Shown in pieces: positions 1 to 64,000 of a stretch of 64,000 nt of DNA (positions are counted from its first letter, which is position 1; the number at the start of each line of letters is the position of its first letter). The translations under genes and the position numbers were made by a program. The notes under the pieces were generated by a model. That model had not been told where the DNA came from. It did not search any database and saw only the letters and a program-made list of their open reading frames with translations. Source of the DNA: Afipia sp. (lineage in GTDB: Bacteria > Pseudomonadota > Alphaproteobacteria > Rhizobiales > Xanthobacteraceae); the NCBI GenBank assembly GCA_024508675.1, contig JANINQ010000001.1:435162-499161 (forward strand), written 5' to 3'.

Positions 1-683
1 GTGTCCGCGTCCATGCGCGAGCGCACCAGCTGCCCGACATACATGCCGACGAATGCGGCGATCATGCCGATCGTTCCCGGAATGAGGGTCGAGGTATTGA
101 GCAGTCCGGCGCCGGTGAGATTGTAGGCCTGCGCCACCGTTGCCGTGGTGAAGAACACGCCGAGCGCCTGGATCAGTTCGTCCTTCTCCATGCCGATGGC
201 CTGCATGAAGGGCATTGAGGGAATGACCTGAACGCCGGTCGCGGCGGAAATCACGCCGGTGATGACGCCGACAATGCCGCCGATCCATGTCTCGTTCCGG
301 CGCGGCACGCTGAAGCGCACCTTGGAGAGGCCGATGATCGCGTAGATCACCAGCAAGATGCCCAGCACGATGGTCCCGTAACGGGCATAGGGGCCGATCA
401 GCAATCCTCCGCCTGCCCAGACGCCGAGCACCGTTCCGATGAGCAAAGGCCACAACCGCCGCACAATATCGCGCAGGTAGGGGCCGACAAACGTCTGCCA
501 GATGTTGGTGACAATAGCTGGCACGATCACGATGGCGAGTGCGTGCGCAGGCGTCATACGTGTCGCGAGCAGGCCCATTGCCACCGTCGGCAGGCCCATG
601 CCGATGGTTCCCTTGACGAACCCGGCCAGGAGAAACACTGCAGCAATAATGATGAGGAGCGGATCTGACAGCGAGCTGGACAT
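1..683 (-). CDS. Sulfite exporter TauE/SafE family membrane protein (runs off the left edge)
   Basis: Manual minus-strand translation from ATG at 683: MSSSLSDPLLIIIAAVFLLAGFVKGTIGMGLPTVAMGLL, the AGFVKG..G.G TauE motif, then hydrophobic helices; divergent from a LysR gene. Confidence 0.85.
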   Translation of the reverse strand, partial: MSSSLSDPLLIIIAAVFLLAGFVKGTIGMGLPTVAMGLLATRMTPAHALAIVIVPAIVTNIWQTFVGPYLRDIVRRLWPLLIGTVLGVWAGGGLLIGPYARYGTIVLGILLVIYAIIGLSKVRFSVPRRNETWIGGIVGVITGVISAATGVQVIPSMPFMQAIGMEKDELIQALGVFFTTATVAQAYNLTGAGLLNTSTLIPGTIGMIAAFVGMYVGQLVRSRMDAD

Positions 684-777
684 GGCGCCACATTGACCTG
701 AAGCAGGAGACTGCACAATCTGGAGAATACGGAGTTAGCCTTCGGGTCTGGCGAAGGCGGTGTAAAGGGCGCGGGCC

Positions 778-1671
778 ATGCATTTCGATCTGGTGGATAT
801 GCGTCTGTTCGTGGCAGTCGCCGAGGCGCGCAGCATCACCCATGGTGCCGAGCGCTCGGCGCTGGCGCTCGCATCAGCCAGCGCGCGGATCAAGGGCATG
901 GAAGCGGCATTGGGTGTGCCGTTGCTCGAACGGCAGCGGCATGGCGTCCGGCTCACAGCGGCGGGCGAGAGTCTGCTCGATCATGCGCGTATCGTGCTGC
1001 ATCAGGTGGCCACGATGCAGGGCGAACTCACCGCCCACGCACGTGGTCTCAAGGCGCGGATTCACATGCTCGCCAACACCTCGGGCGCGAGCGAACACCT
1101 GCCGAAGGCGCTCGCGGCGTTTCTTGCAAAATATCCGGCCATCAGTGTCGATATCGAGGAGCGCGAGAGCGCGGAGATCGCCACTGCGCTGGCCTCGGGT
1201 GCTGCCGATATCGGCCTTGCAGTGGAAGCGATGCTGCCGGATGGACTTGAACGCTTTCCATTCTGCGATGATCGTCTTGTTCTGGTCGCCCCGGCGAATG
1301 ACGAGATCGCGTCACGCCGTCAAACTGGTTTCCGCGATGTTGCCGAACGCGACTTCGTCGGACTCACCGAGGTCAGCGCACTGCAGACCCATATCGCGAT
1401 GCAGGCAGCGAAGCTCGGTGTGCGGCTTCGGATTCGCGCGCGACTCCGGGGATTCGATGCGATCTGTCAGATGGTGGAGGCGGGTGTCGGCCTTGCGGTC
1501 ATTCCGGAAGCTGCCGCCCGCCGTGTCAGCCGTTCGGCGCGGATCAAGACGGTGCGGCTGACCGATCCGTGGGCCAGCCGCAGGCTCGCGATCTGCATGC
1601 GTCGCCGTCCGTCATTGCCGCGACCGGTACAGCAGTTTGCGGATCATCTGAAGGCATTTGCGAAGATCTAG
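778..1671 (+). CDS. LysR family transcriptional regulator
   Basis: N-terminal LysR HTH (FVAVAEARSITHGAERSALALASASARIKGME), 297 aa. Confidence 0.95.
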   Translation: MHFDLVDMRLFVAVAEARSITHGAERSALALASASARIKGMEAALGVPLLERQRHGVRLTAAGESLLDHARIVLHQVATMQGELTAHARGLKARIHMLANTSGASEHLPKALAAFLAKYPAISVDIEERESAEIATALASGAADIGLAVEAMLPDGLERFPFCDDRLVLVAPANDEIASRRQTGFRDVAERDFVGLTEVSALQTHIAMQAAKLGVRLRIRARLRGFDAICQMVEAGVGLAVIPEAAARRVSRSARIKTVRLTDPWASRRLAICMRRRPSLPRPVQQFADHLKAFAKI

Positions 1672-1689
1672 AATGCGGCGGTGTTGTCG

Positions 1690-2475
1690 TCAGGTCCCCT
1701 GAAGCAGCTTCATCGCGGCTTCGTGGATGCGCTTGTCGCCGGCAGCGATAATGCGCCCGCCGGACTGCGCAGGCGCGCCTTCCCAGGTGGTGATGATGCC
1801 GCCCGCGCCGGTCACGATCGGGATCAGGGCTGCGACGTCGTAGGGCTTCAGTTCGGTCTCGATGATGAGGTCGAGGTGGCCCGATGCCAGCATGCAATAG
1901 GCGTAGCAATCGCCGCCATAACGTGACAGCCGCACACTGGCTTCGACGCGTTCGAACAGCGCGCGATCCGGCGCCTGCATCAGGCGCGGGCTGGTGGTGA
2001 ACAGCGTCGCCTCGTTGAGCGAAGCACATCGCCGCACGGACAGCTTGCGCTTGCCTGACGCTCCCTCGTAGCGTGCAGAGCCGCCGTCCCCGCTGAAGCG
2101 CTCGCCGATGTAAGGCTGATGCATCATGCCGAACACCGGCGTGCCGTGGTGCATCAGCGCGATCAGCGTGCCCCAGATCGGCAGACCTGCGATAAAGGAT
2201 TTGGTGCCGTCGATCGGATCGAGCACCCAGACATATTCCGCATCGGCGCGCTCGGACCCGAACTCCTCGCCGACAATGCCGTGCAGCGGGAAACTGTCCT
2301 TGATCATCCGCCGCATCACGGCTTCCGCCGCGCGGTCGGCTTCGGTGACGGGATCGAGATCGCGCCCGGTATTCTTATTGTCGACGCTCAGCGAGGTGCG
2401 GAAAAAGGGAAGGATAGTATCGCCGGAGGCCGTTGCCAGTCGTCCGATAAAAGCGGTGAAGTCGATAACCGTCAC
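1690..2475 (-). CDS. hisN: Histidinol-phosphatase, inositol monophosphatase family
   Basis: IMPase motifs VTEAD, GEE, WVLDPIDGT, GGDCYAY, YDVAAL; HisN-like sequence. Confidence 0.9.
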   Translation of the reverse strand: MTVIDFTAFIGRLATASGDTILPFFRTSLSVDNKNTGRDLDPVTEADRAAEAVMRRMIKDSFPLHGIVGEEFGSERADAEYVWVLDPIDGTKSFIAGLPIWGTLIALMHHGTPVFGMMHQPYIGERFSGDGGSARYEGASGKRKLSVRRCASLNEATLFTTSPRLMQAPDRALFERVEASVRLSRYGGDCYAYCMLASGHLDLIIETELKPYDVAALIPIVTGAGGIITTWEGAPAQSGGRIIAAGDKRIHEAAMKLLQGT

Positions 2476-2871
2476 GGGGAGTCCTTTGTGCGCTGTGCGT
2501 GCCTGAAGTGTAAATGCGAACCCGTTACGGCCCTAATGCGGTTGGCATGATCACCAGAAATTTTGACCAGCGGCACTAATCCGATTGTTCATTCCTTACT
2601 TCGCGATTCAATGTGAAGACGAAAACGAAAGCCTCTTCGCTCAAGAATAGAATTTAATATTCACTTCATGGGGGCGAAAACAGGCTTTTTCGACAATTAT
2701 GACAAAGCCTATTTTCGCCTAACGTACTGTGAATAGAGGATTATTTCGCTCCGACGGGGATTTTGAACCGCAAGTCTGTTATGCATCCAGAGCATGGCGA
2801 TTCCTTTAAAAATACTTGCTCTTAGTGCGCTGCGGTTGCATATTGTTGCGGTGCGATAGCGCCTCGCGTTA

Positions 2872-2943
2872 TCGCTGCCCTCCTTGGGCGTTTCCTCCCT
2901 AGACTTGGGCCACTTGCATCATTTGCGAGTGGCCCTTTTTTCT
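2872..2943 (+). ncRNA. mmgR: MmgR / suhB (alpha-r8) family small RNA
   Basis: Hairpin GCCC-TCCTT-GGGC, then TTTCCTCCCT (2891-2900) and AGACTTG, then terminator GGGCCAC..GTGGCCC plus T8; lies between an IMPase-family gene and N-formylglutamate amidohydrolase, the recalled alpha-r8 locus; 5' end approximate. Confidence 0.85.
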
Positions 2944-3001
2944 TGGCTGCCCTTAGCCGCATGCCGGGAGGCTGATCAGCCAGCACAGCGCTTCAGAAAT
3001 T

Positions 3002-3895
3002 CTATTCGGCGGCGGCCTGGAATGGTCCGAGGCTGTCCAGCGGAATCGCAGCGAGTGCATCGGCAAGCACGATGAAGTCGTCAGCTACCTTGCGGAAATG
3101 CGGGCTGCGCTCGCGCCGCCGCTCATCCATATAGATCGCGCGATTGAGCTCGAGCTGAATCGTATGCAACCCGCTGGCAGGGTTGCCGTAGTGTTCGGTG
3201 ATGAAACCCCCGGCGTAAGGTTTGTTGCGGCCGACCGAGTAGCCCTGCGCCGTCAGCGTTTCCTCCACCACATCGGGCAGCAGGCCTGCGCAGCTCGTGC
3301 CGTAGCGGTCGCCGATCACGACATCGGGGCGCCTGGGTTCGTCGCGCGTTACGCCGACCGATGGCATCGAATGGCAATCGACCAGAATGACGGTACCAAA
3401 GGCCTGATGCGCCTTGTTGAGCAGGCGGCGCAGCGCGCGGTGATAAGGCTTGTAGAGCGCTTCGATGCGGTTGAGCGCCTCTTCCACATCAAGGCGCTCT
3501 GAATAGATTTCCTGCCCGTCGCCGACCACGCGGGGAATCGTCCCGAGGCCGCCGGCAACGCGCATCGAGCGGGTGTTGGCAAAGCTGGGCAGGCGTCCCG
3601 CGAACATTCGCGGATCAAGCTCGTAAGGCTCGCGGTTGACGTCCACATAGGAGCGCGGGAAATGCACGCGGACGACGGGAAAACCGCGTCCTGTCAAATC
3701 CGCGATGATTTCATCCATGAAGGAATCTTCCGAGCGCCGCAGTGCGGCCTCGTCGATGCGGGAGGCCGCGAGAAATTCACGCGGATAGACCGAGCCCGAA
3801 TGCGGGGAATTGAAGATGATCGGCGCGCGCCAGATCGCCGGCTCGATGATCTCGAAAGGAGGCGACAACGCGTCCTCGAACTGGGTCATTGCCAC
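3002..3895 (-). CDS. N-formylglutamate amidohydrolase
   Basis: SPHSG, EDSFMD, DVNREP, DCHSMP, GRNKPYAGG, QLELNR motifs. Confidence 0.93.
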   Translation of the reverse strand: MAMTQFEDALSPPFEIIEPAIWRAPIIFNSPHSGSVYPREFLAASRIDEAALRRSEDSFMDEIIADLTGRGFPVVRVHFPRSYVDVNREPYELDPRMFAGRLPSFANTRSMRVAGGLGTIPRVVGDGQEIYSERLDVEEALNRIEALYKPYHRALRRLLNKAHQAFGTVILVDCHSMPSVGVTRDEPRRPDVVIGDRYGTSCAGLLPDVVEETLTAQGYSVGRNKPYAGGFITEHYGNPASGLHTIQLELNRAIYMDERRRERSPHFRKVADDFIVLADALAAIPLDSLGPFQAAAE

Positions 3896-4125
3896 CTCGT
3901 CTCCTCACCACTCTCACCCGCGGCGTTATCCTCGCCGCTGCTGAAATGCCCGGCCGGCCAACACATTTCCGCCGGAAAAGCAGGTGTTTCGTTGATCATT
4001 ATTGAACGCAAACCGCACCGATCTGCCAATAGGAACTTCACCTTCACCCGAAATTTACTCTCCTGCGGGCAAATAGAGGGCAGGGGACTTCTCCATTCAC
4101 GCGATCAGACCACCAGTGACAGGCC

Positions 4126-4488
4126 ATGCAGCACAAAATTCTCCTTGCCGAAGACGATAACGACATGCGCCGCTTTCTGGTGAAAGCGCTGGAGAATGCC
4201 GGCTTCCAGGTCTCGTCCTACGACAACGGCCTGTCAGCCTATCAGAGACTGCGCGAAGAACCTTTTGAAATGCTTCTAACCGACATCGTGATGCCGGAGA
4301 TGGACGGGATCGAGCTGGCGCGCCGTGCCTCCGAGCTGGACCCCGACATCAAGATCATGTTCATCACCGGTTTTGCTGCCGTAGCGCTGAATTCCGACTC
4401 CGAAGCGCCGAAAAACGCCAAAGTGCTGTCCAAGCCGGTCCATCTGCGCGAACTGGTCAGCGAAGTGAACAAGATGCTGGCGGCCTGA
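4126..4488 (+). CDS. cpdR: Single-domain response regulator CpdR (ClpXP adaptor)
   Basis: KILLAEDDNDMRRFL, LLTDIVMPEMDGIEL, MFITGFAAVAL, SKPVHL, C-terminal LAA; next to tRNA-Val. Confidence 0.95.
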   Translation: MQHKILLAEDDNDMRRFLVKALENAGFQVSSYDNGLSAYQRLREEPFEMLLTDIVMPEMDGIELARRASELDPDIKIMFITGFAAVALNSDSEAPKNAKVLSKPVHLRELVSEVNKMLAA

Positions 4489-4537
4489 TCGGCCGCCGAT
4501 TCGGGGCAAATTTGCCCCAAAACACGGTTTCCTGTCC

Positions 4538-4566
4538 TTGCCTGCGGCTGCTCAAGCCGATATAGG
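4538..4566 (+). promoter_or_regulatory. Sigma70-type promoter for tRNA-Val
   Basis: TTGCCT-N17-TATAGG about 30 nt upstream of the tRNA. Confidence 0.55.
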
Positions 4567-4594
4567 GACGCATCCCGACACTGATGGTTTTTCA

Positions 4595-4669
4595 GGGCGC
4601 GTAGCTCAGCGGGAGAGCACCTCGTTGACATCGAGGGGGTCACAGGTTCGATCCCTGTCGCGCCCACCA
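4595..4669 (+). tRNA. tRNA-Val(GAC)
   Basis: GGGCGCG acceptor stem, TAGCTCAGCGGGAGAGC D arm, CCTCG-TTGACAT-CGAGG anticodon arm, GGTTCGATCC T loop, encoded CCA. Confidence 0.97.
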
Positions 4670-4692
4670 TTCCTTACCCTCCCAATCCAGAC

Positions 4693-4718
4693 GGAACCCC
4701 GGACGATCCTGCGGCGTT
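4693..4718 (+). promoter_or_regulatory. Sigma-EcfG (general stress) promoter
   Basis: GGAAC-N17-CGTT upstream of GGAGG RBS and ATG 4741. Confidence 0.65.
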
Positions 4719-4740
4719 ACCCATGCCGGAGGACGATCAG

Positions 4741-4953
4741 ATGCGGACATTTTTTGGAATGGTGCTGGGCTGCCTGCTCACCATCGGTTTTGTTTACATT
4801 CATGATTCGATGGCGACATCGACCGTGGCCAGTGGCTCATCTGCCGGTACGTCGCGCCAGATCGTGAACTGGGATGTCGCCGCCAGCGAGTGGGGACAGG
4901 TCAAGCAGAATGTTCACACCACATGGCTGAAGCTGACAGCCAATAACGGCTGA
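4741..4953 (+). CDS. Small hypothetical membrane-anchored protein
   Basis: GGAGG RBS, N-terminal hydrophobic helix MRTFFGMVLGCLLTIGFVYIH, followed by a terminator. Confidence 0.7.
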   Translation: MRTFFGMVLGCLLTIGFVYIHDSMATSTVASGSSAGTSRQIVNWDVAASEWGQVKQNVHTTWLKLTANNG

Positions 4954-4978
4954 CATTCGACTCATGCGATGCGGCGAG

Positions 4979-5005
4979 TCCCGGCAGCGATGCCGGGATT
5001 TTTTT
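4979..5005 (+). terminator. Intrinsic terminator
   Basis: TCCCGGCA-GCGA-TGCCGGGA plus T7. Confidence 0.75.
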
Positions 5006-5010
5006 ACGGC

Positions 5011-5334
5011 TCATACGTCTGTGGTTTTCTTTTCCAGCATGCGTGTGGCGCGTGCCCGGATCGTGGCCTGAACGCCGTGAGCAAGGCCCGCCAGCAGCCA
5101 GGGCAGCATCACTTCCAGCCGAACGTGATCCTCCGCCACATCAATAGTTCCGCCGACCTGCTGCTTTAGCGCCGTGAGCTGGAAGGCCAGCCGGTCGCGG
5201 CTCCAGATTTCCTCGTTGATCTGAAGAATTTTTCCGTATTCCGAGCGGACGCTGCCGAGCCCGGCTTTCAAACGGCGCGTGGCTTCCTCCTTGCCGAGCT
5301 TGTGGGGAATGGAAACGATAAATGGTTGGGCCAA
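5011..5334 (-). CDS. Polyhydroxyalkanoic acid system protein (PHA_gran_rgn-like)
   Basis: From TTG 5334: AQPFIVSIPHKLGKEEATRRLK...RLEVMLPWLLA, typical of this family; the upstream part of the 221-aa ORF is probably not real. Confidence 0.75.
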   Translation of the reverse strand: MAQPFIVSIPHKLGKEEATRRLKAGLGSVRSEYGKILQINEEIWSRDRLAFQLTALKQQVGGTIDVAEDHVRLEVMLPWLLAGLAHGVQATIRARATRMLEKKTTDV

Positions 5335-5490
5335 TGCCGTGCCTCGGAAATGGAACTCGCCTGCAAGACTATAATAATTCGGACCTCGCAGGCGGCAAAT
5401 AGCCGTCAGCAGGCCGCGCCGTTTCATGTTCATTAACGCTGGGATTCGTCCTGACGCGCGAGGGAGCCGATCTCGTGCTAACTTTCCGGA

Positions 5491-5688
5491 ATGCTCCGCC
5501 TTGTGACAGTCGCCTCTGTGCTGTCGTCGAATCTCGGTGCGCGTCCGGCACCGGTGATCGACACGACGGATGATTCTGCGACCACCTATTGGGCAACCAG
5601 ACTCAACGTCTCCTCCGACGATCTTGCCGCTGCCATTCAGGAAGTCGGTCCCTCGGTCGCCGCCGTGCGCCGGCATCTCGGCAAGTAG
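5491..5688 (+). CDS. DUF3606 domain small protein
   Basis: YWATRLNVSSDDLAAAIQEVGPSVAAVRRHL resembles DUF3606; start uncertain. Confidence 0.7.
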   Translation: MLRLVTVASVLSSNLGARPAPVIDTTDDSATTYWATRLNVSSDDLAAAIQEVGPSVAAVRRHLGK

Positions 5689-5769
5689 GCCAACGGCTCA
5701 GTAAAATTCGGAAGGTGGAGGAGACGCGCGTTGCCGCGCGCCTCTCGCTGCATCTTTTGGTCAGCACAC

Positions 5770-6138
5770 TTAGTAGTAGTCACGCAGCCGGCGGCGGCGC
5801 GGTTGCCGGTTGAGCATCAGGGCCAGCGCGAAGCCGACTGCGCCCGCGATGAGCAGCGAACCGAGCGGCTGTTCGCGAACCGCGGACGCGACCGCCTTGT
5901 TGCCGCCGCGATAAATTTCGCTGCCGGTATCGAGCGCCTCCCTGGCATAGTCACTCGCAGCATCGCCAATATCCCGCGCTGCATCTTTCGCCTGTCCGTA
6001 AAGATTTTGCACGGTTCCCGCGGCTTCGCGCGCACGGCCCGATGCCTCTGTAGCCGCATCTCCCGTTGCCCGGCCGAACGCGCCTTCCACCTTGCCTGCG
6101 GCGTCCTTTGCGGCGCCGGTGATCCGATCCTTGTCCAT
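5770..6138 (-). CDS. CsbD family stress protein with C-terminal membrane anchor
   Basis: MDKDRITGAAKDAAGKVEGAFGRATGD CsbD motif; EQPLGSLLIAGAVGFALA tail. Confidence 0.88.
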   Translation of the reverse strand: MDKDRITGAAKDAAGKVEGAFGRATGDAATEASGRAREAAGTVQNLYGQAKDAARDIGDAASDYAREALDTGSEIYRGGNKAVASAVREQPLGSLLIAGAVGFALALMLNRQPRRRRLRDYY

Positions 6139-6169
6139 TGTAGTGCTCTCCGGAAAATGATGGACGAGT

Positions 6170-6194
6170 AACGATCCGATGGGCCGCGAGTTCC
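6170..6194 (-). promoter_or_regulatory. Sigma-EcfG promoter of csbD-like gene
   Basis: Minus strand GGAAC-N16-CGTT, 32 nt before ATG 6138. Confidence 0.75.
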
Positions 6195-6235
6195 ACTCTA
6201 CGGCGAAAATGCGGGTGATGACATGCAAGTGATGA

Positions 6236-6260
6236 TGAACAATCCGCACGTTGCGCCGTT
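6236..6260 (+). promoter_or_regulatory. Probable sigma-EcfG promoter of DUF2171 gene
   Basis: TGAAC-N16-CGTT, one mismatch to consensus. Confidence 0.55.
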
Positions 6261-6286
6261 AACGGGGCTCAGCAATGGAGGCGCAT

Positions 6287-6517
6287 ATGGCAGACGTGTC
6301 GAAGATCAAGGAACATATGGATGTGATCGATTCCACCGGGAAGAACATCGGTCAGGTCGATCATCTTGAAGGCAATGACAAGATCAAGCTCACCAGGTCC
6401 AGTTCACCGGACGGACAGCATCACTTTGTCCCCGTGGCGTGGATCGATCACGTGGATACACATGTCCATCTGAAGAAGCCGGTCAACGATGTCAGTGCAT
6501 TGCAGGCAGCGTCGTAA
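6287..6517 (+). CDS. DUF2171 domain protein
   Basis: IKEHMDVIDSTGKNIGQVDHLEG.DKIKLTR..SPDGQHHFVPVAWI; GGAGG RBS. Confidence 0.88.
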   Translation: MADVSKIKEHMDVIDSTGKNIGQVDHLEGNDKIKLTRSSSPDGQHHFVPVAWIDHVDTHVHLKKPVNDVSALQAAS

Positions 6518-6533
6518 CGCCGGGCGAGATGCA

Positions 6534-6569
6534 GAAAGGCCCGCTCAACGAGCGGGCCTTTCGCTTTTT
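6534..6569. terminator. Terminator between convergent genes
   Basis: GAAAGGCCCGCTC-AAC-GAGCGGGCCTTTC followed by a T run. Confidence 0.8.
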
Positions 6570-6585
6570 GGATTAGATTGCTGCT

Positions 6586-7410
6586 TTAGCCTTTGATGAA
6601 GGCCAGCAGGTCGGCGTTGATCGTCTCGGCTTCGGTGGTGGGCATGCCGTGCGGGAAGCCTTTGTAAGTCTTCAGCGTGCCGTTTTTCAGAAGCTTCGCG
6701 CTCAGCGGTCCTGAATCGGCATAAGGCACGATCTGGTCGTCGTCGCCGTGCATCACCAGAACGGGCACCGCAATCTTCTTGAGGTCTTCGGTGAAGTCCG
6801 TCTGCGAGAAGGCGACGATGCCGTCATAGTGCGCCTTGGCGCCGCCCATCATGCCCTGCCGCCACCAGTTCTGGATGATGCCTTCCGACGGCTTCGCACC
6901 GGGGCGGTTGTAGCCGTAGAACGGTCCGGCCGGCAGGTCGCGATAGAACTGGGCGCGATTGGCCGCCACCTGCGCTTGCAATCCATCGAAAACATCTTTC
7001 GGGAGGCCGCCGGGGTTGGAAGGTGTCTTCACCATCAGCGGTGGAACGGCGGCAATGATAGCCGCCTTCGCGACCCGGCTTTCGCCGTGGCGCGCGATGT
7101 AATGCACGACTTCGCCGCCCCCTGTGGAATGGCCCACGTGAATGGCGTTTTTCAGATCGAGGTGCGCGGTGAGTGCAGCAAGATCATCGGCGTAATGATC
7201 CATATCGTGGCCGTCAGCTACCTGAGCGGAGCGGCCGTGTCCGCGGCGGTCATGGGCGATGACGCGGAAGCCCTTGCCGAGAAAGAACAGCATCTGAGCA
7301 TCCCAGTCATCCGACGAGAGCGGCCAGCCATGACTGAATACGATGGGCTGCCCCGAGCCCCAATCCTTGTAGAAAATATCGACGCCGTCCTTGGTCTTGA
7401 TCATCGGCAT
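6586..7410 (-). CDS. cpo: Non-heme chloroperoxidase / perhydrolase (alpha/beta hydrolase)
   Basis: [27 protein letters not shown] nucleophile, [14 protein letters not shown]; start set at MPMIKTKDG. Confidence 0.9.
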
Positions 7411-7678
7411 GACGCGTAACTCCCGTGACGTGAACAATCTGAATAAGCCCGGCGGCGGAAGTTTAGCCTTTTCTGATGGCAATTGCGCGACCGCCATTGG
7501 TCGCAGATGCATTGCATGACGGGCAGAAGCGGCTGGCAGCGGGTTCTGCAAAGGCCGCGCTGCGCAGGCCGCGGCACATCCAGTGCCGTGCCAACGTCCG
7601 CAGCGGTCCGCGCACGAGATGAAACAGATGGATCGCGTCGATCATTGGCGTTTCTCTATTTCATATTCCAGAAATGAG

Positions 7679-7709
7679 AACGGCGGTGCTGTCGGTCAGC
7701 ACCGCCGTT
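7679..7709. terminator. Hairpin terminator after wrbA
   Basis: AACGGCGGTGCTG-TCGGT-CAGCACCGCCGTT perfect 13-bp stem. Confidence 0.7.
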
Positions 7710-7714
7710 TGCTG

Positions 7715-8314
7715 TCAGCCGTGAAGCTTCTTCGCGGTTTCCGCGATGGTCTTGCCCTGATAGCGGGCCGCGGCGAGTTCATTGGCGCTTGGCTGGCGGC
7801 TGCCGTCGCCGTCGGTGATGGTGGTTGCGCCGTAAGGCGAGCCGCCGGTCACTTCCTTCACGCCCATCTGTCCTGCGAAGCCGTAGTTGAGGCCGACGAT
7901 TACCAGACCGAAGTGCAAGAGGTTGGTGATGATCGAGAACAGGGTGGTTTCCTGTCCGCCGTGCTGCGTGGCCGAAGAGGTGAATGCGCCGCCGACCTTG
8001 CCGTGCAGCGCGCCCTTCGCCCACAGGCCGCCGGCCTGATCGAGGAAGTTGGCCATCTGCGAGGCGATGCGGCCGAAGCGGGTGCCGGTGCCGACGATGA
8101 TCGCATCGTAGTTCGCCAGATCTTCGATCTTCGCGATCGGGGCCGCCTGATCGACCTTGTAATACGAGGCCTTCGCAACCTCGGGCGGCACCAACTCGGG
8201 CACGCGCTTGACGTCGACGGTTGCGCCGGCTTCGCGGGCGCCTTCCGCAACGGCATTCGCCATCGCTTCGATGTGTCCATAGGCGGAGTAGTAGAGAACG
8301 AGAACCTTGGCCAT
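7715..8314 (-). CDS. wrbA: NAD(P)H:quinone oxidoreductase WrbA
   Basis: [39 protein letters not shown]. Confidence 0.95.
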
Positions 8315-8369
8315 GATGGCCTCCTTTGAATTTGCAGTTGAGTGGGTGAGTGGAAGGGAATGGATGCGG

Positions 8370-9068
8370 CTACGCCGCGTCCACCAGGACGAGTTCGGTA
8401 TCTTCGAGCGCGGTGATCTTCACCGAGGCTTCTTGCTGTACGGCGACGCCGTCGCGGGTGTTGGCGTGCACGCCATTGACCTCGACGCTGCCGGTGGCCG
8501 GCACGAGATAGCCGTAGCGGGTCTCGCCGATGGCATATTCGGCGGTCTCGCCGGCTTTCAGCGTGGTGGCGAGCACCCGCGCATCGGCCCGGATCGGCAG
8601 GGCATCGTTATCAGCCTTGAAGCCGCTGGCGATGGTGACGAACTTGCCGGACCGATCGGCCTTCGGAAAAGGCTTCGCACCCCAGCACGGCTGTCCGCCC
8701 TGTTGCGTCGGTTCGATCCAGATCTGGAAGATCTTTGTCGTCACCGGCTCGAGATTGTATTCGGAGTGGCGAATGCCCGAACCGGCGCTCATCACCTGCA
8801 CGTCACCGGCTTCGGTGCGGCCCTTGTTACCGAGCGAATCCTGATGGGTGATCGCGCCTTCACGAACGAAGGTGATGATTTCCATGTTGGCGTGAGGATG
8901 CGCCGGGAAACCTGTGTTCGGCGCGATCTCGTCGTCATTCCAGACGCGCAGGCTGCCGTGATTGAGATTGTTCGGGTCATAGTGGCTACCGAACGAGAAG
9001 TGATGCCTGGCCTTGAGCCAGCCGTGATCGGCGCTGCCAAGTTTGTTGAAGGGGCGAAGTTCAATCAT
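8370..9068 (-). CDS. Pirin family protein (YhhW-like)
   Basis: [47 protein letters not shown]. Confidence 0.93.
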
Positions 9069-9141
9069 GGGATGTCCCTCGGGTGAATCCGTTTGAAGAA
9101 GCGCCGGGAGCAAGGACTGCTCCCGGCATTATCGATCTCGT

Positions 9142-9891
9142 TCAGGCGCCGAACCCGCCATCGACATTGAGCACGGTGCCGGTCACGAACGAGGCGCCGG
9201 GGCTGGCAAGGAAAACCACACCGGCAGCGATTTCTTCCGCCGTGCCGTAACGCTGGAGCGCGTGCTGTGCGCGCTGCGCTTCCGCGAATGCGCCGTCCTT
9301 CGGGTTCATGTCGGTATCGATCGAGCCGGGCTGCAGCACGTTGACAGTGATGCCGCGCGGGCCGAGGTCGCGTGCCGCGCCCTTCGAGTAACCGACGATG
9401 GCTGCCTTGGTGGCTGCGTAGTCCGCCATGCCGGGGAAGGTGGCGCGGGTGGCAATACCCGAGCCGATGGTGACGATACGGCCGCCTTCGCCCATCAGCT
9501 TCGATGCGGTGCGGATTGCCGCCACGACGCCGTCGACATTGATCGCGTTCTGGCGCTCGAAGGCAGACGTATCGCTGTTCGGATCGTCCACCGCGCCGTT
9601 CACGGCAACGGCGGCGTTGTTGATGAGAATGTCGAGATGCCCGAAATCCCTGGCGACGTCGCGCACCAGCTGATCGACTTCGGTGGTCTTGCCCTGGTCG
9701 GCCTTGTAAGCCCTGGCTTCAACGCCCCTGGCTTTCAGTTCGCGAACCACGGCATCGGCCTTGTCGGCGGATGCGCTGTAGCTGATGGCGACATTTGCGC
9801 CTTCATCGGCGAGCGCCTTTGCGCTGGCTGCACCGATGCCACGCGATCCGCCGGTAACGAGAGCGACTTTGCCTGTGAGTGACTTGGTCAT
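9142..9891 (-). CDS. Short-chain dehydrogenase/reductase (BdcA/YjgI-like)
   Basis: TGGSRGIG, NNAA, YAATK, QPGSIDTDMNP. Confidence 0.92.
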   Translation of the reverse strand: MTKSLTGKVALVTGGSRGIGAASAKALADEGANVAISYSASADKADAVVRELKARGVEARAYKADQGKTTEVDQLVRDVARDFGHLDILINNAAVAVNGAVDDPNSDTSAFERQNAINVDGVVAAIRTASKLMGEGGRIVTIGSGIATRATFPGMADYAATKAAIVGYSKGAARDLGPRGITVNVLQPGSIDTDMNPKDGAFAEAQRAQHALQRYGTAEEIAAGVVFLASPGASFVTGTVLNVDGGFGA

Positions 9892-10016
9892 GGGAGGCCT
9901 CCGTGAGTGCCTGTGCTGAATTCCGATGGGCTATGGATAAGCACTCCCGAATGATGCATAAATAGAAACTATCGAAATTCATTGTTTCTAAAATTGACCA
10001 ATCGGAGATTTGCCCA

Positions 10017-10931
10017 ATGTCCCGGCTTCCGGACTTCGAAGCCCTCGCGATTTTCGCGAAAGTCGTGGAAATGCGTTCTTTTGCGGGGGCCGCCAGCGAA
10101 CTGGCGCTGTCGAAGGCAACTGTCTCCAAGGCGGTCAGCCGTCTTGAGGAGCGGCTCGGCGCGCGGCTGTTCAACCGTACCTCGCGGCAGCTGGCGCTGA
10201 CGGATGCCGGACAGCGGCTGTCCGAGCGCGCCGCGCAGCTTCTGATGGATGGCGAGGCCGCCGAGAATGAAGCATTGGCGCAGTCGTCCGCGCCGCGCGG
10301 GCTGGTGCGGCTCGCGGTCCCGATGACATTCGGCGTGAATGTCATCGGCCCGCTATTGCCCGAATTTCTCAGCGCCTATCCGGAAGTGTCGATCGACCTG
10401 CATCTCAGCGATGCGACAGTGGATCTCATCGGCGAGGGATTCGACGCAGGTGTTCGCATCGCGCGCTTGCCGGATTCATCGCTGGTGGCGCGCAGGCTAT
10501 GCGGGATGCGGCGTTACACGGTTGCGGCGCCGTCCTATCTGAAGAAGTACGGGCGCCCGACGCATCCGATGCATCTCGCCGAACACAAATGCTTTGGTTA
10601 CGCCTATCTCTCGACGCCGGGCGTCTGGCACTATGTCAATGCGGCCGGCGAACAGGCAACGGTACGTCCGTCCGGGCAATTGCGTGTCAACAATGGCGAA
10701 GCCACCATGCCGGCGCTGCTGGCCGGACTCGGCATCGCCGACCTGCCGGATTTCATTGTTGGTGAGGCCATTGCTGCAGGGCAACTCGAAGTCATCCTCA
10801 AGGACTGGAAGCAGCCCGAAGGCGCGGTGCATCTGGTGATGCCGCCCGGCGGGCCGCGTCCGGCGCGCGTCGAAGTGCTCGCGGATTTTCTCGCCGAAAA
10901 ACTCGGCCGCGCGAAACGCGCGGGGCGATGA
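10017..10931 (+). CDS. LysR family regulator (CrgA/DmlR-like)
   Basis: LysR HTH, LFNRTSRQLALT, CrgA-like effector domain; divergent from SDR-pirin-wrbA; TTG start. Confidence 0.95.
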   Translation: MSRLPDFEALAIFAKVVEMRSFAGAASELALSKATVSKAVSRLEERLGARLFNRTSRQLALTDAGQRLSERAAQLLMDGEAAENEALAQSSAPRGLVRLAVPMTFGVNVIGPLLPEFLSAYPEVSIDLHLSDATVDLIGEGFDAGVRIARLPDSSLVARRLCGMRRYTVAAPSYLKKYGRPTHPMHLAEHKCFGYAYLSTPGVWHYVNAAGEQATVRPSGQLRVNNGEATMPALLAGLGIADLPDFIVGEAIAAGQLEVILKDWKQPEGAVHLVMPPGGPRPARVEVLADFLAEKLGRAKRAGR

Positions 10932-11012
10932 ATAAATCACAATCCTGTTCTGCTCTGGATCGGCGTGGCAAGTTTGTCTACGATGCGGCTCCATCCTCGA
11001 AGGTTTTCCTGA

Positions 11013-12590
11013 ATGCGCAATTTCATCTCGCCGGCCCGCTCCATCGCAGTGGGGGAACGCGGCATGGCCGCGACCTCGCATCCACAGGCGACACTCGCCG
11101 CGCTCGGCATTTTGAAAGCTGGCGGCAACGCGATGGATGCTGCGATTGCAGCTGTGGCGCTGCAGGGTGTGGTCGAACCGCAGATGACGGGGATCGGCGG
11201 CGACTGCTTCGTGATCTATTCGCCGAAGGCAGGCACGCCGGTGGCGCTGAACGGTTCAGGCCGCACACCTGCCAGGACCGATCTGGCCGCAACGATGGCC
11301 AAGGGCGCGAAGGCACTCACGCCGACCTCCATCGAAGGCATCACCGTTCCCGGCGCCATCGATGCGTGGTGCGCCCTCGCCACAAAGTACGGCAGCAAGC
11401 CGCTGGAAGAAATCTTCAGGCCCGCGATCGATGCCGCCGAAAACGGTTTCCGCATCACGCCGCGCGTGGCGGCGGACTGGTCACGCAATCGCCCGCGTCT
11501 CGAAAGCAATCCGGCTGCGAAGGAGCAGTATCTGCCCGGTGGTGCCGCGCCTTCCATTGGTGATCGCCGCAGCCAGCCTGCGCTCGGCAAGACGCTGCGC
11601 CGGATCGCGCGCGAAGGCCGCGCCGCGTTCTATGAAGGCGAAGTCGCCGAAGAACTCGTGGGCATCCTGCAGGGTCTCGGCGGCGCGCACACGCTTGCGG
11701 ATTTTGCCGCGAGCACACCGGAAGATGTGACGCCGATTTCCGCAAGCTACGGCGGTCATGATGTGCTCGAATGTCCGCCGAACGGGCAGGGGCTGGCGGC
11801 ACTGATGATCCTGCGTACGCTCGCAGGCTACGACATCAAGTCGCTCTCGGAAGTGGATCGCGTGCACCTTCTGGCGGAGGCGACCAAGGCAGCCTATCGT
11901 ACGCGAGACGCGTTCTTCTGCGATCCCGCGCATGGCAAGGTCGATGCAGCGCATTTCCTGTCGGATGCCTATATCGGTGCAATCCGCAGCAAGATTTCCA
12001 TGACGCGCGCCAGCGCGGCTGTCGACTGGGACGACATCGAGCACAAGGACACCGTCTACGTCACGGTGGTGGACCGCGATCTCAACGCGGTGTCGTTCAT
12101 CAATTCGCTGTTCCAGCCGTTCGGCAGCGGCGTCTATGCGCCGAAATCCGGCGTGCTGCTGCATAATCGCGGCTGGGGTTTCCGCTTGCAGCCCGGCCAT
12201 CCCAATGCGCTCGGTCCGAACAAGCGGCCGATGCACACCATCATTCCCGGCATGGTGATGAAAAATGGACGCTGCGTGATGCCGTTCGGCGTGATGGGCG
12301 GACATTATCAGGCAACCGGTCACGCCAACTTCCTCTCCAACGTGTTCGATCTTGGCATGGACATTCAGGCGGCATCCGAAGTGCCGCGTTCGTTCGCGTT
12401 CGAAGGCGTGCTGTCGCTTGAGCCGACCTATGGTGAAAAGATCGGTGCCGAACTCGCCGCGCGCGGGCACGACGTGAAGTGGGCGGACGTCGCGATCGGC
12501 GGCTGTCAGGCGATCTGGATCGATCACGAGCGCGGTGCCCTGCTCGGCGCAACCGACCATCGCAAGGATGGTGTCGCGCTCGGTCTTTGA
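11013..12590 (+). CDS. ggt: Gamma-glutamyltransferase family protein (YwrD-like Ntn hydrolase)
   Basis: [31 protein letters not shown] nucleophile Thr, [15 protein letters not shown]. Confidence 0.92.
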
Positions 12591-12599
12591 CATTCATTT

Positions 12600-12690
12600 G
12601 TCATTCCGGGGCGCGCGAAGCGCGAACCCGGAATCCCGCAGAATTCATCGGATTCCGGATCAACGCGCAAAGCGCGTTGTCCGGAATGAC
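12600..12690. repeat. REP/RPE-like palindromic element (GTCATTCC...GGAATGAC)
   Basis: Terminal inverted repeat GTCATTCCGG/CCGGAATGAC with internal hairpins GCGCGAAGCGCG and CAACGCGC..GCGCGTTG. Confidence 0.85.
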
Positions 12691-12712
12691 CCGGCGCTGG
12701 AATCGTTGCGCC

Positions 12713-13036
12713 CTATGTATTCCCGTACTTCATGAAGAAGCACCGCCTCTCGCCGGAGAGGTTGTGGCATCGCCATGTTTTGCCGTCTTCGCTCGGCGTC
12801 GCCTGTTCGAACGGAACCAGCTCCTTGAATCGTATGAGCCAGATTCCATCGGGCCGGACCTGAACTTCCTCGGAACTGAGCTGTTCGCAATCGCTCGGGC
12901 CGCAGCAGTGAACGCCATCAGCACCCTTATAGGAACCTTCGGCGATCCAGTTCGGACGTCCATCCGCGTCATGCGCGAAGCAGACGCGGGATACCAGCAG
13001 TCCCATTGCCAGAAACAAGAAAATGACTGATCGCAT
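12713..13036 (-). CDS. Small secreted cysteine-rich hypothetical protein
   Basis: Strong RBS AAGGAGGTG, signal peptide ending VCFA, mature CC-x4-C...C...CF pattern. Confidence 0.75.
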   Translation of the reverse strand: MRSVIFLFLAMGLLVSRVCFAHDADGRPNWIAEGSYKGADGVHCCGPSDCEQLSSEEVQVRPDGIWLIRFKELVPFEQATPSEDGKTWRCHNLSGERRCFFMKYGNT

Positions 13037-13135
13037 CACATCACCTCCTTGAGGAATGCGAAGCATCAATCGTGCCAAGCGGACTCGCGCCAAACGCAAT
13101 TGCGAGTCAATTTTACAACAGTGCGAAGATGCCGG

Positions 13136-13879
13136 TCAGGCGTGCGCAGCGACCAGCCGCGGCAAATCTGCCAGCGCAGCAATGCGATAGTCCGGTTCCA
13201 GTCCATATTCGTCCATCTGCATGCGGATGGCCTTGAACATCGACAGCGGCCGGATGAGGTTCGCCTTTGCGAGTTCCGCTGCCATTGCCTGCGGCGTGAC
13301 GCGCTCGATCCACGCCACTTTCAGGCCGAAGGATTTTGCGCCGCAGGCGTCGAATGGATTCGATGAAACGAAAAGAACGTCCTGCGGTTTCTCGCCGAGA
13401 TTTGCTTCGATAAGTTCGTAGGTGCGAGGCGAGGGTTTGAAGATCCGCCTTGAGTCGATGCTGATGGTCGCGTCGAGAATTGTTTCGAGTCCGGTGTTGC
13501 GGACAAGTGCGTTGAGCATCTCCGTGCTTCCGTTCGACAGGATCGCAAGCTTGCGGCCTTTCAATCCGGCCAGCGCCTGTTTTGCATCGGAATAAAGATC
13601 GAGATGGACATACTTGTCCATGATGCGCTCGAAGATCGCCGCATCGAATGGCAGGCCGAGCGTCTTTAGCGTGAAGCTGAGTGAATCGCGGGTGATGACC
13701 GAGAAATCTTCGTAGCGCCCCATCAGCGAGCGCAGCCAGGTATACTCAAGCTGTTTCATGCGCCAGATCTGGCTGATCAGTTCGCCGTAACCGGGAAACG
13801 CCTCGTCTGTCACGGCGGCGACCGATTGCACGTCATACAGCGTGCCGTAAGCGTCGAATACAACGGCCTTGATCGTCAT
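13136..13879 (-). CDS. Haloacid dehalogenase type II (L-2-haloacid dehalogenase-like)
   Basis: VVFDAYGTLYDV, WRMKQLEYTW, ILSNG, FKP, FVSSNPFD. Confidence 0.92.
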   Translation of the reverse strand: MTIKAVVFDAYGTLYDVQSVAAVTDEAFPGYGELISQIWRMKQLEYTWLRSLMGRYEDFSVITRDSLSFTLKTLGLPFDAAIFERIMDKYVHLDLYSDAKQALAGLKGRKLAILSNGSTEMLNALVRNTGLETILDATISIDSRRIFKPSPRTYELIEANLGEKPQDVLFVSSNPFDACGAKSFGLKVAWIERVTPQAMAAELAKANLIRPLSMFKAIRMQMDEYGLEPDYRIAALADLPRLVAAHA

Positions 13880-13938
13880 CTCTGCTTCCTTCAGGGTGTG
13901 GCAACAAAGAACAATAAACAAACTCTCAGGGAGGCACC

Positions 13939-14937
13939 ATGAATCGGCGTGAGGTTCTGAAAGCAGCCACGATCCTGCCGCTGTCGCAAGTTGCACTGCA
14001 TGCTTTATCCGGCAGCGCTCATGCACAGGCGGCATGGCCGTCACGCAACATCACCATGATCGTACCGTTTCCGGCAGGCGGGCAGGCGGACCTCGCGGCG
14101 CGGCCGGTGGCTCTGGCGCTGGAGCGCATCCTCGGCAAGCCTGTCGTGGTTGATAACCGCGCGGGCGGTGGCGGCGGCTCCGTCGGCAATGCGGCGGCGG
14201 CCCGTGCCGAGCCCGATGGCTACACGATCCTGATGACCCTCTCTTCGCTCGCGGTTCTGCCGGAAGCGGATCGTCTGTTCGATCGCCCGGTGGCTTATGA
14301 AATGTCGCAGTTCGCGCCGGTGGCGCGCGTGCTCGCCGATCCGACCATACTGGCGGTACCGGCGTCTGCGCCATGGAAGACGGTGAAGGACTTTGTCGAG
14401 GATGCGAAAGCGCGGCCGGGCCAAATTCCCTACGGCTCATCCGGTCCTTACGGCACGCTGCATATTGCGATGGAAATGTTCGCGGCCAGCGCTGGGATCA
14501 AGCTGCTCCATGTGCCGTTTCGCGGTGCTGGGCCTGCATTGACAGGATTGCTCACCGGCACCGTGCAGGCGGTGGCGTCTGCGCCGGGTACGCTGCGTGC
14601 GCAGGTCGATGACGGCAAGATGCGCGTGCTGGCGGGTTGGGGCGCGAAGCGGGTGGCGAGCTTCCCGGATGTGCCAACATTTCAGGAACTCGGCTACAAG
14701 GATGTCGAGTTTTATATCTGGGCCGGACTGTTCGCGCAGGCAGCATTGCCCGCGCCGATCATGACCCGGCTGCGGGCCGCGGTGGGCGAGGCGGTGCGTG
14801 CGCCGGAAGTGGTGAAGACGTTCGAAACGGCGGGAAGTCCGGTCGCCTATATGGACGCGCCGGACTTTGCGAAGTTCGTCGAGGCGGACAGCGCGCGTCT
14901 GATCGCGGCGGTGAAGAAGATTGGAAAGGTGGAATAA
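13939..14937 (+). CDS. Bug/TctC tripartite tricarboxylate transporter substrate-binding protein
   Basis: Tat-like signal MNRREVLK, VPFPAGGQAD, NRAGGGG, HVPFRGAGPA. Confidence 0.93.
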   Translation: MNRREVLKAATILPLSQVALHALSGSAHAQAAWPSRNITMIVPFPAGGQADLAARPVALALERILGKPVVVDNRAGGGGGSVGNAAAARAEPDGYTILMTLSSLAVLPEADRLFDRPVAYEMSQFAPVARVLADPTILAVPASAPWKTVKDFVEDAKARPGQIPYGSSGPYGTLHIAMEMFAASAGIKLLHVPFRGAGPALTGLLTGTVQAVASAPGTLRAQVDDGKMRVLAGWGAKRVASFPDVPTFQELGYKDVEFYIWAGLFAQAALPAPIMTRLRAAVGEAVRAPEVVKTFETAGSPVAYMDAPDFAKFVEADSARLIAAVKKIGKVE

Positions 14938-14947
14938 AAGGCAGCCG

Positions 14948-15029
14948 CCGTCATTGCGAGGAGCGTATCGACGAAGCAATCCAGTGTACGCTTGCGCGGT
15001 GGATTGCTTCGCTTCGCTCGCAATGACGG
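14948..15029. repeat. REP/RPE-like palindromic element (GTCATTGCGAG...CTCGCAATGAC)
   Basis: CCGTCATTGCGAG/CTCGCAATGACGG termini with internal GAAGCAATCC/GGATTGCTTC. Confidence 0.9.
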
Positions 15030-15034
15030 TCGCG

Positions 15035-15523
15035 TCACATGGCAGCAGCTTCGCTCTGCTCCCTGATCTCGCTCACATCTACCCATTCGGCGTTGGTCAG
15101 TTCGGCCATCCGTGCGGGTGAAATGCGCACAGCGCTGTTGATCGAGCCTGCAGCAGGCACGACTTCGTTGAACGATTTCAGCGAGACGTCGCAATAGACC
15201 GGCAGCTGGGTCTTCAGTCCGAACGGACAGATGCCGCCGACCGGATGGCCGGTGGCTTCGAGCGCTTCCTCGGCGTTGAGCATGCGTGGCTTGCCGCCGA
15301 ACACGGCGCGCGCCTTCTTGTTGTCGAGCCGTGCGGTGCCGCAGGTCACGACCAGCAACACCTTCTCGCCCACGCGCAGGGACAGCGTTTTTGCGATCTC
15401 CGCAGACGTGACGTTGAAGGCCTCGGCGGCCAGAGTGACGGTCGCGGAACTTTTGTCCGATTCAATGACGGTAATATCCGGGGCATTTTTCGCGAAGAAT
15501 GCGCGAACCGTTTCGACGCTCAT
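15035..15523 (-). CDS. YbaK/EbsC family aminoacyl-tRNA deacylase-like protein
   Basis: AEIAKTL, TGHPVGGICPFG, VYCDVSL, PAAGS. Confidence 0.9.
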   Translation of the reverse strand: MSVETVRAFFAKNAPDITVIESDKSSATVTLAAEAFNVTSAEIAKTLSLRVGEKVLLVVTCGTARLDNKKARAVFGGKPRMLNAEEALEATGHPVGGICPFGLKTQLPVYCDVSLKSFNEVVPAAGSINSAVRISPARMAELTNAEWVDVSEIREQSEAAAM

Positions 15524-15567
15524 GCTTTGTCCTGTCCGGCGAACTGAAATCCGGGAAAGGACGTACC

Positions 15568-15963
15568 ATGACCAAGGCCGCGCGCAAATCGTCTGCGAGG
15601 CGGACGCGAAAGACATTGGTGAGAAAGACATCGGCAAGAAAGGCGCCGACAAGAAAGGCCGGTTCAGGACGGAGGGTTGCCAAGCGCCCCGCCCGAAAGT
15701 GGTCGGGCCGTGTCACCGCCACCAGCGATGCGCTCGATCTGAAGCATCATCTTTTCAGGCAGCGCAGTCCCGCCGCTATCGCACAATCGCTGAAGCACTC
15801 TGCCGAGCGCAGCCATCGCCGCAAGGCAGGCCCGTATCAGTCAGCAATGTCGATGCTGAATTTCTACATCAATCGTGGCGGCAAGAATCTGTCGGCGGCA
15901 GAGAAGAAGAGGCTCAATGCTGCGAAGGGCGAACTGCGCAAGGCGTTCGGGCGGGCCGCATAA
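15568..15963 (+). CDS. DUF3175 domain protein
   Basis: KWSGRVT..SDALDL, IAQSLKHSAERSHRRK, SAMSMLNFYINRGGKNL; basic N-terminal tail. Confidence 0.88.
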   Translation: MTKAARKSSARRTRKTLVRKTSARKAPTRKAGSGRRVAKRPARKWSGRVTATSDALDLKHHLFRQRSPAAIAQSLKHSAERSHRRKAGPYQSAMSMLNFYINRGGKNLSAAEKKRLNAAKGELRKAFGRAA

Positions 15964-15983
15964 GGCCGCTGCGTGGTTCTGCG

Positions 15984-17303
15984 TCAGGTATGGCCATGGC
16001 CGCGTTTGACCCGCCAGAGCATGATGGTCAGCGCGATCACCACGAACGGGATGGAGATGCCGGTCGCGACGGTTGGGCTGACCGGCAGATGATGCTCCAG
16101 GGATTCGAACACATAGTGCAGCAGGCTCGCGACATAATAGCTGATGGCTGCAACCGAGAGTCCTTCGACGGTCTGCTGCAGGCGAAGTTGCATTCGCGCG
16201 CGCTCGCTCATGGCCGCGAGCAGGTCGCGGTTCTGCTGTTCGATTTCGACATCGATGCGGGTGCGCAGCAGGTTTGCTGCGCGGGTCAGCTTTTTGTTGA
16301 GATCCTGCATGCGCGTGTTCAGCGTCTGGCAGGTGCGCATTGCTGGATTGAGCCGCCGCCCGAGGAATTCGGCCAGTGTCGGCCATCCGCCGAATGATTT
16401 TTCGCCGATCACGTCAAGGCGCTGGCGTACGATGTCGTCATAGGCTGCGCTCGCAGCAAAGCGATAGCCGGCGATCGCCGCTTCTGCCTCGACACGGGCG
16501 GCGAGCGAGGTGATTTCGTCGAGCAGCTCGCGGTTGATTTCAAGGCCGCCGCCGTCCCTGGTCATCGTTGTCATGATGTGGGTCAACCGGTCTTCGGCGT
16601 TGCGGATGATCGGTGTTGTCCGCTGTGCCAGCGGCAGACCGAGCAGCGCGAAGCAGCGATAGGTCTCGATTTCGAGTATCCGCAGCACGAGGCCGCCGGT
16701 TTCAACCGGCGTCAGCCCATGATTGTGAATCAGGAAGCGGACGAACCCGTCGCTATCGGCCTGAAAATCGGTGGCGACTGTGGCGTGATCCTTGAGGACC
16801 TGCGATGCTGCAAGCGATGCCGGATCGAACAATCGTGCAAGATCGGGCGCATCGCCGCTTTCCACGCGCAGGTCGATCGAAACCAGATGCGGTCCCGGCT
16901 GGCCGATCTCTTCCATGGCCGCGGCGATAGTATCCGGCACTGCTGGGCCACGCGTGGCGTCTGAACCTTCCAGCAGCCAGGTATAGGTCGTGAACTCGCT
17001 GTGTTGCTCCCAGCGCAGGATTGCACCCGGCAGCGCGATGCGCCGATGCTTCGCAGCCGTCGAGAGGGCAGTCAGATGATGGGCTTCACAATAGCGTGCG
17101 AGAGCGTCGGCGTTGGCGCTCATCTGTGCCGCGTCGGTGAGAAAGGCGAAACGGATCGCGCGGCAGGGCGAGGTGACGGCTTCGAACGGCCGCGCATGCA
17201 GCTCGCCGAGCACGACATTGCGCTCGGCATGCGGCGACAGCGCAAGTCCGCCCGGCTGCGGATTGATGCTGTCGGAGGTGTCATTCTCGCGGATGGTGGT
17301 CAT
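15984..17303 (-). CDS. DUF3422 family membrane-anchored protein
   Basis: ELHARPF, WEQHSEFTTY, LEIETYR..ALLGLP, RAANLLRTRID, QQTVEGLSVAAISYY. Confidence 0.9.
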   Translation of the reverse strand: MTTIRENDTSDSINPQPGGLALSPHAERNVVLGELHARPFEAVTSPCRAIRFAFLTDAAQMSANADALARYCEAHHLTALSTAAKHRRIALPGAILRWEQHSEFTTYTWLLEGSDATRGPAVPDTIAAAMEEIGQPGPHLVSIDLRVESGDAPDLARLFDPASLAASQVLKDHATVATDFQADSDGFVRFLIHNHGLTPVETGGLVLRILEIETYRCFALLGLPLAQRTTPIIRNAEDRLTHIMTTMTRDGGGLEINRELLDEITSLAARVEAEAAIAGYRFAASAAYDDIVRQRLDVIGEKSFGGWPTLAEFLGRRLNPAMRTCQTLNTRMQDLNKKLTRAANLLRTRIDVEIEQQNRDLLAAMSERARMQLRLQQTVEGLSVAAISYYVASLLHYVFESLEHHLPVSPTVATGISIPFVVIALTIMLWRVKRGHGHT

Positions 17304-17437
17304 CGCGCAAATCCCTTCCTGCCTGCCGCAATCATGCAGGGGAGGGACGCGCGTTTGCAACCGGACTTGTGAGAGGACGGAAACAAAAACGGCTGCCTGA
17401 TAGGCAGCCGAATTCCTGTTTCAGGTTGTCACGCGGC

Positions 17438-18208
17438 CTAGCCGTTGGCGGCGGTCTGGGTGCGGATGTCCTGCGCGGTCCGCTTCAGCGTCACCAGGAA
17501 CTTCGCTTTCGCCTCTTCCTCGGTGAGGGTGCCAGAGATGGTGTTGATGCTGACGGCCGCGACGACGTTACCGGCCTGATCGCGCACCGGCACGGCGATG
17601 CCGCAGATCGCGGGATCAAGTTCGCCGTCGATCCAGGCATAACCCTGCTGCTCGACCCGGGCGAGTTCTTCGGTGAGCTTGGCTGCGGTGGTCACCGTGC
17701 GCGGCGTGATCTGCTTGAAGTCGATATGGGAGATGATGTCCGCACGCCGGTCCGGCGGCAGGGCGGCGAGCAGCACGCGGCCGAGCGAGATCAGATGCGC
17801 GGGCAGGCGGCTGCCGATGCCGAGATTGGCGGAGAGAATGCGGCGCGCGGGCAGGCGCAGCGCGTAGACGATCTCTGTCTCATCGAGCACGGCAAGCGCG
17901 CAGGATTCGCCGATGTCGTTGCGCAGGTCTTCCAGCGCGCGCTGCGCGTAGCCCCAATAGGGAAGCGCGTTGAGATAGGACAGTCCAAGTCCGAGCGCGC
18001 GCGGGCGCAGGCTGAAATAGCGGCCATCGGCTTCGCAGTATTTCAGCGCCACCAGCGTCGCCAGCATGCGTCGCGCGGTTGCGCGCGTCAGGCCTGCAGC
18101 AACGGCAGCTTCCGACAGCGTGTGCCGCCCGGGCGGACGCCCCAGCGCTTCGACCACGGAAAATCCGCGGGCAATGGCACGGACGAAACTGTCGCTTTCC
18201 TTGGACAT
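17438..18208 (-). CDS. IclR family regulator (PcaR/PobR-like)
   Basis: MSKESDSFVRAIARGFSVVE, GLTRATARRML, LGIGSRLPAHLISLGRVLLA; only the last 256 aa of the 673-aa ORF are real. Confidence 0.92.
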   Translation of the reverse strand: MSKESDSFVRAIARGFSVVEALGRPPGRHTLSEAAVAAGLTRATARRMLATLVALKYCEADGRYFSLRPRALGLGLSYLNALPYWGYAQRALEDLRNDIGESCALAVLDETEIVYALRLPARRILSANLGIGSRLPAHLISLGRVLLAALPPDRRADIISHIDFKQITPRTVTTAAKLTEELARVEQQGYAWIDGELDPAICGIAVPVRDQAGNVVAAVSINTISGTLTEEEAKAKFLVTLKRTAQDIRTQTAANG

Positions 18209-18260
18209 CAAACTTCCTCTCATTTTCTCGCTTGTCAGATCCGAAAAGCCGGACCATAGT

Positions 18261-18295
18261 GTTCGTACAGTGATTATAAAGTTCGCCTGATGAAC
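18261..18295. promoter_or_regulatory. Putative tandem IclR operators
   Basis: GTTCG-TACAG-TGATT and GTTCG-CCTGA-TGAAC, 20 bp apart, resembling PcaR/PobR GTNCG-N5-CGNAC boxes. Confidence 0.5.
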
Positions 18296-18313
18296 AATAG
18301 ACGAGAGAACGCC

Positions 18314-18790
18314 ATGGCGCAAGCTCAAGCTTTCGAAACCGACTTCTGGAAAGACGCCAACCTTCGGAAGGTGTGGGACGACATCGTCCCCGGCGAACCG
18401 CGCAAGACGATGCCGTATCTTCTGACCAAGGAAGCTATCCAGCTCTATTGCCGCTCGGTCGGTGAGGACAATCCGCTCTACTTCGACGAGGCCTATGCCA
18501 AGACCACGCCTTACAAGGGCCTGATCGCGCCGCCCTCGATCCACATCCTGCTGATGTTCGCCTGCACGCCGACCGACGACTGGATGCGTTCGCCGGGCAC
18601 CGTGAACGCCGGTCAGTCGTGGAGCTACAACATTCCCGCGCGCCCCGGCGACACCATCACGCTGCAGGCCCGTGCGCTCGACAAGTTCATCAAGCGCGAG
18701 CGGTTGTTCGTTGTTCACGACAACGTCTTCTTCAATCAGCATGGTCAGGTGATCTGTTCCGGCCGCGGCCAGACCATCCGCCCGGCATAA
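18314..18790 (+). CDS. MaoC/FAS1-like hot-dog dehydratase subunit (HadA-like, likely non-catalytic)
   Basis: IQLYCRSVGEDNPLYFD, IAPPS, ARPGDTIT; Tyr where catalytic MaoC subunits have His. Confidence 0.82.
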   Translation: MAQAQAFETDFWKDANLRKVWDDIVPGEPRKTMPYLLTKEAIQLYCRSVGEDNPLYFDEAYAKTTPYKGLIAPPSIHILLMFACTPTDDWMRSPGTVNAGQSWSYNIPARPGDTITLQARALDKFIKRERLFVVHDNVFFNQHGQVICSGRGQTIRPA

Positions 18791-18811
18791 CGCAGACGAG
18801 GAGTGCAACAC

Positions 18812-19261
18812 ATGACCACGACATTCGACAGCCTCTCCGTCGGCGACACCATCGACGGCCCGAAGTTTGCAGTTTCGCGCGAGTCCATCCGCCTCTTCTG
18901 CGACGGCTCGCTCGACTACAATCCGCTGCACCTTGACGACAACTACATGAAGGGCAACTTCGGCAAGACCAACTTCGGCGGCATCATCATGCACGGCATG
19001 AACAACTTCGGGCTGATCACCCGGATGCTGACCGACTGGGCCTATCCCGCCGGCGCCATTCATCGCCGCCTCGAAACGCGCTGGGTCAAGCCGGTGAAGC
19101 CGGGCGACACCATCCAGCCGGAAGGCATCATCAAGGCCAAGCAGGTGACGCAGAATTCGCGCTGGGTTCTGATCGACGTGCTGGTGAAGAATCAGGCCGG
19201 GGAAAAGGTCGCCGTCGGCGAAGCGATGGTCGAATTCCCGCGCGCTGCATCGGCAGCCTGA
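18812..19261 (+). CDS. MaoC family dehydratase (HadB-like, catalytic)
   Basis: Hydratase-2 motif DYNPLH...IIMHGM, KPVKPGDT. Confidence 0.87.
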   Translation: MTTTFDSLSVGDTIDGPKFAVSRESIRLFCDGSLDYNPLHLDDNYMKGNFGKTNFGGIIMHGMNNFGLITRMLTDWAYPAGAIHRRLETRWVKPVKPGDTIQPEGIIKAKQVTQNSRWVLIDVLVKNQAGEKVAVGEAMVEFPRAASAA

Positions 19262-19268
19262 CGGCGAC

Positions 19269-20507
19269 ATGTCGGTCGCGATCATAGGCGCAGGAGTTGG
19301 TGGACTGACGGCGGCGTTGTCTTTGCACGCCGCCGGCCAGAGCGACATTCTCTTGCTGGAAGCGACACGGGAAATTCGCGACGTCGGCGTCGGCATCAAC
19401 CTGCCGCCGCACGCCGTGCGTGAGCTGACCGAACTCGGCCTTGGTGACGCGCTCGACAAGGTTGGCGTGCCGACAAAAGAGCTGTCCTATTACGATCCGA
19501 AGGGCCAGTTGATCTGGGCCGAACCGCGCGGTCTGGATGCCGGCTATAAGTGGCCGCAATATTCCATTCATCGCGGCACGCTGCAGCGGCTGCTGGTCGA
19601 TGCCGTGCGCGACCGCCTCGGCCCGTCAGCGATCCGGATCGCGCAGCGCGTGAACAATGTCGGCACCACCGACAACAAGGCCGTTATCGCGGCGACCGAT
19701 CTGACCGAAGATCGTGCGATATCTTATACCGCCGATGTTGCCATCTGCGCCGACGGCATCCGCTCGCCCTCGCGCGACAGTCTCTATGGCGCGGTCACGC
19801 CGCTCGCCTCGAATGGCTGGGTGATGTATCGCGGCGTCACGAAGTCCGGGCCGTTTCTCAGCGGCCGCTCGATGGTGATCATCGGCGATGAAACGCAGCG
19901 CGTCGTGGTTTATCCCATCGCGGATGGCGTCATCAATTGGCTGCTGGTCCGCCCGAAGGATACGGCGCGCGGTGAAACCGAACTCGGCAACTGGAATCTT
20001 CCGGTATCGACCAGCGTGATCGCGGAGTTCGTGAAGGATTACCGCTTCGACTGGCTTGATGTGCATGGTCTGGTGTCGGCGTCATCTGAGTCTTACGAAT
20101 ATCCGATGGCGGACATCGATCCGCTGCCGCGCTGGGTCTTCGGGCGCTGCGCGCTGCTCGGCGACGCCGCCCATGCCATGTATCCGTTCGGCTCCAACGG
20201 TGCGTCGCAGGCGATTATCGATGCCCGTGTGCTGGCTTATGAACTCGCTACCGCCGCGAATCCCGACGATGCGCTGCGCGGCTATGAGACACAGCGCCGT
20301 GAAACGGCAAGCGGCGTACAACTCGCCAACCGCCGTCAGGCCGGTGACGTGATGGCGCGTGTCAGCGCGCTGGCGCGCAGCGGCGCGCATGGCGATGCGA
20401 AAGCCGAGCTTCAGGATGTCGAGCGCCGCTACAAGCAGCTCGCGGGCTTCGATGTCGATGCCCTGAACACCCGAAAATCATGGAGCGTTTCCAGCGTTTC
20501 ACGATAG
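19269..20507 (+). CDS. Group A FAD-dependent monooxygenase, PhzS-like
   Basis: GAGVGGL, GVGINLPPHAV, IWAEPRG..AGY.WPQYSIHRG, ADGIRS, LLGDAAHAMYPFGSNGASQAI. Confidence 0.9.
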   Translation: MSVAIIGAGVGGLTAALSLHAAGQSDILLLEATREIRDVGVGINLPPHAVRELTELGLGDALDKVGVPTKELSYYDPKGQLIWAEPRGLDAGYKWPQYSIHRGTLQRLLVDAVRDRLGPSAIRIAQRVNNVGTTDNKAVIAATDLTEDRAISYTADVAICADGIRSPSRDSLYGAVTPLASNGWVMYRGVTKSGPFLSGRSMVIIGDETQRVVVYPIADGVINWLLVRPKDTARGETELGNWNLPVSTSVIAEFVKDYRFDWLDVHGLVSASSESYEYPMADIDPLPRWVFGRCALLGDAAHAMYPFGSNGASQAIIDARVLAYELATAANPDDALRGYETQRRETASGVQLANRRQAGDVMARVSALARSGAHGDAKAELQDVERRYKQLAGFDVDALNTRKSWSVSSVSR

Positions 20508-20555
20508 CGGACAGATCAAAAACCGGAAACAATCCGGAGCAAGAGGGAGACTTGA

Positions 20556-21539
20556 ATGCGCTGGTATTTGGATGTGATGCGGTCCGCGTTGATCGCAGCC
20601 GGATTGATTGCTGCAACATCGCAGATCGCGACCGCTCAGGATGCTTATCCGACCCGGCCGATCCGGTTGCTGGTCGGCTTCGCCGCAGGCGGGGCGACCG
20701 ATACGACATTCCGCAAGCTTGGCGAACTTGCCGCCAAGGATCTCGGTCAGCCGATCATTGTCGAAAACCGGCCGGGCGCAGGCGCAACATTGGCGCCGTC
20801 GACCATGGCGAAAACCGATGCGCCGGATGGTTACACCATCGCAGCGGCGACAGCGGGATTGCTGCGCTATCCCTACATGCAGAAGGTGGACTGGGACCCG
20901 ATCAAGGATTTCACTTGGATTACGGGCCTCGGCGGCTACACCTTCGTGCTGGCGGTGAATGCCGACTCGCCGCTCAAGACGGCCGCTGATTTCGTCGCCT
21001 ACGCCAAGAAGAATCCCGAGACCTTGACGGTCGCGACCGCGGGCGCGGGCACGACGATGCATCTGCTTGCGGAAGCACTCGCCGGAATGGCGGACGTGAA
21101 GATCACCCATGTCGGATACAAGGGCAGCAGCGAAGCTGTCACCGCGATCCTCGGCGGTCACACTATGGCGACGGTCGATGCCATCGGCACCATTCTGCCT
21201 TACGTTCAGTCCGGCAAGATGCGCGTGCTGCTCTCGTTCGATCCGCAGCCGGTGGCGTCGCTGCCCGGTGTGCCGACGGCGAAAAGCCTCGGCTATGATC
21301 TCGTCTATCCGGCGCCCTATGGTCTGGTCGGCCCGAAGGGCATGCCGCCCGCCGTGGTCGATCGGCTTTACAAGGCGTTCAAGGCAGCCGCCGACAGCGA
21401 CGAATACAAGAAACTGCTTGTGCAACTCGGCCAGACCGAGTGGCAGAAGCCGCCGGGCGAATATCAGAAGTGGGCGGGCGAGTTCTATGTGTCCGAACGC
21501 TCGCTGGTGGAGCGCGCAAAGCTGCTGCGTCAGCCGTAA
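20556..21539 (+). CDS. Bug/TctC substrate-binding protein
   Basis: YPTRPIRLLVGFAAGGATD, ENRPGAG, HVGYKGSSEA. Confidence 0.93.
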   Translation: MRWYLDVMRSALIAAGLIAATSQIATAQDAYPTRPIRLLVGFAAGGATDTTFRKLGELAAKDLGQPIIVENRPGAGATLAPSTMAKTDAPDGYTIAAATAGLLRYPYMQKVDWDPIKDFTWITGLGGYTFVLAVNADSPLKTAADFVAYAKKNPETLTVATAGAGTTMHLLAEALAGMADVKITHVGYKGSSEAVTAILGGHTMATVDAIGTILPYVQSGKMRVLLSFDPQPVASLPGVPTAKSLGYDLVYPAPYGLVGPKGMPPAVVDRLYKAFKAAADSDEYKKLLVQLGQTEWQKPPGEYQKWAGEFYVSERSLVERAKLLRQP

Positions 21540-21586
21540 GGCTGACGTGCAGATGACAGAAATTCTATCAACGTGAGTCCGAAACC

Positions 21587-22558
21587 ATGAAATCAGTTCT
21601 TGCCGCAGTCCTGTGCGTATTCATGCTTGGCGTCGCCGCTGGCGACGCCAGGGCCAACGACCAGTTTCCGCCGGGCAACATCAAGATCATCGTGCCGTTT
21701 CCGGCGGGCGGCACCACGGACATTCTGGCGCGGTTTGTCGCGCAGTATCTTGGCGACAAGCTCGGCGTCACGACCATCGTGGAAAACCGCGCCGGCGCAT
21801 CCGGTACGATCGGCTCCGAGATGGTGGCGAAGTCACCGAACGACGGCAGTGTGCTGCTGTTGACCGCGACCCACCACGTCATCAACCCGAGCCTTTATGC
21901 GAAGCTGCCTTACGATACGCAGAAGGATTTCTCGCCGGTGGCCGTGGTGGCGAGCGCGCCGAACGCGCTGGTCGTGAACAAGGATTTCCCGGCGAAGACG
22001 GTCGCGGACCTGATCGCGATGGCGAAGAAGGAGCCGGGCAAATATTCGTTCGGCTCGGCAGGGATCGGCGGAGCCAATCATCTCTCCGGCGAGCTGTTCA
22101 AGCAGATGGCGGGCGTCGACATCGTGCATGTGCCCTATAAGGGAGCGGCGCCTGCGATGAACGATCTGATCGGCGGGCATATTCCGATCATGTTCGACAC
22201 GTTGCCGACAGTGCTGCCTGCGGCCGCGGCCGGAAACATCCGCGTGCTGGCCGTCACCAGCAAGGAGCGCGCGGCGTCGCTGCCCAACGCTCCGACGCTC
22301 GATGAATCGGGCGTGAAGGGTTTTGAGGCGACTGCGTGGTTCGGTCTTTACATGCCGGCCGCGAACAACAACGTGGCCTACACCAAGCTGGTTGCTGCGA
22401 TGAAGGACATCCTCGCGGCGCCTGAGACGCGCGAAAAATTCGCCACGCAGGGCGTCGAGCCCGGCAAGCTGACGGGCGCGGAGTTCACCAAGTTTGTGGA
22501 CGCTGAAATCAGCAAATGGTCGGGTGTGGTGAAGACCGCGAAGGTCCCGCAGCAGTAA
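21587..22558 (+). CDS. Bug/TctC substrate-binding protein
   Basis: IIVPFPAGGTTD, ENRAGASG, HVPYKGAAPA. Confidence 0.94.
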   Translation: MKSVLAAVLCVFMLGVAAGDARANDQFPPGNIKIIVPFPAGGTTDILARFVAQYLGDKLGVTTIVENRAGASGTIGSEMVAKSPNDGSVLLLTATHHVINPSLYAKLPYDTQKDFSPVAVVASAPNALVVNKDFPAKTVADLIAMAKKEPGKYSFGSAGIGGANHLSGELFKQMAGVDIVHVPYKGAAPAMNDLIGGHIPIMFDTLPTVLPAAAAGNIRVLAVTSKERAASLPNAPTLDESGVKGFEATAWFGLYMPAANNNVAYTKLVAAMKDILAAPETREKFATQGVEPGKLTGAEFTKFVDAEISKWSGVVKTAKVPQQ

Positions 22559-22577
22559 TTGCTGGCTCCAAGATCGC

Positions 22578-22618
22578 AGAAAGCCCGCTTCGGGATTGTC
22601 CGAGGCGGGCTTTTTATT
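22578..22618. terminator. Terminator of the Bug operon
   Basis: AAAGCCCGCTTCGG...CCGAGGCGGGCTTTTT. Confidence 0.75.
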
Positions 22619-22630
22619 GGTTGGGCTTAC

Positions 22631-23659
22631 CTAGTGGGTCGGAGTGCCGTCGGGGCCGTGCGTGGTGATGGTCTGGCCTCCCGTGGCTCCAGCCTTCGCC
22701 ATGACATAGGGGCTTGGCCCGACAACATCGGTCGCAAGACCAAGCTTCTCGAACAGCCGGATGGTCAGCCATGTGGTGTCGAACTCCCACCACTTGTGAC
22801 CGTGCTTCGCCGAGCGTGGATCGGCATGATGGTTGTTGTGCCAGCCTTCACCGTGGGCAAGGATGCCGACGAAGACATTGTTCCGGCTGTCTTCGTCGGT
22901 CTGGTAGTTTCGATAGCCCCACAGGTGGGTCACTGAATTCACCGCCCAGGTCTGGTGCCAGACGAACACGGTGCGCACGAACACGCCCCAGATCAGAATG
23001 CTGAGCCCGAACTGCAGGGCCTGCATCGTCGTGCCGCCCATCGCCAGTTCGGCGAGGAAGCCGAGGCCGAAAAACACCACCCACTGAATGAGGATGATCT
23101 TGAGCTGAAGCCAGTTGCGTTCGAGCGCGACGTAGAACGGATCGCGCAAAATGTCCTTGGCGTAGCGGTCATAGATGCCGAGGCGATTGAGCTCCGGATT
23201 CTTGATGATCAGCCAGCCGATATGACCCCAGAGGAAATTCACCAGCGGGCTGTGCGGATCGGGCTGCTCGTCGGCGTGTTGATGATGGCGGCGGTGCACC
23301 GCGACCCAGCGCGCCGGCGTATCTTCCACACAGCAAATGGCGACGACCACGAGCATATGCTCCAGCCATTTCGGGCAGCGGAAGCCACGATGGGTCAGCA
23401 GGCGATGATAGCCGATATTGATGCCGAGCAGCCCGCTCAGCCGGGCAGTGACGACGGCGACGATCACGCCGGTCCAGCTGAAATACCAGGGGATGAAGGC
23501 GAGCAGAGCGACCAGATGGTAAAACAGGATGGGCGCCGCCTGCCCCCACTCGATGCGGTTCAGGGTGACGCCGGCGGGCAGCGGAAGGCGGCCGGATGAT
23601 CCCGGCTCGGCGGCGGCCAGGGGAATGGCCTTCGCGGCGGCGGGGCGGCTGGGTGTCAT
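22631..23659 (-). CDS. Membrane fatty acid (acyl-CoA, delta-9-like) desaturase
   Basis: Three His boxes HRLLTH, HRRHH, HNNHH; GEGWHN; start uncertain. Confidence 0.92.
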   Translation of the reverse strand: MTPSRPAAAKAIPLAAAEPGSSGRLPLPAGVTLNRIEWGQAAPILFYHLVALLAFIPWYFSWTGVIVAVVTARLSGLLGINIGYHRLLTHRGFRCPKWLEHMLVVVAICCVEDTPARWVAVHRRHHQHADEQPDPHSPLVNFLWGHIGWLIIKNPELNRLGIYDRYAKDILRDPFYVALERNWLQLKIILIQWVVFFGLGFLAELAMGGTTMQALQFGLSILIWGVFVRTVFVWHQTWAVNSVTHLWGYRNYQTDEDSRNNVFVGILAHGEGWHNNHHADPRSAKHGHKWWEFDTTWLTIRLFEKLGLATDVVGPSPYVMAKAGATGGQTITTHGPDGTPTH

Positions 23660-23987
23660 TTCAGCGGTCAATGGTCCAGATCTTCCTTCCGGGCGTGCCA
23701 AAGCCGAATTTCGGCCTGCTTTACACCAAATATCGGGTCGCTGATGTGAACAGGCGCTGAAGCCTGCTTTAGAGGCTGATTCGGGCGGCGAAAAGCCGGA
23801 AAACGGGTTCCGGCGGGGTCATTTTGCCCCGGATCGCACCGTTGAATTGGCCTGTTTGGATTGACATTTGTGCCCTCGATGGCATAAAAACCGCCCTGTC
23901 CCGCGCGGCTCGGCCTGCGGGATATGCCCATCAACCAATGGTTTTCAGAACTCGGCCTGCACGCGGCCTTCCAGAGAGCATTGTCCC

Positions 23988-24113
23988 ATGAAGGTCCGTA
24001 ATTCGCTGAAGTCCCTCCGCGGCCGTAACCGCAACAACCGTCTGGTCCGCCGCAAGGGCCGGGTTTACGTCATCAACAAGGTCCAGCGCCGCTTCAAGGC
24101 TCGCCAGGGCTAA
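23988..24113 (+). CDS. rpmJ: 50S ribosomal protein L36 (type B, Zn-independent)
   Basis: [41 protein letters not shown]; upstream TTGACA at 23861. Confidence 0.96.
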
Positions 24114-24227
24114 TGACGTTGTTTCAGGGAGCGGTTGTCCGCTCCCTGGCAGGTTCCGCTCCGATCACTGCTGTTTGACGCCGCTTGCACTTTGCACGCG
24201 GCGTTTTCCGCGTTTAGACTTTCCGTC

Positions 24228-24890
24228 ATGGCATTGCGATCGGCAATCGGGACCAATGGAGCGCGGGCGTTGAAGCTCGCAATGAGCATTGCGGTGCTGG
24301 CGACAATTGCTGCCGTACCTGCCGCCGCGCAGGAGCCCCGGCAACCACCAGCCAAGCAGAAAAAACTCCCGCAGCCGCCCGCCAAGCTACCGCGCGTGAT
24401 CGGCGACAAGGCCAAGAATCTCGATTTTCTGTTCGGCGCGTTGAAGGCCGCACCCGATCAGGAAAGCGCCAAGGCCGTCGAGGCGCGGATCTGGGCGGTC
24501 TGGACCGCGACGCCCAGCGACACCGCTGCGCTATTGATGGCGCGGGCGAAGCTGGCGATGGACGGCAAGGAAACCGATGTCGCGCTGAAACTGCTCGACG
24601 CGGTAATCAAGCTGCGGCCGGATTACATCGAAGCCTGGAACCGGCGCGCCACGGTCTATTATCTGCAGAACGATTACAACCGTTCGATGGAGGATATCCG
24701 TCAGGTCCTCATCCGTGAGCCGCGCCACTTCGGCGCTTTGGCGGGGCTCGGCATGATCATGCAGGAGACCGGCGACGACAGGCACGCGCTGGAGGCCTTC
24801 CGCAAGGCGCTCGCCATCAACCCCTATCTCGAACGCGTTCCCGATCTGGTGAAGTCGCTGACCGAGAAGGTGGAGGGCCGGGATATTTGA
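24228..24890 (+). CDS. Tetratricopeptide repeat protein
   Basis: TPR motifs EAWNRRATVYY, PRHFGALAGLGMI; N-terminal signal/TM segment. Confidence 0.88.
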   Translation: MALRSAIGTNGARALKLAMSIAVLATIAAVPAAAQEPRQPPAKQKKLPQPPAKLPRVIGDKAKNLDFLFGALKAAPDQESAKAVEARIWAVWTATPSDTAALLMARAKLAMDGKETDVALKLLDAVIKLRPDYIEAWNRRATVYYLQNDYNRSMEDIRQVLIREPRHFGALAGLGMIMQETGDDRHALEAFRKALAINPYLERVPDLVKSLTEKVEGRDI

Positions 24891-24958
24891 TCCGGTCCGG
24901 CTGTGGGCCGGATTGCGTTTGATGCGAAACCTGTTCATCAAGCCGCCGTACTTCCTTC

Positions 24959-25954
24959 GTGCGAACAGTTTCCCGGATTTCCTTCATGATCGTACTGGCT
25001 GTGGTGGTCGTGCTGGCAGTGCTGGCCCTGATCACACAGGTGAGCGTCCGTGCGTTTGAGCGGAACTATCCGCCTGAGGGCAAGTTCATCGACGTCAAAG
25101 GCGCGCGGCTTCATGTGGTGGAGCTTGGCCCGGCGGATGCGCCCGGTCTGCCGATCGTTCTTGTGCATGGCGCGAGTTCGAGCCTGCAGACCATGCGCAA
25201 GCCGCTCGGCGACCGGCTTGCGAAAGATCATCGCGTCATCCTGATCGACCGGCCCGGCCATGGCTGGAGCACGCGCGACAACATCGCGGATTCGACGCCT
25301 GCGATACAGGCCCGAATGATCGATGAAGCGCTGGGCAAGCTCGGTATCGACCGCGCGATCCTTGTCGGCCACTCGTGGGCGGGATCGCTGATGCCGGCGA
25401 TGGCGCTGGATTATCCCGGACGTGTGGCGGCAATCGTGATGCTGTCGCCGGTGGCCTATCCGTGGACTGGTGGCGTCGGCCGTTTCAACAAGGTGGCGTC
25501 GATCCCAATCGTCGGTCCGCTGCTCGCCTATACGATCACCGTTCCGCTTGGCACGTTTCTGGTCGACAGCGGAACGCGCTATGTTTTCGCGCCGCAAGCG
25601 ATGCCGGATGGCTATGTCGAGGCGACTGCGGTGCGGCTGGTGCTGCGGCCGCGGGTTTTTCTCAACAATGTCTGGGATCTGACAACGCTGAAGGCGGAAA
25701 TGGTGAAACAGTCGCCGCGCTACTCCGCGATCAGGGTACCTGTGACCATTGTCACCGGTGATACCGACAAGACGGTTTCGACCAATATTCATTCGCGGCC
25801 ATTTGCCGCTGCCGTTCCACAGACCAGGCTCGTTGTGCTGCCGAACGGCGGCCACATGCCGCAGGTCTATGCAGCCGATGTCATCATCGGCGAAATCCAA
25901 GCGATTGCAGGGAAAGTGCAGGCCGGATCATCCGCGTCTGCGGTGTCGCGCTGA
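24959..25954 (+). CDS. Alpha/beta fold hydrolase with N-terminal anchor
   Basis: VLVHGAS, DRPGHGWS, GHSWAG, GHMP. Confidence 0.9.
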   Translation: MRTVSRISFMIVLAVVVVLAVLALITQVSVRAFERNYPPEGKFIDVKGARLHVVELGPADAPGLPIVLVHGASSSLQTMRKPLGDRLAKDHRVILIDRPGHGWSTRDNIADSTPAIQARMIDEALGKLGIDRAILVGHSWAGSLMPAMALDYPGRVAAIVMLSPVAYPWTGGVGRFNKVASIPIVGPLLAYTITVPLGTFLVDSGTRYVFAPQAMPDGYVEATAVRLVLRPRVFLNNVWDLTTLKAEMVKQSPRYSAIRVPVTIVTGDTDKTVSTNIHSRPFAAAVPQTRLVVLPNGGHMPQVYAADVIIGEIQAIAGKVQAGSSASAVSR

Positions 25955-25982
25955 TCCGTCACCATCGCTGACCTTTGCGCAC

Positions 25983-25996
25983 TTGATGCACATCAA
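25983..25996. promoter_or_regulatory. FNR/FixK box
   Basis: Perfect TTGAT-GCAC-ATCAA upstream of the phasin-like gene. Confidence 0.75.
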
Positions 25997-26110
25997 GGCG
26001 TTTCATTTTCACTCACGATGCAATGAGCATCATACTGCTGCCATCGATCGGTGATGGAGTATCGCCGTTCGACGTGTCCTTTCTTGCTCCAGCACAATGA
26101 AGGTCCGATC

Positions 26111-26512
26111 ATGACAACTCCATCAAACAGCGACAGCGCATTCAACAAGATATCCGAGACGATTCCATTTCCGGATCTCGCGCGGGTGAGCGAGGTGAAC
26201 GGAACCATGCTGAACGAAACCTCGAAATTCAACGCGCAGCTCGGCACGGCGATGCAGAATATCGGCAAGGAGTGGTCCGAATTCGTCGGGATGCGGCTGC
26301 GCGAGGATATCCAGCTGTTCCGGACGATCCATGATTGCCGCTCGGTGCAGGATTTGCAGCGGGCCTATGCGCAGTTCTGGCAGACCGCGTTCACGCAGTA
26401 TGGCGAGGAAGCGCAGCGCCTGATGCGGATGACTCAGGGAACGGTCGAGGATGCCGCGCGCACGGCGCAGGCCACCAGCGATGTTCTCATTCACACCGAC
26501 AAGGCGGCCTGA
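26111..26512 (+). CDS. Phasin family (Phasin_2-like) protein
   Basis: Helical EWSEFVGMRLREDIQL..TI..CRSVQDLQ.AYAQFWQTAFTQY; alternative starts at 26051/26054. Confidence 0.7.
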   Translation: MTTPSNSDSAFNKISETIPFPDLARVSEVNGTMLNETSKFNAQLGTAMQNIGKEWSEFVGMRLREDIQLFRTIHDCRSVQDLQRAYAQFWQTAFTQYGEEAQRLMRMTQGTVEDAARTAQATSDVLIHTDKAA

Positions 26513-26518
26513 GCCGGA

Positions 26519-27955
26519 TTACATGTCGGCGTCGCCCGACGGGCCGACATAGGCGATGCGGACCATGTTGGTGGTGCCGGGTGTGCCAAGGGGCACACCG
26601 GCGACGATGATGACGCGCTGTCCGGCCTTCGCGAAACCATCGCGGAATGAAATACGCGCCGCACGATCGATCATGTCGTCCTGATCGTGGGCGTCTTCCG
26701 CGATCACGCAATGCACGCCCCACACCAGGGATAGTTTTCGCCCGGTATTGACGTTCGGTGTGATGGCAACCACCGGAGGCTTCGGTCGCTCGCGCGCGAC
26801 GCGCAGCGCGGTCGAGCCCGAACTGGTCCAGCAGATGATGGCAGACAGGTCGAGCGTTTCGGCGATCTGCCGCGCTGCATCTGCGATGGCGTCGCCTGCG
26901 GTTGCTTCCGGCTCGGGCCGCTGCGCGGCGATCACGCCGCGATAGGTCGGATCGCGTTCGCATTCCTCGCCGATGCGGTTCATGGTCATGACCGCTTCGA
27001 CCGGGAATTTACCGGCTGCTGATTCCGCCGACAGCATGATGGCGTCAGCGCCTTCGAACACCGCGGTTGCGACGTCGGACACTTCCGCACGGGTCGGCAC
27101 CGGCGATGTGATCATCGATTCCAGCATCTGGGTCGCGATCACCACCGGCTTGCCTGCCTTGCGCGCCATGCGCGTCATCTGCTTTTGCAGTCCCGGCACG
27201 CGTTCCGCCGGCAGTTCGACGCCGAGATCGCCGCGCGCGACCATCAATGCATCGGACGCCTCCATGATGTCGGCAAGGCGGTCGATTGCCTGCGGCTTTT
27301 CGATCTTCGACATGATCGAGGCGCGGCCGCGCACCAGCTTCTTTGCTTCGAGCACGTCGTCGGCGCGCTGCACGAACGACAGCGCAATCCAGTCGATGCC
27401 GGTCTCCAGCGCGGCTTCAAGATCGGCGCGGTCCTTCGCCGTCATGGCAGATACCGGAAGATCGGTATCGGGCAGGCTGACGCCCTTGCGATCGGACATC
27501 TTGCCGCCGGTCACGACACGCACCAGCGCATGATCGGGCGAGGTTTCCTCGGCGATCAGGCGAAGTTTGCCGTCATCGATCAGCAGCGCGTGGCCCGGAC
27601 GCAGCGCTTTCAGAATTTCCGGATGGGGAAGGTGGACGCGGGTCTTGTCGCCTGGCGCAGGATTGGAATCGAGCGTGAACATCGCGCCGTTGTTGAGTTC
27701 GACAAATCCGTTCTCGAAATTGCCGAGGCGCAGCTTCGGTCCCTGCAGGTCGACCAGAATGCCGATCGGCCGCCCGTAGCTGCTTTCCACATTGCGGATC
27801 GTCGCCACGAGCTCGCGCATTTTGTCATGCGGCGTGTGGCTCATGTTGATGCGGAACACGTCGGCGCCCGCCTCGAACAGCTTGCGGATGGTCGCGCTGT
27901 CAGAGGAGGCCGGTCCGAGGGTGGCGAGGATCTTGATGCGTCGCAGACGTCTCAT
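26519..27955 (-). CDS. pyk: Pyruvate kinase
   Basis: KILATLGPAS, FRINMSH, DLQGPKLR, KIEKP, MVARGDLGVE, ATQMLESM. Confidence 0.98.
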   Translation of the reverse strand: MRRLRRIKILATLGPASSDSATIRKLFEAGADVFRINMSHTPHDKMRELVATIRNVESSYGRPIGILVDLQGPKLRLGNFENGFVELNNGAMFTLDSNPAPGDKTRVHLPHPEILKALRPGHALLIDDGKLRLIAEETSPDHALVRVVTGGKMSDRKGVSLPDTDLPVSAMTAKDRADLEAALETGIDWIALSFVQRADDVLEAKKLVRGRASIMSKIEKPQAIDRLADIMEASDALMVARGDLGVELPAERVPGLQKQMTRMARKAGKPVVIATQMLESMITSPVPTRAEVSDVATAVFEGADAIMLSAESAAGKFPVEAVMTMNRIGEECERDPTYRGVIAAQRPEPEATAGDAIADAARQIAETLDLSAIICWTSSGSTALRVARERPKPPVVAITPNVNTGRKLSLVWGVHCVIAEDAHDQDDMIDRAARISFRDGFAKAGQRVIIVAGVPLGTPGTTNMVRIAYVGPSGDADM

Positions 27956-28479
27956 TTCGGATTTCCAGGAGCTGCACCGGGAAGTGCGCCGGGTTGTGCA
28001 GCACCCGGCGCATTCGGCATGCCGGGTAGGCCTGGAGTACGCGGGTTCTGTTCATTGGATTCAGTGAGCTGGACGGTCCAGGCGCGTTGTTCGCCGGTGT
28101 CCACCTCGAAATATCCGGTGCGGTCGAAACCGCGTGCCAGACAGTCTTCGGTTCCCTTGATGGTGAATTCCTTATCGCGCGAACACATGAAGGCCTGCCC
28201 CGACCATTCACCGCCGCGGTCATAGTCGATGGCGTAGATATAATAGAAACGTGCGACAAGCGTTCCGCGCAGCAGGGTTTCGCAGGCGCGGGACGAGACG
28301 TTCCACCAGCCCTCGGTCACCCAACCTTCATTGTCCTTGTAGCCCAGCGCGATGCCGACGCGGCTCGAGGTGTTGTTGCAGAGCCGGAAGTCGGCAGCGG
28401 CGGGCTCGCTCCACGCACACAGAGCTGTCAGTGCGACAAATCCGGTGAGAGCGGCGATGAGGGTGCGGTGCAGTGTCAT
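27952..28479 (-). CDS. DUF1036 domain exported protein
   Basis: Signal peptide then DFRLCNNT, GWVTEGWWN, CLARGF, FEVDTG; start uncertain. Confidence 0.88.
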   Translation of the reverse strand: MTLHRTLIAALTGFVALTALCAWSEPAAADFRLCNNTSSRVGIALGYKDNEGWVTEGWWNVSSRACETLLRGTLVARFYYIYAIDYDRGGEWSGQAFMCSRDKEFTIKGTEDCLARGFDRTGYFEVDTGEQRAWTVQLTESNEQNPRTPGLPGMPNAPGAAQPGALPGAAPGNPK

Positions 28480-28720
28480 GCGGCGGGAAATCGTGGCTGT
28501 CATGTAAGCAGATACTATCAACCGTTCGTTGATTTCGCGTAACACATTGAGCATGATCGGCAAAAGCGGAGTTCCCGCATCCGGTCAGGCCCGATCACTA
28601 TAGAGCGGGTTGGCGGTTTCGCCAAACCCGCACAGGCCTTCATAGGACAGTCGGCGGATCATGGCATGGATCGGTTTGGTTTTTCTCGCCCTGTGGAAAT
28701 GCGAGGCGGGAGATTGCGGG

Positions 28721-28748
28721 CTTAAAATCGCGGGATCAGGGCCTATGT
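28721..28748 (+). promoter_or_regulatory. Possible RpoH promoter
   Basis: CTTAAA-N15-CCTATGT, two mismatches to CTTGAA-N15/16-CCTATAT. Confidence 0.35.
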
Positions 28749-28789
28749 GAGGGTCCTGTGACATCCAGCGGGACCTGAAACAGCGGAAT

Positions 28790-29098
28790 ATGATGATGGC
28801 CATCGACGAGACAACCCGGACCGAACTCGAAGCAGCGGCTTTCCGCCGCCTTGTTGCACATCTGCGCGAACGAACCGACGTGCAGAACATCGAGTTGATG
28901 AATCTGGCGGGCTTCTGCCGCAATTGCCTGTCGAACTGGCTGAAGGATGCCGCCGACGAGAAAGGCGTGCCGCTCAGCAAGGATGAGAGCCGTGAAGCGG
29001 TCTATGGCATGCCGTATGAAACCTGGAAGGCGACGTATCAGAGCGAAGCAACGCCGGATCAGGTCGCTGCGATGAAAAAGACCCATCCGGGGCACTGA
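28790..29098 (+). CDS. DUF1244 domain protein
   Basis: ELEAAAFRRLV.HL, DVQNIELMNLAGFCRNCLSNW, VYGMPY..WK. Confidence 0.92.
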   Translation: MMMAIDETTRTELEAAAFRRLVAHLRERTDVQNIELMNLAGFCRNCLSNWLKDAADEKGVPLSKDESREAVYGMPYETWKATYQSEATPDQVAAMKKTHPGH

Positions 29099-29269
29099 AC
29101 ACGCAAGCGAAAACGGACCTTGCCGCTACGGCCTTTCTTTCGCCTGTGGGTCGCTGTGGATGACGGCTGCTACGCCTTGACGCGGCAGGCCGCACTCTTG
29201 AGTGTGACCCGCCAATGACGTGCCGCGCACGCTCCCTTCAAGCCCATAATGAGTTCAGGAGTATCTCCA

Positions 29270-29542
29270 ATGGCGATGCCTGCCGAGAAAGACAACGACG
29301 ATACCGCGCACAGCTTCGCCAAGGGGCAGCTCAAGGCCATCATCGAGCGGATCGAGAAGCTTGAGGAAGAAAAGAAGGCCATCAGCGACGACATCAAGGA
29401 TGTCTACGGAGAGGCCAAGGGCAACGGTTTCGATGTGAAGGCGCTGCGCACCATCATCCGCATGCGCAAGCAGGACGCCGACGAGCGCCAAGAGCAGGAA
29501 ACCATCCTGGAAACCTACATGCAGGCGCTCGGAATGCTGTGA
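29270..29542 (+). CDS. gapR: GapR nucleoid-associated protein (DUF2312)
   Basis: [44 protein letters not shown]. Confidence 0.9.
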
Positions 29543-29565
29543 GGCAATCAGCCTTATATTCCATT

Positions 29566-29649
29566 ATCATGCGCGGGCTTGACCCGCGCATCCATCAAAG
29601 AATTCTTCAGCGAAGAGATGGATTGCCGGGTCAAGCCCGGCAATGACGG
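29566..29649. repeat. REP/RPE-like palindromic element
   Basis: TCATGCGCGGGCTTGACCCGCGCATCCATC...GATGGATTGCCGGGTCAAGCCCGGCAATGAC. Confidence 0.88.
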
Positions 29650-29650
29650 C

Positions 29651-31297
29651 TTATCGCAGCGAAGCGGTGCGCATCGCAAATGCGGTGGTCGACAGCGTCG
29701 CGGTCGCGGGGCCGGTAAACTTCTCGCAGACGATGCCCATCTGCGGATCGTTCGAGAACGTCATCGCCACCGCCGTGTTCGGCTTGACGAAATGCGTGCG
29801 CAGCACGGTCATGTCCTGATCACCGAGGGTCGATGTCGAGAGCGACCTGCTGACATTCGGCGCCAGGATCATGGCGCGCAGCCAGAGATCGTTCATCGAC
29901 GCCTGCTTGATCCGGCGCGAGGTTGTGATCGCGCCCTGCGCGGTCTTGCCGATGGCCGTATCGGGCGTGGTGACGTCGGCGCCGGACATCGGATTCGGCG
30001 CAAGCGCTGCGACACGCGGGCTGCGCGGGATCGGCGCGCTGGCAGCGACGACCTTGGCGCGGTCGAGCGGCGCTTCGGCGGGCGCATAGGCCAATGCCTG
30101 CGAGATGTTCTGCGGCAGGCTGGCGGTGGATTGCGGATCGGCGGCGACGACGGCGCCGCGCGCCTTGAGTGCAGCGATCTGGGCCTGCTGCGCAGCGGGC
30201 TTCGGCGCCGGTTCGTTATCCCAGAAGCCGCGGGCGTTGATGATGTCGATCGGCGACTGAGGCGCGTATTCGTCGGCGGGCATCGGCCTGAGCGCGACCT
30301 GCTGTGGCTTCGGCGCCGGGACGGCCTTGGGCTCGGCAGATGCGACCTGATACGCCGTCGCGCCCGCTGGCTTGGCGCGCGGGAGCGGCACGCGCTCGAG
30401 AACCTTTTCGGCGGCGTTGACGGTGGCCTGCGCGGCATCCTTGGCCTTGTCCGCGGCGGCCATCGCCACCTGCGTGACCTTGCCGCCGCGAGCGGCATCG
30501 TCGTTGCCGACCTCTTCCTCGTCGTCCGCCGTCTTGCGGCCGAACAGCGAGGCCAGGAAGCTCTTCGATTTCGACGGCGCGGCGACGTCTTCGCCATTGC
30601 CGCGGCGCTGAATGTCGGCGAGCGCAAGTTCGTAATTCTTCAGCGGCTTGCCGTCGGACGGCACGTGCACGGTGCGCCCGTCGGGGAACACGCGCGCAAG
30701 CTGATCATGAGTCATGCGCGGCCAGTGCCGGATGCTGCCGACGTCGAGATGCACGAACGGCGAGCCGGAGGTGGGGTAGAAGCCGACGCCGCCGCGCTGC
30801 AGGCGAAGACCGGCGAAGCGGATCTGTTCGAGCGGCACGCCGGGGATGAAGAAATCCATCGCGTGGCCCTGCATGTGCTGGCTGTGACGCGCAACGCCCG
30901 AGGAGCGGCGGCGGAGCATGGCGTTGGTGGCGGGCGAGCGATAGGCGGAAATGATCTTGATCGGCTGCTTGCCGTCGACGTCGCGGTAAACCTCCCAGAC
31001 GATGTCGAACAGGCGCCGGTCCATGGTGGTCTGGTCCTGGCTGCGCCAGTCGCGGAGGAAGTAATTGAGTTTTTTCAGTGCAGCTTCGTCATAGCGGCCG
31101 TTGCGCTTGAACGTGACGGTGAGATCTTCGCCGGAATGGGTGTGATAGAAGGAGAGGGTGCGGGTGTCGCCGTCGGCGGTGGCGTTATGCACCGAGCGGG
31201 CGTTGGTTGCGATCAACAGCAGCGAGGCGAGGCTGACCCGCACAGAGGTGCGCGAGAGCCAATCAAAACCAATGCCGCGTGGAAAACCGCCCGCCAC
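29651..31297 (-). CDS. DUF882/YcbK (MepK-like) peptidase M15 with long Pro/Ala-rich C-terminus
   Basis: LSFYHTHSGE, ISAYRSPATN, SQHMQGHAMD, FVHLDVG Zn ligands. Confidence 0.9.
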   Translation of the reverse strand: MAGGFPRGIGFDWLSRTSVRVSLASLLLIATNARSVHNATADGDTRTLSFYHTHSGEDLTVTFKRNGRYDEAALKKLNYFLRDWRSQDQTTMDRRLFDIVWEVYRDVDGKQPIKIISAYRSPATNAMLRRRSSGVARHSQHMQGHAMDFFIPGVPLEQIRFAGLRLQRGGVGFYPTSGSPFVHLDVGSIRHWPRMTHDQLARVFPDGRTVHVPSDGKPLKNYELALADIQRRGNGEDVAAPSKSKSFLASLFGRKTADDEEEVGNDDAARGGKVTQVAMAAADKAKDAAQATVNAAEKVLERVPLPRAKPAGATAYQVASAEPKAVPAPKPQQVALRPMPADEYAPQSPIDIINARGFWDNEPAPKPAAQQAQIAALKARGAVVAADPQSTASLPQNISQALAYAPAEAPLDRAKVVAASAPIPRSPRVAALAPNPMSGADVTTPDTAIGKTAQGAITTSRRIKQASMNDLWLRAMILAPNVSRSLSTSTLGDQDMTVLRTHFVKPNTAVAMTFSNDPQMGIVCEKFTGPATATLSTTAFAMRTASLR

Positions 31298-31384
31298 TCA
31301 GAATCCCGTCAGCCGTGTGTCTCTTGGTGATCCCCCGCTACCCCACGCAACGGGAGAGGATGAACGTAGTCTTAAGGCACGGGG

Positions 31385-31400
31385 GTTAAGCGATATTTAC
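31385..31400. promoter_or_regulatory. CtrA-like box
   Basis: GTTAA-N7-TTAC, about 90 bp upstream of the DUF882 gene. Confidence 0.45.
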
Positions 31401-31657
31401 CAATCCCCGCGCCGTGTTTGTGAGTGTTCCCAAGTCTTTACCAGTCTGAAGTCTAGCAGTCCGAGCCCGGCCCGAGTCTATCGCAAAGTCTGTCACAGGC
31501 TCGTGAAGGGTGAAGTATGCCCCCCGGAGTATGGCAAAAAAGGGCCGGTGGGCAGACCCAAGGGGAAATGCTTTGGGGAGAATGGTTAACGAAAAAGGCC
31601 CCGCCACCGGCGGAGCCCTTTGAATCGTAAAAATTCGAGTTCTTTGAAAGATTTAAC

Positions 31658-33757
31658 CTAGCGGACCACCCGGCGCTGGCCACGGACCGGGGCCGGCGGC
31701 GGGGTCGGCGCTCCGAACAGCCGTTCGAAGAAGCTCGGGCCCGAGTTGCTGGCGAAGCTGTCGCCGGGCACCCGCACATTGGTCGGGCGGACATAGTTCG
31801 GCTGGGCGTGCGAGACGGCCATTTCCATGTCGCGGCCTTCGCCGCCCTTCAGCATCGAGATCACCTTGGCGTCGCGGCCGTAGATGTCCTTGCGGAATTC
31901 GAGCTTGCCGGCGCTGTCCACGAACGCGGTCTGATAGGTGATGTTGACCGGGATCGGGGTCGGGAAGTTGATGTTGATCTCGTTGCGGCCATACATCGCC
32001 TTGATCTTCTCGGGCGTGTAGCCCTCCTTCGGCATGGCGATGCTGAGCAGGTTCGCCGCGTACTGGTCGGGATTCTGCACGCGCATGCAGCCGTGGCTGA
32101 AGGCGCGCTCTTCCTTGGCGAACAGGTGCTTGTCCGGCGTGTCGTGCTGATAGACCAGGAACTTGTTCGGGAAGTTAAAACGGATGCGGCCGAGCGCGTT
32201 GGCTTCGCCCGGAGGCTGCGAGATGCGGACGCTGCCGTCTGGCGCGCGCGCGAGCTTCAGGCCCATGCGGTCGAGCACGGTCGGGTCCTGCTGCAGCGCC
32301 GGCAGATATTCGTTGTAGATGATCGAGGGCGGCACGTTCCAGGTCGGATTGACCGTGATGAACTTCATCGTCTCCGTCAGCTCCGGCGTGGCGTGCTTGC
32401 CCGGCTTGCCGACCACGACGCGCGTGGTCCAGACCTGCTTCTCGCCCTGCATCAGCTTGAGCGTGTAGTCTGGAATATTGAGGATCACATAGGCATCGCC
32501 GAGCGCCTTGGCGCCGAGTTCGCGCGGCAGCCAGCGCCAGCGCTCCATGTTGGCGCGGACGATGTCGATCTTGCGGTCGTTCTTCGGTCCGTTGAGTGCG
32601 CGCACGGTGGCGTTGTCGAGCACGCCGGTCGCCTTCAGATCGTTGAGCGACTGGAATTTGCGGACCGCCTCGGCAACCGCGGCATCGTACTGCCTGCTGT
32701 CCGCGTTTTCCGCGACATGAAGCTTTGCACGTAGTGCAGGCACGCGCTCGTCTTCTACCGCCGCCGGGTTCGGGTTCTTCTTCGTCGGCTTGGTGAATTT
32801 CAGCGCGTCGCCTTCGGCGATGTGCTTGGAGGTATCTTCGGTGATGCCGCGCAGTTCGGCGAGCTTTGCCTTCAGGCCCTTGTAGCCCTTGTGCGAAGGA
32901 TTGTAGCCCTCAAGTGCCGCGGATGCGTCACGCGCAGTGGAGACGTTGACCAGCACGTCGACCGGATCGACCGGATGTTCTGGATAGGAAATGTCCGCGC
33001 TGACGCGCGACCAGTGCATACGGCCGCTCTGCGCATGGCGTGCATAGTCGAGCATGCTTTCGGTGAGGCGCAGTTCGGCTTCGGCCTGTGCGTCGGGTGA
33101 AGTCGCTGCTGCGAAATCCGGTGTCGGGTAATCGGCGGGATTGAGGCCCTCGCTGCCCGCATCCTTGAGACGCGCGATCACGCTCTTGGCGCGCGCGGTT
33201 GCGGCGCCGCCTTCGCTCCAGAGCGGCGCGTAGTTGCGGTCCTTGTAGAAGTTCTCGACGGCGGTGCGCTCGTTCTTGCGGTCGAAATAGCGCGCACCTT
33301 TGGTGGCGATCAGATCGCGCAGCTTGTCGGCAACCGGCTGATCGGCAGCAGCAACGGCGGGAGCGGCCTTCGCAGGGTCGGTCTTCGCAGGTTCAGCGGC
33401 TGCCGCGGCGGGAGCCGGTGCTGCCGTCGGCGCGGTTGCAGCCGGAGGGACCGTTGCGGTGGTAGCCGGAGCAGCGGCTTCGTCCTTTTTCGCCGGTGCA
33501 ACTGCGGGGGCCGCGGCCGCGGCGGTGCCAGGCTTCACCGGGTCGGGCTTGAAGTCGTTGACCGTCGGAGGCGGGACGTTGGCGGGTTCGGGAAGAGGGA
33601 CTGCGGCATCGATCGCAAGGTCGGCGGGGTTCTTCGATGGACCGGATTGCGCATGGGCGCTGGTCGCGGCGACGGAAAGGAATGTGGCGGCAACGGCCAT
33701 CAAAATCCGGTCGAAGCCCTGCGGGCTCTTGCGGCGGCCGGTCGAAAAGTCACGCAT
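31658..33757 (-). CDS. L,D-transpeptidase (YcbB/LdtD-like) with peptidoglycan-binding domain
   Basis: NMERWRWLP, NIPDY, NPTWNVP, NALGRIRF, HDTP, SHGCMRV. Confidence 0.95.
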   Translation of the reverse strand: MRDFSTGRRKSPQGFDRILMAVAATFLSVAATSAHAQSGPSKNPADLAIDAAVPLPEPANVPPPTVNDFKPDPVKPGTAAAAAPAVAPAKKDEAAAPATTATVPPAATAPTAAPAPAAAAAEPAKTDPAKAAPAVAAADQPVADKLRDLIATKGARYFDRKNERTAVENFYKDRNYAPLWSEGGAATARAKSVIARLKDAGSEGLNPADYPTPDFAAATSPDAQAEAELRLTESMLDYARHAQSGRMHWSRVSADISYPEHPVDPVDVLVNVSTARDASAALEGYNPSHKGYKGLKAKLAELRGITEDTSKHIAEGDALKFTKPTKKNPNPAAVEDERVPALRAKLHVAENADSRQYDAAVAEAVRKFQSLNDLKATGVLDNATVRALNGPKNDRKIDIVRANMERWRWLPRELGAKALGDAYVILNIPDYTLKLMQGEKQVWTTRVVVGKPGKHATPELTETMKFITVNPTWNVPPSIIYNEYLPALQQDPTVLDRMGLKLARAPDGSVRISQPPGEANALGRIRFNFPNKFLVYQHDTPDKHLFAKEERAFSHGCMRVQNPDQYAANLLSIAMPKEGYTPEKIKAMYGRNEININFPTPIPVNITYQTAFVDSAGKLEFRKDIYGRDAKVISMLKGGEGRDMEMAVSHAQPNYVRPTNVRVPGDSFASNSGPSFFERLFGAPTPPPAPVRGQRRVVR

Positions 33758-34104
33758 TCTCGCACCCCAATTTCACACCCGTGTCGGGCGGTGCTGCCCC
33801 GGCATGGAACAGCTCATGATGGTTTCCGTCATCGCCCGACAAAGCGCCGGCCTGATCGGATTTTGCTTACGCAATCTCGCATTCAAAACGCTGCGAAACG
33901 CTACACGCACGAGCCGGATGCGGCCAGCCGCCGCCAATCAACTCGAAGTCATCGCGTTCGAAGTGACTTCAATTCAACATTTCTTGCAACGGCTTGCGCG
34001 CATTGCCGCGTGCTTTTCCTCTGTCTGTCACCGGACCGCAACGGTTCAGGGAGAAAAGCGAAAAAGCCGTGCATTCGTTCCATGCGAGCGCATGATTCGT
34101 GCTC

Positions 34105-35619
34105 TTAGCGTACGGGGCCGTCGGGTTCCGGTTCAGAGGCGGCGGCTTCGTCCAGTTTCCGGTAGAGCGTCGAACGGCCGATCTTCAGCCGGCGTGCCAC
34201 TTCGGACATCTGGCCCCGATAATGGGTGATGGCGAAACGGATGATTTCCGCTTCCATCTCCTCAAGCGTGCGCATTTCGCCGTTATCGCCGACCATGGCC
34301 AGCGCGCCGTAGGCGGACATGGGGGCAGCCAGCGGTGCTGCCGGTGCAATTGGTATTTCAATACCTGAAATTGTATCGGCCGGAGATGATGGCGGGCTGT
34401 CGAGGACGACCGGTTCCCCGATGCCTTCCGCGGCTGATGCCGCAAGGGCGCCTTGCGGAAAATCGTCCGGGCCGAGCTGGCCGCCGTCGCTCATGACCAC
34501 CGCGCGATAGACGGCATTCTCGAGCTGCCGGACATTGCCCGGCCAGGGCAGTTGTCCAAGCAGCGCCATGGCCTCGCCGCTGACGGCGGTGACCGGGCGA
34601 TTTTCCTCGGCGGCGATGCGGGCCATGAAATGGCGGACCAGATGCGGGATGTCCTCGCGCCGCGCGCGCAGCGGCGGGATGGTCAGCGGCAGCACATGCA
34701 GCCGGTAGAACAGGTCCTCGCGGAAAGCGCCCGCCTTCACCTGATTGAGCAGGTTGCGATTGGTCGCGGACACGATCCGCACATCGACCTTCACGGGCTT
34801 GCGGCCGCCGACGGCTTCGACCTCGCCCTGCTGCAGGGCGCGGAGCAGCTTCACCTGTGCTGCGAGCGGCAATTCACTGATCTCATCGAGAAACAGCGTG
34901 CCGCCATTGGCCTCAAGGAACTTGCCCGCGTGGCGCTCGGTGGCGCCGGTGAACGCGCCCTTCTCGTGACCGAACAGGATCGATTCCACCAGATTGTCCG
35001 GGATCGCGCCGCAGTTGACGGTGACGAACGGTCTGGCACTGCGCTCGCTTGAGCCGTGAATGGCGCGCGCAATCAGTTCCTTGCCGACGCCGGATTCGCC
35101 TTCGATAAGCACCGGGATGGTGGAGCCGGCAGCTTTCTTGCCCATCGCAATGACGTGATTCATCGTCTCCGAGCGGGTGACGATGTCGGTGAACGTGAGC
35201 TTGCCTTCGCGGCGATGGCGGATGCGCTGCAACTCGCCTTTCAGGGCGCTGGTATTGAGCGCATTGCGCAATGAGACCTGAAGCCGCTCGATCCCGACTG
35301 GCTTAACCACGAAATCCTGCGCGCCGGCGCGCATCGCGGAGACCACATTGTCGATGCCGCCATGGGCGGTCTGCACGATCACCGGAACATCAAGGCCGGC
35401 ATCGCGGATCTTGGCCAGCACGCCCATACCGTCGAGACCCGGCATCACGAGATCCAGCACCAGCGCGTCGATGGCGGGCGCATCGGGGTCCGTCAGGTGC
35501 GCGATGACGGCATCGCCGCTGTCGACCGTCACGGCGGCGTAACCACAGCGTTGCACCATGTTCTCGACGAGGCGGCGCTGTACGGCGTCGTCATCGGCAA
35601 TCAGAATGGTCGCAACCAT
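34105..35619 (-). CDS. tacA: Sigma54-dependent response regulator, TacA-like (REC-AAA+-HTH)
   Basis: REC domain, GESGVGKE, GAFTGA, LFLDEI, FREDLFYRL, Fis HTH; resembles recalled Caulobacter TacA; between pepF and ldt; CtrA box upstream. Confidence 0.85.
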   Translation of the reverse strand: MVATILIADDDAVQRRLVENMVQRCGYAAVTVDSGDAVIAHLTDPDAPAIDALVLDLVMPGLDGMGVLAKIRDAGLDVPVIVQTAHGGIDNVVSAMRAGAQDFVVKPVGIERLQVSLRNALNTSALKGELQRIRHRREGKLTFTDIVTRSETMNHVIAMGKKAAGSTIPVLIEGESGVGKELIARAIHGSSERSARPFVTVNCGAIPDNLVESILFGHEKGAFTGATERHAGKFLEANGGTLFLDEISELPLAAQVKLLRALQQGEVEAVGGRKPVKVDVRIVSATNRNLLNQVKAGAFREDLFYRLHVLPLTIPPLRARREDIPHLVRHFMARIAAEENRPVTAVSGEAMALLGQLPWPGNVRQLENAVYRAVVMSDGGQLGPDDFPQGALAASAAEGIGEPVVLDSPPSSPADTISGIEIPIAPAAPLAAPMSAYGALAMVGDNGEMRTLEEMEAEIIRFAITHYRGQMSEVARRLKIGRSTLYRKLDEAAASEPEPDGPVR

Positions 35620-35687
35620 GGCATTCCCCGCAACTCTGGACTATCTCAACAACATGTCTCGAATCGGGGCACTCTGGCCGACGCAGA

Positions 35688-35702
35688 TTAACGACCTCTT
35701 AA
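35688..35702. promoter_or_regulatory. CtrA binding site
   Basis: Perfect TTAA-CGACCTC-TTAA, 69 bp upstream of the tacA start; GANTC at 35661. Confidence 0.75.
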
Positions 35703-35936
35703 GAGTTGGCTTTGTCCGGCCAATGGAGTGGATTTGACATTCGCGCCTCACTTGCAGGGAATTCGCAACGCGAATGTCAAATCCAAACTCCATTGGAAGT
35801 TTATAGTTGCCAGTGGTCCTTTGATTCTAACATTCGCAAAAGATCGCTGTTGAAGCGGGTTACGAATGTTAGAATCGGACCACTGGGCTGCAATCGTCAC
35901 GCGTCTCGCACGATCTTGAACCTCACGGATTGAAAT

Positions 35937-37805
35937 ATGGCTTCGCGCTCCTCGGCTCTCCGCAAATCCCCGGCAAAATCCAAATCAGCAGCCAAGGCGA
36001 AGGCGCCTGCCAAAAAGGCAGCGCGGAAGACCGGCAAGCTGCCGGAATGGAATCTGGCCGATCTCTATCCGGCGATCGATGCGCCGGAGGTGACGCGCGA
36101 CCTCGACAAGCTCGATGCCGACTGTGTGGCCTTCGAGAGCGCCTACAAGGGCAAGATCGCCGAGCGCGTGGCTCAGCCTGACGGCGGCGAATGGCTGGCG
36201 GAAGCGATCCGCAGCTATGAATCGATCGACGATCTGGCCACGCGGCTGGCGTCTTTCGCGCAGCTCGCGCATGCCGGTAATACCGTCGATGCCGCGATCT
36301 CGAAGTTCTATGGCGATGTGTCCGAGCGCATTACCGCAGCGTCGACCCATCTTCTGTTCTTCGCGCTTGAACTCAACCGCGTCGATGACGGCGTGATCGA
36401 ACGCGCGATGGCGGTGCCGTCGCTCGGCCACTACCGTCCGTGGATCGAGGATCTGCGCAAGGACAAGCCGTATCAGCTCGAGGATCGCGTCGAGCAGTTG
36501 TTTCATGAAAAATCGCAGACCGCCTACGGCGCCTGGAACCGGCAGTTCGATCAGACCATCGCGGCGCTGCGTTTCAAGGTCGGGGGCAAGGAACTCGCCA
36601 TCGAGCCGACGCTGACCCTGCTGCAGGACCGCGCGCCGGACAAGCGCAAGGCGGCGGCGCAGGCGCTGGCGAAAACCTTCAAGGCCAATGAGCGCACCTT
36701 CGCGCTGATCACCAACACGCTGGCCAAGGACAAGGAAATCTCCGATCGCTGGCGCGGCTTCCAGGACATCGCCGACTCGCGGCATCTGAACAACCGCGTC
36801 GAGCGCGAAGTGGTCGATGCACTGGTGGCGTCGGTGCGTGCGGCCTACCCGCGGCTGTCGCATCGCTATTACAAAATGAAGGCGCGCTGGTTCAAAAAGA
36901 AATCGCTGCCGTTCTGGGACCGCAACGCGCCGCTGCCGTTCGCGGCCAAGAGTCAGATCGAATGGGGCGACGCCCGGAGCACGATCCTGAAAGCCTATGG
37001 CGACTTCTCGCCGCAGATGGCGAGCATCGCCGAGCGTTTCTTCACCGACCGCTGGATCGATGCACCGGTGCGTCCGGGCAAGGCGCCGGGCGCATTCTCG
37101 CATCCGACCACGCCGTCGGCGCATCCCTATGTGCTGATGAACTATCAGGGCAAGCCGCGCGACGTCATGACGCTCGCCCACGAACTCGGCCATGGCGTGC
37201 ATCAGGTGCTCGCGGCGAAGCAGGGCGCACTGATGGCGCCAACCCCGCTGACGCTTGCGGAAACCGCCAGCGTGTTCGGCGAGATGCTGACCTTCAAGCG
37301 CCTGCTGGCGCAGACCAGGAACGCGAAGGAGCGTCAGGCGCTGCTCGCGGGCAAGGTCGAGGACATGATCAACACGGTGGTGCGCCAGATCGCGTTCTAT
37401 TCGTTCGAGCGTGCGGTCCATACCGAGCGGCGCAATGGCGAGTTGACCGCGCAGCGCATCGGCGAAATCTGGCTCAGCGTTCAGAGCGAAAGCCTCGGAC
37501 CTGCGATCGAGATCAAGCCGGGCTATGAGACATACTGGATGTATATCCCGCACTTCATCCACTCGCCGTTCTACGTCTATGCCTACGCATTCGGCGATTG
37601 CCTCGTGAATTCGCTGTATGCGGTCTACGAGAACGCGTCCGAGGGATTTGCCGAGCGCTATCTCGCCATGCTCTCTGCCGGAGGCACGAAACATTATTCC
37701 GAACTGCTCAGGCCGTTCGGACTGGATGCGAAAGATCCGGCATTCTGGGATGGTGGGTTGTCGGTGATCGAGAACCTGATCGCCGAATTGGAAGCGATGG
37801 GGTAG
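35937..37805 (+). CDS. pepF: M3 family oligoendopeptidase F
   Basis: PEWNLADLY, GKAPGAF, TLAHELGHGVH (HExxH), LAETAS, PHFIHSPFYVYAY. Confidence 0.95.
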   Translation: MASRSSALRKSPAKSKSAAKAKAPAKKAARKTGKLPEWNLADLYPAIDAPEVTRDLDKLDADCVAFESAYKGKIAERVAQPDGGEWLAEAIRSYESIDDLATRLASFAQLAHAGNTVDAAISKFYGDVSERITAASTHLLFFALELNRVDDGVIERAMAVPSLGHYRPWIEDLRKDKPYQLEDRVEQLFHEKSQTAYGAWNRQFDQTIAALRFKVGGKELAIEPTLTLLQDRAPDKRKAAAQALAKTFKANERTFALITNTLAKDKEISDRWRGFQDIADSRHLNNRVEREVVDALVASVRAAYPRLSHRYYKMKARWFKKKSLPFWDRNAPLPFAAKSQIEWGDARSTILKAYGDFSPQMASIAERFFTDRWIDAPVRPGKAPGAFSHPTTPSAHPYVLMNYQGKPRDVMTLAHELGHGVHQVLAAKQGALMAPTPLTLAETASVFGEMLTFKRLLAQTRNAKERQALLAGKVEDMINTVVRQIAFYSFERAVHTERRNGELTAQRIGEIWLSVQSESLGPAIEIKPGYETYWMYIPHFIHSPFYVYAYAFGDCLVNSLYAVYENASEGFAERYLAMLSAGGTKHYSELLRPFGLDAKDPAFWDGGLSVIENLIAELEAMG

Positions 37806-37977
37806 GGCAGTTTTAAACGGCTGCCTAATTCCGCATCGCGGAAAACACTGTGCGAAACCATTGCATGACTTGCATGCCGGTGGTTTTAATCGGCGGTATC
37901 GGGGAGCCGCGACGTTGCCCTTGGCCCGCAATTGGGCTAATTCGCGCTACCTTTTTATATGGTGCTGGAGGGGATCA

Positions 37978-38130
37978 ATGGCTAGCCATAACGAAGTTGC
38001 GTACACCACTGCAGACGGCAATGACTATCCCGCGCACGAAGCCACCTATGAGGGCTTCCTCGCGCTGACGAAGTACGGCACCCTGGCCGTCATCGCCATC
38101 CTTGCCTTGATGGCGATTTTTCTCCTCTGA
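37978..38130 (+). CDS. aa3-type cytochrome c oxidase subunit IV-like small membrane protein
   Basis: DYPAHEATYEGFLALTKYG followed by one TM helix; GGAGG RBS. Confidence 0.85.
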   Translation: MASHNEVAYTTADGNDYPAHEATYEGFLALTKYGTLAVIAILALMAIFLL

Positions 38131-38201
38131 TCGAATTCGGTTGGACCGGCTGACCGGCTGGTGATTAAGTCATGCGCGGCCGAACGGCTGCGGGAGGCGT
38201 C

Positions 38202-39329
38202 ATGAAGATTGCGATTGCTAGGGAAGTGGATGGATCGGAGCCGCGTGTCGCGGCGACGCCGGACACGGTGAAGAAGTTCAAGTCACTGGGGATCGACGTT
38301 GCGGTCGAGCCGGGTGCAGGTATCAAGTCCGGCGTGCTGGATGCGGACTATGAAGCCGCGGGCGCTGTGGTCAGCGCCGATGCGGTGAAGGATGCCGACA
38401 TCGTCATCAAGGTGAAGCGCCCGGACGTTTCCGAAGTTGCCAAATACAGGAAGGGCGCGCTGGTCATCGCGATCATGGACCCTTATGGCAACGAAGCCGC
38501 GCTGAAGGCGCTGGCCGATGCCGGCGTTTCCGCGTTCGCCATGGAACTGATGCCGCGCATCACCCGCGCGCAGGTGATGGACGTGCTGTCCTCGCAGGCG
38601 AACCTCGCTGGCTATCGCGCCGTGGTTGAGGCTGCCGAAGCTTTCGGCCGCGCCTTCCCGATGATGATGACCGCGGCGGGCACCGTGCCCGCGGCGAAGG
38701 TCTTCGTGATGGGCGTTGGCGTTGCCGGTCTGCAGGCGATTGCCACTGCGCGCCGTCTCGGCGCGGTGGTGACCGCGACCGACGTGCGCCCGGCCACCAA
38801 GGAACAGGTCGAGTCGCTCGGCGCGAAATTCCTTGCCGTCGAGGACGAGGAGTTCAAGAACGCGCAGACCGCTGGCGGTTACGCCAAGGAAATGTCGAAA
38901 GAATATCAGGCCAAGCAGGCCGCACTTACGGCAGAGCACATCAAGAAGCAGGACATCGTCATCACCACGGCGCTGATCCCGGGCCGTCCCGCGCCGAAGC
39001 TGGTCTCGGCTGACATGGTCAGCTCGATGAAGCCGGGCTCGGTGCTGGTCGATCTTGCGGTCGAGCGCGGCGGTAACGTCGAGGGCGTCAAGAGCGGCGA
39101 GGTCGTCGAGGTCAATGGCGTCAAGATCGTCGGCTTCCCGAACCTTGCCGGCAAGGTCGCGGCCTCGGCTTCCAGCCTCTATGCGCGCAATCTGCTGTCG
39201 TTCATCGAAACGCTCTACGACAAGGCGGCCAAGTCGCTCGCCGTGAAGTGGGACGACGAACTGGTGAAGGCCACCGCGCTGACCAAGGACGGCGCTGTCA
39301 TCCATCCGAACTTCCAGCCGAAAGCATAA
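38202..39329 (+). CDS. pntA: NAD(P) transhydrogenase alpha subunit part 1 (dI)
   Basis: [47 protein letters not shown]. Confidence 0.97.
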
Positions 39330-39340
39330 GGAGAGCCGAC

Positions 39341-39661
39341 ATGCATGGGATTGAGGCTGTCGACCCGTTTGTTTTCCGGTTGTCGATTTTCGTGCTCGCG
39401 GTGTTCGTGGGCTACTTCGTGGTGTGGTCGGTGACGCCCGCGCTGCATACGCCGCTGATGAGTGTGACCAACGCGATCTCGTCGGTGATCGTGGTTGGTG
39501 CGCTGCTGGCGACGGGCGTGGCACTCGCCACCAACGATCAGGGGCCGCTCTGGGCGCGCGCCTTCGGCTTCGTGGCGCTGATCTTCGCGTGCATCAACAT
39601 CTTTGGCGGTTTCCTTGTCACCCAGCGCATGCTGGCGATGTACAAGAAGAAGCAGAAGTGA
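39341..39661 (+). CDS. pntA: NAD(P) transhydrogenase alpha subunit part 2 (membrane)
   Basis: [31 protein letters not shown]. Confidence 0.96.
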
Positions 39662-39674
39662 CGGGGCGGGGCAT

Positions 39675-41075
39675 ATGAACGCGAACCTTTCGGCGCTGCT
39701 CTATCTGGTCGCAGGCGTCCTCTTCATCCTCTCGCTGCGCGGGCTGTCGAGCCCGGCGTCCTCCCGCCAGGGCAATTTCTTCGGCATGGTCGGCATGACC
39801 ATCGCCATCGCCACCACGCTGGCGGCGCATCCGCCGGCCGACACGCTCGGCTGGATTCTCGTGATCGGCGGCATCGTGATCGGCGGCGGCATCGGTGCCG
39901 TCATCGCCCGCAAGGTGCCGATGACCTCGATGCCTGAACTTGTCGCGGCCTTCCACTCGCTGGTCGGCATGGCGGCGGTGCTTGTCGCGGCCGGCGCGTT
40001 CTATGCGCCAGCGGCTTTCGACATTGGCAGCCGCGGCAACATCCACGCCTCCAGCCTTGTGGAAATGTCACTCGGCGTCGCCATCGGCGCGCTGACCTTC
40101 ACCGGCTCGGTGATCGCGTTCCTCAAGCTGTCGGGCCGTATGAGCGGCGCGCCGATCATTTTGCCGGCGCGTCACATCATCAACATCGTGCTCGGCCTCG
40201 CGCTGGTGTTCTTCATCTACGGTCTGGTGCATTCGCAGAGCCAGCTCGACTTCTGGCTCATCACGATCATCGCGCTGGTGCTCGGCGCCTTGCTGATCAT
40301 CCCGATCGGCGGCGCGGACATGCCGGTCGTGATCTCGATGCTCAACTCGTATTCGGGCTGGGCGGCGGCGGGCATCGGCTTCACGCTGGGCAACTCGGCG
40401 CTGATCATTACCGGCGCGCTGGTTGGTTCATCCGGCGCGATCCTGTCCTACATCATGTGCCACGCGATGAACCGCTCTTTCATTTCGGTCATCCTCGGCG
40501 GCTTCGGCGGCGACAGCGGCGGTCCCGCTGCGGCCGGCACCGGCGAAGTGAAGCCGGTGAAGCTCGGCTCTGCCGACGACGCGGCCTTCATCATGAAGAA
40601 CGCGCAGAAGGTCATCATCGTGCCGGGCTACGGCATGGCGGTGGCGCAGGCGCAGCACGCCCTTCGTGAAATGGCCGACACGCTGAAGAAGGAAGGCGTC
40701 GAGGTGAAGTACGCGATTCATCCGGTTGCGGGCCGCATGCCCGGCCACATGAACGTGCTGCTCGCCGAAGCCAACGTGCCTTACGACGAGGTGTTCGAGC
40801 TTGAGGACATCAACTCGGAGTTCGCGCAGGCCGACGTCGCCTTCGTGATCGGCGCCAATGACGTGACCAACCCGGCGGCGGAAGAAGATCCGAAGTCACC
40901 GATCTATGGCATGCCGGTGCTTCAGGTCTGGAAGGCCGGCACCGTGATGTTCATCAAGCGCTCGCTGGCCTCAGGTTATGCGGGCGTCGACAACCCGCTG
41001 TTCTATCGTGACAACACGATGATGCTGCTCGGCGACGCCAAGAAGATGACCGAAAACATCGTCAAGGCGATGTAA
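39675..41075 (+). CDS. pntB: NAD(P) transhydrogenase beta subunit
   Basis: FHSLVG, GGADMPVVISMLNSYSG, VPGYGMAVAQ, HPVAGRMPGHMN, GANDVTNP. Confidence 0.98.
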   Translation: MNANLSALLYLVAGVLFILSLRGLSSPASSRQGNFFGMVGMTIAIATTLAAHPPADTLGWILVIGGIVIGGGIGAVIARKVPMTSMPELVAAFHSLVGMAAVLVAAGAFYAPAAFDIGSRGNIHASSLVEMSLGVAIGALTFTGSVIAFLKLSGRMSGAPIILPARHIINIVLGLALVFFIYGLVHSQSQLDFWLITIIALVLGALLIIPIGGADMPVVISMLNSYSGWAAAGIGFTLGNSALIITGALVGSSGAILSYIMCHAMNRSFISVILGGFGGDSGGPAAAGTGEVKPVKLGSADDAAFIMKNAQKVIIVPGYGMAVAQAQHALREMADTLKKEGVEVKYAIHPVAGRMPGHMNVLLAEANVPYDEVFELEDINSEFAQADVAFVIGANDVTNPAAEEDPKSPIYGMPVLQVWKAGTVMFIKRSLASGYAGVDNPLFYRDNTMMLLGDAKKMTENIVKAM

Positions 41076-41099
41076 GCGTCTCGTTCTGTTCCGCGAAAG

Positions 41100-41131
41100 C
41101 AAAGAGGCCGTGCACTGCACGGCCTCTTTTT
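41100..41131. terminator. Bidirectional terminator
   Basis: AAAGAGGCCGTGCA-C-TGCACGGCCTCTTTTT. Confidence 0.8.
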
Positions 41132-41132
41132 G

Positions 41133-41519
41133 TTACGCCTCTTTCGGGAGCCGATGCAGCGCACAGAGCTTGTTGCCGTCCGGATCGCGCAGATAGGCGA
41201 TGTAGAGCTTGACCCCGCCGCCTTCGCGGATGCCCGGGGGATCTTCGCAGGTCGTGCCGCCGTTCGCGATCCCGGTCGCATGCCAGGCATCGGCTTCCGC
41301 AGCCGAGGCGGCCGTAAATCCGATGGTGCCGCCATTGGCAAACGTGGCGGGCTTGCCATCGATCGGCTTCGAGACGGAAAACGTCCCGGTCTTGGTGCGA
41401 TAGAAGATGCGATGGCGGTCGACCGCTGCCGGCGGCACGCCGAGGGTCCCCAGCAGCTTGTCGTAGAATGCCTTGGCGCGATCGAGATCGTTGGTCCCGA
41501 TCATGATGTGAGAGAACAT
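41133..41519 (-). CDS. VOC/glyoxalase family protein
   Basis: MFSHIMIGTNDLDRAKAFYD, NGGTIGF, YIAYLRDPDGNKLCA. Confidence 0.92.
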   Translation of the reverse strand: MFSHIMIGTNDLDRAKAFYDKLLGTLGVPPAAVDRHRIFYRTKTGTFSVSKPIDGKPATFANGGTIGFTAASAAEADAWHATGIANGGTTCEDPPGIREGGGVKLYIAYLRDPDGNKLCALHRLPKEA

Positions 41520-41632
41520 TTTTTCGTTTCCTTCCCAAAAACAGTCCTTTTTGGTTACGGCATCTGGTTCTCGCGTGCAAATTTTCTGCGGACTGGCTAG
41601 GCGTTTTGCCGCCTCGCCGGTAGTATCGCGCC

Positions 41633-42733
41633 ATGAGCGCACAGACACACGTCCCCCGGTCAGCATGGATATTCCCCCTGCTGGCCGTTTTACTTTTTGC
41701 GTCGACATCGTTGCCCGGCATCGGGTTCAGCCATTCGGCCGGCGGTTACGCCTTCGCGGTCGTGCTTCTGATCATCTTGTTCGGAACGGTGTTTGCGGCA
41801 GTCCACCATGCTGAAGTGATCGCCCATAGGGTGGGTGAGCCTTACGGCACACTTGTTCTGACGCTGTCGGTGACGATCATCGAGGTCGCGATGATCGCAA
41901 GCATCATGCTCGGTGGCGAGAAGGGTGTGCCGACGCTGGCGCGTGATACCGTCTTCGCGGTGGTGATGATCGTCTGCAATGGTCTGATCGGCTGGGCCAT
42001 CCTTGCCGGAGGCATCCGCTTTCGGGAGCAGGACTTTCAGATCACGGGTGTAAAGGTCTATCTCTGTGTTCTGATCGTTATCTCAACCATCACGCTGGTC
42101 CTGCCGAATTATACATCTACAACGCCCGGGCCAGTCTTTGCGTCAAGCCAGCTCATCTTCGTCGGCATCACGACGTTGCTGTTGTATTGCGTGTTCGTTT
42201 ACACACAGACCGTTCTGCATCGCGATTATTTCATCGTCGAGAGCGAGGGCGACGGCGGAGACCATGCCGCCGCGTCGAATCAGGTCATGCTTGTCAGCAC
42301 GGTGCTCTTGCTGGTCTCGCTGGCGGCTGTGGTTCTGCTGGCGAAGAAATTCTCGCTCGTGGTGGATGCCGGTGCGGCTGCCATCGGCGCGCCGCCGGCC
42401 TTCGCCGGCGTCGTGGTTGCGTTGCTGATCCTGATGCCTGAAAGCGTCGCGGCGCTTGCGGCGGCCCGCAACAATGATCTGCAGAAAAGCATCAACCTTG
42501 CGCTCGGCTCGTCGCTGGCCACAATCGGCCTCACCGTACCCGTGGTTTCCGTCGCGGCCTATGTGCTGAAGGAAACGCTGATCCTCGGTCTTGATCCGCG
42601 TGACATGGTGCTGCTCGCGATGACGCTGCTGGTGAGCATGATGACCTTTGCGACGGGGCGTACGAACGTGCTGTTCGGCCTCGTGCATCTGGTAATTTTC
42701 GCGGTCTATATCTTTTTCGTACTGGTGCCGTAG
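41633..42733 (+). CDS. Ca2+/H+ antiporter (ChaA/CAX family)
   Basis: GEPYGTLVLTLSVTIIE, LILMPE, NLALGSSLATIGLT; multiple TM helices. Confidence 0.9.
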   Translation: MSAQTHVPRSAWIFPLLAVLLFASTSLPGIGFSHSAGGYAFAVVLLIILFGTVFAAVHHAEVIAHRVGEPYGTLVLTLSVTIIEVAMIASIMLGGEKGVPTLARDTVFAVVMIVCNGLIGWAILAGGIRFREQDFQITGVKVYLCVLIVISTITLVLPNYTSTTPGPVFASSQLIFVGITTLLLYCVFVYTQTVLHRDYFIVESEGDGGDHAAASNQVMLVSTVLLLVSLAAVVLLAKKFSLVVDAGAAAIGAPPAFAGVVVALLILMPESVAALAAARNNDLQKSINLALGSSLATIGLTVPVVSVAAYVLKETLILGLDPRDMVLLAMTLLVSMMTFATGRTNVLFGLVHLVIFAVYIFFVLVP

Positions 42734-42736
42734 GAA

Positions 42737-42776
42737 CGTAATTCCGAAAAGCGGGAAGCGGTTTTCGGATTGTGCG
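42737..42776. repeat. Short palindromic repeat, CCGAAAAG..GGTTTTCGG family
   Basis: TCCGAAAAGCGGGAAGCGGTTTTCGGA; related copies at about 55975 and 58967. Confidence 0.6.
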
Positions 42777-42796
42777 CGGCTGGAAATCGCGCAGCG

Positions 42797-44179
42797 CTAC
42801 TGATACGCCGCGACGATGTCGGTGATGGCGCGCTCAAGCTGCTTGGCCGTTGCACATTGGCGCACCACGCTGCAGAAGGTGGCATAGCGCGGCATCTCGG
42901 AATCGCCCCAGCCCCATACCATGCGGCCTTCGGGGTTGAGCCACACCAGCCGTTTGCAGCGCTCGGAAACGCGCTTGAGAATATCGGCCCGTGGATCGAG
43001 ATTGTTGGTCCGCGCATCGCCGAGCACGATCACCGTGGTCTGGGGCGTCACGGCACTGAGCGCGAGCTTCTCGAAATCCTCAAACGACTTGCCGTAATCC
43101 GACGAGCCGAAGCCAACCTGCGTCATGATCTCCTTCATCGCCTTGTCGGCATCCTCGTTTTCGAGGATGTCGCTGACCTCGATCAGGTGGCTCGAGAAGG
43201 CAAAGGAGCGGACGTCGGACACCACCTCGTGCAGGCTGTAGATCAGCAGCAGGAAGAAATCCGAGACCCGCGCCACCGATCCCGAGACGTCACAGATGGC
43301 GATGATCTTCGGCTTGTCGCGGTGACGGCGCTTCCAGGTGGTGAGGAACGGCACGCCGCCCCATGCGGCGTTGCGCCGGATCGTGCGACGCACATCGAGA
43401 TGGCCGCGGCGCTGGCGCTTGCGCGGTTTGCTGTAGCGTTCGCGCAAGCGGCGCGCGATCTGGCGGATCAGCACGCGCATCTGCTGGATCTGGCGCTGGT
43501 CGAGCTGCGACATCGGCGCGTTGCGCAGAATGTCGTTGCGCAGGTTTTCGCTTTCCTCGCGGCCGTAAAGCAGCAGCGCCTGCGAAACGGTATCGCGCAC
43601 ATTCTCGCGCAGGGCCTCGACCGCTGCGGCCAGCCGCTCGGCTTCCGCCGGGTTGCTCGCGTTCAGCGCGTCGAGATCGTCGCGCAGTTGCGAGATGCCG
43701 AGTTCGTTGAGGATGCGGCTGGAAAAGATGCCGCGCTGGGTGAAGAACCTGATCTCGGACAGCCCCGCCGCGCTCGATGCGTTGGCGATCGCGGCGGCAA
43801 TGCCGTTCTGGTCCTGCGACAGCAGCATCTGGGCCATGGGGCTGAGGCCCGGGGAGGGCGCGGAGGCAGCGCCGCCGGACGGCGCCTGTCCCTCCTGCGT
43901 TTCGCTGCTTTCTCCGGATTCCCCGGGTTCATTGTCGTTGTTCTGGGCCGGGGGCGCCGTGATTTCCGGCGGCTTGAAGAACAGGTCGAAGCATTCGCCG
44001 AGCGCCCGCTTGTCGTCGGTGTTCTTGGCAAGCGTCAGCAGGAAGGTGTCGCGCAACACCTCGCGGTCGGCAAAGCCGATCTCGGAGACGGCGCGCATCG
44101 CATCGATGCTTTCGGAGGGCGAAATCCGCACCCCGGCCCCGCGGGCCGCCCGAAAGAACCGATGCAGGTTTTCTCTCAT
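42797..44179 (-). CDS. CoxE-like VWA domain protein
   Basis: LDVRRTIRRN, MIDAS DVSGS, FAFS, GDARTN, WLNPE. Confidence 0.9.
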   Translation of the reverse strand: MRENLHRFFRAARGAGVRISPSESIDAMRAVSEIGFADREVLRDTFLLTLAKNTDDKRALGECFDLFFKPPEITAPPAQNNDNEPGESGESSETQEGQAPSGGAASAPSPGLSPMAQMLLSQDQNGIAAAIANASSAAGLSEIRFFTQRGIFSSRILNELGISQLRDDLDALNASNPAEAERLAAAVEALRENVRDTVSQALLLYGREESENLRNDILRNAPMSQLDQRQIQQMRVLIRQIARRLRERYSKPRKRQRRGHLDVRRTIRRNAAWGGVPFLTTWKRRHRDKPKIIAICDVSGSVARVSDFFLLLIYSLHEVVSDVRSFAFSSHLIEVSDILENEDADKAMKEIMTQVGFGSSDYGKSFEDFEKLALSAVTPQTTVIVLGDARTNNLDPRADILKRVSERCKRLVWLNPEGRMVWGWGDSEMPRYATFCSVVRQCATAKQLERAITDIVAAYQ

Positions 44180-44184
44180 CCGGT

Positions 44185-45132
44185 TTAACCGAAGACATTC
44201 TCGCGGCGGGTCTTGCCAATGAAGGCGGTGACCTGCGGCATGGTGGTCTCAATATCGGCTTCGTACTTGAGCAGCACGTTGAGCGTGTCCTTGACCATCT
44301 CATGATCCAGTTCGCTGGCCTGCAGCAGCACCAGCACGCGCGCCCAGTCGATCGCTTCCGACACCGACGGCAGCTTCTTCAGATCGAGCGTGCGTACATC
44401 GTTGATGAAGCTGACGATCTGCCGCTGCAGGGTCTGCGAAATGCCGGGGACACGGCTTTCCACGATCCGCTCTTCCAGCCGTTGCTCGGGGAAACCGATA
44501 TGCAGATGCAGGCAGCGGCGCTTGAGTGCGTCGCCAAGATCGCGTTCGCTGTTGGAAGTCAGGATCACCGTCGGCGGCGCGATCGCCGAGACAGTGCCGA
44601 GTTCGGGGATGGTGACCTGGAAATCGGAGAGGATTTCCAGCAGCAGCGATTCAAACTCAGCGTCGGACTTGTCGATTTCGTCGACAAGCAGCACACAGCC
44701 CTTCGGCTGTTCTAGTGCCTGCAGCAGCGGACGCGGCTCGACAAATTCCTTGGAGAAGAACACGTCGCCGAAGTCGTGCAGCTTGTTCAGCGCGGCCGGG
44801 AGTGTTTCGGCCTCGCCGAGCACTTCGCCGAGCTTGTCTTTCAGGATCTGGGTGTAGAGCAGTTGCTTGGCATATTTCCACTCGTACAGCGCCTTGGCTT
44901 CGTCCAGCCCCTCGTAGCACTGCAGGCGGATCAGCTTGAGGCCGCGCCATGCGGCCAGCGCCTTGGCAAGCTCGGTCTTGCCGACGCCTGCCGGTCCTTC
45001 GACAAGGATCGGCTTTTCGATTTGCTGCGACAGATAAACCGCGGTCGCGATCTGACGGTTGGCGATGTAGCCTGCCGAGGCCAATCCCTGTTCGACCGCG
45101 TCGATGGAGGCGGCAGGCTGATGTTCGGTCAA
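44185..45132 (-). CDS. MoxR/CoxD-like AAA+ ATPase
   Basis: Walker A GPAGVGKT, LQCYEGLD..KALYEW.Y, Walker B LLVDEIDK, LKRRCL; TTG start inferred. Confidence 0.92.
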   Translation of the reverse strand: MTEHQPAASIDAVEQGLASAGYIANRQIATAVYLSQQIEKPILVEGPAGVGKTELAKALAAWRGLKLIRLQCYEGLDEAKALYEWKYAKQLLYTQILKDKLGEVLGEAETLPAALNKLHDFGDVFFSKEFVEPRPLLQALEQPKGCVLLVDEIDKSDAEFESLLLEILSDFQVTIPELGTVSAIAPPTVILTSNSERDLGDALKRRCLHLHIGFPEQRLEERIVESRVPGISQTLQRQIVSFINDVRTLDLKKLPSVSEAIDWARVLVLLQASELDHEMVKDTLNVLLKYEADIETTMPQVTAFIGKTRRENVFG

Positions 45133-45369
45133 GATTGTGAACTCCAAGAAGGCTTTGCGGTCGGGGATGGAACGCGCAGCCGAAATCCGGCAGCGGTGGA
45201 ACTCTACCCATGTGCTACGCCGCTGCGAGGCTTTCGTCCATATCAGCCCGGCCATGCGTCAGTGCAGGCCTGACCCGCTGTGCGAAATCGGGCAGGTCCC
45301 GGCTTTCTCGCGTTGCTGTGACCGCGGAACGTCTTGCCTGTTTGAAACAGGAACTGTAGGTCTGGCGGG

Positions 45370-45813
45370 ATGCTGATGCGGTTGACCAGTGGATTCAGGG
45401 TGAAGGCGGCGCGTGTTCTTGTGGCGCTCTATGCCATTTGCCTTGTCGTGCCGGTCGCCGGATTTGTGCTGGCGGACAGTGCGCTGGCCCATTGCCTGAC
45501 GCCATCCGCGCCGGTCCAGCATGTAAGCGAAGCCGTTCACGATCATCACGCCATGCATGCCGGGGATGATCATCATGCCAGCGCCGGAACCGCTGCTGCA
45601 ACGGACGATCATGCCGGAACGGATCACACCGGCGGCAAGTCCACGCCTCCCTGTTGCGGCGTGATGTGTGTCAGCGCCATTCCAGCCAGCCCGTTCGAGC
45701 TGTCACCTCGGGCCGTTGCTCATGCGGCGGTTCTGGCCGTGTCCGACGCAGGCATTTCCGGCGAAGCGCCCGACAGTCTCTACCGCCCCCCGATCGTCCT
45801 CATGTCGCTCTGA
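45370..45813 (+). CDS. Secreted His-rich CxxxC protein with C-terminal RPP motif (DUF2946/CruR/CutF-like leader)
   Basis: Signal/TM helix, HDHHAMHAGDDHH, CCGVMC, LYRPP near the C-terminus; heads the copper operon. Confidence 0.75.
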   Translation: MLMRLTSGFRVKAARVLVALYAICLVVPVAGFVLADSALAHCLTPSAPVQHVSEAVHDHHAMHAGDDHHASAGTAAATDDHAGTDHTGGKSTPPCCGVMCVSAIPASPFELSPRAVAHAAVLAVSDAGISGEAPDSLYRPPIVLMSL

Positions 45814-45874
45814 TCGCCGGCGCCGTGGCTGAATAGCCGCGCGCCTCCGACCCTGTTCGACATTCGAGGACATC
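45792..45874 (+). promoter_or_regulatory. RBS-sequestering RNA stem between leader and next gene
   Basis: GTCCTC-ATGTCG (45796-45807) is complementary to CGACAT-tc-GAGGAC (45858-45871), which contains the RBS of ATG 45875. Confidence 0.65.
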
Positions 45875-46165
45875 ATGCTCGCGCAATATCCGGCGAGGCC
45901 CGCTGCCGTTGGTTCGGTGGCGACGGCACGCGTGCCGCTATCATTCAGATCGTTGTTTCTTTCATCCACCTTGCTGCTTCTTACGGGGTGTGCGGCGCAG
46001 CCTCCCGTCCCGGCGGGTCCTGATCCATCGGAGCCGAATGCACGGGCGCCGCGCGTGGATTACCGCTCAACGGTGAGCGGCTACACCAGCCAGCGGCCCG
46101 TGGCTCCGTCCGCCTGGAAGAAACAGAACGAGCAGGCCGCGCCTGCTCCGAAGTCCGGTGGGTAG
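45875..46165 (+). CDS. Small lipoprotein of the copper operon
   Basis: Lipobox LTGC, VDYRSTVSGY..QRPV.P..W..QN; GAGGA RBS. Confidence 0.75.
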   Translation: MLAQYPARPAAVGSVATARVPLSFRSLFLSSTLLLLTGCAAQPPVPAGPDPSEPNARAPRVDYRSTVSGYTSQRPVAPSAWKKQNEQAAPAPKSGG

Positions 46166-46172
46166 GTGCACC

Positions 46173-47639
46173 ATGACCCATCCGGATTTCACAAATTCCG
46201 TTCTGAACGGACGCCGCACCGCGTGCGGTATCGGGCGATGGCTGATGGTGAGTACGGCGTTGCTGCTGTCGGGCTGCGCCCCGTTCTCGTCCGATGGCGG
46301 CATGGGCATGGTCACCGCCACCGTGTCGCAGGATCTCGGCAAGGAGGCTTCCGCACAGCGCACGCCCGATGATGCAGCCGCGGCCCGTAGCACCGTGACG
46401 AGGCTTCTCGCCAGGCCATTGTCGGCGGAGGCGGCCGTGCAGATCGCGCTGCTCAATAATCGCGGACTGCAGGCGGCGTATAATGAACTCGCCATCGCGG
46501 AGGCGCGGGCCGTCGAGGGAAGCCTGCCGCCGAATCCGGCGATCTCGCTGTCGCGGATCGCAGGTTCGGTGGAAGTCGAGGTCGAGCGCAAGATCGTTGC
46601 CAATGTGCTGGCGCTTGCGACGCTGCCGATGCGCTCGCAGATCGCAGCCGATCGCTTCCGGCAGGCGCAGATCATTGCCTTGAGCGAAACACTGCGGATC
46701 GCAGCGGAGGCGCGTCGCGCTTACTATCGCGCTGTCGCCGCCCGCGAATTTGCAGGCTTTCTTGCACAGGCGCAGTCCGGCGCGGAGACAGCGGCAAAGT
46801 TCGCTGCTCGTCTTGGCGAGACCGGCGGCATGAACAAGCTCGATCAGGCGCGCGAGCAGGTGTTCTACGCAGACCTGACCGCACAGCTTGCCACTGCGCG
46901 TCAGCGCGCGGCGAGCGAACGCGAAGCGATGATCCGCACCATGGGCCTTTGGGGCGATGATCTGGCGTTCAAGATGGCGGCGGCTCTGCCGCCGCTGCCC
47001 TCGCGTCCGCAAGCATTGCCGGACATCGAAACCGAGGCGGTCCGCCGTCACGTCGATCTGAAGATCGGGCGGCTTGAGCTGGATGCGCTGGCGAAGTCTT
47101 ACGGGCTGACCCAGGCGACGCGTTTCATCAACGTGCTCGATGCGGGCCTCTCCGCAAAGACCACGCGCGAGAAGGCGACCGGCGAGAAAATCCGTGACCG
47201 TGGTTTCGATGTCGAATTGCAGATTCCGATCTTCGATTTCGGCGAGGTGAGGGTCCGCGAGGCGGAAGCCACCTATATGCATGCGGTCAATCGCCTGACG
47301 GAGCGCGCAGTCAATGTCCGCTCCGAAGCGCGCGATGCGTATCGCAGCTACAGGTCGGCCTACGACATCACCATGCATTACCAGAAGGAGGTGTTGCCGC
47401 TGCGCAAGATCATCTCCGATGAAACCCTGCTTCGCTACAACGGCATGCTGATCGATGTGTTCGCGCTGCTGGCAGAGGCACGCCAGCGCATCGCGGCAAC
47501 GACCGCGGCGATCGAGGCGAAGCGGGACTTCTGGCTTGCGACCACGAACCTCAACACTGCCGTGATGGGCGGAGGCGTGTCCGCACGCAGCGAAACTGCT
47601 CTGGCGTCCGGTGCGGCCGCCGAGCCAGCGCAGCATTGA
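46173..47639 (+). CDS. TolC/OEP family outer-membrane lipoprotein (copper resistance)
   Basis: Lipobox LSGC, AVQIALLNNRGLQA, GFDVELQIPIFDFG, DVFALLAEAR. Confidence 0.9.
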   Translation: MTHPDFTNSVLNGRRTACGIGRWLMVSTALLLSGCAPFSSDGGMGMVTATVSQDLGKEASAQRTPDDAAAARSTVTRLLARPLSAEAAVQIALLNNRGLQAAYNELAIAEARAVEGSLPPNPAISLSRIAGSVEVEVERKIVANVLALATLPMRSQIAADRFRQAQIIALSETLRIAAEARRAYYRAVAAREFAGFLAQAQSGAETAAKFAARLGETGGMNKLDQAREQVFYADLTAQLATARQRAASEREAMIRTMGLWGDDLAFKMAAALPPLPSRPQALPDIETEAVRRHVDLKIGRLELDALAKSYGLTQATRFINVLDAGLSAKTTREKATGEKIRDRGFDVELQIPIFDFGEVRVREAEATYMHAVNRLTERAVNVRSEARDAYRSYRSAYDITMHYQKEVLPLRKIISDETLLRYNGMLIDVFALLAEARQRIAATTAAIEAKRDFWLATTNLNTAVMGGGVSARSETALASGAAAEPAQH

Positions 47640-47645
47640 AGGAGA

Positions 47646-49061
47646 ATGACAATGATTTCACGTCGCGCAATTCTCGGATCGGCTGCGGTGCTGGCAGGCG
47701 CAAGCGCCGTCAGCGGCCGCGTTCAGGCCGCCAGCATCCCCGAAGCACCAACATCGACTACGAACACGATGCAGGCGCCGCTCGTTCCCACCAGCGGGCC
47801 GGACTATCAGCCTGTGGTCACGCTCAATGGTTGGACGCTGCCATGGCGCATGAATGGCGACTGGAAGGAATTCCATCTCGTTGCCGAACCTGTGGTGCGC
47901 GAGTTCGCGCCCGGCATGGTGGCGCATCTGTGGGGCTATAACGGCCAGTCGCCCGGCCCGACCATCGAGGCGGTCGAAGGCGACAAGGTGCGCATCTTTG
48001 TCACCAACAAGCTGCCGGAGCACACGACCGTGCATTGGCACGGTCTGTTGCTGCCGAACGGCATGGATGGCGTGACGGGCCTGACGCAGCCGCCGATCGG
48101 CGTCGGCAAGACCTTTGTTTATGAGTTCGTTCTGACCAAGAGCGGCACGTTCATGTACCACCCGCATGCCGACGAGATGGTCCAGATGGCCATGGGCATG
48201 ATGGGCTTCTTCGTGGTGCATCCGAAAGACCCCGCCTTCCGGCGCGTGGACCGGGACTTTGTGTTCCTGATGTCGGCCTACGACATTGATCCCGGCACCT
48301 ATCTGCCGAAGGTGTCGGAGATGACCAATTTCAACATGTGGACATGGAACAGCCGCGTCTTTCCCGGCATCGATCCTTTCGTTGCAGCAAAGGGCGACAA
48401 GGTTCGCATCCGGTTCGGCAACCTCACCATGACCAACCATCCGATCCACATGCACGGCCATGACTTCAAGGTGTCGTGCACCGACGGCGGCTGGGTGCCG
48501 GAAGCGGCAGCGTGGCCCGAGGTCACCGTCGATTGCGCGGTCGGCCAGATGCGCGCCTTCGATTTCGTCGCCGACAAGCCCGGTGACTGGGCGATCCACT
48601 GTCACAAGTCGCACCACACCATGAATGCGATGGGACATGACCTGCGCAATTTCGTCGGCACGAAGAAGAGCGATCTCGTCAAATCGGTGCGCAAGCTGGT
48701 GCCGGACTACATGCCGATGGGCAATGCCGGCATGGCCGACATGGGCGAGATGGAAATGCCGCTGCCGGACAACACGCTGCCGATGATGACCGGCTTCGCG
48801 CAATTCGGTGCGCTCGAGATGGGCGGCATGTTCTCGGTAGTGAAGGTGCGGGAAGGACTCGCATCCGGCGACTACAGGGACCCCGGCTGGTTCAAGCACC
48901 CGCAGGGCACGGTGGCCTACGAGGTCGCGAGCGTGGACGCGCCGCCGCCATCGAAGAAGGCTGCCCCGCAGTCAAACTCAAAACCTGCGGTCGAGATGAA
49001 TGTCGTCAAGCCTTCCAAAACTCCTTCCAAGATTCCTGCCATGAACCACAAGGGACACTGA
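47646..49061 (+). CDS. Tat-exported two-domain multicopper oxidase with Met-rich tail
   Basis: SRRAILG Tat signal; HWHG, YHPH, HPIHMHGH, HCHKSHHTMNAM. Confidence 0.93.
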   Translation: MTMISRRAILGSAAVLAGASAVSGRVQAASIPEAPTSTTNTMQAPLVPTSGPDYQPVVTLNGWTLPWRMNGDWKEFHLVAEPVVREFAPGMVAHLWGYNGQSPGPTIEAVEGDKVRIFVTNKLPEHTTVHWHGLLLPNGMDGVTGLTQPPIGVGKTFVYEFVLTKSGTFMYHPHADEMVQMAMGMMGFFVVHPKDPAFRRVDRDFVFLMSAYDIDPGTYLPKVSEMTNFNMWTWNSRVFPGIDPFVAAKGDKVRIRFGNLTMTNHPIHMHGHDFKVSCTDGGWVPEAAAWPEVTVDCAVGQMRAFDFVADKPGDWAIHCHKSHHTMNAMGHDLRNFVGTKKSDLVKSVRKLVPDYMPMGNAGMADMGEMEMPLPDNTLPMMTGFAQFGALEMGGMFSVVKVREGLASGDYRDPGWFKHPQGTVAYEVASVDAPPPSKKAAPQSNSKPAVEMNVVKPSKTPSKIPAMNHKGH

Positions 49062-49063
49062 AG

Positions 49064-49534
49064 ATGCACATGTTGCAAAATTCCAGAATGATCTTGATCG
49101 CAGCTGCGCTCGCACTGTTGCCAATCCCGGCTGAGCGCGCATCCGCGCACGACAATCATGCGTCCTATGCCGCCGGAGAACCCGGCGATCCGAAGAAGCC
49201 GTCGCGCGAGATCATCGTGGAGATGGGGGATCGCTACTATCACCCGAAGCAACTCCAGGTGAAACGCGGCGAACAGGTTCGCTTCGTGCTCCGCAATGAC
49301 GGGCACGAGGATCACGAATTTCTGCTCGCCACCACAGCAGAGAACCTCAAGCACGCCGAGATGATGAAGAAGAATCCCGGCATGGAGCACGCCGAGCCGA
49401 ACGGCCTTCAGCTCGCGCCGAAGAAATCCGGCGAGATCGTCTGGAAGTTTACCAAGGCGGGGACTTTCGAATTTTCCTGCCTGATCGAAGGCCATCGCGA
49501 GGATGGCATGACCGGCACCGTCGTCGTGAAGTGA
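49064..49534 (+). CDS. Periplasmic cupredoxin (CopI/plastocyanin-like)
   Basis: Signal peptide, HEF, type-1 site SCLIEGHREDGM. Confidence 0.9.
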   Translation: MHMLQNSRMILIAAALALLPIPAERASAHDNHASYAAGEPGDPKKPSREIIVEMGDRYYHPKQLQVKRGEQVRFVLRNDGHEDHEFLLATTAENLKHAEMMKKNPGMEHAEPNGLQLAPKKSGEIVWKFTKAGTFEFSCLIEGHREDGMTGTVVVK

Positions 49535-49558
49535 TCGAAAGCAAAAGGAAAAAGAAAC

Positions 49559-49849
49559 ATGCGGAAGTTTGCAGTTGTCGTGTCGTGCCTCGCGCTCCTG
49601 TCTGGTCAGGCGCTTGCTCAGTCGTTGCCGGTGGAGGGGACTGTTGTGAAGATTGACGAAGGGGCGGGGAAAATCACCCTCCGGCACGGGCCGATCAAGA
49701 AGCTGGATATGGACCAGGGAATGACCATGGTGTTCAGGGCTCAAAGTCCCGAACTGCTCAAACAGGTGAAGGCGGGCGACAAGGTCCGTTTCGATGCAGA
49801 GAAGGTTAACGGGCAGATGACCGTGACCGGAATTGCCAAGGCGAAATAG
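49559..49849 (+). CDS. cusF: CusF-like periplasmic copper chaperone
   Basis: Signal peptide, TLRHGPIKKLDMDQGMTMVF, VKAGDKVRF. Confidence 0.9.
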   Translation: MRKFAVVVSCLALLSGQALAQSLPVEGTVVKIDEGAGKITLRHGPIKKLDMDQGMTMVFRAQSPELLKQVKAGDKVRFDAEKVNGQMTVTGIAKAK

Positions 49850-49995
49850 ACGGCGAAACAGCTTTCGAAAGCCGCCGGGGCCGCGCTGACAAAGCCGTGA
49901 CCCGGCGGATTCTACCTGTTTGCCACCGATCCGTCGCAGTTGATCCCTCAATCGGCCCAAAAGTTCCCGCATGCAACGTCGCGCGGGGAATTCAG

Positions 49996-50850
49996 ATGAT
50001 CAAGAAGCTGTTCAGCAAATACTTTCTGGAAGTCATTCCGTCGATCGTGGCGACGGTGGTCGGGGCGTATATCGTCACCCATTACATCAACGCCAAGTCC
50101 GATACCGACAAGCCGAAGGCGGCCGTCTCAGCGCCTGCGGCGGCCTCGAAAGATGCTGCTCCGCAGACCCTGAAAGCCGACGAGGCTGGTGACCGCTCCG
50201 CGGCTGCAGCGAAGGCCGAGGCGGCACGGCTCAAGGCCGAGAAGCTGGCTGCCGAGAAGGCCGCAGCGGAGCGCGCGGCGACTGATCGGGCCGAGAACGC
50301 CAGGAGGGCCGCGGAAAAGGCGGCTGCGGAAAAGCTCGCCGGTGAGAAAGCCGAGAAGGCTGCAGCCGACAAACTCGCCGCCGAGAAGGCTGCGGCTGAG
50401 AAGCTTGCTTCTGAGAAGGCCGCTGCTGACAAGCGCGACGCCAACGATCTGGCGCGGGCTGCGATCGAGCGCCTGCGCAAATCCGGCCCGCAGCCCACCG
50501 AGCAGTCGCGTGCGCCGGACGTGGCGCAGGGTCAGGAGCGGGCGAAGGTCAACAGCGTGGTTTATGCACCGGCTGTGCAGCAGCCTGCGGTCCAGCCATT
50601 GCCGCCTGCGGTCAACGTGGCGCCGCAGCCGAGCGAAGCTGCGGTGACGGCACCGCCGAAACCGTTTCCCGAACCGATCTCTGGTGAGTCCGAAGCGCGT
50701 GCTGACGATGGATTGCGGCTGACCCCGCCGGCGGACATACCCTCACGCCCTGTCGATCTGCGCGCGAAACAGCGTTCGTCGGTGACGGAAGATGTGGTCT
50801 CGGCTGCGAAGTCGGTGTTCCACGCCGTAGTGCCGGAATCGTCCAACTAG
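49996..50850 (+). CDS. Single-pass membrane protein with AEKAAA/AEKLAA repeats (TolA-like low complexity)
   Basis: TM IPSIVATVVGAYIV, tandem Ala/Glu/Lys repeats, Pro-rich linker. Confidence 0.8.
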   Translation: MIKKLFSKYFLEVIPSIVATVVGAYIVTHYINAKSDTDKPKAAVSAPAAASKDAAPQTLKADEAGDRSAAAAKAEAARLKAEKLAAEKAAAERAATDRAENARRAAEKAAAEKLAGEKAEKAAADKLAAEKAAAEKLASEKAAADKRDANDLARAAIERLRKSGPQPTEQSRAPDVAQGQERAKVNSVVYAPAVQQPAVQPLPPAVNVAPQPSEAAVTAPPKPFPEPISGESEARADDGLRLTPPADIPSRPVDLRAKQRSSVTEDVVSAAKSVFHAVVPESSN

Positions 50851-50873
50851 CGCCGTCCAGCCAGCTATTCTTG

Positions 50874-52004
50874 CTAGCTGTTTTTGCGGACGCGGCCTTT
50901 GGCTGCTCCGCCATCGCCCTCCGCTGCACCTTCCACGATGTCGAGAAATTCCTTCACGGTGCTGACCGTTCCGGGATTGACCGCGACATAGCCCGGCAAT
51001 TGCGCGATGGCGCTGTGAAACGCCTCCCCCTTCATGATGTCGAGCACGCGGCGCATCGGTTCGGTTTCGAGGAATGTCCTGCGGCAGACGAAGAAGTAGT
51101 CCTCCGTCAGCAGGCGCACGAAATCGAGGCCGAATTGTTTGGCCGCCGCTTCGACGCCGAAAGCAGCATCCGCCATGCCGCTCGCGACATAAGCGGCCAC
51201 AGCGGCATGAGTAAACTCCATTTGCTGCGCGCCATTGATCTTCGCTTCGTCGATCTTCTGCTGGGCCAGCAACTGGTCGAACAAGATGCGCGTTCCGGAA
51301 TCGTGGTCGCGGTTGACGAACCGCGCCCTGGTGGTGACGAGATCTTTCAGCGATCCGATGTTCAGCGGATTGCCTTTCTTGACCATCAGGCCCATCTCGC
51401 GGGTCACGAAGGAGATCACGCGATCCTCTCGCGGATCGAGCCACTCCCGGCAGGCCTTGATGCTCTGCGCGCGAAGTTCGCCGCGCGGAATGTGCACGCC
51501 GGAGAGATCGCAGGCGCCCTGCGCCAAAGACACCAGCGAGTTCTGGTTGCTGACATAGCGCAGGTCGACGCCGATACCCGGTTCCTTGTCCAGCAGTTCA
51601 CGCAGCTTTGAGACCGCGAAACCGTGGCTGGCGTGAACGCGGATCACTGACGGGCGTTGATGCAGGAACGGCTTGATCTCGGTCGCCAGTTCCTGCGCGA
51701 GATTTTCGAGCTGCGGTCCGAGGCGGGCCTGCATGCGCTGTCCGGCCCAGACCAGTTTCTCGCCGAACGCTGTCAGCGTCGTGCCTTTGCCGCGATGGGT
51801 TTCCACCAGCGGCACGCCGAAGAAGTCGGACCATTGTTCGACCAGATTCCAGACATGACGATAGGACAGTCCGGCATTGTCGGCGGCGCTCGTGAGTTTG
51901 CCGGAGGTGCGGATGTCGTTGAGCACGCCCAGCATCACGGCGACGGTCTGCGGGCTGCCTTCCTTGTGGAAGCGCCAGACGGGTTCGATCTCGATCTGCA
52001 GCAT
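50874..52004 (-). CDS. ModE/LysR-type HTH plus PBP-superfamily regulator (FdsR-like)
   Basis: LSYRHVWNL HTH, REMGLMVKKGNP, FVNRDHDSGTR, THAAVAAYVASG.ADAAFG. Confidence 0.87.
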   Translation of the reverse strand: MLQIEIEPVWRFHKEGSPQTVAVMLGVLNDIRTSGKLTSAADNAGLSYRHVWNLVEQWSDFFGVPLVETHRGKGTTLTAFGEKLVWAGQRMQARLGPQLENLAQELATEIKPFLHQRPSVIRVHASHGFAVSKLRELLDKEPGIGVDLRYVSNQNSLVSLAQGACDLSGVHIPRGELRAQSIKACREWLDPREDRVISFVTREMGLMVKKGNPLNIGSLKDLVTTRARFVNRDHDSGTRILFDQLLAQQKIDEAKINGAQQMEFTHAAVAAYVASGMADAAFGVEAAAKQFGLDFVRLLTEDYFFVCRRTFLETEPMRRVLDIMKGEAFHSAIAQLPGYVAVNPGTVSTVKEFLDIVEGAAEGDGGAAKGRVRKNS

Positions 52005-52014
52005 CGTGACGGCC

Positions 52015-52065
52015 TTATGAAATTGATTTCATATCATCGTGAGCCATTGGCACATCATATCATAT
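52015..52065. promoter_or_regulatory. Putative tandem operators for the FdsR-like regulator
   Basis: TATGAAA-TTGA-TTTCATA palindrome (TTATG-N10-CATAT) and a second ATTGG-N10-CATAT 31 bp downstream. Confidence 0.55.
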
Positions 52066-52114
52066 TTACTCTGGCATTTTGAATACACAAACTTGCAGAA
52101 ACAACAGGAGGAAT

Positions 52115-53605
52115 ATGATGTCGATTGCATATGACCATGCCCTGGATACCGCGCGTGACGCGGCTGTCGTTCTCCGCAAGCAGCTCCTGATCGACGGTCA
52201 GCATGTCGAGTCGATCTCGGGGAAAACCTTCAACACGCTCAACCCCGCCACCGGACAGGTCATCGCAACCATCTCCGAAGGCGGCGAGGCCGATGTCGAG
52301 CGCGCGGTCGCTGCCGCCCGCCGCGCCTTCGAAGGCGTCTGGAGCACCATGCGGCCCGCCGAGCGCGGCCAGATTCTGCTTCGCTTCGCAGAGCTTCTGA
52401 AAAAGCACGGCGCTGAAATCGCCGAGCTTGAAAGCCGCGATGCGGGCAAACCCATTGCAGCCGTGCTGCGGCAGGATCTTCCCGCCGCCATCGACACGCT
52501 GACCTATTACGCCGGCTGGGCCGACAAGATTCACGGCGACACGGTGCCGACGCGCAGCGATGCGCTCACCTACACCGTGCGTGAGCCGGTCGGCGTGGTC
52601 GCGGTGATCGTGCCGTGGAATTTCCCGCTGATGATCGGCATGTGGAAGCTGGCGCCTGCGCTCGCCTGCGGCTGCACCATTGTGATGAAACCCGCCGAAC
52701 TCACATCGCTGTCGGCGCTGCGCCTCGGCGAACTCGCGCTGGAAGCCGGTCTGCCGCCGGGCGTACTCAATATCGTGCCCGGTCCCGGCCGTGTGGTCGG
52801 CGATGCGCTGGTCAATCATCCGGGCGTGGACAAGGTGACATTCACCGGCTCGCCCGGCGTTGGCCGCGGAATCCTCAAGGGTGCTGCGGGCAACTTCAAG
52901 CGCGTTTCGCTCGAACTCGGCGGCAAGTCGGCCAATGTGATCTATGACGATGCCGATCTCGATGCGGCCACGAAAGCTGCCGCGGCAGGCATCTTCTTCA
53001 ATGCGGGTCAGGTGTGTTCGGCAGGGTCGCGCGTGCTGGCGCAGGAAAAGGTCTATGACGAAGTGGTGGCGCGGCTCACCGCGCGTGCCGAGGCGCTGCG
53101 CATGGGCGACACCGCCGACAAGACCACGGCGCTTGGCCCGGTGATTTCCGAAAAGCAGATGAAGTCGATTCTCGATTACGTCGACATCGGCCAGAAGGAG
53201 GGTGCCACGCTCGTCACCGGCGGTCAGCATGTCGGCGATCGCGGCTATTACATCAGCCCGGCGGTGTTCGCGAATGTGAAGCACGAGATGCGGATTTCGC
53301 AGGAAGAAATCTTCGGCCCCGTGGTCAGCGTCATCAAGTTCAAGGATGAAGCTGACGCGATCCGCATCGCCAACGGCACGGCGTTCAGTCTCGCGGCGGG
53401 CGTATGGAGCCGCGACATCGGACGCACGCAGCGTTTCGCCAAGAAGGCGAAAGCCGGCACGGTCTGGATCAACACCTATGGCTATACCGATGTGCGGTTG
53501 CCATGGGGCGGCGCGGGCGATTCGGGTTTCGGCCGCGAGCACGGCACCGAAGCGCTGGCGAATTTCACCGAGCCGAAGGCGGTCTGGGTGAATTTGAACG
53601 TGTGA
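52115..53605 (+). CDS. NAD(P)+-dependent aldehyde dehydrogenase (ALDH1/2-like)
   Basis: PWNFP, KPAE, FTGS, LELGGK, catalytic GQVCSAGSR, EEIFGP. Confidence 0.96.
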   Translation: MMSIAYDHALDTARDAAVVLRKQLLIDGQHVESISGKTFNTLNPATGQVIATISEGGEADVERAVAAARRAFEGVWSTMRPAERGQILLRFAELLKKHGAEIAELESRDAGKPIAAVLRQDLPAAIDTLTYYAGWADKIHGDTVPTRSDALTYTVREPVGVVAVIVPWNFPLMIGMWKLAPALACGCTIVMKPAELTSLSALRLGELALEAGLPPGVLNIVPGPGRVVGDALVNHPGVDKVTFTGSPGVGRGILKGAAGNFKRVSLELGGKSANVIYDDADLDAATKAAAAGIFFNAGQVCSAGSRVLAQEKVYDEVVARLTARAEALRMGDTADKTTALGPVISEKQMKSILDYVDIGQKEGATLVTGGQHVGDRGYYISPAVFANVKHEMRISQEEIFGPVVSVIKFKDEADAIRIANGTAFSLAAGVWSRDIGRTQRFAKKAKAGTVWINTYGYTDVRLPWGGAGDSGFGREHGTEALANFTEPKAVWVNLNV

Positions 53606-53654
53606 GCCAGTTCATTTGAGTCAGGTTCGTTTGAGCCTCGTCTCTTCCCGAGCA

Positions 53655-53693
53655 GACTCAAACAAAAACGCGGGCCGAAAGGCCCGCGTTTTC
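53655..53693. repeat. Terminator hairpin, direct-repeat copy 1
   Basis: GACTCAAACAAAAACGCGGGCCGAAAGGCCCGCGTTTTC; 35/39 identical to 54607-54645. Confidence 0.85.
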
Positions 53694-53798
53694 TTTTATG
53701 GCGCACCGTCCAGTGTCGCCGAATTGCCGGATCCAATTATTCGTGGTTCGATGTAGGGCGGCATGTCGCCGCTCTTGCATCACCGGCATTGTGGCCTG

Positions 53799-54602
53799 AT
53801 GAAAACCGCTCAATGGATCGCGGCGCTGGCCGTCACGGGATATGTGGCGGCCGTGGTTGTGCTGTATGTGTTTCAACGGGCGCTGCTCTATCCGGCGCCT
53901 CAAACCACTCGCGCCGATCCTGCGGGTGCGGGATTCCCTGAAGCGCAGGAAAACATCCTTGAAACCAGCGACGGCGAAAAGGTCATCGTTTGGCATGTGC
54001 CGCCGAAAGACGGCAAGCCGGTGGTGCTATTCTTTCATGGCAATGGCGAAGTGCTTGCATGGCGTGTGCCGCGCTTTCGCGCCATCATCGCCGATGGTAC
54101 CGGCCTTGTCGCATTGTCGTTTCGCGGTTACGGCGGCTCCAGCGGCAAACCAACGGAAAGCGGATTGCTGAACGACGGGGCAGCCGCTTATGCGTTCGCA
54201 GCGGCGCGTTATCCGTCCGAGCGGATCGTGCCATGGGGATATTCGCTCGGTACCGGTGTTGCGGTCGCCATTGCTGCAAGTAAGCCGGTCGGCAAGCTCG
54301 TTCTTGAAGCGCCTTACACATCGGTCTCCGACGTCGGCGCGGGATTGTTCTGGTACATGCCGGTGCGCTGGCTGATGTGGGACAGCTTTCGCTCCGACGA
54401 GCGCATCGCCGCCGTGAAAGTACCCCTGCTGATTATACATGGCGAACAGGACAGTGTCGTTCCTGTACGGCTCGGGCGGCGATTGTACGATCGCGCGCCC
54501 GGCCCGAAATGCTTCGTGCCGTTTCCGCAGGGCACACACATCAATCTCGATGATTACGGTGCGGTGGACATCGTGCGCGCGTTCATGGCCGGCAGGGACT
54601 GA
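53799..54602 (+). CDS. Alpha/beta hydrolase (BEM46/ABHD13-like), N-terminal anchor
   Basis: FFHGNG, FRGYGGSSG.PTE.GL, GYSLG, IHGEQD, GTH. Confidence 0.9.
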   Translation: MKTAQWIAALAVTGYVAAVVVLYVFQRALLYPAPQTTRADPAGAGFPEAQENILETSDGEKVIVWHVPPKDGKPVVLFFHGNGEVLAWRVPRFRAIIADGTGLVALSFRGYGGSSGKPTESGLLNDGAAAYAFAAARYPSERIVPWGYSLGTGVAVAIAASKPVGKLVLEAPYTSVSDVGAGLFWYMPVRWLMWDSFRSDERIAAVKVPLLIIHGEQDSVVPVRLGRRLYDRAPGPKCFVPFPQGTHINLDDYGAVDIVRAFMAGRD

Positions 54603-54606
54603 CAAC

Positions 54607-54645
54607 GACACAAACAAAAACGCGGACCGTGAGGCCCGCGTTTTC
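54607..54645. repeat. rpsU/hydrolase terminator hairpin, direct-repeat copy 2
   Basis: GACACAAACAAAAACGCGGACCGTGAGGCCCGCGTTTTC. Confidence 0.85.
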
Positions 54646-54668
54646 GTATTCAAAATTTTTGAAGTCGC

Positions 54669-54971
54669 TTAGCGCGGTCCACGCGGGGCGCCTGCGCCAC
54701 CACGACTACCGGCTGCGCCGCGATCCGCACCGGGACCGGCGCCGAACACCGGCTTCGGCTTCATCGGCAGCAGGCCTTCGCGCTGCAGCTTCTTGCGCGC
54801 CAGCTTGCGTGCGCGGCGAACGGCTTCCGCCTTTTCGCGGGCCTTCTTCTCGGACGGCTTTTCGTAATGACCGCGGAGCTTCATCTCGCGGAAAATGCCC
54901 TCGCGCTGCATCTTCTTCTTCAGCGCCTTGAGAGCCTGGTCGACATTGTTATCGCGGACGAGAACCTGCAC
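54669..54971 (-). CDS. rpsU: 30S ribosomal protein S21
   Basis: [31 protein letters not shown]; GTG start. Confidence 0.97.
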
Positions 54972-55241
54972 GCGGCATCCTCTTTGGTTTCAATCATGAA
55001 ATTCTGGAGACGACGAAGGGCCGACAAAGGCCACGCCCTTCCCATCGAAGGCGCGGATGTACCAGATCAAACCGCGAATGTCCACCTGCCGGCAGGGCTT
55101 TTTCAGGGGCCGGACGGACCGATTTTCGGGCAAAATCGGGATGCCGGGCCGCGATTCGGAGGGGCTGGAAAGCCCCGGATACCGGGTTCCTGTGGGCCCC
55201 GCCGCCGGATAGTCCTGCGGCACGATCAGGGGAGAATCGAT

Positions 55242-55958
55242 ATGAGCGCGAAGAAATACACGGCGGAGGCGATTGGCACGTTCTGGCTGACCTTTGGGGG
55301 CTGTGGCAGCGCTGTCTTGGCGGCGGCATTTCCGCAAGTCGGTATCGGGCTGCTGGGTGTTTCGCTCGCCTTCGGCCTGACCGTGGTGACCATGGCCTTC
55401 GCCATCGGGCACATTTCGGGATGCCATCTCAATCCTGCGGTGACCGTCGGGCTCGCGGCCGGGGGCCGTTTTCCGGCCGGGCAGGTCGTTCCCTACATCA
55501 TTGCCCAGGTTATCGGCGCGGTTCTGGGAGCCGGGCTGCTCTATGTCATCGCCAGCGGCAAAGCCGGTTTTGACCTTGCGGGCGGCTTCGCTTCCAATGG
55601 CTACGGCGACCATTCGCCCGGCAAATATAGTCTGATGGCAGGCTTTGTCTGCGAAGTAGCGATGACGGCGATGTTCCTGTTCATCATCATGGGCTCGACC
55701 CATGGCAAGGCGCCCGCCGGTTTTGCGCCGCTCGCCATCGGTCTTGGACTCGTCCTGATCCATCTGGTCAGCATTCCGGTCACCAACACCTCGGTGAACC
55801 CGGCGCGCAGCACCGGCCCCGCGCTGTTCGTGGGCGGCTGGGCGATTCAGCAGCTTTGGCTGTTCTGGGTCGCACCGCTGATCGGCGGCGTCATCGGCGG
55901 CGTGGTCTATCGCTGGCTGAGCGATGAGCCGGACGGCATTGTCGCCGGCAACAAGTAG
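55242..55958 (+). CDS. aqpZ: Aquaporin Z
   Basis: [37 protein letters not shown]; GGGGAG RBS. Confidence 0.96.
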
Positions 55959-55974
55959 GTTCGGTTCGGGCGAG

Positions 55975-56019
55975 GCATGATCCCGAAAAGTGGAAACCGG
56001 TTTTCGGAAAAGATCATGC
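55975..56019. repeat. Short palindromic repeat GCATGATC-CCGAAAAGTGG..CCGGTTTTCGG-GATCATGC
   Basis: Nested inverted repeats between convergent aqpZ and purK. Confidence 0.8.
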
Positions 56020-56059
56020 CCGAACTTTATAGGCTGCCGCGAGTGATCGCGGCAGCCTT

Positions 56060-57160
56060 TTACTTTTGCGAGGGCTTCACTTCGGTCACATGGCCCATCT
56101 TGCGGCCGGGGCGAGGCGAGCCCTTGCCATAGATGTGCACCGTAGCGCCGGGCACGCCGAGCCACTTGTTGTAGTCGAGGATGTCATCCCCGATCAGGTT
56201 GGTCATGGTGACATTGCCATGGCGAACAGGATGCGCCAGCGGCCAGCCTGCGATGGCGCGGATATGCTGTTCGAACTGCGACACTGATGCGCCGTCGAGC
56301 GTCCAGTGTCCCGAGTTGTGCACGCGCGGCGCGATCTCGTTGACCATCAGGCTCAAACCATCCTTGCCGGGGACCACGAACAGTTCGACCGCGAACACGC
56401 CCACATAGTCGAGTGCTGCCGCGATCTTTTCCGCGATGGTGCGGGCCTGCGCGGCAAGCTCGTCGGAGATGCGCGCGGGTGCGTGGGAATATTTCAGGAT
56501 GTGGTCGCGGTGTTCGTTTTCGGTGACGTCGTAGCAGACCACTTCGCCGCTGGCGCTGCGGGCTGCGACCACCGACACTTCGCGCTCGAACGGCACGAAG
56601 GCCTCGAGGATCGCGGAGCGCGTTTCGAGATCGGCCCACACCTTCTCCGGATCGTCGCCCTCGCGGACCACGGCCTGACCCTTGCCGTCATATCCGAAGC
56701 GCCGGGTCTTGAGCACGGCGGGCAGGCCGATCTGTGCAATCGCTGCCTTGAGGTCTGCCGCGGACGACACGTCGGCATAGCGCGCGGTGGCGATGCCGAG
56801 CTTGGTCACGAAGTTCTTTTCCGCGAGCCGGTCCTGTGTGGTTTCCAGCACTTTCGGGTCCGGCAGCACCGGACGTCTCGCCGAAAGGATCATCGCCGTC
56901 GACGACGGGATGTTCTCGAACTCATAGGTAATGACGGAGACGTCCGACGCGAACAGTTCCAGCGCCTCGACATCGGCATATTCCGCGCAGGATGCATTTT
57001 GCACCACGTCGAAGGCGGGGGAGTCCGGGTCGGGAGAGAAGACCTGTGTCTTGAGGCCGAGCCGCGCGGCGGCGAGCGCGAGCATCCTGCCCAACTGTCC
57101 GCCGCCGAGAATGCCGATGGTGTCGCCGGGCTTCAGCGTCACCCGATTTGAAGATGTCAC
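56060..57160 (-). CDS. purK: N5-carboxyaminoimidazole ribonucleotide synthase
   Basis: [45 protein letters not shown]. Confidence 0.97.
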
Positions 57161-57648
57161 TTAATTTCGTCCTCTGGGCGCTCGCGCACGGCGTCGGTCT
57201 GTTGCTTGCGCCACGCCGCCAGCCGGGTCGCAAGACCGGCATCGGTCAGCGCCAGCACGCTCGCTGCGAGCAGGGCGGCATTGATAGCCCCGGCCTTTCC
57301 GATCGCCAAGGTGCCGACCGGAATTCCGGCGGGCATTTGCACAATGGAGTAGAGGGAATCGACGCCCGACAGCGCCTTGGATTCCACCGGAACTCCGAAG
57401 ACCGGAAGTTCCGTCAGCGAGGCCGCCATGCCGGGCAGGTGAGCCGCGCCGCCTGCGCCTGCGATGATCACCTTGAAGCCTGCCGCCTTGGCGCCCTTGG
57501 CGAAGGCATACAGCCGTTCGGGGGTGCGGTGCGCGGACACGATCCGCGCCTCGTGGGGGACGTTCAGAGCCGTCAGGGTCTCTGCGGCATGGCGCATGGT
57601 CTCCCAGTCGGACTGGCTTCCCATGATGATGGCGACGGGGGCGGTCAT
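57157..57648 (-). CDS. purE: N5-CAIR mutase
   Basis: [36 protein letters not shown]. Confidence 0.98.
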
Positions 57649-57747
57649 TCGGAATCTTCAAAAGAGCGGAAAAGAGGGCGGATTATAGGGTTGCATACTT
57701 GCATAGCAAGATAACGCGAATCCGGTATCCTTTCATGGTCAACGGCC

Positions 57748-58530
57748 ATGCCGGTCAAGCGGATTAAGGGCAGAAACGTGAAGAAAGCGCGCGGCAAAGT
57801 GGCACGACGGGGCTCGCCTGCAAGAAAGCCGTCCCGTTCCGCCGGGGGTGGGAAACAAACCCGTAAATCCGCAGCCAAATCCGTCACCAAGCCCACGGTG
57901 AAGAAGGCGGCCAAACCGGCTCCGCCGAAAGCCGGTCGCGGACGGGCGGCGGCGCCACTTGCGAAGGCGAAGCGGCAGGTGGCAGTCCTCAAGGCCGAGC
58001 TTGCGGCGGCGCAGGCCCGGATCGACGAACTGCAGGCCTGGGCCGATACCGACTTTCTGCTCGACATCTACAACCGCCGCGGCTTCGAGCGTGAGCTGGA
58101 ACGCTCGATCGCCTATCTCCGCCGCTATGGCGCAACCGCCGTACTGATCGTGCTGGATGTTGATCGCCTCAAGCCCATCAACGACACCTTCGGCCATGCC
58201 GCCGGTGACATCGTGCTCAAGGGCGTGGTCGCGGTGCTGATGCGCCACGTCCGCTCATCCGATGTGGTGGGGCGGCTGGGCGGCGATGAGTTCGGCGTGT
58301 TGTTGTGGAATTTGACGCAGGCCGATGCATTGGCGAAAGCGCGTGCGCTCGAGGACGCCATCGACCAGCTCACATTCATGTTCAAGGCCCGCTCCGTCGT
58401 CGCCGGTGCCTCCGCAGGCATCGCGCTGATTGGCCCTGCTGACGATGCGGCTGCGGCCATGGAAGCTGCCGACCGCGCGATGTATGCGCGCAAGAGCGCG
58501 CGGCGAGGCAGTTTGCTCTCTGCGCTGTGA
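57748..58530 (+). CDS. Diguanylate cyclase with Lys/Ala/Pro-rich N-terminus and coiled coil
   Basis: NDTFGHAAGD, RSSD I-site, GGDEF, ADRAMY; no sensor domain. Confidence 0.9.
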   Translation: MPVKRIKGRNVKKARGKVARRGSPARKPSRSAGGGKQTRKSAAKSVTKPTVKKAAKPAPPKAGRGRAAAPLAKAKRQVAVLKAELAAAQARIDELQAWADTDFLLDIYNRRGFERELERSIAYLRRYGATAVLIVLDVDRLKPINDTFGHAAGDIVLKGVVAVLMRHVRSSDVVGRLGGDEFGVLLWNLTQADALAKARALEDAIDQLTFMFKARSVVAGASAGIALIGPADDAAAAMEAADRAMYARKSARRGSLLSAL

Positions 58531-58538
58531 CGCCTTGA

Positions 58539-58751
58539 TCAGGCGATGATGTCGGGCGTGATCTGATCTTCGATGAACGAAATGCGGTCGCGCAGTTGCA
58601 GCTTGCGCTTCTTCATGCGTTGCAATCGAAGCAGATCCGGTGCGGGAGATTCATGCAGCGCTTCGATCGCGGCATCCAGATCGCGATGCTCCTGCTGCAA
58701 CTGCGCCAGTTCAAGCGCGTATTCGTTGTTGTCCTGGTCTATCATAACCAT
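58539..58751 (-). CDS. YdcH/DUF465 family coiled-coil protein
   Basis: EHRDLDAAI...LQRMKKRKLQLRDRI...PDIIA. Confidence 0.9.
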   Translation of the reverse strand: MVMIDQDNNEYALELAQLQQEHRDLDAAIEALHESPAPDLLRLQRMKKRKLQLRDRISFIEDQITPDIIA

Positions 58752-58966
58752 CGTCGACTAAATCGCCCGGATAGTCAGCTAAGCATAGCTGAAAGCATCT
58801 GCATGATTGTCATTGCAGAAAATTGTTACCAACTCTACCGACGGTATCGCGGGACGGGTTCCCTCACAATTCGTTTCCTGTGTGCAAAAAAAATTTGAAC
58901 GGTTGTTTGGACTTCGCTGTCGACAGACGGCTCCTGTCATGTAGACTTCATCGTCCGGAACGGGTT

Positions 58967-58993
58967 CGGCAAAAGTGGATACCGGTTTTGCCG
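58967..58993. repeat. Short palindromic repeat, CCGAAAAG family variant
   Basis: CGGCAAAAGTGGATACCGGTTTTGCCG. Confidence 0.6.
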
Positions 58994-59107
58994 CGGAATT
59001 CGTTCCTGCTGAAACAAGGAGCGCGTTTTCTTCACGCGAACCGGACGCCACTTCGCTTGAAATCGTGCTTTGTCCGATCTGAGGTCCACTTGTAGAGGAG
59101 ACTTCTA

Positions 59108-59284
59108 ATGGCAATTCAGGCGCATCTCGTTGAACTGGAACGCAAACACGAAGTTCTGGAAAACGAATTGCACGACGCTCTCCAGCACCTTTCCACCGAC
59201 GATCTCCAGATTATCGAACTCAAGCGCCGCAAGCTGGTGCTCAAGGATCAGATCGAGCGTATCAAGAGCACGACGGTCCACTGA
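59108..59284 (+). CDS. YdcH/DUF465 family small protein (not in the ORF track)
   Basis: Manual translation MAIQAHLVELERKHEVLENEL...ELKRRKLVLKDQIERI; GAGGAG RBS. Confidence 0.9.
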   Translation: MAIQAHLVELERKHEVLENELHDALQHLSTDDLQIIELKRRKLVLKDQIERIKSTTVH

Positions 59285-59390
59285 CCTCCATCCTCGACGG
59301 AATCCCTCCGGCAGTTCAACGCGATGCTCGTGACGGCAGAAGTTGCCGTTGCGGGAATCGCTGACGGCCCGGTGTCACGTGCGACAACGG

Positions 59391-60515
59391 CTATGCTGGC
59401 AGGTTTGCGACGCGCGCCACTTCATCCGCGATGGCGAGGGATGAGGTCAGGCCGGGGGACTCGATTCCGAACAGGTTGATCAATCCCGTCAGGCCATGAT
59501 CTTGCAGCCCCTGGATCACGAAATCCTGCCGGGCGATGGCGGGGGGCACGATTTTGGGCCGGACGCCGGAATAGCTCGGTGTCAGAGCGCCGTCCGGGAG
59601 GGCGGGCCAGTAGCGACGGATCGCCGGATAGAACCGCTCGGACCGTGCCGGGTCCACCACATAGTCCAGGCTTGCCACATCAGGGCTTTCCACCCATTCG
59701 ACATCGGGGCCGAACTTCGCCTGGCCGCCAAGATCGATGGTCAGATGGACGCCGAGGCCGCCGGGTTCCGGCACCGGATAGATCAGGTGCGAAAACGGCG
59801 CGCGGGTGCTGCAGCTAAAATAATTGCCCTTGGCATAGTAACTCGTCGGAATGTGCTCGGGCGGCATGCCATCAATGGCGCGGGCGATGGCGGGCGCGCT
59901 CAGTCCCGCCGAATTGATCAGCATCCGGCACTGCAGCGCCATCGGCGTCTCGCCGCCGATCTCCACCTCGAAGCCGCCGGAAACCGCTTTCGCGCGCAGC
60001 AGCGGCGCATGAAAGGCCAGTGCGCCGCCTGCGTCTTCGATCTCCCCGCGCAGCGCCAGCATATAGGCGTGGCTGTCCACAATGCCGGTCGAAGGCGACA
60101 GCAGGGCGCCGACGCAGTTCAGCGCCGGTTCGAGCGCGCGGGCTTCCTCGCCGGTCAACACCCTCATGTCGTCGACGCCGTTGGCTTCGGCATGGGCCTT
60201 GATCGACGTGAGCTTGTCGCGCTCGTTGTCAGCCGTTGCGACGATCAGCTTGCCGCAGCGGCGATAGGGAATGCCGCGCTGGTCGCAATAGGCGTAGAGA
60301 GCCTTCTTTCCGGCCACGCACATCCGGGCCATCAGGCTTCCGGCCGGATAATAGATTCCGGCGTGGATCACCTCGCTGTTGCGTGAAGATGTTCCGGTCC
60401 CGATGTCACCGGCAGCCTCGACCACGATGACTTCGAGTCCGGCCTGTGCCAGTCGTCGCGCGGTTGCGAGGCCGACCACACCGGCGCCGACAACGACGCA
60501 CTCAACCTTGTCCAT
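59391..60515 (-). CDS. FAD-dependent oxidoreductase, L-2-hydroxyglutarate oxidase (LhgO) family
   Basis: [42 protein letters not shown]. Confidence 0.9.
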
Positions 60516-60592
60516 GGACGATCCGCTTGACCGGAGAGGTTTTTGGGTTGCTCATTTTTTGTCCAGTTCGCGGCGCTGCATTGCACCTAGCG

Positions 60593-60607
60593 TTAGGGCT
60601 TGGTTAA
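60593..60607. promoter_or_regulatory. CtrA-like box
   Basis: TTAG-N7-TTAA upstream of the PAS-GGDEF-EAL gene. Confidence 0.4.
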
Positions 60608-60719
60608 GCATAGCAAGCCAATTGCTCGCATTTAAGCCACATTGACTGCAGCGTGGGCTTACGCGTTTACCCGATCCAAACAGGTACAGCCAGAGACTGC
60701 GGAAGAAGAATTCCGTGGA

Positions 60720-63443
60720 ATGGTAATGAGCGGCTGGCAGAAGCAAGCACGAGCTACCACAGCGAGCCGGGCATGGTTTGCTGCGTGTCTGTGCGTCTCG
60801 ATTTTGACGTCTGGAAGCGCGGTTGCGCAGATCGTTGCCAATCCCGATGGCACATTCTCCGCCGTGGCGGTGGAAGGTCCGCAGACCGCGCTGATCTGGC
60901 AAGTGGTGATCGGTGGCCTTGTGATTGTCGCGTTTCTTGGCGCGATCATTGTCTGGGTTTCCGCCGCGCTGCGCCGTGCGCGCCACGCCAACATCCGCCG
61001 CGCGAGCTTTGTTTCCGGCGCTCTCAACAGCCTGACCACCGGCATCGTCATGGTGGATGCGCGCAAGCGCGTCGTGTTCTGCAATGATCGCTATCTGCAG
61101 ATGTACGGGTTTGCCCGTGCGGAAATCACGTCCGGAATAACGGCGCGCGAACTGACCGAACTGCGTGCCGGGCGGGGCATGCTGTGCGGCGACATTGACG
61201 AATACTATCGCAATGTCAGGCGCGAAAACGGGTATGTCTGCGAGCTCAAGGACGGTCGCTCCATCCTGATCAAGCATCGCGATCTGGCCAATGGCGGCAT
61301 CATCTCGACGCACGAGGACTGCACCGAACAGCGCCGGATGTCGAAGAAGCTCGCCACCACCACTCATTTCCTCGAGTCGGTGATCGACAACATCCCGGTC
61401 TGTGTTGCCGCGAAAAGCATCGAGGATGGCCGTTACATCCTGGCCAATCGCGCTTTCGAGCAGTTTGCTGGCATCAGCCGCGACCGGATCATCGGTCATA
61501 CGGCGGAGAAGGTCTACGTGCCCGAGGCTGCGAAAGCCGTGGCGCAGGCCGATCATGACGCTATCACGTCCCCGACCAGCCAGACGCGGACCGAGCTGCT
61601 GATCGAGCACCACGGCGAAAAGCGCCTCGTGGCCTGCAACCGGATGATCGCGCGCGACGAAAAGGGCAAGCCGGAATTTCTTGTCGCCCTGTTTGAAGAT
61701 GTCACCGAGCGCCGGTCGCTCTCGCGCGAAGTCCAGAGCGCGAAGAAGTTCCTCGAAACCGTCGTCGACAACATCCCGGTTTCGGTGGTGGTGAAGCGGC
61801 TCAGCGACGGCCAGTATGTGCTTGCCAATCGCGGTGCCGCGGCAACGCTCAATCGCTCGCGTGAGGATCTCATCGGCCGCACCATCGAGGACATTTATAG
61901 TCCTACGGATGCTGTGTTTATCCGCAAGCGCGACGACGATGCTGTCCGCAAGCAGGGCATCGTCACCGAAGAGCACCCGATCCAGACCGAAAACGGCCTG
62001 CGTCTGTTCCTGATACGCCGCGTGACCGTGCTCGATGACGAGGGCAAGCCGCAATATCTGATCAAGACCAATGAGGACATCACCGACCGGCGCGAGACGG
62101 AATCGCGCATGGCCCACATGGCCTACCACGACACGCTGACGGAGTTGCCGAACCGCGCCGCGTTCCTGCAGGCGCTGGAGCAGATGATCGACGCCTGCGA
62201 GAGCACCGATGAGGAGTTCGCGGTTCTGTCGCTCGATCTCGACCGCCTCAAGGAAATCAACGACGTCTTCGGTCACGAGGTCGGCGACCAACTGCTGATC
62301 GAATTCTCGCGCCGTCTTGAATCCGTGATCGCGGGTGGTGTTGTCGCACGTCTTAGCGGCGACGAATTCGGCCTGATCATCGATGGCCTGCAGCCCGACT
62401 CCGCGAGAGCGCTTGCCGCACGGCTGATGCAGTCGATGCAAACCGAGTTCATCTTCGACGGACGTGCGGTCCGCATCGGCCTCACCATCGGCATCTCGGT
62501 CTATCCGCGCAATGGCCGCGATGCCGAGACGTTGCTCACCAATGCCGATGCCGCGCTGTTCCGCGCCAAGACCACGGCGCGCGGGTCGATCAATTTCTTC
62601 GACATGGAGCTGGACCAGCAGTTGCGCGACCGCCGCGCGCTGCATCAGGATCTGTCGACGGCGATCCGCAATGGCGAACTGTCGCTGCACTATCAGCCGC
62701 AGGCGCGCGCCCGTCACAAGATGAAGTCCGATCACGTTCTCGGCTTCGAGGCGCTGGCGCGGTGGACGCATCCGGTGCGCGGCTTCGTTCCGCCCGGCGA
62801 CTTCATCCCGCTGGCGGAAGAGAGCGGCCTCATTGTCGAGATGGGCGAGTGGATTCTGCGCAAGGCCTGCCACGAGGCGGCATCCTGGCCGAAGGACTTG
62901 CAGATCGCGGTCAACCTGTCGCCCGCCCAGTTCTTGCATGGCGACCTCGTCGGCCTCGTTCACTCCATTTTGCTCGAGACCGGGCTGGCTCCTGGACGGC
63001 TGGAACTCGAGATCACCGAAGGCGTGCTGATCGAGGATTTCGACCGCGGCCTGTCGCTGCTGCGGCGTCTGAAGGCGCTCGGTGTGCGCATTGCGATGGA
63101 CGATTTCGGCAGCGGCTATTCCTCGCTGACCTATCTGCAGGCGTTCCCGTTCGACAAGATCAAGATCGACCGCGCGTTTGTCATGAATCTGGGCCGCAAC
63201 CCGCAGTCGGCGGCGATCATCCGTGCGATGATCGGCCTCGGCCATGGCCTGAACATTTCCATCGTCGCCGAAGGCGTGGAAACGCAGGAACAGCTTTCGT
63301 TCCTCGCGGACGAAGCCTGCGATCAGGTGCAGGGATACTTGCTTGGCAAGCCGGCGCCGATCGAGACCTATGCCGAATGGATCGGCCGCGCCCGAATTCC
63401 GTCCGGCAAGTCCGTCGTCAGGATTCCGCGCAAGGTGGGTTGA
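60720..63443 (+). CDS. Membrane-anchored multi-PAS GGDEF-EAL protein (probable c-di-GMP phosphodiesterase)
   Basis: TM segment, three PAS-like repeats, SGDEF variant, intact EAL, DDFGSGYS, EGVE, QGY; start uncertain. Confidence 0.92.
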   Translation: MVMSGWQKQARATTASRAWFAACLCVSILTSGSAVAQIVANPDGTFSAVAVEGPQTALIWQVVIGGLVIVAFLGAIIVWVSAALRRARHANIRRASFVSGALNSLTTGIVMVDARKRVVFCNDRYLQMYGFARAEITSGITARELTELRAGRGMLCGDIDEYYRNVRRENGYVCELKDGRSILIKHRDLANGGIISTHEDCTEQRRMSKKLATTTHFLESVIDNIPVCVAAKSIEDGRYILANRAFEQFAGISRDRIIGHTAEKVYVPEAAKAVAQADHDAITSPTSQTRTELLIEHHGEKRLVACNRMIARDEKGKPEFLVALFEDVTERRSLSREVQSAKKFLETVVDNIPVSVVVKRLSDGQYVLANRGAAATLNRSREDLIGRTIEDIYSPTDAVFIRKRDDDAVRKQGIVTEEHPIQTENGLRLFLIRRVTVLDDEGKPQYLIKTNEDITDRRETESRMAHMAYHDTLTELPNRAAFLQALEQMIDACESTDEEFAVLSLDLDRLKEINDVFGHEVGDQLLIEFSRRLESVIAGGVVARLSGDEFGLIIDGLQPDSARALAARLMQSMQTEFIFDGRAVRIGLTIGISVYPRNGRDAETLLTNADAALFRAKTTARGSINFFDMELDQQLRDRRALHQDLSTAIRNGELSLHYQPQARARHKMKSDHVLGFEALARWTHPVRGFVPPGDFIPLAEESGLIVEMGEWILRKACHEAASWPKDLQIAVNLSPAQFLHGDLVGLVHSILLETGLAPGRLELEITEGVLIEDFDRGLSLLRRLKALGVRIAMDDFGSGYSSLTYLQAFPFDKIKIDRAFVMNLGRNPQSAAIIRAMIGLGHGLNISIVAEGVETQEQLSFLADEACDQVQGYLLGKPAPIETYAEWIGRARIPSGKSVVRIPRKVG

Positions 63444-63512
63444 CGCCCGCCAACCGTCCGCACAAGCCGTCAGACTTGACTCGCGCCGATCGCCATCGGA
63501 GATCATCGCGGC

Positions 63513-64000
63513 ATGGCGGATGTCGACATCGCGATCATCGGGGGCGGTCTCAACGGTGTGTGCATTGCGCGCGATGCCGCTGGCCGCGGTCTGCGGGTTG
63601 CGCTGTTCGAGCAGGGCGATCTCGGCAGCGGTGCCGCCATGGCGGCTCCGCATCTGATGCACGGCGATTTCATCGATCTGGAGCGCGGCCGCGCCCGCCG
63701 CGTTCGCGCGGCTCTCACCGAGCGGGGCGCGGCGCTGTGTGTCGCGCCGCATCTGGTACGCCCCACGCGCTTTGTGCTGCCGCTCCATGCCGATGAACGG
63801 CCGCCTGCGATGCTGCGGGCCGGGCTTTTCTTTTACGACAGGCTTGCAGGACAAAGCCGGTTACCCCGTCCAGAGATTCTCGATCTGACGATCGACGAGG
63901 CCGGCCATCCGCTGAAACGCTCGCTCGGTCTGGCGCTGGCATGGTCCGATTGCACCGTGGATGAATCACGCCTCGTGGTTCTCAACGCGGTCGATGCTGC
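63513..64000 (+). CDS. GlpD-like FAD-dependent oxidoreductase, divergent (runs off the right edge)
   Basis: Manual translation MADVDIAIIGGGLNG..IARDAAGRGL..FEQGD..APHLVRP..WSDCTVDESRLVVLNAVDA. Confidence 0.85.
   Translation, partial: MADVDIAIIGGGLNGVCIARDAAGRGLRVALFEQGDLGSGAAMAAPHLMHGDFIDLERGRARRVRAALTERGAALCVAPHLVRPTRFVLPLHADERPPAMLRAGLFFYDRLAGQSRLPRPEILDLTIDEAGHPLKRSLGLALAWSDCTVDESRLVVLNAVDA

Follow-up and report, generated by a model that had tools for sequence, protein, structure and literature searches.

An IclR-linked operon of Afipia that encodes a split hot-dog hydratase, a PhzS-type monooxygenase, and two solute receptors and probably serves carboxylic acid uptake and breakdown

The genes described here form a compact cluster within the window, as we call the whole stretch of 64,000 nucleotides of Afipia DNA that was analyzed. 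An IclR-family regulator is encoded on the minus strand (17438 to 18207), and five co-directional genes diverge from it on the plus strand. The first two encode small hot-dog proteins that we call MaoA (158 amino acids; 18314 to 18790) and MaoB (149 amino acids; 18812 to 19261). These are followed by a 412-amino-acid group A flavin monooxygenase (19269 to 20507) and two periplasmic TctC-family solute receptors, Bug1 (327 amino acids; 20556 to 21539) and Bug2 (323 amino acids; 21587 to 22558). The spacers within the run are 21, 7, 48, and 47 nucleotides. The operon is closed after Bug2 by an intrinsic terminator on the plus strand, a hairpin (AAAGCCCGCTTCGG...CCGAGGCGGGCTTTTT) with a T-run at 22580 to 22616. 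A second terminator on the minus strand (17390 to 17410), with a 9-bp stem ahead of a T-run, separates the regulator gene from the downstream DUF3422 gene. All six genes lie at the positions reported in an earlier note on this DNA, with the divergent layout and the single terminator at the end of the run that it described; the start of MaoA, first placed at 18290, was corrected to 18314 (MAQAQ...) from conservation across loci. The same conservation set the starts of MaoB, in agreement with an ortholog length of 149 amino acids, and of the regulator, where a GAGGAAG ribosome-binding site precedes the start at 18207 and the length agrees with orthologs of 256 amino acids. As the earlier note had observed, the cluster contains no gene for a CoA ligase, transferase, or thiolase, and none was found beside it in the window.

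Profile searches found HTH_IclR and IclR_C domains in the regulator. It had been called PcaR/PobR-like, and it is indeed related to the PcaR/PcaU/PobR subfamily, but its TIGR02431 score of 252.1 bits falls short of the cut-off of 284.75. A promoter-like site lies upstream of MaoA, with a -35 element TTGTCA (18232 to 18237) and a -10 element CATAGT (18255 to 18260). The -10 element meets a putative operator made up of the half-site TGTTCGTA (18260 to 18267) and the inverted repeat GTTCGCCTGATGAAC (18281 to 18295), for which the consensus in relatives is GTTCGC-N3-GCGAAC. Across 19 aligned loci, TTGTCA and GTTCGC were invariant and the rest of the spacer was variable. These sites (18232 to 18295, plus strand) are read as a putative promoter with an overlapping IclR operator. 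The regulator gene was present in all 11 loci that have Bug genes and in none of the 25 loci in which an amidohydrolase gene directly flanks MaoA. The proposal that this is an IclR-controlled, uncharacterized operon for uptake and catabolism is upheld by our analysis.

MaoB matched PF01575 (MaoC_dehydratas) with 60.3 bits, above the gathering cut-off of 27. MaoA scored only 19.2 bits against that model and matched PF13452 with 64.6 bits. The catalytic motif attributed to MaoB was borne out, with SLDYNPLH and IIMHGMNN present in 29 to 31 of 31 orthologs; SLDYNPLH and MHG were invariant among 14 diverse orthologs, so that the Asp, His, and Gly residues of hydratase-2 are kept. Compared with what we take to be the strict hydratase-2 motif of the PROSITE type, MaoB has Leu for Gly before the Asp and lacks Ala or Ser five residues after the His. 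The partner motif of MaoA proved as degenerate as first described, reading VGEDNPLY; Glu and Tyr stand in for the catalytic Asp and His in all orthologs read. Wherever both ends of a locus could be read, the genes for MaoA and MaoB lay side by side, and the two proteins are likely to form a heteromer. HadAB, the FAS-II dehydratase of Mycobacterium, and ChsH1-ChsH2, the cholesterol side-chain hydratase, are likewise encoded by pairs of neighboring genes for small hot-dog proteins, only one of which has the Asp/His dyad. The comparison to HadAB made in the earlier note holds for this layout of one catalytic and one presumably structural member. It does not extend to membership, since the Afipia pair scored 27.1 bits against the HadA profile (cut-off, 180) and 32.7 bits against HadB (cut-off, 203), and matched ChsH1 and ChsH2 weakly as well (E about 1e-3). 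Further differences are the proteobacterial host, the absence of nearby FAS-II or steroid genes, and the closest solved relative, which for MaoA and MaoB alike is the homodimeric PhaJ1 (5cpg). PhaJ-type (R)-specific enoyl-CoA hydratases and the MaoC domain of PRK08190, an enoyl-CoA hydratase/phosphate acetyltransferase, were the top structural and profile matches of both subunits. What sets the Afipia enzyme apart from those is its division between a catalytic and a degenerate subunit, its control by IclR, and its linkage to TctC receptors. The nearest paralogs of MaoB in the family have open frames of about 470 to 580 amino acids, comparable in size to the PRK08190 model of 467 positions.

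Orthologs of MaoB (at least 65% identity) were found in 30 of the 201 genomes of the family and in no other family of a 401-genome sample of the phylum. The gap between these orthologs and the paralogs (at most 38% identity) was sharp. The hot-dog pair is thus limited to one family, occurring in Afipia, Bradyrhizobium, Tardiphaga, Rhodopseudomonas, and relatives, mostly in one syntenic slot. What is conserved as a unit is the hot-dog pair, in most cases accompanied by IclR and Bug2. Among 70 scorable soil contigs, only 10 had the monooxygenase and Bug1, and 55 had the pair alone, without regulator or receptor. This abundance of lone pairs fits a general hydratase role and weakens a story built on a single substrate. 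MaoAB might then be a general (R)-specific enoyl-CoA hydratase for fatty acid or polyhydroxyalkanoate metabolism, alongside which IclR, the Bug genes, and the monooxygenase happened to land. The solitary pairs in those contigs and in Bradyrhizobium-type genomes, at a fixed chromosomal slot, and the PhaJ1 match of both subunits agree with this. On the other hand, the conserved putative operator sits right at the promoter of MaoA, the regulator gene is restricted to loci in which MaoB is followed by Bug genes, and the most basal lineages of the MaoAB tree are already equipped with IclR, a Bug gene, and a gene for CoA activation. A presence in 30 of 201 genomes is also too patchy for a housekeeping enzyme, and we consider a general role improbable. 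The genes of the cluster do co-occur in other genomes, as had been expected, but the five do not descend from a single ancestral cluster; two of them, the monooxygenase and Bug1, are accessory genes nested in the crown of the hot-dog tree.

The lack of a CoA ligase had led the earlier note to suggest a possible thioester-independent hydratase, and a ligase always associated with the cluster elsewhere was named as evidence against its reading. Such association was found in part, since six orthologous loci contain a transferase or a ligase. In two of them (L052 and L053) a family III CoA-transferase gene follows Bug2, giving an operon of IclR, MaoAB, Bug2, and CoA-transferase. Two others (L060 and L181, 85% identical to each other) represent a seven-gene full form, again with a family III CoA-transferase after Bug2. 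In L050 an AMP-forming ligase lies between MaoB and Bug2, and L043, which adjoins paa genes, has a ligase, a thiolase-like gene, a dehydrogenase, and an aldehyde dehydrogenase. The activating enzymes of these orthologous operons share only 33 to 36% identity and were thus recruited independently, at least four times over at least six loci, and the MaoB orthologs there are 66 to 82% identical to the Afipia protein. The presence of CoA-activating genes within orthologous operons favors a CoA-thioester hydratase, and MaoAB probably acts on a CoA thioester, judging from these comparisons. The opposing view, that the pair hydrates a free imported acid and needs no ligase, can draw on the lack of any CoA-activating gene in or beside the operon in the window and in other Afipia genomes, and on a genome in which no ortholog of the operon-linked activating enzymes was found (best match, 34 to 42% identical). 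It is very unlikely given the orthologous operons, the retained Asp/His/Gly residues of MaoB, and the detectable relatives of MaoB, all of which are CoA or ACP thioester enzymes; we know of no characterized MaoC-fold hydratase that acts on free acids. Judged from the locus comparison, the Afipia operon has lost its activating enzyme locally. As none of the linked enzymes has an ortholog in the genome, activation of the substrate in trans is assumed, and about 12 family III CoA-transferases and about 20 AMP-ligases are encoded elsewhere in it. The general lesson is that a CoA ligase "missing" from one genome does not amount to new chemistry when orthologous operons have an activating enzyme.

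The best models for the embedded transferases were succinate-glutarate CoA-transferase and succinyl-CoA:mesaconate CoA-transferase, with scores below both cut-offs. The transferase of L052 and L053 reached 501 bits (cut-off, 750) and 338 bits (cut-off, 700), respectively. The content of L052 and L053 resembles that of itaconate and mesaconate routes, which use a family III CoA-transferase, a MaoC-fold hydratase, and a lyase. However, none of these operons encodes a lyase, the hydratase is a pair of separate proteins in place of one double hot-dog protein, and the window is without the transferase.

Both receptors matched the TctC model (PF03401), with scores of 230 and 251 bits, and have signal-peptide-like N termini. 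They are only 30 to 34% identical to each other. No TctA or TctB membrane gene lies beside either one, which makes them orphan receptors of the "Bug" type. The genome encodes about 21 TctC proteins and four TctA proteins elsewhere, and all four TctA genes are on contig C21, the window being on C1. The closest solved structures to Bug2 were a terephthalate-binding receptor (E, 2e-71) and AdpC (E, 2e-65), the adipate receptor of Rhodopseudomonas palustris. Identity to these is at the family level only, so that their ligands cannot be transferred to Bug2. In tphR-tphC loci, an IclR regulator faces the gene for the terephthalate TctC receptor. The Afipia locus is similar in having IclR divergent from an operon that holds a receptor of a TTT system, but differs in that the operon has no dioxygenase genes.

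The monooxygenase matched PF01494 and NCBIfam PRK07538 (NF005720), the latter with 470.6 bits against a cut-off of 400. Its closest solved and characterized relative is PhzS, the 5-methylphenazine-1-carboxylate 1-monooxygenase of Pseudomonas aeruginosa (PDB 2rgj, 3c96). The match to 3c96 had an E value of 2.6e-88 and 45% identity over 362 residues. The motifs for FAD and the active site can be aligned between the two proteins, as can the GVGIN, W.EPRG..AG..PQYSIHRG, and MYP.G.NGASQAI motifs that had been pointed out before. The label "PhzS-like" is therefore right as to the PRK07538 family but not as to orthology, since a paralog in the same genome, located beside ccrM and mutY, is 46% identical, and many paralogs across the family reach 44 to 48%. 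Comparison with the equivalogs for HpxO, 3-hydroxybenzoate 6-hydroxylase, and salicylate hydroxylase gave 143, 129, and 102 bits, all below the cut-offs of 500, 459, and 446, respectively.

Phenazine carboxylate had been offered as a guess for the substrate, and nothing was found that points to it specifically. Degradation of phenazine-1-carboxylate or a close analogue by a PhzS-like activity would suit the position of PhzS as nearest characterized relative and a JGI annotation that labels some homologs 5-methylphenazine-1-carboxylate 1-monooxygenase. But PhzS is no closer than the same-genome paralog, and its own phzM-phzS context is unlike one of a hot-dog hydratase and TctC receptors. To our knowledge, no phenazine route that has been described involves an enoyl hydratase of the hot-dog type. 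No phenazine biosynthesis genes (phzA-G, phzM) occur near the cluster, and the PhzA/B profile (PF03284) gave no match in the Afipia genome, nor did it in the control genomes. Moreover, enzymes that have PhzS among their closest characterized relatives use unrelated acids. An example is Icm, the 414-amino-acid group A flavin indole-3-carboxylate monooxygenase of Bosea sp. KVIA, for which the authors proposed decarboxylative hydroxylation of an N-heteroaromatic acid (PMC6692525). We regard the phenazine assignment as hardly credible. Icm and the Afipia enzyme are both group A flavin monooxygenases of related alphaproteobacteria that have PhzS as a relative. A primer-based scan did not find the Bosea locus for Icm, and as no homolog above 48% identity was found outside the family of the window in 800 sampled genomes, Icm is at best a distant relative.

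How the monooxygenase relates to the hydratase bears directly on the function of the operon. Bug1 always travels with the monooxygenase, the two being gained or lost together. In genomes rich in Bug genes, it is common for a lone enzyme gene to be accompanied by one of them, and the locus could consist of two metabolically unlinked modules under one promoter, namely, an old unit of IclR, MaoAB, and Bug2 for a dicarboxylate that is aliphatic and probably unsaturated and a later-inserted monooxygenase-Bug1 unit for a different aromatic acid. The nesting of the latter genes in the crown of the MaoAB tree, the low identity between the two receptors, and the resemblance of the embedded transferases to dicarboxylate transferases lend this arrangement some weight. 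It is countered by the fidelity of the monooxygenase lineage to MaoAB. Homologs with at least 70% identity adjoined MaoB in all 11 independent retrievals begun from the monooxygenase, and the next-best homologs, in about 1,000 other genomes, reached at most 48%. The full cluster was also found as one block in at least three different genomic contexts, and only 7 nucleotides separate MaoB from the monooxygenase. Two unlinked modules are thus a serious alternative but on balance an unlikely one, and we infer that the monooxygenase is functionally coupled to the hydratase.

The reading that we prefer, at a probability of roughly 60%, is that this chromosomal operon of Afipia is repressed or modulated by IclR and serves the uptake and CoA-dependent breakdown of a carboxylic acid. 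The two orphan receptors would hand the substrate to a TctAB channel, of which the genome encodes four at other loci, and an enzyme also encoded elsewhere would convert the acid to its CoA thioester. MaoA and MaoB would act as a heteromeric (R)-specific enoyl-CoA hydratase on a 2-enoyl-CoA, with MaoB catalytic and MaoA structural or substrate binding. The monooxygenase would hydroxylate an aromatic or heteroaromatic acid, probably with decarboxylation, and that acid could either arise from the side-chain route or be a second substrate, imported with Bug1 as its receptor. A dicarboxylate or an aryl-carboxylate is a plausible substrate, and an unsaturated dicarboxylate is a possible one for the older module. 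With no lyase, dehydrogenase, or ring-cleavage enzyme in the operon, the pathway is incomplete as encoded.

A literature search found no published pathway that matches the cluster. The cluster is uncharacterized but of an ordinary kind, and it leaves current views of hot-dog hydratases, flavin monooxygenases, and TTT transport unchallenged. It defines two enzyme clades, both uncharacterized, that are restricted to soil Nitrobacteraceae and plentiful in soil metagenomes, namely, a split MaoC hydratase and a PhzS-type monooxygenase that was found only next to this hydratase. Identifying their substrates would bring in a further catabolic route, for an acid of plant or microbial origin. A more specific version, which is speculative and has a low probability, is that Bug2 imports an aryl- or N-heteroaryl-enoic acid of the indole-acrylate or cinnamate type, with the heteromeric hydratase then acting to shorten the side chain at the CoA-thioester stage. 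The aryl-carboxylate so formed, which Bug1 would also scavenge directly, would be removed by a new PhzS/Icm-like clade of decarboxylating hydroxylases. The seven- and six-gene forms of the operon would then encode an undescribed, family-restricted pathway, for which Afipia would have lost the CoA-transferase and replaced it in trans.

The region at 17438 to 22616 of the window, in a host genome of 4.44 Mb on 22 contigs, holds six genes. An IclR regulator with HTH_IclR and IclR_C domains lies on the minus strand; against the PcaR/PcaU/PobR model it scored 252 bits, below the cut-off of 285. Facing it on the plus strand are MaoA, a 158-amino-acid (aa) PF13452 hot-dog protein; MaoB, a 149-aa PF01575 MaoC protein; a flavin-type monooxygenase of 412 aa that exceeds the NCBIfam PRK07538 cut-off; and two TctC-family receptors, Bug1 and Bug2. 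Near-identical named proteins come from A. massiliensis, A. birgiae, and "Bradyrhizobium sp. G127". The intergenic spacers of the operon measure only 21, 7, 48, and 47 nucleotides, a strong hairpin with a T-run lies downstream of Bug2, and the IclR gene has a separate terminator. The genes, motifs, and layout that the earlier note had described were confirmed. The MaoB motifs SLDYNPLH and MHG showed no variation in 14 diverse orthologs. MaoA carries VGE(D/T/N/S)(N/H)P(L/I)Y, with the catalytic Asp/His replaced by Glu/Tyr in all orthologs read. The pair would resemble HadAB and ChsH1/H2 in joining one catalytic to one degenerate hot-dog subunit, but MaoA and MaoB fail the family models of both; the best solved match of the pair is PhaJ1. 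No published description of the cluster was found in the literature searched. We regard the operon as a real, conserved, and uncharacterized unit of putatively catabolic function, a part of the earlier interpretation that is retained here.

Of 201 genomes sampled from the window's family, to which Bradyrhizobium, Tardiphaga, and Rhodopseudomonas palustris BisB18 belong, 30 carry a MaoB ortholog (65 to 95% identity). These 30 span about 10 genera; MaoB paralogs are at most 38% identical. A 401-genome sample of the phylum yielded no MaoB ortholog in any other family, and the operon is confined to this one. Window proteins and de novo open reading frame (ORF) clusters were mapped onto the 20-kb neighborhoods of 28 loci, in which ORFs came from a simple GC3-based caller and start codons are approximate. 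Three architectures were observed, mostly in a single syntenic slot between YbaK and a TPR protein, an alpha/beta hydrolase, and pyruvate kinase. The full form, in which IclR diverges from MaoA, MaoB, the monooxygenase, Bug1, and Bug2, occurs in Afipia and a few others. A short form, with IclR diverging from MaoA, MaoB, and Bug2, is found in Tardiphaga- and Rhodopseudomonas-type genomes and other genera. The minimal form, MaoA and MaoB alone, is that of Bradyrhizobium-type genomes and usually diverges from a gene for a PF04909 amidohydrolase. A fourth arrangement, IclR with MaoAB and without any Bug gene, was also seen. The deepest branches of a concatenated MaoA and MaoB tree are short or minimal forms, and the full form sits within the crown, where one or two gains suffice to account for it.

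A metagenome survey gave 80 contigs to which MaoB could be aligned, always at 81% identity or more; of these, 70 could be scored downstream of MaoB and 41 upstream of MaoA. MaoB was followed by the monooxygenase in 10 of the 70 loci, by Bug2 in 5, and by neither in 55. Upstream of MaoA lay the amidohydrolase in 28 of 41 loci and IclR in 13. Each of the 11 loci that had a Bug or monooxygenase gene also had IclR, and none of the 25 in which the amidohydrolase directly flanks MaoA did. Together, the architectures, the tree, and the contig survey indicate that the run of five genes is composite. Its core is the hot-dog pair; IclR and Bug2 supply a layer of regulation and uptake, and the monooxygenase and Bug1 were added later.

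In 11 of 11 retrievals begun from the monooxygenase, homologs of at least 70% identity adjoin MaoB, and they do so in at least three distinct chromosomal contexts. The next-best homologs anywhere are at most 48% identical, and in samples of 400 genomes from the phylum and 400 from the order, no relative outside the family exceeded that value. This constant adjacency in several contexts, with no homolog between 48% and 70%, favors functional coupling of the monooxygenase to the hot-dog core over chance insertion, though it is not proof. As to its substrate, the enzyme shares the PRK07538 family with PhzS and aligns with it (3c96) at an E value of 2.6e-88 and 45% identity, with GVGIN, W.EPRG..AG..PQYSIHRG, and MYP.G.NGASQAI all inside the alignment. 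The earlier label "PhzS-like" holds to that extent, but the two are not orthologous, and the guess of a phenazine substrate gained no support. A search of the genome for PhzA/B gave no match, which is weak evidence since control genomes gave none either. PhzS is also among the closest characterized relatives of a Bosea indole-3-carboxylate monooxygenase (Icm; PMC6692525), and PhzS-related enzymes thus act on various N-heteroaromatic acids. None of the matches in the phylum and order samples begins with the Icm N-terminus, and the 19-mer of the Bosea Icm cloning primer had 17 unrelated matches among genome contigs, none from Bosea and none encoding a monooxygenase homolog. PRK07538 homologs at an E value of 1e-60 or better occur in 113 of the 201 family genomes. 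One is a second monooxygenase of the window's own genome, 46% identical to that of the operon and located on another contig (G000:C6:132251-133486; locus L063:9252-10517). It lies between ccrM and mutY; a paralog of this type is widespread in the family and counts among the next-best homologs. The context of this copy, read in its own genome alone, was set aside as a functional clue because its neighbors, ccrM (a CcrM-type DNA methylase), mutY, dciA, and a DsbA-like gene, are uninformative.

The operon is most likely CoA-dependent, judging from gene content at related loci. Two short operons on deep branches (L052 and L053) have a family III CoA-transferase gene directly after Bug2, and a third locus (L050) has an AMP-forming ligase between MaoB and Bug2. 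In Bradyrhizobium sp. NAS80.1 (L060) and on a metagenome contig (L181), the full form has a seventh gene, again for a family III CoA-transferase; the two proteins are 85% identical. At L043, from a second genome of Afipia, the operon is under LysR control and adjoins paa genes; its products are an RraA-like aldolase, MaoA, MaoB, a CMD-family protein, a 3-hydroxyisobutyrate-dehydrogenase-like protein, a thiolase-like protein, an AMP-ligase, and an aldehyde dehydrogenase. The embedded activating enzymes are just 33 to 36% identical to one another and so were recruited independently, as one would expect if MaoAB depends on a thioester. The earlier proposal of a thioester-independent hydratase is thus unsupported, since orthologous operons embed a CoA-transferase or ligase. 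No ortholog of these operon-linked enzymes exists in the window's genome (best match, 34 to 42% identity), which has about 12 genes for family III CoA-transferases and about 20 for AMP-ligases elsewhere. The best models of the embedded transferases, all below cut-off, are succinate-glutarate and succinyl-CoA:mesaconate CoA-transferase, scores that hint weakly that the older module handles a dicarboxylate.

The spacer between IclR and MaoA contains a promoter-like TTGTCA/CATAGT, a TGTTCG half-site, and an inverted repeat, GTTCGC-N3-GCGAAC, which in the window reads GTTCGCCTGATGAAC. Both the TTGTCA block and the GTTCGC block are unchanged in 19 loci from several genera, and the remaining spacer is variable. 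The repeat falls between the -10 box and the ribosome-binding site, a position that suggests that IclR may act there by repression. Conservation across loci also led us to revise the starts of IclR (18207), MaoA (18314), and MaoB (18812). The first ATG of the MaoA frame (18290) falls within the conserved operator repeat, and conservation in the 19 loci identifies the ATG at 18314 (MAQAQ...) as the true start.

Beyond IclR, a minus-strand gene for a 458-aa DUF3422 protein (15984 to 17360) separates it from YbaK. Among about 110 related loci, a DUF3422 gene occupies this spot only in the window and two near-identical metagenome contigs (L100 and L101), and this restricted occurrence makes it look like a lineage-specific insertion. 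Other genomes have at this position a PF04909 amidohydrolase gene or nothing. The PF04909 (Amidohydro_2) gene, the commonest divergent neighbor of the hot-dog pair (28 of 41 scorable metagenome loci), is exemplified by L036:7675-8550 and by loci L031 to L033, L095, and L180; it is absent from the window. It was rejected as a functional clue: its sole solved relative is the uncharacterized Bordetella protein BB4693, it matched no NCBIfam model, and an ortholog is lacking in the window's genome (best match, 33% identity). In one full-form cluster, that of "Bradyrhizobium sp. SYSU BS000235" (genome G592), the gene divergent from MaoA encodes, in place of IclR, a 499-aa FAD-linked oxidase (L037:7834-9333) with weak matches to BagG/FevA2 oxygenases.

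Bug1 and Bug2 are orphan receptors, as the genome's four TctA genes are all on a contig other than that of the window, and its TctC paralogs number about 21. The resemblance of Bug2 to receptors for terephthalate and adipate is at the family level only, and we therefore did not carry over a ligand from these or other solved Bug-family structures. A third TctC gene lies 2.5 kb upstream (13939 to 14937), beside a haloacid-dehalogenase-like gene. Its position is kept in several genera (82 to 96% identity), and it is only 33 to 37% identical to Bug1 and Bug2.

Follow-up and report, generated by a model that had tools for sequence, protein, structure and literature searches.

The open reading frame at positions 45370–45813 (+ strand) of the window, by which we mean the whole 64,000-nucleotide stretch of Afipia sp. 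DNA that we analysed, probably encodes a CutF-type leader peptide that is exported, acts in cis and senses copper. Judged from its sequence, the leader looks like a divergent, unannotated branch of this known switch. A preliminary description of the same DNA had proposed that a ribosome paused at an Arg-Pro-Pro motif near the end of the leader frees the ribosome-binding site of the next gene from a sequestering stem, and our analysis supports that interpretation overall: the computational checks suggested there, or equivalents of them, all agree with it. The mechanism inferred there is the one published for CutF (PMC9973294; bioRxiv 10.1101/2025.02.05.636593), and CutF-like leaders ahead of genes for outer-membrane efflux proteins and oxidases have already been described as common. 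The leader and the hairpin that covers its 3′ end comprise the following elements.

45370–45813, + strand: leader ORF, 147 aa, a divergent CopL/CutF-like predicted exported peptide (sequence and CopL_fam profile)
45370–45489, + strand: signal-peptide-like N terminus, residues 1–40 (sequence inspection and AlphaFold2)
45520–45627, + strand: His-rich stretch, H51–H86, which differs in length between relatives (sequence)
45652–45669, + strand: CCGVMC, residues 95–100, a CC plus CxxxC motif and putative Cu(I)-binding site (conservation)
45670–45783, + strand: spacer of 38 residues, fixed in length and variable in sequence (alignment and pLDDT)
45784–45792, + strand: putative stall site R139-P140-P141, codons CGC CCC CCG (conservation; the stall by analogy with CutF work)
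45792–45807, + strand: 5′ arm of the hairpin, consisting of GAU, the anti-Shine–Dalgarno (anti-SD) strand GUCCUC (45796–45801) and AUGUCG (45802–45807) (folding and comparison)
45814–45850, + strand: inner helices and G+C-rich apical hairpin, with pairs 45814–16/45848–50, 45819–23/45841–45 and 45825–30/45835–40 (RNAfold)
45858–45874, + strand: 3′ arm of the hairpin, consisting of CGACAU, uc, GAGGAC and AUC (sequence, folding and comparison)

The leader reads MLMRLTSGFRVKAARVLVALYAICLVVPVAGFVLADSALA followed by HCL at its N terminus, where inspection by eye shows a basic n-region and then a hydrophobic helix, with signal peptidase I likely to cut between ALA and H, although this segment may instead be an uncleaved anchor. 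The C-terminal tail of the leader reads APDSLYRPPIVLMSL up to the stop codon. AlphaFold2 predicts a single helix at residues 2–39, and Y21, C24 and P28 in this N-terminal part are conserved among relatives. In the relatives' alignments C95 and C96 never vary and C100 hardly does, and among the 149 representatives that could be retrieved most have the motif as CC[GA]xxC. The R, P and P of the putative stall site are invariant in alignments A1 and A3, and the surrounding context in family representatives is [YNDI]RPP[ISN]; that ribosomes would stall at such a proline motif is drawn from experiments on CutF (bioRxiv 10.1101/2025.02.05.636593). Every feature of the ORF named in the preliminary description, from the signal-like helix and the His-rich stretch to CCGVMC and the YRPP-IVLMSL tail, is present in the sequence.

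The only curated model that matches the leader is that of CopL (Xanthomonas/Stenotrophomonas copLAB; NCBIfam CopL_fam, NF033807; E = 2.3e-5, profile positions 8–128 of 129), and its score of 25 bits lies below the 40-bit cut-off, so that annotation pipelines would not call the leader CopL. The same model matches 18 of 20 diverse relatives (E ≤ 0.01, best 6.2e-7). CopL precedes a multicopper oxidase operon and is reportedly needed in cis for copper induction (PMC9973294), although the order of the downstream genes differs from that in the window. The preliminary description had also looked to DUF2946 (Pfam PF11162; gathering threshold, 23.7 bits), of which the leader proved by score not to be a member: it had no Pfam match at E ≤ 0.1, and it was also absent when the whole genome was scanned for DUF2946 at E ≤ 10, though another locus was found at 34 bits. 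DUF2946 weakly matches 7 of 20 diverse relatives (best E = 0.0016). The family of the leader comprises at least 442 cluster representatives at E ≤ 1e-3.

With its signal peptide judged by inspection, the leader appears to fit most of the published rules for CutF-like proteins (Ozturk et al. 2023, PMC9973294). Its 147 residues fall inside the limit of <150 aa, which numerous relatives of 151–172 aa exceed; P140-P141 lies 6 residues from the C terminus, where the rule asks for Pro-Pro in the last 15; and the cysteine rule is answered by CCGVMC with its invariant CC, together with the His-rich stretch. The gap of 61 nt to the next gene also agrees with the published rule, and the same gap measures 58–81 nt in relatives except at one locus (L052), where it is 136 nt and the downstream gene is a different one.

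The distance between the cysteine motif and Pro-Pro is fixed to the residue. C96 lies exactly 45 residues ahead of P141 in the window leader, and the CC-to-second-Pro distance is 45 residues in all 44 of 44 distinct loci and in 137 of 145 family representatives, which share at most 50% identity pairwise. The spacer between the two motifs is gap-free in the relatives' alignment, is predicted to be disordered (AlphaFold2 pLDDT <50) and has a mean identity of 22.6% among family representatives. By comparison, the stretch that separates the signal peptide from CC varies by 70 residues among representatives, from 58 to 128. For CutF, the equivalent distance is reported to be 45 aa and is termed possibly critical (PMC9973294).

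The final codons of the leader ORF form the 5′ arm of a long hairpin whose 3′ arm holds the SD of the next gene (GAGGA, 45866–45870, 4 nt upstream of the ATG at 45875). The complementarity pointed out in the preliminary description, between GTCCTC-ATGTCG (45796–45807) and CGACAT-tc-GAGGAC (45858–45871), holds base for base, as does the pairing of GAT (45792–94) with ATC (45872–74), and RNAfold of 45780–45890 returned exactly this stem as both the minimum free energy (MFE) and the centroid structure (−43.5 kcal/mol). None of 200 dinucleotide shuffles was as stable (−30.7 ± 3.2 kcal/mol; native z = −3.95), and the stem is therefore beyond chance. A comparable long single hairpin is found in 11 of 12 clade representatives (z −2.4 to −6.5), and an apical hairpin of a similar kind is present in every clade. 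Rfam returned no family at E ≤ 1 over 45000–46500. An intrinsic attenuator was rejected because a promoter and terminator scan found no + strand intrinsic terminator in the intergenic region between the leader and the next gene.

The pairing recurs in relatives with different sequences. The SD region pairs with codons on or just after RPP in 40 of 41 distinct homologous loci, which come from several genera, and one locus (L050) has a different MFE fold. The 5′ arm that provides this pairing reads GUCCUC..., UUUCCUGA..., CCUGAUCUG or the Pro codons ACCUCCC themselves, depending on the clade. Across 12 sequence clusters, cognate 5′ and 3′ arms pair at −19.6 kcal/mol versus −14.8 ± 0.87 kcal/mol for permuted partners, and 0 of 20000 permutations reached the cognate level. 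Among the Afipia loci, 90% of cells are paired versus 26–52% with slid partners, and the covariation score was matched by 1 of 500 shuffles; pair 13–88 varies between GC, GU and AU, and pair 45828/45837 (alignment columns 45 and 54) is GC in 11 loci, AU in 7 and GU in 2. In the short-tail clade (alignment A2), 84% of cells are paired and covariation is no higher than in shuffles because most columns are invariant, and RNAalifold recovered the helix as fragments only. The helix is mostly invariant within single clades, so pair-level covariation there is weak, and given the result for A2 we relied on the between-clade tests. The covariation in homologous operons that the preliminary description had suggested as a check is thus borne out between clades and does not rise above shuffles in the short-tail clade. 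The G+C-rich ORF offers the SD comparably good partners elsewhere in some loci, and the terminal segment of the ORF ranked top in only 7 of 14.

The tail codons are also constrained as RNA. Those for I-V-L-L-S have a codon entropy of 0–0.3 bit versus 0.93 elsewhere, with Ser as TCG in 19/19 cases, Leu as CTG in 15/15 and Val as GTC in 14/14, and most of 27 other degenerate codons, among them the adjacent Pro codons at 1.3–1.5 bit, have far higher entropy (Mann–Whitney p = 0.0007). Across clades, the 5′ arm starts +7 to +11 nt from where the first Pro codon begins, an offset seen both in loci with the stop codon at +13 and in loci with it at +25. The arm thus keeps its register with the Pro codons and not with the stop codon.

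These observations bear on the possibility, which we consider quite unlikely, that the product of the ORF is a stable copper-binding protein of the periplasm or membrane, such as a finished CopL-like regulator or chaperone, and that the hairpin is an mRNA-stabilizing or processing element that includes the SD incidentally. The His-rich stretch and cysteine motifs would bind metal, the CopL family carries the name 'metal-binding regulatory protein' and the CutF stem-loop also influences mRNA stability. However, residues 41–147 have no predicted fold (AlphaFold2), conservation is limited to the spacing and short motifs, and the freezing of synonymous sites together with the co-variation of the arms indicates pairing with the SD specifically. 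CutF and CopL, moreover, work in cis only.

The leader is preceded by a weak promoter-like element and followed by genes that, from their sequences, would encode periplasmic copper-detoxification proteins.

45334–45362, + strand: weak promoter-like element TTGCCT-N17-TAGGTC, read from the sequence with low confidence
45875–46165, + strand: 96-aa lipoprotein of an uncharacterised family, lipobox LLTGC, the proposed direct target of the switch (sequence)
46158–47639, + strand: TolC-like outer-membrane efflux protein (OEP), lipobox LLSGC (Pfam OEP, 9.6e-15)
47646–49061, + strand: multicopper oxidase with a Tat-like signal (Cu-oxidase_3, 1e-39; Cu-oxidase_2, 2.7e-27; TIGR01480, 3e-48)
49064–49534, + strand: CopI-like cupredoxin (NCBIfam CopI, 1.3e-29 and 2.2e-20, both sub-cut-off; Pfam Cupredoxin_1)
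49559–49849, + strand: CusF-like periplasmic copper-binding protein (Pfam CusF_Ec, 7.4e-27)

The lipoprotein has no match in Pfam or NCBIfam and its homologues all carry the name 'hypothetical'; a gene of ~95 aa lies next to the leader on its downstream side in nearly all loci. The OEP gene starts (at GTG 46158 or ATG 46173) no more than 8 nt from the stop codon of the lipoprotein gene, to which it is therefore probably coupled in translation. The multicopper oxidase gene has its own exposed-looking AAGGAG SD 6 nt past the OEP stop, and the switch may therefore govern the first two genes only. The operon is kept in a relative that shares just 38% leader identity. Genes for a MoxR-like AAA ATPase and a CoxE-like VWA protein are neighbours of the operon, as are, downstream, a LysR/PBP-type regulator and an adjoining aldehyde dehydrogenase. 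Annotation of the operon block confirmed the earlier remark that it holds no CueR, CsoR or CusRS gene, and we found no gene for any two-component regulator within it. The sequencing runs that contain the locus are DNA metagenomes only. A study of copper resistance in Bradyrhizobium confirms the importance of a multicopper oxidase and of a TolC-like protein for copper tolerance and is silent on the leader of the operon described here (PMC5057107).

The promoter-like element ends 7 nt ahead of the leader ATG and its hexamers are conserved in Afipia relatives; a consensus promoter scan found no sigma-70 site and did not report the element. The palindrome CCTGTTTGAAACAGG (45337–45351), upstream of the leader, was dropped as an operator candidate, being not conserved in relatives. 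The spacer of the promoter-like element is 17 bp, compared to 19–20 bp in MerR/CueR-type promoters, which counts against plain translational coupling, an explanation that we regard as unlikely. Here the hairpin would make translation of the lipoprotein and OEP genes dependent on any ribosome that finishes the leader; the nascent chain would sense no copper, and any control by copper would be transcriptional and exerted by a regulator encoded elsewhere. The 5′ arm does lie inside the last six codons, so a ribosome terminating at the nearby stop would open the stem anyway and a pause is not strictly required. Plain coupling nevertheless leaves unexplained the invariant R-P-P, the exact 45-residue CC–PP spacing across a disordered spacer of 23% identity and the anchoring of the arm to the Pro codons.

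CruR (Bp2923 of Bordetella pertussis, DUF2946; PMC9426467), to which the preliminary description had likened the leader together with CutF, resembles it in being an upstream ORF that has a conserved Cys motif and a C-terminal motif of the R-x-P-P kind, and resembles the proposed switch in regulating post-transcriptionally in response to copper. In CruR the distance between the two motifs matters. The parallel with CutF stood up as the closest one, ahead of that with CruR, and the motif of the leader is YRPP, not RAPP. We consider it very improbable that the window operon is controlled by attenuation in the manner of CruR, with a pause at RPP shielding a Rho loading site, copper relieving or prolonging the pause, and Rho terminating or sparing transcription ahead of the lipoprotein gene. 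There is a mild C>G stretch at 45742–45845 (GC skew −0.27), and the same genome has CruR-like RAPP leaders before predicted TonB-dependent receptor-like genes. CruR, however, acts through Rho-dependent termination over a 162-nt unstructured region (PMC9426467), whereas the intergenic region here is 61 nt and almost entirely base-paired, and the feature conserved at homologous loci is sequestration of the SD. Copper relieves the arrest of CruR, which can do without its signal peptide and regulates a TonB-dependent uptake operon (PMC9426467); such copper-off logic fits uptake but not detoxification. The leader does not belong to the RAPP type: it has CxxxC and YRPP where CruR has CXXC and RAPP, its intergenic region is short and structured, and its C>G stretch is only mild. 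The true CruR-like paralogues in the window's genome, whose tails are of the RAPP or GPP kind, have a Cys–Pro spacing of 52–53 residues.

The closest model is CutF (Rhodobacter capsulatus cutFOG; PMC8456105, PMC9973294, bioRxiv 10.1101/2025.02.05.636593). Both are small leaders with CxxxC and a C-terminal Pro-Pro, CutF being exported by a Sec-type signal and the window leader having a signal-peptide-like N terminus, with 45 residues from the metal motif to the Pro motif (as reported for CutF and measured for the leader), and both loci combine an SD-hiding stem-loop and a short intergenic region with a multicopper oxidase in the operon. Unlike CutF, the window leader has no detectable Pfam DUF2946 match, and its anti-SD strand sits inside its own final codons. 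The gene that would be directly controlled in the window is a small lipoprotein gene followed by that of the OEP, with the oxidase third and equipped with its own SD. The tails also differ, PEPEGPPPRL in CutF versus YRPPIVLMSL in the leader, so that YRPP stands where CutF has GPPPRL. SecM, VemP and MifM are likewise exported nascent chains, with arrest that is sensitive to translocation force and a stalled ribosome that opens a stem-loop masking a downstream SD, but they monitor secretion capacity rather than metal, are unrelated in sequence and use other arrest motifs.

For the CutF-type mechanism that we favour, we infer export, pause, copper dependence and the direction of regulation from the CutF experiments. 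The N-terminal signal sequence would lead the nascent chain into the Sec translocon while translation is still under way. By the time the ribosome arrives at R139-P140-P141, the CC/CxxxC motif would be exactly 45 residues behind, hence already outside the ribosomal tunnel, and would be located at or within the periplasmic mouth of SecY. If copper is absent, the slow Pro-Pro step would be resolved quickly by translocation and EF-P, and the ribosome would complete the leader and depart; the long hairpin at 45792–45874 would then re-form, and its basal GUCCUC:GAGGAC pairs would hide the SD of the lipoprotein gene starting at 45875. If the Cys motif has bound periplasmic Cu(I), the Pro-Pro pause would be prolonged. 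Because the 5′ arm begins 7–11 nt after the first Pro codon, the mRNA entry site of the paused ribosome would rest on the base of the hairpin and keep the anti-SD strand unavailable, and a 30S subunit could then initiate at the lipoprotein gene and, by coupling, at the overlapping OEP gene. The usual estimate puts the ribosomal helicase at about +11 from the P-site codon, and a ribosome whose P site holds the first proline would accordingly come up against the GUCCUC helix without opening it completely, which counts against the mechanism.

To our knowledge, a nascent exported peptide has been shown to sense copper at the level of translation in one organism only, for CutF, and CruR represents one further organism with a different logic. 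With the locus and its relatives, the CutF design would reach a family that goes unrecognized in current domain databases and that heads a widespread operon of lipoprotein, OEP and multicopper oxidase genes in Afipia and neighbouring genera. They also yield predictions left open by published work: that the spacing between the Cys motif and Pro-Pro is a strict 45-residue ruler, that the SD-masking strand is placed relative to the stall codons and not to the stop, and that the tail codons are constrained as RNA. The lipoprotein and its coupled TolC-like protein, which have no RND or adaptor partner, might constitute a new two-part outer-membrane device for copper export. Since the leaders are unannotated or named hypothetical, copper operons of this kind would wrongly appear unregulated. 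Tentatively, and with more doubt than confidence, we propose that the leaders form a large family without a name in the databases (clustering at 50% identity gives at least 442 groups, and Pfam misses them), defined by an exact 45-residue CC-to-RPP ruler over a disordered, fast-evolving spacer and by an anti-SD fixed 7–11 nt after the first Pro codon. If this is true, the family would be natural, sequence-diverse material for testing the idea from CutF that the distance is critical, and copper would be read at one precise position of the ribosome–SecY complex.

The copper-detoxification operon of the window opens with a 147-residue leader ORF. When we re-read the sequence, this ORF, its His-rich stretch, its CCGVMC motif, its tail and the complementary arms at and just beyond its 3′ end were all as the preliminary description had stated them. 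The C-terminal tail of the leader, APDSLYRPPIVLMSL, contains the putative stall site RPP (R139-P140-P141).

Features of the leader and its operon
45370–45813, +: leader ORF, 147 aa
N-terminus of leader, +: basic and hydrophobic, ending ALA/HCL; signal peptide by inspection
H51–H86 of leader: His-rich stretch
45652–45669, +: CCGVMC, residues 95–100
45796–45807, +: 5′ arm GTCCTC-ATGTCG, complement of CGACAT-tc-GAGGAC at 45858–45871
45792–45794, +: GAT, pairing with ATC at 45872–45874
45875, +: downstream start ATG, four bases past GAGGA
45875–46165, +: lipoprotein gene, 96 aa, first behind the leader, without Pfam or NCBIfam family
Next, +: TolC-like outer-membrane efflux protein (OEP), start at most 8 nt from the lipoprotein stop
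Next, +: multicopper oxidase
Next, +: CopI-like cupredoxin
Next, +: CusF-like protein

Five same-strand genes (lipoprotein, OEP, multicopper oxidase, cupredoxin and CusF-like) lie 3′ of the leader, and the operon lacks an RND pump or adaptor gene. In nearly all loci, a gene for a ~95-residue lipoprotein is kept directly behind the leader and is followed by a TolC-like gene. The flanking genes are unrelated to copper and encode a MoxR-like ATPase, a CoxE-like VWA protein, and a LysR/PBP regulator with an aldehyde dehydrogenase. Because the oxidase and cupredoxin genes have strong Shine–Dalgarno sequences (SDs) of their own (AAGGAG and AAGGGA, 2–6 nt from the preceding stop; 47630–47650 and 49055–49066), direct control by a leader switch may be limited to the first two genes. 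After the CusF-like gene, a 317-residue ORF (49897–50850) without a family match has a single hydrophobic segment at the N-terminus and an extended repeat rich in Ala, Glu and Lys (AAEKAAAEK...). Upstream (45334–45369), a promoter-like TTGCCT-N17-TAGGTC ends only 7 nt 5′ of the leader ATG, and no SD for the leader is evident, so that in this strain the mRNA may be almost or wholly leaderless; at other Afipia loci this interval has ~55 extra nucleotides.

Pfam does not recognize the window protein, including DUF2946 (PF11162), the family against which the preliminary description had proposed to search it. NCBIfam CopL_fam aligns over nearly its full length below the cut-off (25 versus 40 bits, E = 2.3e-5). 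The same model matches 18 of 20 diverse relatives, and DUF2946 matches seven of the 20 weakly. The leader therefore belongs to the CopL/CutF/DUF2946 group as a divergent branch, which is annotated as hypothetical. Relatives were found in 48 clusters by word-indexed search (the named ones being Afipia), at 24 loci in genome and metagenome contig scans, and in 47 of 201 same-family genomes (26 of 62 genera). Searching all 1.84 billion representatives with a profile gave 442 clusters at E ≤ 1e-3, a number that fell to 217 at E ≤ 1e-10.

The RBS-sequestering stem drawn in the preliminary description was recovered by RNAfold of 45780–45890 as both the minimum-free-energy and the centroid structure, with inner helices and an apical G+C-rich hairpin above it. 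The fold has an energy of −43.5 kcal/mol, whereas dinucleotide-shuffled sequences average −30.7 ± 3.2 (z = −3.95; 0/200 as stable). Neither an Rfam family nor an intrinsic terminator was found in the intergenic region. Because the hairpin is closed at its base by the SD:anti-SD pairs, an arriving ribosome meets these first.

Folding from the Arg codon to just beyond the downstream start paired the SD region with a 5′ arm that overlaps the RPP codons or closely follows them in 40 of 41 distinct loci, and for 11 of 12 clade representatives the fold is much more stable than that of shuffled sequences (z −2.4 to −6.5). The arms are GUCCUC(A/C)UGUCG with CGACAU..GAGGA(C/U) in Afipia, UUUCCUGA(C)CUGAC with GUCAGUUCAGGAAA in other clades and CCUGAU(C/U)UG with CA(G/A)AUCAGG in further ones; at some loci the Pro codons ACCUCCC are themselves the 5′ arm, with GGGAGGU as partner. 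Covariation of the stem holds between clades: cognate arms of 12 sequence clusters average −19.6 kcal/mol, versus −14.8 ± 0.87 for permuted partners, which matched the cognate energy in 0 of 20,000 permutations. It also holds within Afipia, where 90% of cells are paired (26–52% with slid partners), one SD pair varies among GC, GU and AU, and an apical pair alternates between GC and AU. Within the short-tail clade covariation is not significant, because the helix is mostly invariant there.

In nearly all clades the 5′ arm begins 7 to 11 nt past the initial base of the first Pro codon, whether the stop lies at +13 (two residues past PP) or at +25 (six residues past PP). The masking strand is thus placed with respect to the Pro-Pro site and not to the stop codon, as a stall-based device would predict, whereas plain termination coupling does not predict such placement. 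With the ribosomal helicase active at about +11 from the P-site codon and the footprint reaching to about +15, a ribosome paused on Pro-Pro would abut the hairpin base or open part of it. Among 19 Afipia-clade sequences, the arm-forming codons after RPP (I, V, L, L, S) are nearly frozen synonymously (Ser TCG 19/19, Leu CTG 15/15, Val GTC 14/14; entropy 0–0.3 bit). The two Pro codons just 5′ of the arm have 1.3–1.5 bit, and the remaining degenerate codons within the last 54 average 0.93 bit (arm codons versus others, Mann–Whitney P = 0.0007).

Counted from the second Cys of CC, which is the first of CxxxC, the second Pro lies exactly 45 residues away in every one of the 44 distinct homologues of the fetched loci and in 137 of 145 cluster representatives (mutual identity ≤50%); in the other eight the distance is 44 or 46. 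Mean identity across the 38-residue inter-motif spacer is 22.6%. The alignment has no gaps from CC to RPP and many before CC, and the distance from signal peptide to CC varies from 58 to 128 residues. The AlphaFold2 model has a helix at the N-terminus only and predicts no fold across residues 41–147 (pLDDT <50), so a folded domain does not explain the fixed length. In CutF, the leader peptide of Rhodobacter capsulatus cutFOG, 45 residues separate the copper and Pro motifs, and its authors suggest that the motif lies in the SecY periplasmic vestibule once the ribosome reaches the prolines (PMC9973294).

Three other leader-like ORFs of the same genome, which thus holds at least four Pro-tailed leader ORFs, have spacings of 52–53 residues and end in RSRAPPLS, LARAPPMLT and QPRGPPHLS. 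The first (L055:578–973; contig C6, ~170877–171272) is a bona fide DUF2946 ORF (34 bits, CAIC, spacing 53) directly 5′ of a large predicted TonB-dependent receptor-like gene, the arrangement of the Bordetella pertussis leader CruR. The others are on contig C3 (L056:430–939 and L057, minus strand, 508–963 after reverse complement): the ORF ending LARAPPMLT is separated by 43 nt from a downstream gene whose product begins MTIHFRTV...AFAHVTL and may be a YcnI/DUF1775-like copper protein, and that ending QPRGPPHLS precedes a 711-residue predicted TonB-dependent receptor-like protein.

CutF combines a Sec signal with CxxxC and a C-terminal PEPEGPPPRL; it requires translation, export and location in cis, and when copper is bound, a stall that depends on Pro and is sensitive to EF-P lasts longer and melts a stem-loop over the cutO SD (PMC8456105, PMC9973294, bioRxiv 10.1101/2025.02.05.636593). 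The 5,334 rule-defined CutF-like proteins are most often encoded 5′ of outer-membrane efflux protein genes, with intergenic regions mostly <100 nt (PMC9973294). The window ORF conforms to most of these rules, namely those on length, on the position of PP, on a short intergenic region and on a Cys/His motif; its signal peptide was judged by inspection only. CruR combines CXXC and RAPP with Rho-dependent termination over a 162-nt unstructured region, and its arrest is relieved by copper in an uptake operon (PMC9426467). In contrast, the window locus has a structured 61-nt spacer and detoxification genes, which in our analysis argue for the logic of CutF over that of CruR.

The structure and interpretation offered in the preliminary description found support in every available computational test, and the mechanism it proposed is already known from CutF. 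The leader is very probably CutF-like, with an SD-masking hairpin, and a copper-prolonged stall would probably turn on the lipoprotein and efflux protein genes. To this our analysis adds a strict 45-residue ruler, a Pro-anchored anti-SD and frozen tail codons.
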